A stretch of DNA of 32,000 nucleotides from Candidatus Methanoperedens sp. GTDB lineage: Archaea; Halobacteriota; Methanosarcinia; Methanosarcinales; Methanoperedenaceae. The notes below the pieces were generated by a model, which was not told the DNA's origin, made no database searches, and worked only from the letters and a program-made list of their open reading frames with translations. The DNA is taken from the NCBI GenBank assembly GCA_027460535.1, contig JAPZAR010000010.1, positions 90,001 to 122,000 of the forward strand, in the 5' to 3' direction. Shown in pieces: positions 1-32,000 of the stretch. A program made the position numbers and the translations under genes. The number at the start of each line of letters is the position of its first letter. Position 1 is the first letter of the stretch.

Positions 1-161
1 GCGGCGTATTTTTTGTACCGCTCGAATGTAGTGTCCTTAATGCCTGAAATTATCGCTTTCTCCGCATTGATGATATTGATCTCTTCGCCGTTTAGCAATC
101 GCTTGGCAACATTACTTGCCATTCTTCCCAGAATAAGATTTTTTGCGTCAATTACTACCAT
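1..161 (-). CDS. rpl13: 50S ribosomal protein uL13 (L13), N-terminal fragment; gene continues beyond the left edge
   Basis: Minus-strand reading from the ATG (complement of 159-161) gives [52 protein letters not shown]..., which I recognise as a uL13 N-terminus. It starts 5 nt after the L18e stop, the usual archaeal L18e-L13 order. It is truncated, so it is absent from the ORF track. Confidence 0.8.
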
Positions 162-165
162 ATTT

Positions 166-528
166 TCACCCCATTATCTTTACTCTGGAACCTTCCGGGT
201 TCTTTGCCATAAGCTCTTCGATGGTAAGACAGGACCCGCCTGCAGCCGTTATCTTGTTCCTTGCGCCCCCGCTGAAACCCAACGCTGCAACTGTTATCTG
301 GTGATCCAGTTCTCCCGCTCCCAGGACTTTTCCGGGGACAAGTATGAGATCCTTTTCTTTCGTATACCTGTTGATCCTGCTGAGGTTGACTGCTCTCTGA
401 TTGCGTGTCGGGCCTTCAAGCCGCACAGCAATGTCGCGCCAGAGAGGTACTTCATTATCCCTGGACTGCTTTTTCAGGCCTGATATCAGGCCTAATAGTT
501 GTATGTTCGTCTTGTAATTATTTTTCAT
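166..528 (-). CDS. rpl18e: 50S ribosomal protein L18e
   Basis: 120-aa ORF with ...[11 protein letters not shown]...[11 protein letters not shown]...[11 protein letters not shown]...ITVAALGFS...KITAAGG.CLTIEEL...NPEGS.VKIMG, the archaeal L18e pattern. GGAGG lies 7 nt upstream of the ATG at 528. Confidence 0.9.
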
Positions 529-810
529 TCTTTTCCTCCGTAAGACCTTTCCGGGTCCGACTCACGCAAACCGATATTTCGGTATTGGGGATATGCTAAC
601 ATACCCTTGTTCAATTGAACCTTTTTTAGAGGTTTTGATGCGTTCGGATCGTTTCGATCCATACGCCACAGGCGGATGCCTGCTACGGTTTGTTTAGAAT
701 CATAAAAAGATGATTCAACCGCCTCCAGATAACTTTCATATTACATAAATGTAACGTACATAGAACAGGGTAAGGTAACTTCTTTATACATCAAGCTCAC
801 TTTAAAAATT

Positions 811-1755
811 ATGCCTTTAAAACATGCCGGAAGCATGATCCGTGCGCTTGAGACTGACCCGGGCACAAAAGCATCCATGTTCAAATCCTTCGCGCGAAGG
901 CTGGAACTCTTCGGAAATGATATTTATTTCTTCAACGAACCTTTCACCCCGGTCTCGCTGACCGGCACCCATTGCTCTCTTACATGCAGGCATTGCAACT
1001 CGTATTACCTGCGCCACATGCTGGATGGCTCAAATGGAAAATTGCAATTTCAGGGATCTCTGCTGGCAGGTAAGGGCGCAAAAGGGATCCTTTTAAGCGG
1101 AGGGAGTGAAGCGGATGGAAGTGTCCCAGCATACCTGTTCGCTGATACCGTCCGGAAACTCAAAAAGAGCACAAAACTCAAGATCAGCGCGCATACCGGC
1201 ATCGTGAACCGTGAGCAAGCAGGGGCGCTTTCCGGATTCCTCGACATGGCTCTCGTGGACGTTCTGGGCGACGACGAGACCATTCACGATATCCTTGGCC
1301 TCGATGCCAATGTTATGGATTACGAGAGAACCCTAAAAGAGCTTTCTTCTGCCGGTATCCCCCTTGCCCCTCACATCATTGTGGGCCTGCATAACGGCCA
1401 GCTGAAAGGGGAGTTCAAAGCCCTTGAAATGGCGAAAGAATTCGATCCTGAGGTGGTAGTGATCGTGATATTTATTCCCACAAAAGGAACAGACATGGAG
1501 GGAACTGCGCCTCCGGCACTTGAGGACGTGGTCAAAGTGATCGCGAAGGCGCGGGAGATGTTCGATATCCCGCTTTCATTGAGCTGCGTGCGCCCCGGAG
1601 GCAGGTACCGCTCCGCACTTGACAAGTACGCCATCCTGAGCGGGATTGACAGGATAGCAGTGCCTTCGAGGAGCGCCTTCACAATAAGCAAGGAACTTGG
1701 ATTGAATATCGTTGAAATCCCGAAAATGTGCTGTTCCTATAGCGTTTTACGATGA
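811..1755 (+). CDS. Radical SAM protein (biotin-synthase/lipoyl-synthase-like size class); exact function unknown
   Basis: The CSLTCRHC motif is the canonical CX3CX2C radical-SAM cluster motif. A GILLSGGSE glycine-rich SAM-binding-like stretch is present. Extra Cys occur in SLSCVRPGG and C-terminal KMCCSYS, which could ligate an auxiliary cluster. A TATA-like 'tttataca' sits ~24 nt upstream of the ATG, so the mRNA may be leaderless. Confidence 0.85.
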   Translation: MPLKHAGSMIRALETDPGTKASMFKSFARRLELFGNDIYFFNEPFTPVSLTGTHCSLTCRHCNSYYLRHMLDGSNGKLQFQGSLLAGKGAKGILLSGGSEADGSVPAYLFADTVRKLKKSTKLKISAHTGIVNREQAGALSGFLDMALVDVLGDDETIHDILGLDANVMDYERTLKELSSAGIPLAPHIIVGLHNGQLKGEFKALEMAKEFDPEVVVIVIFIPTKGTDMEGTAPPALEDVVKVIAKAREMFDIPLSLSCVRPGGRYRSALDKYAILSGIDRIAVPSRSAFTISKELGLNIVEIPKMCCSYSVLR

Positions 1756-2573
1756 AAAAGATAGCGAGCCGCGAGGATATAGATATTTTTGCACCCCATA
1801 ATTCAAGGTTTTCCTTCCTGAAAAGCCCGTACGCAGCCCATAAGACATTCAGTGCCGTGGATATTTATTACGGTGATTTCGGCAGCGAAGCCCTTTCCCC
1901 AGTTGATGGCAAAATTATTGACATCCGCAGTTTCGATACGCCCACGCCTTTTAAGAACCGGGATTCCAAAGAATATGTCATGGCCCTGGAACAGGGAGGA
2001 CATGTAATTAAAATACTTCATATAAAACCCGACGTATCGATTGGAATGGAGATCTCAAAGGGAGATAAAATAGGGACATTCGTACGCAACGGTTACTTCA
2101 TTTTCTGGAACGACCCCGTGATGCATGTCGAGGTCCGCAAGTCCGGGGATTATCTGCGCGCTTCGAACGATTTGCCGCTTACTCCGTATATCGAATGGGA
2201 AGATCTTCCTTCATCAAAATCACTCGAACTCGTATGCCGGGTTGAAAAAATTCTTGATAACTACTCACTCCTTTGCGCACCTTACGATACATGCGGCAAT
2301 GTCATGGGATTTGCCATGTGTGGAGGATTCATTGACGGCTATATTTCCTCAGATCACGATGAAGGATTTTTTGGCATCGTCAATCCACAGGGATTTCTTA
2401 ATCCTCAGGTGTCAGAGCTTGAGATCACAAGTGGTGGAAAGGAAATTAAATGCAGCGGCATCTCTTTCTGCCTCTCTTTGACCCAACCGCGGATCAAGGT
2501 GATACCGAAGAAATACGGTGATAAACCTTTTTCGCCGGATGAAGAGGTTCGCATCAGGATCAAAGTTTTGTAA
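1752..2573 (+). CDS. Hypothetical protein with a barrel-sandwich-hybrid-like (M23/lipoyl-like) signature; possibly the archaeal DUF2118 type (from memory, unverified)
   Basis: The start overlaps the radical SAM stop by 4 nt (ATGA), suggesting translational coupling. The pattern SPVDGKIIDI ... HVIKILHIKPDVSIGMEISKGDKIGTF ... MHVEVRK resembles the beta-hybrid motif of M23 peptidases and lipoyl/biotinyl domains. The full HxxxD/HxH metal ligand set of M23 is not evident. Confidence 0.6.
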   Translation: MKKIASREDIDIFAPHNSRFSFLKSPYAAHKTFSAVDIYYGDFGSEALSPVDGKIIDIRSFDTPTPFKNRDSKEYVMALEQGGHVIKILHIKPDVSIGMEISKGDKIGTFVRNGYFIFWNDPVMHVEVRKSGDYLRASNDLPLTPYIEWEDLPSSKSLELVCRVEKILDNYSLLCAPYDTCGNVMGFAMCGGFIDGYISSDHDEGFFGIVNPQGFLNPQVSELEITSGGKEIKCSGISFCLSLTQPRIKVIPKKYGDKPFSPDEEVRIRIKVL

Positions 2574-3045
2574 TGATCGGTTTCTTCCGAAGCCTCGTCC
2601 TCAACACATCCGCAGCGCTGCTCAGATCGGTATCATAGAGGTCTTTTATCTTCGAATTGTACAGGAACGTATATATTTTTTTCAGCTTTGCCTCGTTCCT
2701 GTCCTTCAATACCGTATTCTCAGGCGCTAAAATGGCATCAAAATCATGGTTTGCCAGTATGAATTCCCTCAAATGGTCCGCTGTCTTCATTTCAGGTAAA
2801 ATCCGCAGCATCCAGATTATGGGCGGACCCCTGGTCTTTCGTTGCTTCGGGCCGTCGTGGATGTACAGCCCGAACCGCAGGTCTTTTTTTTCAAGGATAG
2901 CTGTCAGGGTCATAGCCCCTGCCCCGCTGCATACCTCCACCTTCTCGCTCAGGACGGCGTAACCCATTTCCGCCAATTCTTCTTTTGCGAACTGCAGAAG
3001 CGAGAGTTCGTATTCCTGCTCGGGAACGTCCCAGTAATCGCTCAT
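2560..3045 (-). CDS. Hypothetical protein (161 aa)
   Basis: The track ORF is 2560..3153. I prefer the internal ATG at 3045 (MSDYWDVPEQEYELS...) because the longer form would overlap the divergent gcvH-like start at 3100. I recognise no motif. The 3' end overlaps the convergent 1752..2573 gene by 14 nt. Confidence 0.5.
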   Translation of the reverse strand: MSDYWDVPEQEYELSLLQFAKEELAEMGYAVLSEKVEVCSGAGAMTLTAILEKKDLRFGLYIHDGPKQRKTRGPPIIWMLRILPEMKTADHLREFILANHDFDAILAPENTVLKDRNEAKLKKIYTFLYNSKIKDLYDTDLSSAADVLRTRLRKKPIITKL

Positions 3046-3099
3046 GACATCCAGCAGGTATCGATGGATATTTATACCTATCTTCAAATCTAACGCACC

Positions 3100-3522
3100 A
3101 TGAAGGCCTACGAATTCGAATTCCCGGAAGACAGGTATTACCTGAAAAACCATGTGTGGCTAAAGCCTGTGAACGGGGAGATCCAGATAGGCATTACAGA
3201 ACTCGGGCAGTCCCTCTCCAAAGGGATAGTGCATATCGACCTTCCTGAAGTGGGTGAATCAATAAAAAAGGATGATATGCTTCTTGCTTATGAGACCATA
3301 AAAGCCGTATCGCAGATCTCCGTGCCTTTTGATGCCGAAGTCACGGAAGTGAACGAGAAGCTCTGGGATGACCCGAATATCATTAACGCCGATCCGTACA
3401 ATGAATGGCTCGTGAAAATAAAAGCCAGGTTCAGCGAGCGCTCACTTATGAACGTGAAAGATGCCGTGGAATTCTATACGAAATTGATAGCCAGAGAGCG
3501 GGAACGATACGCGGGTACCTGA
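3100..3522 (+). CDS. gcvH: Glycine-cleavage H-protein-like lipoyl carrier (GcvH family), paralogue 1
   Basis: 140 aa. The N-terminal YYLKNHVWLKP...IGITELGQ and the lipoyl-lysine context AYETIKAVSQI (E-x-x-K-A motif) are followed by ...DPYNEWLVKIK, all typical of GcvH. Confidence 0.8.
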   Translation: MKAYEFEFPEDRYYLKNHVWLKPVNGEIQIGITELGQSLSKGIVHIDLPEVGESIKKDDMLLAYETIKAVSQISVPFDAEVTEVNEKLWDDPNIINADPYNEWLVKIKARFSERSLMNVKDAVEFYTKLIARERERYAGT

Positions 3523-3523
3523 A

Positions 3524-4567
3524 ATGCGCAAAGACCTTCTGGAACGATTATCAAATGCCCATGGCGTTTCAGGTTATGAGGGAAATGTAAGGAAGATCAT
3601 AGAAAATGAGGTCAGACCTTACGCAGATGAGATCAGGATAGACAGAATGGGGAATCTCATAGCCACGAAATCCGGAGGGAACCCTGTGGTGATGCTGGCT
3701 GCTCACATGGACGAGATAGGCCTGATGGTAAAATACATCGATGAGAAAGGTTTCGCGTTCTTCGCAAAAACAGGGGGCTGGTTTGACCAGACGCTCCTCA
3801 ACAAGAGAATGGTTTTGCACACAGAAAACGGTCCTGTTTACGGGGTAATCGGCGGAAAGCCCCCTCATGCTATGAAAGAGGAGGAAAAGAAGAAGCCGGT
3901 GAAGGTTGAGGATATGTTCATCGATGTGGGAGCAAGGGACAGGGATGATGCGGAAAAGCTCGGTGTGAAAATAGGGACACCTGTAATGCCTGATATGGAA
4001 TTCAGGACGCTTGGGAATGGCATGGTCACGGGCAAGGCTCTGGATAACCGCGGGGGCTGTGCTGCGCTGATAGAAGCCATGCGGCGGATGGGGGAAGTGA
4101 AGGCCACGGTCCATGCTGTTTTCACAGTACAGGAAGAGGTGGGGCTGAAAGGCGCGCGGACATCAGCTTTCGGGCTGAACCCTGATGTTGCACTGGCGGT
4201 GGATGTGACATTTGCCGGCGACCATCCCGGTATAGAGAAGAAAGATTCCACACTTGAAATAGGAAAAGGCCCGGCAATAACGGTCAGTGATGCTTCAGGA
4301 GAGGGGATAATAGTACCTGAAGCTGTACTGAAATGGTTGAAGGGAACGGCGGAATCGAATAATATCCCATATCAGCTCAAGGTTGGAGCAGGTGGAACAA
4401 CAGACGCCTCTATAATACACCTGTCGCGCGAAGGCATACCCACAGGCGTCATCAGCACGCCATCGAGGTACATCCATACACCTGTAACTGTAATGAATAT
4501 GGACGATCTTGAAAACAGCACGCAGCTTATAACTCATGCAGTAGGAGCTGTGGGGAAATTTTTTTAG
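3524..4567 (+). CDS. M42 family metallo-aminopeptidase (TET/FrvX-like)
   Basis: 347 aa. LLERLSNAHGVSGYE..VR..I, DRMGNLIA, AHMDEIGLMV, GKALDNRGGCA, FTVQEEVGLKGA and a C-terminal PSRYIHTP are characteristic M42 blocks. The start is 2 nt after the gcvH-like stop. Confidence 0.85.
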   Translation: MRKDLLERLSNAHGVSGYEGNVRKIIENEVRPYADEIRIDRMGNLIATKSGGNPVVMLAAHMDEIGLMVKYIDEKGFAFFAKTGGWFDQTLLNKRMVLHTENGPVYGVIGGKPPHAMKEEEKKKPVKVEDMFIDVGARDRDDAEKLGVKIGTPVMPDMEFRTLGNGMVTGKALDNRGGCAALIEAMRRMGEVKATVHAVFTVQEEVGLKGARTSAFGLNPDVALAVDVTFAGDHPGIEKKDSTLEIGKGPAITVSDASGEGIIVPEAVLKWLKGTAESNNIPYQLKVGAGGTTDASIIHLSREGIPTGVISTPSRYIHTPVTVMNMDDLENSTQLITHAVGAVGKFF

Positions 4568-4623
4568 TGACATTTAAAAACAAATGTTAAAAATAACAGG
4601 TGAATGGATGGCAGTGACCGATA

Positions 4624-4638
4624 CAATTGGTGTTGGTA
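4624..4638. repeat. Left copy of a 15-nt imperfect inverted repeat bounding the low-GC islet
   Basis: caattggtgttggta (4624-4638) compared with the reverse complement of 7031-7045 (caatttgtgttggta) matches at 14/15 positions. An adjacent 8-mer gttatcct (4639-4646) also recurs inverted at 7049-7056. Confidence 0.5.
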
Positions 4639-4778
4639 GTTATCCTATTGTGGAATATATTACCTTAACACGGGATTAAGGTGAATTGTAGTTACATTTA
4701 TACTTTTATACTTATTTGAACTCTCCATCAAACCAGTTATCCTAATATATATATTTCACAGAGGTTAATATCTCATCT

Positions 4779-6023
4779 CTAATTTGTCAAGTTTTTTCTC
4801 ATATTCTCTATTGCTTTTTCAACAAGATCTACTACAAATTTATTGCCTTTATCACCTTTATTTTTCTCAATACTCAAAAGCTTACTTAACGGAGTTTCTA
4901 ATGATTCTAAGACTGTTCTGAGTCCATTTTTCGCAGCACTTGCTTCGATATTATAGAATGATGCAGCTAATACTGGTAAACCAAGTAATTTATTTTTATC
5001 CACTATGTCTAGAATTTCTGTTAGTTCATTTATTGCTGATATTGTTGCATTTTCTCGCTTTTTGTTTGCAGTAGTAAAACCATTTTTGAACAGTACTTTG
5101 ATTATTTCTATAATAATGTAATCATTTTCTTCCTTTTCAGCATGTTTTACAACGTTGTGCAAATGTTCAATAATATGCTCGATTATTTTCTTATCTTCAT
5201 CACCCTTAAAATCATCTTTTTCAAAAATTTTATTAGTATGGTATCCAATCACATTCAATCCCTCTATTGCAGTCTCGGAATCATAATTCTTCAAAGAACT
5301 ATGCACAATATCAATGACTGGCTGGATCGGATCTTTATCCTTGTTAACATAAGATTGAATATTGTAACCTTCAAACTTGTTGTTATTTAAGGCAAATAAA
5401 ATATTCTCTTTGGTTATATCTTCTGATAAAATTCCCATTATCTTTGATGGTTTAAGCAAATCAAGAGTTTTCCGTAAGTAGGGGATTAAAGTGATGAATG
5501 CAATAGCACCAAAAGAATAAGATAAATAAATATATTTTTCAATGCTTTCTAAATTGCCCGTTTTAATCATTTCTAAAACAAACAAACCAAAAACAATAGA
5601 CCATATATATATTATTATAAGTACCCAGAAGTCTGGATTCTTGAATTTGAATATATCTATAATTCTTGTTGAATACGATGATGCTGAATGTTGTACAGCA
5701 ACTAATGTTAATGATATAACTATAGCAACTATTGAAGCTTCACATTGTACTAATGCACTGAGCATATAACGTGAGCTGTCATCATCAGTATGTACGAAAA
5801 AAGTTATTAAAATATATGTTAACACAAGAATAATTATCAAAAACATTATCAAATAATAACAGAGCTGTACAAACCAAATTTTATAATTAAAAGGTAAATA
5901 TTCTTTAATTCGAAAAAACCATAATCTGCTTATACCTACCAAAAATCCAAAAAAATAGCCTAAAACAAATATTAATAAAATTGTTATTAAAATTTCTTGT
6001 AAATAATTTCTTTCAAATTTCAT
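4779..6023 (-). CDS. Multi-pass membrane protein, DUF2254-like (from memory), with a C-terminal soluble helical domain
   Basis: The track ORF starts at a TTG at 6035; the first ATG is at 6023 (MKFERNY...). There are several N-terminal hydrophobic helices. The segment LSALVQCEASIVAIVISLTLVAVQHSASSYSTRII resembles the DUF2254 signature (..Q..A......S..LVA.Q..S.Q.SPR..). The C-terminal ~200 aa are charged and helical. The gene is very AT-rich. Confidence 0.7.
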   Translation of the reverse strand: MKFERNYLQEILITILLIFVLGYFFGFLVGISRLWFFRIKEYLPFNYKIWFVQLCYYLIMFLIIILVLTYILITFFVHTDDDSSRYMLSALVQCEASIVAIVISLTLVAVQHSASSYSTRIIDIFKFKNPDFWVLIIIYIWSIVFGLFVLEMIKTGNLESIEKYIYLSYSFGAIAFITLIPYLRKTLDLLKPSKIMGILSEDITKENILFALNNNKFEGYNIQSYVNKDKDPIQPVIDIVHSSLKNYDSETAIEGLNVIGYHTNKIFEKDDFKGDEDKKIIEHIIEHLHNVVKHAEKEENDYIIIEIIKVLFKNGFTTANKKRENATISAINELTEILDIVDKNKLLGLPVLAASFYNIEASAAKNGLRTVLESLETPLSKLLSIEKNKGDKGNKFVVDLVEKAIENMRKNLTN

Positions 6024-6133
6024 TCGAGGTAACAACAGTCGATATAATAATATAGATATCGAAAAGTGACATTAAATAAAAATCCCATCCTAGAAAAAAT
6101 GCCAGTGAAGAAAAATTCAAAACCTCTGATTAG

Positions 6134-6159
6134 AAAAATTACACTTCTTTACAAAGAAG
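6134..6159 (-). terminator. Hairpin plus T-run downstream of the 6168..6875 gene
   Basis: The palindrome cttctttacaaagaag (6144-6159) lies ~9 nt after the stop. On the minus strand it is followed by ttttt (complement of 6134-6138). Confidence 0.35.
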
Positions 6160-6167
6160 CTGTATTT

Positions 6168-6875
6168 CTATTCATAATAATACCTATAAGGTATAAACTC
6201 GTATTTTGTTTCATTTATAATATTTACTTTAAAAGTAGTTACAGTTACTAAAGGCTTTGTAACTTCTATAGTTTGATATCCAGAACCGGAAGATATAGAA
6301 TAAATTATACTTTGGTTTCCTTTGTTAACTGTCGAATATTCTAATCTTATTGATGCAAGTAGTTGGTATTTACCATTTTTTGACAAATTGTATTTCTTAT
6401 CTAGCTCGGAGTTGTCAAATTGTTCAACAATTTCTGTCCCAGGTAATAGATAGTCATCTACATTGTGCATTGATAAAGCCGAGAATGGTATTGGTATGAA
6501 TACTGGATCATAAACAAATGGTCCAAGCCCAATACCTATTCGATCTATTTTGGCTGGCAATTTACCTATGTTTTTAGTACGAAACTTTAACGTTCCACTT
6601 GGAGAATCTGTACAAATTTCAAGATCATTACTACAAGGTTCAATAGAAATCCATGGTCGTGCATCAAGTTCATATAATGCATTATATTTTTGTGTTAAAT
6701 TGGCTATTTGGTCATCAGATTTTGATAGCTCATAAGTATAATTTGCCAAATGTTGGGTATATTTGGCAACATCGGTTGTAGCTATATACAACCCATATGT
6801 AGCTACAACTAACATAAGGGTGGCTACGACTAACATAAAATTGGCTATGACTAACATCCAATCATTTAATTTCAT
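6168..6875 (-). CDS. Membrane-anchored hypothetical protein (single N-terminal TM built from a heptad repeat, beta-rich C-terminal domain)
   Basis: The track ORF is 6168..6908. I prefer the ATG at 6875 (MKLNDWMLVIANF...) because AGAGGT lies 4-5 nt upstream of it, and no SD precedes 6908. I recognise no family. Confidence 0.6.
   Translation of the reverse strand: MKLNDWMLVIANFMLVVATLMLVVATYGLYIATTDVAKYTQHLANYTYELSKSDDQIANLTQKYNALYELDARPWISIEPCSNDLEICTDSPSGTLKFRTKNIGKLPAKIDRIGIGLGPFVYDPVFIPIPFSALSMHNVDDYLLPGTEIVEQFDNSELDKKYNLSKNGKYQLLASIRLEYSTVNKGNQSIIYSISSGSGYQTIEVTKPLVTVTTFKVNIINETKYEFIPYRYYYE
6798..6860 (-). repeat. 3 x 21-nt imperfect tandem repeat inside the CDS, encoding MLVIANF/MLVVATL/MLVVATY
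   Basis: Units are tgtagctacaactaacataag / ggtggctacgactaacataaa / attggctatgactaacatcca. Neighbouring units match at 16-17 of 21 positions. Confidence 0.75.
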
Positions 6876-7030
6876 GTTACCTCTTTCATCAGATTTCGTA
6901 TTAAACATATCTAATTATTGTGAAATAATATTAAAGTTAACTTAATTTGATAGTAGTAGGATTTCTATGTTTGGATTGAGAGAACTGCATATAATTTTTG
7001 TAATATTCATTTTTTAGGCTCGCTTCAATT

Positions 7031-7045
7031 TACCAACACAAATTG
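7031..7045. repeat. Right copy of the 15-nt inverted repeat bounding the low-GC islet
   Basis: taccaacacaaattg is the reverse complement of caatttgtgttggta. It is embedded in a local hairpin, caattt-accaacac-aaattg (7026-7045), ~63 nt upstream of the gcvH-like ATG. Confidence 0.5.
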
Positions 7046-7107
7046 AAAAGGATAACAACAAAAGTTATATACGACTATGTAATAACCAAAGGTCACGGAG
7101 AAAAATT

Positions 7108-7536
7108 ATGGTAGAGATAGAGGGATATAATCTTCCTGATGAGTTGTATTACACCAAGGATCACACCTGGGCAAGAATCGAGGATAATGGCACGGTAACA
7201 GTAGGCATGGATGCATTTGGCGCAAAAGCCGCTGGCAACATCGAGTTTATAGACCTTCCCATGGAAGATGATGAATTCGAGGGCGGCGATGCGTTCGGCT
7301 CGCTGGAATCTGCCAAATGGGTTGGAGGCCTCCTTATGCCCGTAGGCGGGAAGGTCACCGGGGTCAATGAAACCATTGAAGATGACCTGGGACTCCTCTC
7401 AAAAGACCCTTATGGGGAAGGTTGGCTGATCAAGGTCAAGCCCTCCAATCTCAAAGAGGACACAAAGGCCCTCATTCACGGCAATGATGTGGGGCCGTGG
7501 CTCAAGAAAGAGATCGAAACCAGGAAGAAAAAATAA
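7108..7536 (+). CDS. gcvH: Glycine-cleavage H-protein-like lipoyl carrier (GcvH family), paralogue 2
   Basis: 142 aa. YYTKDHTWARI..., VGMDAFG, the lipoyl-lysine context SLESAKWVG, and DPYGEGWLIKVK are present. GGAG lies 7 nt upstream of the ATG, and TATA-like ttatatac sits at 7065-7072. Confidence 0.8.
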   Translation: MVEIEGYNLPDELYYTKDHTWARIEDNGTVTVGMDAFGAKAAGNIEFIDLPMEDDEFEGGDAFGSLESAKWVGGLLMPVGGKVTGVNETIEDDLGLLSKDPYGEGWLIKVKPSNLKEDTKALIHGNDVGPWLKKEIETRKKK

Positions 7537-7926
7537 CTACCAGTTCTCATTTTCTTCTTTGAACTTATAATCGACAACTTCGAGCTTTACCTGCTCCCCC
7601 TTATTATTATAGCACGTCCAGCTTGTCACATCATAAGGCGCCCCTGCGATGATATGAAACATACCTTTCTGGTCAAAGAGTTCCAGGTCTGCCTTTGAAG
7701 GTCTTCTGTTCCCCGAGGGGTGGCTGTGCACCGTCCCTATTGTGTGTATGTTTGGAAGCATGAATAATTGCATCACTGCACTTTCATCGCTTGACTCTGT
7801 TCCCGGGACGATGACCACGTCTGTAATGATGTCCCCGGTTGCAGAAAGCATGCCTGCGAACTCCCTGGGAGCGGAGGATTTGCTCACTTCCAGAATGAAC
7901 AATAAAGTGTCTCTTGCGATTTTCAT
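7537..7926 (-). CDS. JAMM/MPN+ metalloprotease domain protein
   Basis: 129 aa. A conserved Glu (APREFAG) is followed by HSHPSGNRRPSKAD, which matches the HxHx7Sx2D JAMM zinc motif. The gene is convergent with gcvH paralogue 2, with no spacer. Confidence 0.85.
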   Translation of the reverse strand: MKIARDTLLFILEVSKSSAPREFAGMLSATGDIITDVVIVPGTESSDESAVMQLFMLPNIHTIGTVHSHPSGNRRPSKADLELFDQKGMFHIIAGAPYDVTSWTCYNNKGEQVKLEVVDYKFKEENENW

Positions 7927-8083
7927 CCTGATCCCGTTATAATCCTTCTGAATGTAAAAATCTGTGCATTATGTTTTAAGCTACCGCAGGGATGCAATTA
8001 CCAGCATGGTCAGAGCATGCAAGTTCCGACTCCGCTGCATGGCAGTTAATTATAAGTATCATTATTATCTTATATAATATCCT

Positions 8084-8263
8084 ATGAATAAGACTAAACG
8101 CACTATCAGAGAGTTTTTTCCTTTTCTTGCATTCGCGATAGGTGCGCTGCTCAGAACCATCAGCTTATTATTTGAGCAAAATATTAATTCTGCATTCCTT
8201 GGCGCTATAACATTGATGTGCATGTCTGCGCTCATGATCCTGTTCTATTTTATTTCAAGATAG
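8084..8263 (+). CDS. Possible small membrane protein (59 aa, two hydrophobic helices)
   Basis: An ATG ORF below the track cutoff: MNKTKRTIREFFPFLAFAIGALLRTISLLFEQNINSAFLGAITLMCMSALMILFYFISR. It lies in an otherwise unexplained 395-nt gap upstream of the MutS-like gene. I saw no clear SD. Confidence 0.3.
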   Translation: MNKTKRTIREFFPFLAFAIGALLRTISLLFEQNINSAFLGAITLMCMSALMILFYFISR

Positions 8264-8322
8264 CAATACGAATATTTTTAAAATCAGAAGCCCTAAGGAT
8301 ACAGAAAGACTGACAGGGTTTC

Positions 8323-10392
8323 ATGATAAAGAGCTTGAAGGATATACCACGGATCGGAGAAAAAACCGCACGCCGTTTTATTGAACATTTCGGCTCCGAA
8401 AAACTGGCGCTGGATGCCATAATTAATGGAGATGTGGCAAGTTTGTGCGAAATTGAGGGACTGACCGAAAAATCTGCCATATCCCTGGTCCTTGAAACAT
8501 ATGCGATAAGCGAAGGCGTGGGCGCCAGGGATTTTCTCAAGACAAAAGAGGCTTATGAAATATATGAGCGTCTCCTGGAATTGATTTCCGGATTTGCCCA
8601 CACGGGATATGCGAAAACCAAATTACACCTGTATATCCCTTATCCTTCCTCCAAAAAAGACAGGATCAAAGGAATGCAGGAAGAGATATCAAAGGTCATC
8701 CAACTTACTGGGGGGGTGGATGAACAGGAAATCGCCGGATATCTTTCCCGTGTAAAACCCATAAGAACGGATTTCAATATACCGATGATCAGGGACAGGG
8801 TAATACTCGCGTCCACTCCTGAAGAATTCGAGGCCGCAAAGAGTTTTCCGGTCCCGGTCCATCATGTCGCTGATGCGAGGGAAGCAGCGGACGTAGCCGG
8901 CGGATATTCACATGCCATTCTGAGCACTGGTTTTGCGGGAATTGATTTCCCAGAACACATCGAGATCGATTTCATTGACATCAAAAGGGCGGAGATCTGG
9001 CAGGTTGCGCCCGAAAAGGAACTCGCGTTCTTTGCCAGGAATCTTGATTCAATAAGCTCTGGATGTTCTGTTGTCAGGATCATCAGGCAGCACCACCCGG
9101 ATTTCTGTTCTGGAATAACGGATGGGGAAATAGAACGGCTTAACCTTGGCCTGTCAAAAATATCAAAAGATTCGGATTTGAAAAGCGGTGTGGACAATGA
9201 AGTGGACAGGCTCAGAGCGATATACAGCAGCCTGAACGAGACCATAACGAGCGTGGAGAAAAGAGCCAATCTCGAATTCGGTTCCCTCATTGAAAATAGC
9301 TCTGTCACTGTCAAGGGTTTCGATATACTGACCGCTATCGACGGAGGTGTCAACCGGCTTTTTGAGAAAGAGATAAGAGAAAAATATAACACAGTAGTAA
9401 GCAATGCCGCCCGAACATTATCGGCGGAGCTTAAGCTATCTGCGATGGAATCACAGTTCGTTAATAATTTTTTCCCTGAAGAACCTGCTCACCCGATCAA
9501 AGTAAACTCTCGCGGGGTGGAAGAGCTGAGAAACCACCTGCTTCGCACCATCAATTCCCGAAAACTGGCTATCTTAAGGGACAATGCGAAAGAGCTTTCA
9601 AAATTCAAAGAGACAGCGAACACAATAGTCCGTGCAGTTCTTGACTTTGATAGCGGTTACACAGTTGCTTGCTTTGCCCGGAGATTCGATCTGAATATAC
9701 CCCAGATCCAGGACAAAAAAGGTATTGGTTTTATAGGAGGCACCAACCTTTTCCTTGATGCTCCTCTTCCCATCAACTACTCGTTGGGTTCCTCACGTTT
9801 CAATGAAGGGTTACACAGACTCAAGGACGCCCGGATAGTATTATTAAGCGGTGTGAATTCGGGAGGAAAGACCTCCACGATCGATCTTCTGGCGCAAATA
9901 GTGATACTCGCACATATGGGATTTCCAGTGCCTGCAAAAAAATGCAGCCTTGGTCTTGTGGATGAATTTTTCTATTTTGGAAAATCCAAAGGTACGATGG
10001 ATGCAGGCGCTTTTGAGAGCACCATCAAAGATTTCGCCACAGTGGCTACTGGCAGGAGCAAGATCGTCCTGGCCGATGAGATCGAATCCATAACAGAGCC
10101 TGGGGCGTCCGCAAAGATCATATCAGGAATTCTTGAAGAGCTTGATGACAATAATGGAATGGGCGTATTTGTAAGCCATCTGGCAGAGTCGATACTCGAA
10201 AACACAACCTGTGAAATTCGTGTTGACGGCATCGAAGCAAAAGGTCTGGATGAGCACCTGAACCTTATTGTGGACAGGAATCCCAGGTATAATTACCTTG
10301 CCCGCAGCACTCCTGAACTGATCGTGGAACGGCTGGCGCGGAAAAATATGGACAACGAGTTCTATAGCAGGCTTTTAAAGAAGTTCAAATGA
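8323..10392 (+). CDS. MutS-family ATPase (archaeal MutS2/MutS5-like) with N-terminal helix-hairpin-helix motifs
   Basis: 689 aa. The C-terminal MutS domain-V-like ATPase shows LLSGVNSGGKTSTIDLLAQIVILAHMGFPVPA (Walker A, GxNxxGKT/S) and a Walker B-like IVLADEIES. The N-terminus has LKDIPRIGEKTARRFIEHFG and IEGLTEKSAISLV, which are HhH-like. I recognise no mismatch-binding domain and no Smr domain. Confidence 0.75.
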   Translation: MIKSLKDIPRIGEKTARRFIEHFGSEKLALDAIINGDVASLCEIEGLTEKSAISLVLETYAISEGVGARDFLKTKEAYEIYERLLELISGFAHTGYAKTKLHLYIPYPSSKKDRIKGMQEEISKVIQLTGGVDEQEIAGYLSRVKPIRTDFNIPMIRDRVILASTPEEFEAAKSFPVPVHHVADAREAADVAGGYSHAILSTGFAGIDFPEHIEIDFIDIKRAEIWQVAPEKELAFFARNLDSISSGCSVVRIIRQHHPDFCSGITDGEIERLNLGLSKISKDSDLKSGVDNEVDRLRAIYSSLNETITSVEKRANLEFGSLIENSSVTVKGFDILTAIDGGVNRLFEKEIREKYNTVVSNAARTLSAELKLSAMESQFVNNFFPEEPAHPIKVNSRGVEELRNHLLRTINSRKLAILRDNAKELSKFKETANTIVRAVLDFDSGYTVACFARRFDLNIPQIQDKKGIGFIGGTNLFLDAPLPINYSLGSSRFNEGLHRLKDARIVLLSGVNSGGKTSTIDLLAQIVILAHMGFPVPAKKCSLGLVDEFFYFGKSKGTMDAGAFESTIKDFATVATGRSKIVLADEIESITEPGASAKIISGILEELDDNNGMGVFVSHLAESILENTTCEIRVDGIEAKGLDEHLNLIVDRNPRYNYLARSTPELIVERLARKNMDNEFYSRLLKKFK

Positions 10393-10397
10393 TTTTC

Positions 10398-11720
10398 TCA
10401 TAGCATTAAACAGGAGTGGTTGATTCCTTTCTCCTTCACTTTCTCGATAACTCTTTCCGCCATTCCCCCGGATGCGAAAATAACCACATCAAAACCCCTG
10501 AGCGCTGCAAGCATTCCAGACTGGATCACGTCAAATTCAAAATCGCACTTCATCTCCATCTTCTTAATCAATACTTTTGCAGATGTCCCCATCGCGCCGA
10601 TCTTTTGATTCCTCCTGCTGTCAAGAATATCACGCACCTTATCGGCATCTGCAGCCCTCGTTCCTCCTTCCACAATCCCGGGAACCCTGATCACAGTAAT
10701 ACTTCCTGCCAGCTGCGTCAAATCGCCATGCACATCCTTCACCGCAATATCATCGCCCGCTTTGCCGTCGATTATCGCCGTTCCCCTTATTCCGTTTGAA
10801 CCTTTGTCCGCGACAAGCATCCCATCTTTAATACGGAGGAAGATTTCATCACCTGCGAGAACATCGCATCCGGCTATCGCGCACCTGATGGTCAGGACCT
10901 TTGTATCCACGGATTCCATAAAATCGACAACTGAGAGAGGCATTTCTCCTCTGGAGATCCCTCGCGCGCGAAATTCCCGGAATGTCTGAACTATGACAGG
11001 ATGTCTCAGCCCGGCCTCGGCTACCAGTCTTTCATCTGCAAAAATGTGTCTCGGCGCTCCTGACCTGAAAACTTTTCCCCTATTAAGTACATATACGCGA
11101 TCAGACCATGATGCAGCGAGGTCAGAATCGTGTGTCGATATAATGATGGTTTTCCCTTCGTTGTTCAATTCATCCAGGAGCTCCATTGTATCCATAACTC
11201 CATGCATATCAAGTCCCGATGTTGGCTCGTCGAGCACAAGAATATCGGGCTCCATTGCAACCACCCCGGCAATGGCCACCCTCTTCTTCTGCCCCGCGCT
11301 CAAATTCGCGGGATTCTTCTTCGCGAGGTCTTCTATATCAAACCTGTGCAGCACCCATGAAACCCTGTTTTTTACCTCGCCAGGCCCTAGACGGAGATTT
11401 TTAGGGCCGAAAGCGATATCGTCAAACACGGTCGGTGCAAATAACTGGCTGTCCGGGTCCTGGAATACGAGACCCACGCGCTTCCTGATACTCTCGATGT
11501 TATTTTTGTTGATATTTTCCCCGAATACCTCTACTTCCCCGCGTGTGGGTTTGATCAAACCGTTAAAATGATGAAATAGCGTGGTTTTCCCGCTCCCGTT
11601 TGGACCGAGCACCGCAACTTTTTCACCGGGGCTGACTTCAAAATTCACTCCCGATAATGCAACAGTCCCATCCGAATAAGCATATTCAAGTTCAATGGTT
11701 TTTATCGCCGCCGTGATCAT
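10398..11720 (-). CDS. cbiO: ECF/CbiO-type ABC ATPase fused to a ~165-aa C-terminal domain of unknown function
   Basis: Walker A GPNGSGKTTL, signature LSAGQKKRVAIAG, Walker B ILVLDEPTSGLD and H-loop ISTHD are present in the first ~275 aa. About 165 further residues follow (VLTIRCAIAGCDV...GINHSCLML). The start overlaps the cbiQ stop (ATGA). Confidence 0.85.
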   Translation of the reverse strand: MITAAIKTIELEYAYSDGTVALSGVNFEVSPGEKVAVLGPNGSGKTTLFHHFNGLIKPTRGEVEVFGENINKNNIESIRKRVGLVFQDPDSQLFAPTVFDDIAFGPKNLRLGPGEVKNRVSWVLHRFDIEDLAKKNPANLSAGQKKRVAIAGVVAMEPDILVLDEPTSGLDMHGVMDTMELLDELNNEGKTIIISTHDSDLAASWSDRVYVLNRGKVFRSGAPRHIFADERLVAEAGLRHPVIVQTFREFRARGISRGEMPLSVVDFMESVDTKVLTIRCAIAGCDVLAGDEIFLRIKDGMLVADKGSNGIRGTAIIDGKAGDDIAVKDVHGDLTQLAGSITVIRVPGIVEGGTRAADADKVRDILDSRRNQKIGAMGTSAKVLIKKMEMKCDFEFDVIQSGMLAALRGFDVVIFASGGMAERVIEKVKEKGINHSCLML

Positions 11721-12547
11721 AAGAACCTGTCAAAAAATACCAGACAAATTATGCCTGAAGATAAGAGAATTCCAAAAATCGTATTTCTTCTGCTTAACGG
11801 CTGGATGTCGCAAGGGTATTGAAGCATCGGGCTCCATGCACGCGAGACCATGGCCCTGTAAACCTCTTCTCCTCTTGAAAATGCGCGCGTGATTAGCATT
11901 CCGATAATCGATGCTGTGTTGTGCATTCTATTTGTAAAGCCTGCGCATCCCGAGCATCTTGATTCCTGCGCTAATTTCAGGAGTCTTCCTTCTTCTGAAA
12001 AAGTCCTGACATAGCGCAACATAAAGCCGGATATCTCGATCATGGTCCCGGGAACCCTGAACCAGCGCATACTTTCTAGCAGTTCATTCTCCGAAGTTTT
12101 GCTTATCAAAAGTATGAGGATCGAAGTGGAGGCAATTACCTTTGTAAAAATAATGAAACCGTATTCCAGCCCTTCTGCGTAGAATGAAATGATTCCAATA
12201 TCGATCACGTTCTTCCCGTAATTTAAACCCTGGACTGCAATAATAAATAGGGCCATTACGACTGGAAAAATGAGCTTTTTGCTGTAATCCCGAATTATCC
12301 CGAGTTTCAGGGCAATAGCAACGCACGATATTGATATTATGACTGGAAAGTACCAGTGTCTCATCAATGTGATCGCGATTATCAGGAGAAACGATACAAG
12401 GATATTGACTCTGGGATCTTTTCTGCTGCCCGATCCAGGAGCTAATATCTTATTTTTCCGAATGTATCTTCCTGCTATCATTGAAATAAAAAAAGCTATC
12501 GTAACTGCAAGCCCGTTTAAAGGGTCACGGGTGAGCCATTCCAGCAT
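11717..12547 (-). CDS. cbiQ: ECF transporter transmembrane (T) component, CbiQ family
   Basis: 276-aa polytopic membrane protein located between CbiM and CbiO and translationally coupled to both. A C-terminal ...A..SR.. region matches the T-component coupling helices only loosely. Confidence 0.75.
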   Translation of the reverse strand: MLEWLTRDPLNGLAVTIAFFISMIAGRYIRKNKILAPGSGSRKDPRVNILVSFLLIIAITLMRHWYFPVIISISCVAIALKLGIIRDYSKKLIFPVVMALFIIAVQGLNYGKNVIDIGIISFYAEGLEYGFIIFTKVIASTSILILLISKTSENELLESMRWFRVPGTMIEISGFMLRYVRTFSEEGRLLKLAQESRCSGCAGFTNRMHNTASIIGMLITRAFSRGEEVYRAMVSRAWSPMLQYPCDIQPLSRRNTIFGILLSSGIICLVFFDRFL

Positions 12548-13461
12548 CAGGGCTTCCCCCTCAATTCTGTCCAGAAATATCCAGTGACCAGTCCTCCTGT
12601 TATTCCAACGAATACGAAACCAAGAGGTTCACCAAGGCGGGACATGAGCCTCACTCCGATTCCAGTTACGTACGCTGATGGTGCTGCAAGTGATTCTACA
12701 CTGCCATCGGTCCCGCTCATATTTCCTCCTTTCAAATAGCCGAAATAAGCACCTGCAGCGATCACGGAAGCAATTATTATCATTAAAGCCAGAGCGGTTT
12801 TTGTGAACCTGTCAATCCGGGAGCCATCGCCGGAAAGGACTTCAGCCCTTGTCTCAAATACGTATTTTATTACATAGGCCGTGAAAGCGAATTCGGAAAT
12901 CGAAAGCGGAAGTTGCGTGGGAATAAAACCCATGGAGTACAATTTCCAGAAGTGGAACACGTTATCAGGATTCAGGGAGAGGGCAAGCTCAAGGGCTGTG
13001 GTTACGTAGGTGAGAATGCTGCCCACAAGCCCTGCCATTCCTGCTGAGAACCATAATGGAGAGATATTTTTCAGTATTCGATAAACAAAGTAACCTCCAA
13101 AAGCCCCCACCACGCCCATTGAAAAAGTGTTCGCGCCTATGGTAGTAAGCCCCCCGTGACCTATGAATGCCTGAAAGAAGAGGGCGATGGCACTTATTAC
13201 CACTGTGGCGAACGGGCCTATGATTATTGAGGCGAGAGGTGTTCCAACAGGATGGGATGATGAACCGGTCACAGGTACGGGAATGTGCCATACCGAGATG
13301 ACGAAGACGACGGCACCTATCAGTGAGATTCGCGGTAGGTACGAAGGGTCAGCAGCGATGCGTTTGTTGATCATGCGCAATCCCAGCGCGATGAAAATCG
13401 CAGAGATAATGAACCAGAAAACAATCCACTGCGGCTCCAGGATCCCGTCTGAGATATGCAT
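12547..13461 (-). CDS. cbiM: Cobalt/nickel ECF substrate-capture component, CbiM (or NikM) with a CbiN-like C-terminal extension
   Basis: The track ORF starts at 13494. I prefer the ATG at 13461, which yields the N-terminus MHISDGIL, because the CbiM/NikM family needs the Met-His N-terminus for metal binding. At ~304 aa it is ~90 aa longer than a typical CbiM, and the tail has two more hydrophobic helices (CbiN-like). Co versus Ni specificity cannot be told from sequence by eye. Confidence 0.8.
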   Translation of the reverse strand: MHISDGILEPQWIVFWFIISAIFIALGLRMINKRIAADPSYLPRISLIGAVVFVISVWHIPVPVTGSSSHPVGTPLASIIIGPFATVVISAIALFFQAFIGHGGLTTIGANTFSMGVVGAFGGYFVYRILKNISPLWFSAGMAGLVGSILTYVTTALELALSLNPDNVFHFWKLYSMGFIPTQLPLSISEFAFTAYVIKYVFETRAEVLSGDGSRIDRFTKTALALMIIIASVIAAGAYFGYLKGGNMSGTDGSVESLAAPSAYVTGIGVRLMSRLGEPLGFVFVGITGGLVTGYFWTELRGKP

Positions 13462-13570
13462 ATTCACCACTAAATCAACTAAACTTGATTTCACTAAAGT
13501 TTACTTGATATAAATATGTGATGGTTGAAAAAACAAAAGTTTATCATAGTTCTGATTCCATGATTCGTCA

Positions 13571-15073
13571 ATGCATGTAATTCTTGCTACTCCTCCTGAA
13601 TACAGACGACTGACCACACCGGCACAGGTACTCGGTCCTCCTATCGGTCTCCTGTATATGGCCTCCTATGCCAGGCATTACGGATATTTAACCAGAGCAA
13701 AAGCCACACTTTCGGTCTTTGATGCTTTTACACGGCATATGGAAAGTGAGAGATTCGTAAAGGAATTGGTCGCAAAGAAACCTGATGTGCTTGGAGTCTC
13801 GGTAACCTCGCGGATGTTCCCTGTGACCATGAAAAGCCTGGAAAAAATACATGACGCCTTACCTGAAACAAAGATCGTTCTGGGGGGAATGCACCCGACC
13901 TTCATGGCTGAAAAAATAGTGAAGGCATTCCCTTTTGTGGACTGCGTTATTAAAGGCGAGGCGGAGCGTTCCTTCTCAGAACTTCTGGTCTCTTATTCGA
14001 ATAACGATACTGACGTTTCGCGTATCAAAGGAATAACGGCTGTAAGGAACGGCAGGGTTATTGATAGTGACCCGGAAGTGATAATGAATATAGATGAAAT
14101 CCCATTCCCGGCGCGGGATCTTGTAGAGGGTGTGAGCTATGGATATACCTGGAATGGTTTAGATCTTACGTTCGGTAAATTCACTTCAATCGTTACAGGG
14201 AGGGGATGTCCATTTGCGTGTAAATTCTGTACTAACTGGAAGTTCTCTGACAGGCAACTGAGAACCAGATCCATAGGAAACGTGGTAGATGAGCTTGAAC
14301 TGCTGGAATCCCAGGGTTACAGGTCATGCGTAATACTGGATGACGTCTTTACAGCAGATAGGGATCGGGTCAAGGAGATGTGTGAGGAGATCAAGAGAAG
14401 AGATATCGATATTGTGCTTTACTGCGAAGGGAGGGTGGATTCGGCAGACCCTCAAATGTTCAGGAGCATGAAAGAAGCGGGTTTTTCATCCATATTGTTC
14501 GGTATCGAGAGCGGATCGCAAGAAATACTTGATTTTTATCAGAAGCACACCACCCCGGATCAGGCAAAAACAGCCGTGGCTAATGCAAAAGCAGCCGGTC
14601 TTACCGTGATCGGGGCTTTCATTATCGGAGCGCCGGTAGAAAATGCCGGGAAACTGGATGAAACACTTGCACATATATCCGAACTTGACCTCAATGCCAT
14701 CGAGATCAATGCGCTGGGGTTGGCGCCCTGGGACCCGCTGTATATTGAGGCAGAACGCAACGGGAAAGTAGGAAGCAATGATTGGATGAGAGACCACCTC
14801 GTATCGGATTATTATGATAACCTGACGAAGGTGGAAATGGCAAAATGGGTGGAGAAAGCATATTACGCGTTCTTCAGGGCAGGTTTTTACTCCGATCTTG
14901 GAAAAATCAAGTGGTTCATTAACACCCGCGATGGCAGAAATGCGATAATAAAGAACCTCATGAACCCGTACTTATGGCGGCTTATTCTGGAGCGGGGGAA
15001 GGCTAGGCATAAGATAGAGGAGATAATGATGTCCGGGATTGAAGAAAAATTGTTTGGTTCAACGGAACGATAA
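13571..15073 (+). CDS. B12-binding-domain radical SAM protein (class B-like, COG1032 type); substrate unknown
   Basis: 500 aa. The N-terminal Rossmann-like B12-binding-type region includes HVILATPP...GLLYMASYAR...KPDVLGVSVTS...IVLGGMHPTF. It is followed by GRGCPFACKFC (CX3CX2C) and a typical TIM-barrel continuation (ILFGIESGSQEILD). Confidence 0.8.
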   Translation: MHVILATPPEYRRLTTPAQVLGPPIGLLYMASYARHYGYLTRAKATLSVFDAFTRHMESERFVKELVAKKPDVLGVSVTSRMFPVTMKSLEKIHDALPETKIVLGGMHPTFMAEKIVKAFPFVDCVIKGEAERSFSELLVSYSNNDTDVSRIKGITAVRNGRVIDSDPEVIMNIDEIPFPARDLVEGVSYGYTWNGLDLTFGKFTSIVTGRGCPFACKFCTNWKFSDRQLRTRSIGNVVDELELLESQGYRSCVILDDVFTADRDRVKEMCEEIKRRDIDIVLYCEGRVDSADPQMFRSMKEAGFSSILFGIESGSQEILDFYQKHTTPDQAKTAVANAKAAGLTVIGAFIIGAPVENAGKLDETLAHISELDLNAIEINALGLAPWDPLYIEAERNGKVGSNDWMRDHLVSDYYDNLTKVEMAKWVEKAYYAFFRAGFYSDLGKIKWFINTRDGRNAIIKNLMNPYLWRLILERGKARHKIEEIMMSGIEEKLFGSTER

Positions 15074-15299
15074 AAGCATGAGAAAATGTGCATGGGAGGG
15101 AACATCTGAAATCCGAAGGGATCAAGGATGCATTTTTTCAAAACATTATTAACTATTTCATCATTAATATAATAAGCAGTAGACCGACCAACCTATTTAT
15201 ACCTTAAGAACAAATGTTATTATTACCTTAAATTCAAAAATAAGGCATCAAAAATCAAGATTGAATTGCCACTATAATGCAGCACTGTGGGGGTGCCAT

Positions 15300-16622
15300 A
15301 TGCCTGATTATGATGTGATTGTTGTAGGAGGAGGAATTTCCGGCCTTTTGTCTGCGCTGACTCTGGGAAAGAAAGGAAACAGCATCCTTCTTCTCGAAAA
15401 AGCAGACGCTCTTGGCGGAAACTGCAGGACATACGAACCTGAAGATTGTCCTGGCTGGCGTGTTGATACTGGCATCCATGCAATAACGGATCTCATTTAT
15501 GGTCCGCTGAATCAATTGAAGCACTATTTCGATCCCGGAAAATTTCCCACATTCAGAAAGCATAAGGACTACTACCTTCGCAAAAAAAACGGACTGGAAA
15601 GATTTCCATCAACGCTCCCGGGCTTCTTGAAAATGGATGCACTTCCGGCAAAAGACAAGCTGATCCTTGCAGGAGATCTCCTGAATACGGTGATATCGCG
15701 TGCCGTTTTTGGGGAAAAACAAAGGGCTGTGTACGATGTCATATCAAGGCATCGGCTCAGCAGGAAAACAATGCAGTTCGTGGACGCGCTTTCTTATCTG
15801 TTGAGCGGCCTTTCGATGGAAAAGACGTCGGTATCCCGGCTTCTGGAAGGGTGCGGATTTGGCTCTTGCGGTAGGAGAGGAATAATCAGACGGATCGCTG
15901 AAATGATGAAGCTTTTCAATAATTCCGGATACCGCTCGCAGGGCTATCCTCTCGGCGGCATACAATCGATAACAGATGGCGTAATCACATCGTTTCCGAA
16001 GAACGTGGAGTGTCATACAGGAGAAGAAGTTCGAAAGATTGAAAAGGACGAAGGCGGTTTTTGCGTTTCGACATCGGAAGGAGATTATGTTTCCAACAAA
16101 GTTGTCTATTCCGGAGAGGTAAAAAAGCTACCTGGTATCATCGAGATGCCAGTGGAATGGAGCCAGCAGGTAAAACAACTGGAGCAGGCAACGGCAATGA
16201 CGATCTGGCTCGGTCTCAAGGAACCTATGCCGGAGTTCAATTATAACGGTTCGGAAGTGTTTTGCGACGTCTGTGATACTGATAAAGAACTGTTCTACTG
16301 GCTCATGCCTGTGCCAGAGCTTGCGCCGCGCAATAAAGGTCTTGTGGGAGTGAGTACGATAATAGACCCGAAAAAATGCCATGATTCGGAGGAAAAACTT
16401 CTCAACACAATATTCTCTCTTGTGCCTGCAGTAGAGAAGAATATTGAGATGATACATACGCAGGTAATGGCCCCTGAGAAAGCAGCTGTTTCTCTCAATT
16501 ATTTCCCTTCGATCAAAACCCCGGTTGATGGCCTGTATGTTGTGGGAACAGATACCGATATGCGAAGCATGGGCATAACCCGTGCAGGATACTCGGTGCT
16601 TGAGCTGTTAAAATCATTATGA
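15300..16622 (+). CDS. FAD/NAD(P)-binding oxidoreductase, phytoene-desaturase-like (COG1233 type)
   Basis: The track ORF begins at a TTG at 15261. I prefer the ATG at 15300, which gives MPDYDVIVVGGGISGLLSALTLGKKGNSILLLEKADALGGN, a textbook GxGxxG dinucleotide-binding N-terminus. The C-terminal DGLYVVGTDT is typical of the amine-oxidase/CrtI fold. Confidence 0.8.
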   Translation: MPDYDVIVVGGGISGLLSALTLGKKGNSILLLEKADALGGNCRTYEPEDCPGWRVDTGIHAITDLIYGPLNQLKHYFDPGKFPTFRKHKDYYLRKKNGLERFPSTLPGFLKMDALPAKDKLILAGDLLNTVISRAVFGEKQRAVYDVISRHRLSRKTMQFVDALSYLLSGLSMEKTSVSRLLEGCGFGSCGRRGIIRRIAEMMKLFNNSGYRSQGYPLGGIQSITDGVITSFPKNVECHTGEEVRKIEKDEGGFCVSTSEGDYVSNKVVYSGEVKKLPGIIEMPVEWSQQVKQLEQATAMTIWLGLKEPMPEFNYNGSEVFCDVCDTDKELFYWLMPVPELAPRNKGLVGVSTIIDPKKCHDSEEKLLNTIFSLVPAVEKNIEMIHTQVMAPEKAAVSLNYFPSIKTPVDGLYVVGTDTDMRSMGITRAGYSVLELLKSL

Positions 16623-16768
16623 GATGAGTGAATTCAAAAATCACGAACTCTGGAACGAATTCCAGGGCCACAGGTAGTTACTTTAATTATTGCCCAGGAA
16701 GATTGTCAATTAGCAGCATTGAATATTTTTGTATAATATATTGGCGGGTAAACAAGGAAGAGGATCGC

Positions 16769-17545
16769 TCACTCGTTGAACTTCTTGTAAAGGCGATTTG
16801 CAGCGATCTGGAAGATCAGGATGAAGATCACCAGCACCACGATATCCAGCAGTGGTGAAAAAAGCGACTTACCGGTATACGCGTACTCGATCATGTCATT
16901 TCCATAGGTAAGGGGGGATATCAGTGCGATCTCCTGACCGATCTGCGGCATGGCTGATATCGGGATAAAGACGCCTGAGATAAAGATAAGCGGTAGCCTG
17001 ACCGTGTTGAGCATTGACATAACCTCTCCCACGTTCTCGGTGGGGTATGCCGCAAACAGTGTCCCAATCGTCGCGAAACAGAACGCCGTTAGTATCATGG
17101 CAATTACAAGAAACGGTGCATGTACAATAGGCGTACTGAACATGATGATACCGATGGCAAGCGGGAGACACGCGATGCCGAGACTGTAGAGAAATCCGCT
17201 CAGGCTCTCACCGGACACCAGCGAATACAGCGAGATCGGTGCCGAGAGCAGGCGGTCAAAGGTTTTTACCCGCCGTTCAATGGGTATCGAGACCGGCTCT
17301 ATTGACGAGGCCGAGAATAGTAAGGTGATCGAGATCAGCCCCGGGATCAGGGTACCAGGCGGGGCGTTCTTCCCGATGGCAAAGGCCAGGAACATGAAGA
17401 GCGGGAAGAGGATGCCGGAAACGATGATGTTGGGTTTGAGGTAGTATATCCGCATATCTTTTCTGGCGATCGCCCATGCAGCGGACAACTCTCGGGAAAG
17501 ACGTTTTGCAAAGCCCTCATGATCAGTCGATAGCATGGACTGCAC
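16769..17545 (-). CDS. ABC-2 type transporter permease
   Basis: 258 aa with about 6 hydrophobic helices. It lies immediately downstream of, and overlaps (23 nt), a DrrA/CcmA-type ATPase gene. The exact start is ambiguous (ATGs at 17545 and 17536). Confidence 0.75.
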   Translation of the reverse strand: MQSMLSTDHEGFAKRLSRELSAAWAIARKDMRIYYLKPNIIVSGILFPLFMFLAFAIGKNAPPGTLIPGLISITLLFSASSIEPVSIPIERRVKTFDRLLSAPISLYSLVSGESLSGFLYSLGIACLPLAIGIIMFSTPIVHAPFLVIAMILTAFCFATIGTLFAAYPTENVGEVMSMLNTVRLPLIFISGVFIPISAMPQIGQEIALISPLTYGNDMIEYAYTGKSLFSPLLDIVVLVIFILIFQIAANRLYKKFNE

Positions 17546-18479
17546 CCCCTGTCCTCTGCAGGCCGGTCAACCGGATGAACACATCCTCGAGGCTCGGGCC
17601 AAGAGTCGTGATACTGATCACTTTGAGGTTATGGGTGCGGGAATAAGCCATAACCGCATCGATAACTTCAGATGGATCATGAGTATAGAGCTTAAACTTG
17701 TCACCTGCCTTCTTTGCGTCATTTACCATGGGTAAGCGTCGCAGCTCGTCCAGCTGATCAGCAGAACTGTGGTTAAACGATAACTCGATCGACTGCACAC
17801 TCTGGATCGTCTTTTTCAAAGATTCCGGGGCGTCGATAGCTGCGATATTTCCTTTATTGATGATCGCGACCCGGTCACACATAACATTTGCCTCCTCAAT
17901 ATTGTGGGTCGTTAAAAAAACCGTGACCCCGTCGCGGACCAGATCCGTGACCACGTCCCGGATAATGAGGTTGCTCTGTACATCGAGCCCTGAAGTGGGT
18001 TCATCCAGGAACAGCAGGCGCGGGCTGTTGACGAGCCCCATTGCGAGCGTCAGCCGTCGCTTCATCCCCTTGGAAAACCCGTGCACTTTATCATTGCGCC
18101 GTTCGTGTAACCCGAATATCTTGAGTAACTCGGTCGTCTTTTTTTCCCGCTCTTTTCGTGCAACATGGTAGAGTTCAGCGGAAAATATCATGTTCTGCCA
18201 TGCAGTCAGGTCATCGTACACGTTGGAATTCTCGGATACAATGCCCATGGACTGCCGTGCAGCAATCGTGTCGTGCTCAATATCATGGCCAAAAATGGAT
18301 GCCGTCCCGGAGGTCGGGCTTGAGATCCCGGTCAGAATACGGATGGTAGTGGTCTTGCCTGCACCATTGGGACCCAAAAACCCAAAAGTCTCTCCCTCGC
18401 CAACAGAGAAAGTTATATCATTGAGCGCGGTGAGAGGGCCGAATTTTTTGATGAGATGAGATACTTCAATTGCCTGCAT
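17523..18479 (-). CDS. ABC transporter ATP-binding protein (ABC-2/DrrA-like exporter ATPase)
   Basis: Walker A GPNGAGKTTT, signature FSKGMKRRLTLA, Walker B LLFLDEPTSGLD and H-loop TTHNIEE are present. Confidence 0.9.
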   Translation of the reverse strand: MQAIEVSHLIKKFGPLTALNDITFSVGEGETFGFLGPNGAGKTTTIRILTGISSPTSGTASIFGHDIEHDTIAARQSMGIVSENSNVYDDLTAWQNMIFSAELYHVARKEREKKTTELLKIFGLHERRNDKVHGFSKGMKRRLTLAMGLVNSPRLLFLDEPTSGLDVQSNLIIRDVVTDLVRDGVTVFLTTHNIEEANVMCDRVAIINKGNIAAIDAPESLKKTIQSVQSIELSFNHSSADQLDELRRLPMVNDAKKAGDKFKLYTHDPSEVIDAVMAYSRTHNLKVISITTLGPSLEDVFIRLTGLQRTGGAVHAID

Positions 18480-18778
18480 GTATTCCAGACATATCGATAC
18501 GAATATATCAATTAGTTGCCTGAGAAACTATGATCAAATCCTTCTGGATTTAGGTCGAGAACTTGAATTTTTACTTTTTATTGATTCGAGCATAAAAAAC
18601 TATATTTTCAGTCTTGGACTCTGCCGTGAATCGCGATGCATCGGCATGGATGCTCGATGGCACTTGAAATGAGTGGCTTTCCTGGCGGCATTCCGCGTTT
18701 AGCGGTCTTATTGTAATCTACCGCTCCATGAGAGCATGAGAAAATATGTATCCTCTGCAGTAAAATAAAAAGTAACGA

Positions 18779-18997
18779 TCAGTCAAACGCTGAAGCGCTT
18801 ACCTCTGTGGAAAAATTTTCTTCATTTTCATTGAGCATCGATTCCATCTGTGTCAAGTTGCCCTCGACTTCCGATACATAACTTGCAGGGAGTATCTCTC
18901 CCGGAGCTTTGGTCGATAAATTTTGTTCTTTTTTATCAACACATCCTGAAACCAAAGCGACGATCAGAAGCAATATGAATAAATAAATAGCCTTCAT
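18779..18997 (-). CDS. Small putative lipoprotein (72 aa)
   Basis: The signal peptide MKAIYLFILLLIVALVSGC ends in a lipobox-like V-S-G-C, followed by an acidic mature part. The start is 4 nt after the stop of the 767-aa secreted protein. Confidence 0.6.
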   Translation of the reverse strand: MKAIYLFILLLIVALVSGCVDKKEQNLSTKAPGEILPASYVSEVEGNLTQMESMLNENEENFSTEVSASAFD

Positions 18998-19001
18998 GTT
19001 G

Positions 19002-21305
19002 TTACACCCCCGCCTGTGCGCCTTGAATAAGCCGGTTTGTTTCCCCGAAGAACTCCCTCAGTTCGGCTATTGCATCTTTGAGTCTCTGGGTGTCTTGTTG
19101 TTGCTCTCTTACCTGCCTGATGAAATCCTGCGCGTTCCTGATATCTATTACCATTCCAGCTGAGTCAAACCCGGAATGATCCCTGAAGAGGTCAATGGTC
19201 TTATTATGGGTCTCTTTTGCCTGGTTCATAAGATTATTGAAATCCGATGCAATGCCGGCAAGTTTAGACGTATCCTTTCCATTCTCATTCAGCTTCTTCA
19301 TTAATATCTCCATTCTGACAGAGGCGTCATCAGTTCTTGCAAAGAATGTATTCATATTGTTGTTGACCCCTATCCCTTTGTAGTAGCGTTTTTCAAGCTC
19401 GAATTTTTCTTTTATATCCTTAAGATCGCGATTAATATCCTCTATAGCCTGTTTATCTGAAGCCTGCTGAACTCTTGTCCTGATCTGTTCCAGTTCCATT
19501 AAATGTTTGTCCAGGGTGGCGGAAGCGTCAAATGGAAGGGCTTCACCGTTCCCGGTGAATTTTGCATCACATTTAAGAAGGTCGATATCCGCAATAAAAA
19601 GGTCTATTCTTCTCTCAAAGAATTCTTTCACTACTAATTGTAATTTATCCCCTTGAAGCTTTAATTCATCTCCTCTTCTCTTAAGCTCATCTTTTTTAGC
19701 ATTTTTTTCTTCCTTGGTGAGCGATTGCTTTATGGATTCAAAGGCTTCCAATTCAGCCTTGAACTGCTCCTTCTTTGGTTCGAATTCTGCTTGGGCGACT
19801 TTAAGTTTGTCCTCGGCTTCCCTGAATGTGGTTATTGCAGTTTCGAATTTTTCCCCGGGCTCTTTGCATGTTATTGTAGGTGTTGCTGTTGGTGATATTG
19901 TTGGTGTTATTGTTGCAGTTATTGTTGGTGTTATTGTTGGTTTGGAATCCCCATCTAAAACAACAACGTGAATATAATCCCAATCCACATAGGAACCGGC
20001 GCCATTCCAAAGGTTCATGTCTATAATTGCCCTTTGTGTTGCCGTTACTGGCTTAGTAAGTAAGGCCGAAAAAGCAGTAGTATAGTTGATACCATCATTG
20101 CTGACCCGCACAGTTATCTTCTCACCATTCCTTGTAATTTCATACCAGTAACTTTCTCTAACCCAGCCATCGGTTCCGATTGAAGAAGGTGCACCGCTGA
20201 ATTTTGCTACACTCACGCCATTACTAACAAGTTCCATGGTAAGGACGTTACTTTTATACCACCAATCCACACCGCGATAGATAGAGAGGTAATCATTTGT
20301 ACCTTCTCCAAAAGCAATCCAGAAGCTCTGCCCCTGGGCACCGGTAGAACTGCCTCCGTTATGAGCGTGCAGGTTATAATCTACCTTTGTTCTTAAGGTC
20401 CAATTTTCCCCATCGAAGGGACGAATAAGTGTTAGGCTCGGTCTCCACGCCCCGGATGTTAGATAGTTATTTCTCCAACCGCCCATAGATCCCTGCGAAC
20501 CTTCAAGGTAATACCTCAAGTACCCCGGGTTATCGGTTAAGGAATATCTTCCAAGCCCAGGAACTTTTTCTACCACCTGCATAGAAGAATCTAACAACTT
20601 GTTGTTAAAATCGTCTTCAAAGCCTTTCGTCGTGTCTGCTATAACTGGCGTTACGTATGTACCATTAAATCCTATGCTTCCTCCTGCTGAAAGCGTCCTG
20701 GTCTCAGACGGCGGCACATCGTAGCCCATTACGGTTCCATACGTTATCGTATAAGTACCGGCAGGCGCATTAGCTGTATTCCATGAGGGCGCATCTGTAC
20801 TCCATGAGCCCATGCTTCCAGAATAAGACGAGGCGCCTGTGAGCGTGAAGGTTGCGCCTGCGAGGTTGGTTGATACGGTTATGGAGCCTGTTGTTGGTGG
20901 AGGTGTTGGACGTATTGGCGGTGTAGTATCTAGTATTATACTTGTGGTTTTTGTAATAGAACAGATCCCTATTTTTGCAGTAACTGTTACGGTATTTTTG
21001 CCTTCCGATAATGAAATGCTTCTTGAAAATGTATTTGTACTTGCATCAATATTTGCTGCTAATCCATTAACAGTTACTTCAAGACCACTTATACCAGTTC
21101 CACTCTTACAACCACTTGCCATTCCTGATCCACTTATCATTTGAGTGGAAATATTAGTTGGTGATTTTACTGGATTGATGTTCATGGTTATTGTTGGTGT
21201 TTGACCAGAACCACTTCCATCGCCAGAACCAGCGGATGCCGACATGCTCATCGTTACGATAACAATAAGAATTACTGTAATTATCTTATTTTTGATATCT
21301 ATCAT
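19002..21305 (-). CDS. Large secreted multidomain surface protein: signal peptide, Ig/PEGA-like beta domains, ConA/LamG-like domain, Pro/Thr linker, long C-terminal alpha-helical domain
   Basis: 767 aa. The N-terminal signal is IITVILIVIVTMSMSASA. Beta-rich repeats include GSITVSTNLAGATFTLTG...GTYTITYG (PEGA-like). A ~230-aa W/Y/G-rich beta-sandwich-like region follows, then the linker TITPTITATITPTISPTATPTIT. The final ~300 aa are charged, coiled-coil-like and helical. I saw no C-terminal TM or sorting signal. Confidence 0.75.
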   Translation of the reverse strand: MIDIKNKIITVILIVIVTMSMSASAGSGDGSGSGQTPTITMNINPVKSPTNISTQMISGSGMASGCKSGTGISGLEVTVNGLAANIDASTNTFSRSISLSEGKNTVTVTAKIGICSITKTTSIILDTTPPIRPTPPPTTGSITVSTNLAGATFTLTGASSYSGSMGSWSTDAPSWNTANAPAGTYTITYGTVMGYDVPPSETRTLSAGGSIGFNGTYVTPVIADTTKGFEDDFNNKLLDSSMQVVEKVPGLGRYSLTDNPGYLRYYLEGSQGSMGGWRNNYLTSGAWRPSLTLIRPFDGENWTLRTKVDYNLHAHNGGSSTGAQGQSFWIAFGEGTNDYLSIYRGVDWWYKSNVLTMELVSNGVSVAKFSGAPSSIGTDGWVRESYWYEITRNGEKITVRVSNDGINYTTAFSALLTKPVTATQRAIIDMNLWNGAGSYVDWDYIHVVVLDGDSKPTITPTITATITPTISPTATPTITCKEPGEKFETAITTFREAEDKLKVAQAEFEPKKEQFKAELEAFESIKQSLTKEEKNAKKDELKRRGDELKLQGDKLQLVVKEFFERRIDLFIADIDLLKCDAKFTGNGEALPFDASATLDKHLMELEQIRTRVQQASDKQAIEDINRDLKDIKEKFELEKRYYKGIGVNNNMNTFFARTDDASVRMEILMKKLNENGKDTSKLAGIASDFNNLMNQAKETHNKTIDLFRDHSGFDSAGMVIDIRNAQDFIRQVREQQQDTQRLKDAIAELREFFGETNRLIQGAQAGV
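19868..19943 (-). repeat. 12-nt-unit imperfect tandem repeat encoding the (T-I-T-P)n linker
   Basis: The plus strand reads ...tgttattgtaggtgttgctgttggtgatattgttggtgttattgttgcagttattgttggtgttattgttggt..., with ggtgttattgtt-type units. Confidence 0.7.
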
Positions 21306-21787
21306 ATTTTAGCCTTCTTGCAAAATCCGATGTTTTGATCAGGTTATAATGTTCATATATAACTCTTCACTATATAATAATTATCATTATAATGATGTTA
21401 CTTTGAAAGATAACAAGAGACAACCGCATGCATATTTTTGAGGTGCTTCATTCGGTTTCCTTGCCAAGCATCCTCTAAACCTTCTTTGAAATGTTGTTCT
21501 GCTCGTACTCCTTAGGGCTGAAGATCGATAATTACTGCGCCTTCTTTCTCACGGTCAAGAAACTTAGGATTTTAAGAGGTTGTTACGAGAATTCATAGTC
21601 TTTCGAGAGCATGAGAATGGAGCATGATTGCAGCACAATATACCCCGTACGGTGTACGAGGCCTGAATATAGTGCTTTTAGCCTAATAGCCGTTTTATTC
21701 TCACAATTATGAAGATAAACAGCTAAATCCTGTGACGACAAAGTCATCAAATTTGATGTGAAGCGTTTCCACGGACGAAATATACCC

Positions 21788-22027
21788 TTACTTCCTCTTC
21801 TTACCCTCGTGCATCTTCTTGATCTCATCCTCAGCCGCCTGCATTTTAGCTTTGTTCTCCTCGTATATCTTGGAGATGTTCTCCATTGCCCGCTCAAGTC
21901 TCTTTTTGAGAACCACCAGTTCCTGTGTCGAGAGATTGTAGTTGGGGGTGTTCTCGATCCACAGCTGCTCTATGTCTATGAGGGCATTGAGGGCAGCCTT
22001 TGTCCTGTTGACGGTGTTCTCATCCAT
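21788..22027 (-). CDS. Small coiled-coil protein with a Lys-rich C-terminus (79 aa), unknown function
   Basis: MDENTVNRTKAALNALIDIEQLW...KKRLERAMENISKIYEENKAKMQAAEDEIKKMHEGKKRK has clean heptad-like composition and an ATG start. The overlapping 104-aa ORF in another frame looks spurious (Arg-rich). Confidence 0.5.
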   Translation of the reverse strand: MDENTVNRTKAALNALIDIEQLWIENTPNYNLSTQELVVLKKRLERAMENISKIYEENKAKMQAAEDEIKKMHEGKKRK

Positions 22028-22305
22028 GAGGTGCTATAAGACTTTTGTTAAATTAAAGTTTGCACATGACATTATCATTTTTGACTTCATGAAATAAATT
22101 ACCGATATTAACTGCAGATGTATAACAAACCTTAAACATAGGAATGAAAGAAGAAATATTAGAGATAGAAACGAAACATCTTGCCCAATCTGTTCTACGA
22201 TTTGGCATTTCAGATATCCAACCACCTCATTTGAATTCTTCCGCTCGATAATAGTCCTGAGGTGATACAATCTTCCAAGAATCCTGTGATATTCTCTATT
22301 TCTTT

Positions 22306-22331
22306 AAGTTTAAGTATAAAATTATAAAAGC
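22306..22331 (+). promoter_or_regulatory. Putative archaeal BRE/TATA block at the 5' end of leader copy A
   Basis: aagtttaagtataaaattataaaagc contains two TATA-like octamers. The block is identical in copy B (23256-23281) and lies ~330 nt upstream of the ATG, implying a long 5' leader. Confidence 0.35.
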
Positions 22332-22609
22332 TTATCAAAAACATGCGCATGATAATATATGTAATGATTTAGAAAGATTTATGGGTTGTGAGCGCAATTC
22401 ATAGAATAGCGTGTGTGGGTTACACAACGCTAATGGTGGTATCCCCACAAAAGTGAGTGGTTAAGGGGATTGTTAAGAATGGAGTGACATTCTCCCCGAT
22501 CTCTTTAATTAAAACCATGCTTTAAGAAATCCGAGATGCATGGGGATTTGCCCGCAGGGGTGGTGTGGTGAATGCATCAGGCGCAGAATGTGATGCGCAA
22601 TGGCACAGG
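22306..22609 (+). repeat. Leader repeat copy A (~304 nt), upstream of secreted-protein ORF A
   Basis: It aligns with 23256-23560 at an offset of 950 nt. By hand alignment there are about 10 substitutions and one 1-nt indel. A second short conserved block, aaaccataggaggta (SD), lies just before each ATG. Confidence 0.9.
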
Positions 22610-22655
22610 CGAAGAAAGCCTTGCCAAGATACATAAACCATAGGAGGTATAAGAA

Positions 22656-23144
22656 ATGAAAAAAATAGAGAACAAAGCGCTATTGAAGTTAGGAGTTGTA
22701 GCAATGCTCCTTATCTTGGGTATGGCGCTTGTAGAGGCAATGGCACTGAACTCGGTGCTCACCCCTGTAACTTGGACCTTCGCCACTGGAGGAGATGTCA
22801 ACGTTTTTGACCCGAACGGTACGGCGAAAATCACGGTCTGGAATACAACTTCCCACGTTAAACTGTTGAAACTAGATTTGGAACCATTCTCTCCAAAATC
22901 ATTTAATTTCACAGCTCCGCCGGGTAATTTGACCATCTGCCTCGTAGATGAGCAAAATAAAGAAACGCCACCCATGCCACCCGGAAGAGATGCCTGGATA
23001 CTCAACTCAACAGGCACTTTTGGTCCTTTCCCTGGCGCTGGATTATGTAAACCCTCCGAGCATGAGGATGATCAAGGGGACCAGCAAGGGGACCAGCAAG
23101 GGGACCAGCATGGGAACCAGCATGGGAACCAGCATGGGAAGTGA
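22656..23144 (+). CDS. Secreted small protein A (162 aa) with four N-x-S/T sequons and a (QGDQ)3(HGNQ)2HGK tail
   Basis: GGAGGT lies 6 nt upstream of the ATG. The signal-like N-terminus is MKKIENKALLKLGVVAMLLILGMALVEA. The sequons are NTT, NFT, NLT and NST. The C-terminus is a repeat. Confidence 0.7.
   Translation: MKKIENKALLKLGVVAMLLILGMALVEAMALNSVLTPVTWTFATGGDVNVFDPNGTAKITVWNTTSHVKLLKLDLEPFSPKSFNFTAPPGNLTICLVDEQNKETPPMPPGRDAWILNSTGTFGPFPGAGLCKPSEHEDDQGDQQGDQQGDQHGNQHGNQHGK
23073..23141 (+). repeat. 12-nt tandem repeat (5.75 units) at the 3' end of ORF A
   Basis: caaggggaccag x3, then catgggaaccag x2, then catgggaag, directly followed by the stop codon. Confidence 0.9.
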
Positions 23145-23177
23145 TGAAAGGCCCCAACAAAAACTCAGTAAAGTTTG

Positions 23178-23207
23178 AGAGGGAGCAAATCCCTCTTTTG
23201 ATTTTTT
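23178..23207 (+). terminator. Hairpin plus T-run terminator after ORF A
   Basis: agaggga-gcaaa-tccctct forms a 7-bp stem and is followed by tttgatttttt. The same element recurs after ORF B. Confidence 0.6.
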
Positions 23208-23255
23208 ATAAACTTGTTATTTCTTAAAATGAGAAAAAACAAGTTAAAATTTTGG

Positions 23256-23281
23256 AAGTTTAAGTATAAAATTATAAAAGC
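23256..23281 (+). promoter_or_regulatory. Putative archaeal BRE/TATA block at the 5' end of leader copy B
   Basis: Identical to 22306-22331. Confidence 0.35.
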
Positions 23282-23560
23282 TTATCAAAAACATGCGCAT
23301 GATAATATACGTTATGATTTAGAAAGATTTATGTGTTGTGAGCGCAATTCATAGAATAGCGTGTGTGGGTTACACAACGCCAATGGTGGTATCCCCACAA
23401 AAGTGAGTGGTTAAGGGGATTGTTAAGAATGAAGTGACATTCTCCCCGATCTCTTTAAATTAAAACCACGCTTTGAAAAATCCGAGATGCATGGGGGTTT
23501 GCCCGCAGGGGTGGTGTGGTAAATGCATCAGGCGCAGAATGTGATGCGCAATGGCACAGG
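23256..23560 (+). repeat. Leader repeat copy B (~305 nt), upstream of secreted-protein ORF B
   Basis: See copy A. It is directly contiguous with the conserved terminator tail of cassette A (23173-23255). Confidence 0.9.
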
Positions 23561-23611
23561 GCAAGCCACAGGCGAGCCTTGTAAAAAGATAAACCATAGG
23601 AGGTAAATGAT

Positions 23612-24169
23612 ATGAAAATAGATAAAAAGCTGGCAGTAATAATGCTGGCAGGAATAGTGGTGGCTTCGGCATTTATGGCCGCAGCAGAGGCAAAACCGCC
23701 AAAACCAATGGAGGTGAAAGTAACATGCCCACCTGAGGGGCCAACAGTAACAATTGATCTTACTGCCGGCATTTCTGCAGATGCAGCCGGCTGCATGGTC
23801 AAAGTAGATAATCTCGCCCCATCTGATCCGTTTGATGCTGCTATCCTCTTGCCGGCCGATACAACGGACCTTCGTATTAAATTGGATCCAGCCGTCGTCA
23901 TCATAAATGATGTGGATGGGGACAACGAATATATGGTAGAGGGCGATGCAGTAGGGCCTGACTTAGTAACATACAACGATGCCGCAGGAAATGACAAACT
24001 GGACTTCAAGGGCAAGAAGACCAGCGTCAATACACTGACCATAGTTGGGGCCGCCGGAGGCGGGAACAATGACTACAAAGCCGATAATATTGGCATTGAT
24101 CCCAGCAGCGGTATGTTCGGCTTCAGCTATCTGCCTGGCGACGGGACGGATAAGATCAAGATAAATTAA
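23612..24169 (+). CDS. Secreted small protein B (185 aa), Asp/Gly-rich, unrelated by eye to protein A
   Basis: GGAGGT lies 7 nt upstream of the ATG. The signal-like N-terminus is MKIDKKLAVIMLAGIVVASAFMAAAEA. The mature part is rich in D/G/N (DVDGDNEY, DAAGNDKLD, GDGTDKI), which could be a Ca-binding-like flavour. Confidence 0.7.
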   Translation: MKIDKKLAVIMLAGIVVASAFMAAAEAKPPKPMEVKVTCPPEGPTVTIDLTAGISADAAGCMVKVDNLAPSDPFDAAILLPADTTDLRIKLDPAVVIINDVDGDNEYMVEGDAVGPDLVTYNDAAGNDKLDFKGKKTSVNTLTIVGAAGGGNNDYKADNIGIDPSSGMFGFSYLPGDGTDKIKIN

Positions 24170-24190
24170 ATCACCAGCACATCAGGTTTG

Positions 24191-24219
24191 AGAGGGAGCA
24201 ATCCCTCTTTTATTTTTTA
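24191..24219 (+). terminator. Hairpin plus T-run terminator after ORF B
   Basis: agaggga-gcaa-tccctct is followed by tttatttttt. It is homologous to 23178-23207, and the conserved tail continues to ~24262. Confidence 0.6.
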
Positions 24220-24632
24220 TAAATTTGTTACTCTTAAAATGGGATGGCTTGTTAAAATTTGGTTATCCTGTGAGCTTCATATCTCAGCTTATAAAAATGT
24301 TAGCATCAAGAGGATGATGAGCTTGGAAATGCGGCCATAGAAGTTCTCGAAGGAGTGGAGATTAAATCAGCCGGTCATAATTTCGGCAAAGGTGAAGATG
24401 AGGCACCGGAGCTGCTGACAGACGCGGATTTGCTGATTTCAGATGGTATAAGATTTGTAAAAAGGCATTCCAAAAATGAAAATATAAGCTTCAGTATTAT
24501 ATTATTTAGAATTTACTTGAGAAAAAGATCATAACAAAAAGACATTTTCTCAACGCCATTAATGTTTATGAAAAGGGAATGGCAAGAGAACCTTATCTAC
24601 CTTGTAGCCAAAAAATATGCTTGAATAGGGGA

Positions 24633-26880
<2,248 letters not shown>

Positions 26881-26881
26881 A

Positions 26882-27520
26882 TCACTTGGGTTTTTCTTTC
26901 TTCAAGGCGGAAGATATCATGGAGCCGGCTGTCTTCACAACCATGTATGCCCCGCCCACTATCAATACCGCCGGGGCAGAAACTATACCTGCAGCAACAG
27001 TTATTCCCGCGCCTGCAAGCAAAGCCATGTCATGGTTCGTAAGGAAACGGGAAACCTTGTCAAGTGTTGAGGGTTCGATATCCACCGAGTCCGTTTCTAG
27101 CACGATGTCCCCTTTCTGGAATACCTTTATCCAGCCGCTTTCCTCTGAAACCAGTACCGCCGTGATTGAATCATCGAATAAAGTTATACCTTTTGCAGCA
27201 GCATGTTTTGTTCCAAAACCGAGAAGTGTTTCTGATCTCAATATCCTTGAACCATATGCTACCAATTCCCCATGAGGTGTAAAGATCACGGCTCCGTCAA
27301 GAGTAGCCAGCTTTTCCACAACAGAATCCATTCCTCTGGTGAGGAGATTATCGGCAAACTGTAACTGGGGATAATGCGGCCTGTAATTACCCTGGATCTT
27401 TTCCCTGTCCGCAATGACAAAAAGAGCGCCCTGTTTTTCCTTGGCGAGGGCCTTTGAGATATTAAGGATAACCCGCATTACCTCAGGCTTAATATCCTTA
27501 TTCTTGTCAACATTATCCAT
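26882..27520 (-). CDS. DisA_N/DAC (diadenylate cyclase)-like domain protein with a C-terminal membrane anchor and a degenerate RHR motif
   Basis: GALFVIADRE, LDGAVIF..HGELVAYG and GFGTKHAAAKGIT...AVLVSEESGWIKVFQKGD line up with CdaA-type blocks GALIVIERE, HDGAVI and GTRHRAAxGIS...IVSEETG. RHR is replaced by KHA. The C-terminal ~45 aa are hydrophobic (ALLAGAGITVAAGIVSAPAVLIVGGAYMVV). Confidence 0.7.
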   Translation of the reverse strand: MDNVDKNKDIKPEVMRVILNISKALAKEKQGALFVIADREKIQGNYRPHYPQLQFADNLLTRGMDSVVEKLATLDGAVIFTPHGELVAYGSRILRSETLLGFGTKHAAAKGITLFDDSITAVLVSEESGWIKVFQKGDIVLETDSVDIEPSTLDKVSRFLTNHDMALLAGAGITVAAGIVSAPAVLIVGGAYMVVKTAGSMISSALKKEKPK

Positions 27521-27596
27521 TGGTATCTACAGGTAATCAAGATATGTTATAAGTTTTGGTGAGGGTATTTTCCACAGGTTTTCTCAGACCTTGAAT

Positions 27597-30500
27597 TCAA
27601 TTCAACTTGATCCCCGTAATACTCGAAATATTGTTCTCCTGCATTGCCACGCCTACTGTCCTCCTGGCAGCCTCTATCATCGGCTTTCTGAGCGAAACCA
27701 CAATGAACTGGGCTTTCGCCGCGGATTTCTGGATTCGCCTGGCCACCCTTTCCGCATTCACGCCATCAAGGAACATATCTATCTCGTCAAATGCATAGAA
27801 AGGAGCGGGTCTATATTGCTGGATTGCAAAAAGAAGCGACAAAGCGGTCAGGCTTTTCTCTCCCCCTGACATTGCCTCAAGGCGCTGCAGGGTTTTTTCC
27901 GATGGTCGGGCCTTTATCGTCATCCCGCCTGAAAATGGCTCGTCGGGCTTTTCAAGGAAAAGTTCACCGCTTCCATCGGACAGCTCCGCAAAGACCTGTT
28001 TGAATTGTTCATTCACTCCCTTGAAGCTGTTCATGAACGCCTCCTTTTTCATCTCTTCGCATTTCTTGATGCGCACCAGTATCTCTTCTCTCTCATGGAA
28101 CAGGATATCGCGCCGTGATTTTAGGTCCTTCTGCCTGTTGTCAACCTCATTGTACTCATCGATCGCCCTCATGTTAACAGGTTCAAGCTTCTCCATCGCC
28201 CGCGTGAGCGCCGAGATCCTGGAAGCGATGGATTCAGATGACGGTATCTCTTCATCCCGGTTCAAGCCTCGCTCCGCGATCTCATTATCAAGGCCGATGA
28301 TCTGCTCGGTGAGCGCATCTTTTGTTGAGGTCAGGGCAAGAATGTTCCTTTCCAGTTCGTTCAACAGCCTCTGGACATCCTCAAGCCTTTCTTTAAGCGA
28401 TGAATATTCTTTTTGAACCTGTTCCCGATTATTTTGAAGTTCAAGGAGTTCGCCTCCGAGCTCTTTTTCCCTGATCTTCTTCAAGTTCAGGTCGGATTCC
28501 AGTGTTCTGGCCAGCTCTCGCTGGGCATTTATCTTATCCCTGATAACACCCTTCTTAGCGTCGAGAAGAGAAAGCCGCTCCTTTGTCTCATTTATTTTCT
28601 CCAGGGCATATTTCCTGTCAAGTGTTATGGCATTTAACCCTGCTTCGATATCCCGCAGCCTTGATTCAAATCGGTCGATCTCTTCCTCTATCCGGGATGC
28701 CTTGGCACCCAGCTCCGGGACTTCCGAGCCTTTCAGGAGCGCTTCGATCTTGCTGATTTCCTCTAATATTGTATTGATCACTGCATCCTTTTCGCGCTTT
28801 TGTTCCTCGATGCCATCCATCTGCTTCTTTATCTCGATGCGGGAATCCTCGATTTCCTTGATCTGTTTTCTTCTGGTTTCCATTATTTCTGCAAGCCTCG
28901 TTCCTCTGCTCTTGATCTCTACCATCTGCAGTTCAAGCTTCGTTATTTCATTATCGTAGTTCCTCAATTCGGTCTTGATCTCCTCAAGATGCCCTTCGAG
29001 TTTTTCGAATTTGGATACGGCGGACTTACGCCTCCCCTCGTATTCCGCTATCTGCTCAGCTATCTTCTTCAGGTTTTCCTCCTCCCCGCTTGCAAAAGTG
29101 AGCTTAGACCTGATAGTACCTCCCGTCATTGCACCGGCTTTCTCTATCAGTTCGCCGTCAAGCGTGACCAGCCGTTTCCCACCCATCATCTTCCTTGCGG
29201 TTGTCAGATGGTCTGTTACTAAAGTATCGCGGAAAACGTACCAGAATGCAGGGTCAAGCTTCTTATCAAAATCAACAAGGTTGATGGCGTAATCAATGAC
29301 ACCTTCCTTTTCCTTTTTTGAAAGGGGCTGAATTGCCTCCATTTTATTGAGAGGCAAGAACGTCACTCTGCCAAGACGTCTTTCTTTCAAATATGTAATA
29401 GCCCTGGCAGCGTCCTCATCATTATCCACCACTACTGCCTGCATCCTTGATCCCGCCGCGATCTCAAGGGCTGTGGCATATTCTTTATCAACTTTCCCAA
29501 GTTCTGCTATCGTACCGTAGATTCCCGGGAGCTCCTTGTTTTTCTTTGCGCGAAGTATCGAATCGACCGGCTCGCTGTAGCTCATATCTTTTGCCATCTT
29601 GATACGCGCTTCTGATTTGGCATACTCCTGCTGGAACGTCCGGAGCTGGCTCTCCAGGTCGCTTATCACGCTTTTGATCTGCACCCTGTTTTTCTCAAGA
29701 TCAAATATGTCCTTCGCAATTTCCCGCTTTTTCGCATTTATCTCTTCTACTTGCGTTTTTACATTACCGGCATCAAAATCAGCGGATTGTATCCTGGACA
29801 GGGAATCTTCTATCTCAAGTTCCATATCCCGTGCTTCTGATGACTTCCGCCGTATCGCATCAAGCAGCCTGTCCTCCTCGCGCATGAGTTCATTCTTGCC
29901 GGTTTTGAGGGATTCGAGTTCTGCTTTTCGCTCAGCAAGCTTATCCCGGGTTTCGACAAATTGAGCATCGACTTCTGCAATCCTGCTCTTTACCACCAGA
30001 AGCTGTGTATTTTTGTCGTTAAGCTCATTTGAGAGCGTTTCAATTCTTAGGTTTTCTTCATTCAATTTGGTGTCATGTTCTGCTACCCTTCCCTGGGTTG
30101 AATCTACTTCCAGGAAGGATTTTCTTCGCTGGGATTCGATATCATTTATTTCGTTTTCCGCAAGTTCTATGGTGCCGAAGCAGCGGGATATCTCACCCTT
30201 GATGGATTCGATGTCTTTCCTGAGGGCGATCTGTTCGCCTTCACCTTTCTGCATTATAGCGGAATTCAGGTTAGCGAGTTTTTCTTCGATCCCACTGAGC
30301 TCGTTCCTGCGCTCTTCCACCAGTTTTACAAGTTCCTCTCTCCTCGTCTCCTTATCACGCATCTCTCCCGTGATTTTCTCCTGTTCGTTCCTTGCATCTT
30401 TGAGCTTCGCCAGCAGAACGTATCCCTCATATTTTCGTTTCTCGTCCCTGAGAGATTGGTATTTCAAAGCCTGGTCGCGTTCCTGCTGGAGCCTGGCCAG

Positions 30501-31106
30501 CTGGTCATACACTTCTGCCAGTATGATATCCACGCGTTCTATGCGCTCCCTGACGATCTCAAGCTCGTTCATGGCCTGGTCTTTTTTCTCATCAAATTCT
30601 GCCACACCTGCTATCTCATCGATTATCTTCCGTCTCTCTGTGGCGGTCATCTCTATGATCCGTGTGACATCCCCCTGCATCACAACGTTGTAACCTTCAG
30701 GCGTTATTTTGGCCCGGGAGAGATGGTTATGAATATCCGTCAGGCTGACTGGCGTATCATTAAAATAATAGTAACTGTAATATCCAGTTTCGGTCTGCCT
30801 CACTTTGCGCGTAATTACGATCTCATCAGAATCCACCGGCATCTCGCGGTCGGTATTATCAAAACGGATCGTGACCTGGGCATAATCTTTTCTCCCCTTA
30901 TCGGCATTGTATATAAGGTCTGTGAGTTTCTCGGCCCTCATCACCCTTGAATTTGAAAGACCGAGGGCGAAAAGGATACCGTCGATAATATTGGATTTGC
31001 CGCTTCCGTTTGGTCCTGAAATAGTGGTGAAATCATCAAAAAAAGGGATTTTTACTTTTTTACCGAAGGATTTGAAGTTTTGAAGTTCTATCTCTTTGAT
31101 ATGCAA
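27597..31106 (-). CDS. smc: Chromosome segregation protein SMC
   Basis: 1169 aa. N-terminal FKSFG...ISGPNGSGKSNIIDGI (Walker A), long coiled coils, a central hinge (GIYGTIAELG...RVTFLPLN), and C-terminal LSGGEKSLTALSLLFAI plus FYAFDEIDMFLD (signature and Walker B) are all present. Confidence 0.95.
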   Translation of the reverse strand: MHIKEIELQNFKSFGKKVKIPFFDDFTTISGPNGSGKSNIIDGILFALGLSNSRVMRAEKLTDLIYNADKGRKDYAQVTIRFDNTDREMPVDSDEIVITRKVRQTETGYYSYYYFNDTPVSLTDIHNHLSRAKITPEGYNVVMQGDVTRIIEMTATERRKIIDEIAGVAEFDEKKDQAMNELEIVRERIERVDIILAEVYDQLARLQQERDQALKYQSLRDEKRKYEGYVLLAKLKDARNEQEKITGEMRDKETRREELVKLVEERRNELSGIEEKLANLNSAIMQKGEGEQIALRKDIESIKGEISRCFGTIELAENEINDIESQRRKSFLEVDSTQGRVAEHDTKLNEENLRIETLSNELNDKNTQLLVVKSRIAEVDAQFVETRDKLAERKAELESLKTGKNELMREEDRLLDAIRRKSSEARDMELEIEDSLSRIQSADFDAGNVKTQVEEINAKKREIAKDIFDLEKNRVQIKSVISDLESQLRTFQQEYAKSEARIKMAKDMSYSEPVDSILRAKKNKELPGIYGTIAELGKVDKEYATALEIAAGSRMQAVVVDNDEDAARAITYLKERRLGRVTFLPLNKMEAIQPLSKKEKEGVIDYAINLVDFDKKLDPAFWYVFRDTLVTDHLTTARKMMGGKRLVTLDGELIEKAGAMTGGTIRSKLTFASGEEENLKKIAEQIAEYEGRRKSAVSKFEKLEGHLEEIKTELRNYDNEITKLELQMVEIKSRGTRLAEIMETRRKQIKEIEDSRIEIKKQMDGIEEQKREKDAVINTILEEISKIEALLKGSEVPELGAKASRIEEEIDRFESRLRDIEAGLNAITLDRKYALEKINETKERLSLLDAKKGVIRDKINAQRELARTLESDLNLKKIREKELGGELLELQNNREQVQKEYSSLKERLEDVQRLLNELERNILALTSTKDALTEQIIGLDNEIAERGLNRDEEIPSSESIASRISALTRAMEKLEPVNMRAIDEYNEVDNRQKDLKSRRDILFHEREEILVRIKKCEEMKKEAFMNSFKGVNEQFKQVFAELSDGSGELFLEKPDEPFSGGMTIKARPSEKTLQRLEAMSGGEKSLTALSLLFAIQQYRPAPFYAFDEIDMFLDGVNAERVARRIQKSAAKAQFIVVSLRKPMIEAARRTVGVAMQENNISSITGIKLN

Positions 31107-31109
31107 TAT

Positions 31110-31790
31110 TTACCTCTTTTTAGGAGTTTCAAATATTACCACACCTTCCTTCACGCTTTCACTTTTCCTGACCTCTTGCCTTTTTAAAGGTTTTTCTTCC
31201 GGCTTATTCTCCGATCTGGCCGGTACGTCATCTGCTTCTATGATAGCCTGCTGTTTTCTCTTATCTTTGGGCACGTAATTCTCAGCGATTATGTACTCGC
31301 CTTTTGGCCTTGGCTTCTCCAGAGGCTTTACCTCTTCCCTGGGTTTTGTCTCTTTGGGCTTCGGCTCTTCCCTAACCGCGGGCGGTTTTTTGGGCTTGAG
31401 TTCCTGGAGTATGGATTTCTGGTCAAGAAGCTCTTTCATGACACCATCATAAGAGCTGTTAAGTTCCATGAGACGCCTTTCTATCCGTTCCATCCTTTTT
31501 TCAGCTTCCCGGAGAACATCTGTCTCGGACTTTCGCTGTTCAAGCACTGAGTCCCTGAGGGATTTATTCATCTCTATGATCTCACTCGCCTTTTCACCAA
31601 ATTTTTGCCTGAGATCATCCAGAGTGGATTCCCGAAGCTTGATCTTATCAGTGAACCTTTTTTCCATTTCAGCGATGATGGATTCCCGCCAGGATTCCTG
31701 CATCTTTTCTATCTCCAAGTCCCGGGCCGCCAGTTTTTGCTCAAGCCTCTCAATTATAATATCCCTTTCAGTGCTCATCTTTTCCCTCAT
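31110..31790 (-). CDS. Coiled-coil protein with a Pro/Lys/Glu-rich C-terminal half, immediately upstream of smc
   Basis: 226 aa (or 222 aa from the ATG at 31778, which has GAGGGA upstream). The N-terminal ~125 aa are heptad-like. Then comes KPKKPPAVREEPKPKETKPREEVKPLEKPRPKGE. The stop is 3 nt before the smc ATG. Confidence 0.65.
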   Translation of the reverse strand: MREKMSTERDIIIERLEQKLAARDLEIEKMQESWRESIIAEMEKRFTDKIKLRESTLDDLRQKFGEKASEIIEMNKSLRDSVLEQRKSETDVLREAEKRMERIERRLMELNSSYDGVMKELLDQKSILQELKPKKPPAVREEPKPKETKPREEVKPLEKPRPKGEYIIAENYVPKDKRKQQAIIEADDVPARSENKPEEKPLKRQEVRKSESVKEGVVIFETPKKR

Positions 31791-31872
31791 TCTCTAAACA
31801 GTGGAAGCAGTCAAATAGATTTTGGTAGATCTGACTTTTTCATATTAGTCATATCCTATTAAGTTAAATATT

Positions 31873-32000
31873 TTATGGGGACAATCGTTTCCTGTCCCGC
31901 GGGAACAGCACGACCTCGCGGATATTCTCGATATCCAGCATTGTCATGAGAAGCCGTTCCGCTCCCAGGCCCCAGCCCGCATGCGGCGGCATGCCGAACT
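31873..32000 (-). CDS. aspS: Aspartyl-tRNA synthetase (class IIb aaRS), C-terminal fragment; gene continues beyond the right edge
   Basis: The minus-strand translation is ...[41 protein letters not shown]. This is the class II motif-3 region, typical of archaeal AspRS (Asp versus Asn specificity not provable from 41 aa). It is too short for the ORF track. Confidence 0.75.

Follow-up and report, generated by a model that had tools for sequence, protein, structure and literature searches.

We analyzed a 32-kb stretch of DNA (the window) from Candidatus Methanoperedens, a methane-oxidising archaeon, and found at 22306–24262 two tandem cassettes that probably share a common chassis, a structured 5′UTR and a terminator through which a small secretome would be co-regulated. 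Judged by its sequence, each cassette would be a complete transcription unit on this chassis, consisting of an AT-rich archaeal promoter block, a long structured 5′ leader, a Sec-type signal peptide and a hairpin plus T-run terminator, with unrelated mature protein domains placed inside the constant frame. The final ~100 nt of the leader are predicted to form four conserved helices directly before a strong Shine–Dalgarno (SD) site. We infer that this core forms part of the mRNA and works in cis, through effects on stability or translation or as the binding site of a regulator, and that a small set of secreted proteins is expressed together via the shared leader. Segmental or tandem duplication multiplies the units, homologous recombination swaps parts among them with leader and tail as homology arms, and the copies may be kept alike by within-genome gene conversion plus purifying selection. 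The leader is a candidate for a new archaeal regulatory RNA.

The global alignment of 22306–22609 with 23256–23560 contained 294 matches, 10 mismatches and 1 gap column (96.4% identity), reproducing exactly the ~10 substitutions and one 1-nt indel in ~304 nt counted in a preliminary description of the sequence. A repeat search of the window gave segments of 209 nt at 97% (22306–22514 vs. 23256–23464) and 111 nt at 93% (22504–22614 vs. 23455–23565), and repeats of such length and identity cannot have arisen by chance. Downstream of the ~300-nt leader repeat, a variable stretch of ~46–51 nt (62% identity) separates the repeat from SD blocks (22633–22662 and 23589–23618) that are 90% identical, in agreement with the variable ~45 nt and conserved SD block described earlier. 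The tails (23173–23255 and 24186–24262) are 83% identical and each contains a terminator-like site, bearing out the second conserved block with hairpin and T-run noted behind both ORFs. No third leader copy was found in the 32-kb window with nhmmer and the covariance model. Homology among the copies, including those at the related loci L012 and L021, begins exactly at the block at 22306, a candidate promoter by its composition. The features of the two units are as follows.

22306–22334, + strand: TATA/BRE-like AT-rich block of cassette 1 (AAGTTTAAGTATAAAATTATAAAAGC), left edge of the unit and candidate upstream archaeal promoter
22335–22526, + strand: 5′ and middle leader of cassette 1, less conserved and missing from some copies
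22527–22625, + strand: leader core of cassette 1 with four helices, 104 bits with covariance model R1
22535–22541/22572–22578, + strand: helix P1′ (RNAalifold and covariance model)
22550–22553/22558–22561, + strand: helix P2 (RNAalifold and covariance model)
22581–22585/22594–22598, + strand: helix P4 (RNAalifold and covariance model)
22606–22610/22618–22623, + strand: helix P5 (RNAalifold and covariance model)
22626–22655, + strand: A-rich linker and SD of cassette 1 (GGAGG at 22643–22647), preceding the ATG at 22656
22656–23144, + strand: cargo 1, a 162-aa secreted protein with signal peptide, beta-sandwich-like core and His/Asp/Gln-rich tail
23145–23243, + strand: tail 1, conserved 3′ module with T-run, hairpin GAGAGGGA-loop-TCCCTCTT at 23177–23197
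23244–23255, − strand: 12-nt Toprim remnant (ttaaaattttgg on the + strand), stop and last codons, right edge of unit 1
23256–23611, + strand: promoter-like block (23256–23284), leader, core (23478–23583; 134 bits with R1) and SD (GGAGG at 23599–23603) of cassette 2, placed by alignment
23612–24169, + strand: cargo 2, secreted protein of 185 aa from the 'D-x-AGNDKY' repeat family, predicted beta-solenoid
24170–24254, + strand: tail 2, terminator module with hairpin (24190–24209) and T-run (repeat search, terminator-like site and alignment)
24255–24299, − strand: fossil of a Toprim C-terminus (HFYKLRYEAHRITKF and stop), found by tblastn against YVNKLRYEVHGITKF and stop of the L012 Toprim protein

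The 3′ element consists of a GC-rich 8-bp stem, a 4–7-nt loop and a T-run, and the same hairpin stem lies 3′ of the cargo in L012, L021, both units of L048 and L051. The end of the tail (gttaaaatttgg...), included earlier in the second conserved block, is no functional motif but the stop codon and final codons of a degraded neighbor gene: the 12-nt remnant behind unit 1 can be aligned both to the longer fossil behind unit 2 and to the 3′ end of the intact L012 Toprim gene. In other genomes, the Toprim (RNase M5-like) gene is convergent to the cassette, and its orthologue is named '5S rRNA maturation endonuclease (ribonuclease M5)' at JGI.

The impression that the ORFs of 162 and 185 aa are unrelated held up. 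BLASTP found no similarity between the two cargos (best E=1.7), profile–profile comparison with hhalign gave probabilities of 0.4% and 0.6% with shallow and deeper profiles, and the folds predicted with AF2 and compared with Foldseek differ; together with NCBIfam, these analyses argue against hidden homology. Cargo 1 has only generic beta-sandwich matches in Foldseek, and its low-confidence model (pLDDT 54) leaves room for a very distant relationship between the folds. The model of cargo 2 (pLDDT 72) is all-beta, with weak beta-helix/adhesin matches. Neither protein matches Pfam, and a PDB sequence search with the profile of the 185 family returned nothing significant. Relatives of cargo 1 (P0003–P0005 and a 147-aa protein of L012) have near-identical signal peptides and are 52–90% identical overall, and its His/Asp/Gln-rich tail is encoded by a 12-nt tandem repeat at 23073–23138; for cargo 2, a library of 1.84 billion proteins contained ~10 small secreted relatives. 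A third cargo type, seen at L048 only, is a 150-aa post-COAP-1 protein (2202–2654; 64 bits, E=1.6e-17) scoring above the curated 40-bit cut-off of the NCBIfam model NF041523, which neither window cargo matches.

The mature parts of the cargos have dN/dS of about 0.5–0.8 (0.53–0.79), compared with 0.015–0.08 for the neighboring housekeeping genes POR and RpoB. Between orthologous cargo types, signal-peptide DNA is 87–98% identical and the mature parts 47–72%; signal-peptide dS (0.1–0.37) is lower than that of the mature part in five of six comparisons, and at L048 homologous signal peptides precede two cargos that are otherwise unrelated. These comparisons indicate that the mature parts evolve fast, under relaxed or diversifying selection, and that the signal peptide, like the leader, is conserved.

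The same leader is present in at least four other Methanoperedens-type assemblies, where it precedes, often in tandem, cargos of three unrelated families (162-aa type, 185-aa 'AGNDKY-repeat' type and post-COAP-1). L012 (GCA_040223915.1) has two leader copies, with cargos of 184 aa (185 type) and 147 aa (162 type); L048 (GCA_040961345.1) has a tandem pair whose cargos are the 150-aa post-COAP-1 protein and a 185-type protein of 171 aa; and L017, L021, L022 and L007 have one copy each. A simple tandem duplication found only here, considered in the preliminary description, does not fit the recurrence of the leader elsewhere and the absence of homology between the cargos.

The best-conserved part of the leader is the ~100-nt core immediately 5′ of the SD sequence. 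Compared with other genomes, it is 82–96% identical among copies, and the 22335–22526 region is 76–88% identical and absent from L012b, L017 and L048. Housekeeping genes of L012 and L017 are 77–78% identical at the nucleotide level with dS of 1.4–2.6, and the remaining intergenic DNA is unalignable; by these figures, the core is conserved at least as well as housekeeping coding DNA. In conservation it also clearly surpasses the 5′ half of the leader and the tail. Divergence between the two L048 leaders amounts to 16–19%, and from the window core to ~35–40% (61.9% identity by approximate extraction), yet both retain all four helices with compensatory changes. The earlier proposal of a conserved leader common to different exported proteins thus stands in its recurrence before three cargo families, its core conservation and its sense-strand structure, and constraint applies to a core of ~100–170 nt only, not to the whole ~300 nt.

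The element appears to be narrowly distributed. An invariant 19-base core pattern (CAGGCGCANAATGTGATGCG) was absent from 185,579 GTDB species representatives, JGI metagenome contigs and IMG/VR, the matches being chance bacterial ones only, as BLAST against the leader confirmed; a gapped pattern had no match in IMG/VR, and blastn of the leader had none in plasmid and phage collections. The pattern scans are exact-match, so diverged copies such as those of L048 escape them. With synteny anchored on the neighboring 79-aa gene, other species show pyrBI-[MazG or PHP]-79aa and no cassette, and around the window's cassettes tblastn recovered no MazG, PHP or flavodoxin fossils from the flanks. In a relative at L051, the cassette lacks the core, which is therefore dispensable for at least one family member.

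In the four-helix core model, 90.7% of cells are paired, compared with 23–43% when the partners are slid. Changes on both sides of a pair occur once in each of three helices: U–A to C–G in L017, and C–G via U–G to U–A and A–U to C–G in L048. Covariation scores 0.085, compared with 0.057 for shuffles, and 3 of 500 shuffles reach the observed value; the score comes from nine distinct but related sequences with three double-changed pairs, the structure having been derived from the same sequences and the alignment fitted to the model. The recurrent G–U pairs of the core are compatible with the + strand alone. Further upstream, a long hairpin at 22463–22507 in cassette 1 has an inner stem that covaries (AGAATG/CATTCT vs. 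GAAAGG/CCTTTC in L017), and the folds of the whole leaders have z=−4.6 (cassette 1) and z=−3.7 (cassette 2). Helix P3 (GGUGUG/UGCAUC) of the first RNAalifold model was superseded by the long-range P1′, which also replaced a local hairpin P1 (AAAUCC/GGAUUU) and, with a compensatory change, is the sole version kept in L048 and L017; P1 may form as an alternative structure. Both predicted leader folds leave the SD unpaired, inspection of the leaders found no conserved anti-SD sequence, and no SD-sequestering alternative fold was identified. Rfam 15 gave no match at gathering thresholds in the whole window, in line with the earlier remark that the leader was not recognised as any known riboswitch; permissive Rfam scans of the window and the L048 leaders gave chance-level matches only (E≥0.13, far under gathering scores), and a tRNA/tmRNA search found none.

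The conserved block might instead act mainly at the DNA level. An internal TATA-like block at 22502–22530 (TTTAATTAAAACC...CTTTAAGAAAT) is conserved and could be the real promoter. The bulk of the '300-nt leader' would then be DNA upstream of the transcript, with P1′ partly outside the RNA; the 5′UTR would be the last ~80–100 nt only, and transcription factor sites, including the palindromes CATGCGCATG and ATGCAT, would lie upstream of the promoter. In keeping with this, the TATA-like TTTAATTA and TTTAAAAAAT blocks are retained in all copies, L048 and L017 included, L048b has no AT-rich sequence 5′ of its conserved region, and alternative start sites are common in Methanosarcinales (PMC5378194). 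We nevertheless consider the explanation improbable: the U–A to C–G double change affects pair 7 of P1′, whose 5′ arm lies at or upstream of the predicted start of the internal promoter, and the G–U pairs indicate pairing of RNA rather than DNA. Moreover, L017 and the core-less L051 have a common TATA-rich promoter block, ~280 nt 5′ of the ATG in L017 and ~70 nt in L051, placing it far 5′ of the core. This shared upstream block, with the absence of a T-run between leader and ORF on inspection of the window, argues for a core within the transcript.

The same absence of a T-run terminator from leader to SD makes it scarcely credible that the leader is a separate gene, for a small RNA or small protein, merely located 5′ of the ORFs. 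Such a gene would account for a long, structured and conserved sequence with its own TATA-like block, and a short ORF (MHGDLPAGVVW and stop) begins from a conserved ATG in four copies. This ORF is, however, frameshifted in L012a and L021 and altered in length and sequence in L048, the antisense ORFs are cut by stops or frameshifts, and the core is invariably ~25–45 nt from an SD. As frameshifting indels break every candidate ORF on both strands, we rejected the leader as protein-coding; a 133-aa gene called on L012 is just the antisense strand of a leader. More generally, leader repeats yield spurious antisense gene calls.

Parts of the cassettes differ in their relationships. The leaders group by genome, those of cassettes 1 and 2 being 95–100% identical by segment, and the SD-proximal segment groups mostly by cargo type (cassette 1 and L022, 100%; cassette 2 and L012a, 94%; L012b and L021, 95%; cassette 1 and L012b just 57%). 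Such clustering supports gene conversion within a genome, which the preliminary description had suggested for the leader. The leaders of L022, L006 and L007 are mosaics, P0003 is a chimera of two 162-type genes, L012 contains a 1.9-kb tandem duplication, and further alleles include a one-cassette deletion and a hybrid of leader and cargo. Within one sample series, alleles have one or two cassettes and differ in content (L006, L022 and the window). Such recombinant alleles stem from short contigs of metagenomes and could in principle be assembly chimeras. Mosaic leaders, chimeric cargo, the deletion allele and the Toprim fossil in the tail point to spread via segmental duplication and homologous recombination without a dedicated mobile element. 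As a separate observation, the repeats break metagenome assemblies at precisely these points.

A rival reading is neutral hitch-hiking, in which an ordinary promoter, UTR and terminator have been recently duplicated, homogenised or exchanged between strains and the leader has no specific regulatory role. Cassette dS (0.1–0.8), like that of the signal peptides, is well under the housekeeping dS of L012 and L017, so some of the conservation might stem from recent exchange or gene conversion, with no RNA function involved. The 96% identity of the two window leaders and their grouping by genome rather than cargo, the mosaic alleles, which point to frequent exchange, and the core-less L051 all agree with this. 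We regard it as unlikely, because the diverged L048 leaders keep their four helices with compensatory changes and the conservation gradient, with the core clearly above the leader 5′ half and tail, is not one that conversion tracts alone would be expected to produce.

Programmed exchange at constant flanks, by a recombination system dedicated to varying surface or secreted proteins, as in integron cassettes or Mycoplasma vsp/vpma, would explain the tandem arrays of unrelated cargo in constant flanks, the one- or two-cassette alleles with different content in one sample series, the high cargo dN/dS and the hairpin at the 3′ end of every cassette. Against it, Pfam searches of the ORFs in the 32-kb window and the genes of related loci found no integrase or recombinase, each unit has its own promoter and SD, crossovers fall anywhere within homologous sequence, and the Toprim fossils speak for segmental copying that was imprecise. 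With a GC stem of 21 nt and a T-run, the hairpin is a terminator rather than an attC, which measures 57–141 nt, and no attC-like site (a 57–141-nt imperfect inverted repeat with R″/L″–L′/R′ boxes) was found at the cassette 3′ ends. We judge such a system very unlikely. Cargo swapping between constant flanks, as first proposed, is accordingly upheld by the mosaic, chimeric, deletion and hybrid alleles, and the dedicated cassette system is not. The repeat search of the window found no inverted repeat bounding the units, whose edges are the promoter block on the left and the neighboring Toprim gene fossil on the right, with no IS-, MITE- or transposon-type ends; the preliminary description had likewise not recognised the leader as an IS end or integron attC.

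Under the shared-chassis reading, one structured leader serves three unrelated secreted-protein families and is kept across species with saturated synonymous sites, and on these grounds it may mark a co-regulated extracellular function in Methanoperedens. A bolder version, possible in our opinion but doubtful, is that the ~100-nt four-helix core is an undescribed class of archaeal cis-regulatory RNA, ligand-sensing or protein-binding, for a small fast-evolving secretome regulon of anaerobic methane-oxidising archaea, and that core and terminator hairpin are portable homology arms through which unrelated secreted-protein genes are inserted into one regulated frame for expression and secretion and exchanged between Methanoperedens lineages. 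To our knowledge, archaea have yielded very few cis-regulatory RNAs so far, and the literature searched described none for anaerobic methane oxidisers; searches on Methanoperedens UTRs or start sites, the MAG accessions and post-COAP-1 found nothing. For start-site mapping, structure probing and reporter assays, the leader provides a defined target. The locus offers a clear archaeal case of modular gene evolution, in which the same promoter, leader, signal peptide and terminator would serve differing mature domains, with duplication and homologous recombination spreading this constant module.

Among known systems, the Mycoplasma vsp/vpma loci are tandem gene families with a conserved 5′UTR and signal peptide and a variable mature part (PMC3365025), and the window and L048 likewise combine a conserved 5′ module with divergent mature parts. 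The differences are several: the host is an archaeon; the conserved UTR of vsp/vpma is ~70 bp, whereas the Methanoperedens leader is 200–300 nt and structured; vsp/vpma loci adjoin a site-specific Xer-type recombinase driving phase variation, and the Methanoperedens loci have no recombinase; their mature parts are repetitive variants of one family, not unrelated folds; and they have a single active expression site, whereas each Methanoperedens unit has a promoter-like block, SD and terminator. Long 5′UTRs and multiple transcription start sites are normal in Methanosarcinales: in Methanolobus psychrophilus, 24% of mRNAs have UTRs >150 nt, with lengths of up to 497 nt; many genes use more than one start site, and stem-loops in the UTRs have been proposed to control stability and translation (PMC5378194). 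The long UTRs of Methanosarcina mazei and M. psychrophilus, from the same order as the host, are nevertheless gene-specific, and in the Methanosarcinales UTR literature we found no report of a conserved leader common to unrelated genes across species. Integron cassettes are likewise arrays of short single-ORF units with unrelated cargo and a hairpin-forming end, but are normally promoterless and need IntI and attI, neither of which applies to the Methanoperedens units. As a conserved, predicted multi-helix structure in the putative 5′UTR near the SD, the leader would resemble Rfam 'Cis-reg' leaders (riboswitches and ribosomal-protein leaders) of functionally linked genes, and it differs from them in its very narrow phylogenetic range and lack of an Rfam match. 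Secreted-toxin families of the conotoxin type have a conserved signal/pro region and a hypervariable mature peptide. They are eukaryotic, exon-structured, of a single protein type and without a shared structured UTR or terminator, but share with the Methanoperedens units a slow 5′ module joined to a fast mature domain with raised dN/dS.

We aligned the two cassettes by a repeat search and globally, and found the tandem, near-identical flanks of the preliminary description to be real and accurately described. The features concerned are as follows.

Cassettes and adjoining features of the window
19002-21305, minus strand: gene for a 767-aa secreted protein, two genes upstream of the cassettes
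21788-22027, minus strand: neighbor gene for a 79-aa protein
22306-22609: aligned leader of cassette 1
22656-23144: ORF of cargo 1, 162 aa, with a Sec-type signal peptide at its start
23177-23197: terminator-like hairpin of tail 1, with its T-run at 23198-23207
23256-23560: aligned leader of cassette 2
23612-24169: ORF of cargo 2, 185 aa, with a Sec-type signal peptide at its start
24190-24209: terminator-like hairpin of tail 2, with its T-run at 24210-24216
24255-24299, minus strand: remnant of a Toprim (RNase M5-like) gene

The repeat search paired 22306-22514 with 23256-23464 at 97% and 22504-22614 with 23455-23565 at 93%, and the global alignment of the leaders gave 294 matches, 10 mismatches, and one gap column, as in the earlier count by hand of about 10 substitutions and one indel. 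The ~50 nt after the aligned leader are variable (62% between cassettes); the SD blocks are 90% identical and the tails 83%. Profile and covariance-model searches detected no leader copies in the 32-kb window beyond these two. The claim that the flanked ORFs are unrelated also held, with no BLASTP similarity and profile–profile probabilities of just 0.4 to 0.6%.

Neither cargo contains a Pfam domain. In AlphaFold2 predictions, the 185-aa protein is all-beta and solenoid-like (pLDDT 72; matches to beta-helix adhesins were weak, E>2), and the 162-aa protein is, with low confidence, a beta-sandwich (pLDDT 54). The former is deposited as MCZ7356058.1, a hypothetical protein of Candidatus Methanoperedens sp., and a profile search with its family returned about 10 further small secreted proteins with the "D-x-AGNDKY" repeat, one of them in locus L048 (GCA_040961345.1). 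In the 162-aa gene, a 12-nt tandem repeat at 23073-23138 (5.5 copies, 96% matches) codes for a GDQQ/GNQH C-terminal tail. The tail varies in length among 162-type homologues and is shorter or missing in three of them (P0003-P0005), marking the C terminus as a rapidly changing, His/Asp/Gln-rich disordered end.

Using cargo homologues as handles, we located the leader in other assemblies. Contig L012 (GCA_040223915.1, 1.36 Mb) carries two copies: L012a, upstream of a 185-type protein of 184 aa (53% identical), and L012b, which lacks its 5' part and precedes a 162-type protein of 147 aa. The leader also precedes a 140-aa 162-type gene in L021, is present in the short metagenome contigs L022 and L007, and is represented by its 3' ~230 nt alone ahead of a 129-aa 162-type gene in L017 (GCA_053537675.1). 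A second, more diverged tandem pair on the same chassis (putative promoter, leader, SD, signal peptide, and terminator) occupies 1993-3560 of L048, in the order leader 1, 150-aa post-COAP-1 protein (NF041523, 64 bits, E=1.6e-17), hairpin, leader 2, 171-aa 185-type protein, hairpin. The two L048 leaders are 81% identical across 302 nt and their similarity extends ~88 nt into the ORFs, so that the signal peptides of two unrelated cargos are homologous, a hint that the 5' module was shuffled as a whole. One leader family serves three unrelated cargo families. No further copies came from exact-pattern scans of GTDB representatives, JGI metagenomes, and IMG/VR or from blastn searches of plasmid and phage collections, and the element is, as sampled, narrowly distributed. 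In several independent assemblies, contigs start (L004, L005, L019, L020, L049, and L050) or end (L011) within the leader or tail or at its border, either 61 to 129 nt ahead of the cargo ATG or immediately past the terminator; this repeat family thus fragments metagenome assemblies at exactly these cassette loci.

Conservation is graded along the unit. The 5' ~95 nt of the leader are 80 to 88% identical between the genomes having them and are missing in L012b, L017, and L048; the middle part is 65 to 81% and the core (22496-22608) 82 to 96% identical. Over the final ~45 nt ahead of the ATG, similarity mostly tracks cargo type (cassette 2 and L012a, 94%; L012b and L021, 95%; cassettes 1 and 2, 63%), the exception being cassette 1 and L012b, at just 57% despite their shared 162-type cargo. 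For scale, L012 and L017 are 77 to 78% identical in POR, a housekeeping comparison gene, and in RNA-polymerase genes (dS 1.4 to 2.6), and their remaining intergenic DNA is unalignable. Signal-peptide codons of orthologous cargos are 87 to 98% identical (dS 0.1 to 0.37) and mature parts 47 to 72%, with dN/dS of 0.53 to 0.79 versus 0.015 to 0.08 in housekeeping genes. The terminator stem GAGAGGG...CCCTCT, with varying loops, was found in all units but L017, and even in L051, a relative whose leader is without the core.

The complete leaders gave better folds than did shuffled controls (z=-4.6 and z=-3.7 for cassettes 1 and 2), and we modeled the core over 22527-22625 and 23478-23583, respectively, with four helices.

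Helices of the core model
P1': GAUGCAU/AUGCAUC, enclosing P2
P2: GCCC/GGGU
P4: GCGCA/UGCGC
P5: ACAGGGC/GCCUUGU, with an inner stem

From six copies we built a covariance model of the core (106 positions), which recovered ten of ten at 59 to 134 bits, with no other match in 112 kb. The leader has no match in Rfam. In the core alignment, 90.7% of cells form pairs, versus 23 to 43% with the partners slid. Double-sided changes were seen in P1' (U-A to C-G in L017), P2 (C-G via U-G to U-A in L048), and P4 (A-U to C-G in L048), and an upstream long hairpin covaries as well (AGAATG/CATTCT versus GAAAGG/CCTTTC). The covariation score of 0.085, compared with 0.057 in shuffles, was reached by 3 of 500 shuffles. 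As nine related sequences gave both structure and alignment, the predicted core structure is suggestive, not conclusive.

A TATA-rich block (ATCATTTTTTAAATTTTT...AATAAATATATA) is common to L017 and the core-less L051 and lies upstream of the ATG by ~280 nt in the former and ~70 nt in the latter; its distance in L017 places the L017 core between promoter and SD. In Methanosarcinales, 5'UTRs are typically long and start sites multiple (PMC5378194). All copies conserve a TATA-like block inside the leader (22502-22530), which could be a second promoter, or the sole one. That the conserved flank is a DNA-level regulatory region with an internal promoter would fit this block, and we regard it as rather improbable, given also that the recurrent G-U pairs of the core fit sense-strand RNA only. 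An independent small RNA or peptide gene in place of a 5'UTR seems extremely unlikely; no T-run lies between leader and ORF. A coding leader was rejected: on either strand, its candidate ORFs carry frameshifts or interruptions in other copies. Gene callers and ORF lists place antisense ORFs of 41 to 133 aa over the leader, all on the minus strand (L012 11474-11875; window 22509-22634 and 23460-23672). Stops or frameshifts disrupt these frames in other copies, and the 133-aa gene annotated on the public L012 contig is therefore probably spurious.

The window is chromosomal (cbiMQO, pyrBI, dapF, SMC, and aspS are present) and contains no integrase or transposase. The 79-aa gene is 87 to 99% conserved among 120 listed of 291 Methanoperedens homologues, a very high level for a small, uncharacterized protein; several homologues carry the JGI label "gas vesicle protein," and the gene is syntenic with pyrBI in some species and adjoins HEM4 in M. 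nitroreducens. In two other species (L042 and L044) the order is pyrB-pyrI, a MazG or PHP-domain gene, and the 79-aa gene, with cassette and leader both absent, which makes the two cassettes an insertion, or a replacement, within the window lineage. Elsewhere in the window, no Pfam family matched the 767-aa protein above threshold; its Pro/Thr linker ("PTIT") derives from 6 copies of a 12-nt tandem repeat (19869-19941), and its C-terminal third is long and resembles a coiled coil. A stretch at 4779-6908 with 27 to 30% GC (~46% elsewhere) has two minus-strand ORFs, one for a DUF2254 membrane protein of 418 aa and one of 246 aa lacking a Pfam match, and may have been acquired horizontally as an islet.

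The Toprim remnant codes for HFYKLRYEAHRITKF*, the C terminus of a gene found convergent to the cassette in L012, L017, and L021 (YVNKLRYEVHGITKF*), and tail 1 ends in a 12-nt stump of this fossil, "gttaaaattttgg". These fossils indicate that the window units were copied, imprecisely, from a flavodoxin/cassette/Toprim type of locus. The 150-kb contig of L042 (GCA_053537695.1) that bears pyrBI and the 79-aa gene has two POR genes: one, of alpha type, clusters at 90% or more with the POR alpha gene beside the cassette of L017, and the other, of beta type, sits ~5 kb away from the 79-aa gene. This relative may thus have its donor and recipient sites within a short distance of one another; no cassette locus was seen on the contig. 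Within L012 (10640-13633), a 1.9-kb tandem duplication comprises cassette, Toprim, and a PF1765-like gene; its junction falls within the second leader, truncating it at position ~111, and a frameshift splits the second Toprim copy into two 76-aa ORFs, making it a recent pseudogene. L021 has the unduplicated form, with full leader and 162-type cargo.

Leaders group by genome, not cargo (95 to 100% by segment between cassettes 1 and 2), which, as a sequence pattern, indicates gene conversion among them. Several contigs look recombinant. L006 is an exact crossover product of the two window leaders, within 22431-22482, with cassette 1 deleted; L007 joins an L012a-type leader to the window 185-aa ORF over just ~33 common nt; L022 has a mosaic leader (cassettes 1/2/1) between a 162-type 3' end and P0003, in turn a chimera between the 162-aa gene of the window and the 147-aa gene of L012. 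The three contigs stem from samples ERZ27247945, ERZ27247946, and ERZ27248002. The metagenomes were assembled at k=141, and shared stretches below that length argue against simple assembly chimeras. Purely neutral homogenization of the flanks would draw on such exchange; set beside the conservation and paired changes of the core, we hold it unlikely. A dedicated recombination system, of integron or vsp type, would likewise shuffle cargos, but its defining recombinase and sites are absent and we give it very little credence.

The best-supported model, which we consider somewhat probable, is a shared transcription-unit chassis enclosing unrelated cargos. Promoter, structured 5'UTR, SD, and signal peptide would form its upstream half and the hairpin terminator its downstream half, with fast-evolving secreted domains placed between; copies would multiply through segmental duplication, and gene conversion plus purifying selection on the leader core would maintain their uniformity. 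We infer that the cargos are co-regulated via the leader RNA. Because the cargos are rich in His/Asp or Asp/Asn, metals would be candidate ligands of the core.

The leader did not classify as an integron, an IS element or MITE, or a known Rfam family, and the literature accessible to search describes no leader common to unrelated genes in Methanosarcinales. We regard it as a candidate for a new cis-regulatory RNA motif, unusual in its modular genomic behavior and narrow in distribution. In layout, the closest analogue is the Mycoplasma vsp/vpma family, in which variable mature parts follow a conserved 5'UTR and signal peptide (PMC3365025); unlike in the cassettes here, variation there relies on a neighboring site-specific recombinase and is confined to one protein family. 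In likely mechanism, the closest analogue is the long regulatory 5'UTR of Methanosarcinales mRNAs.
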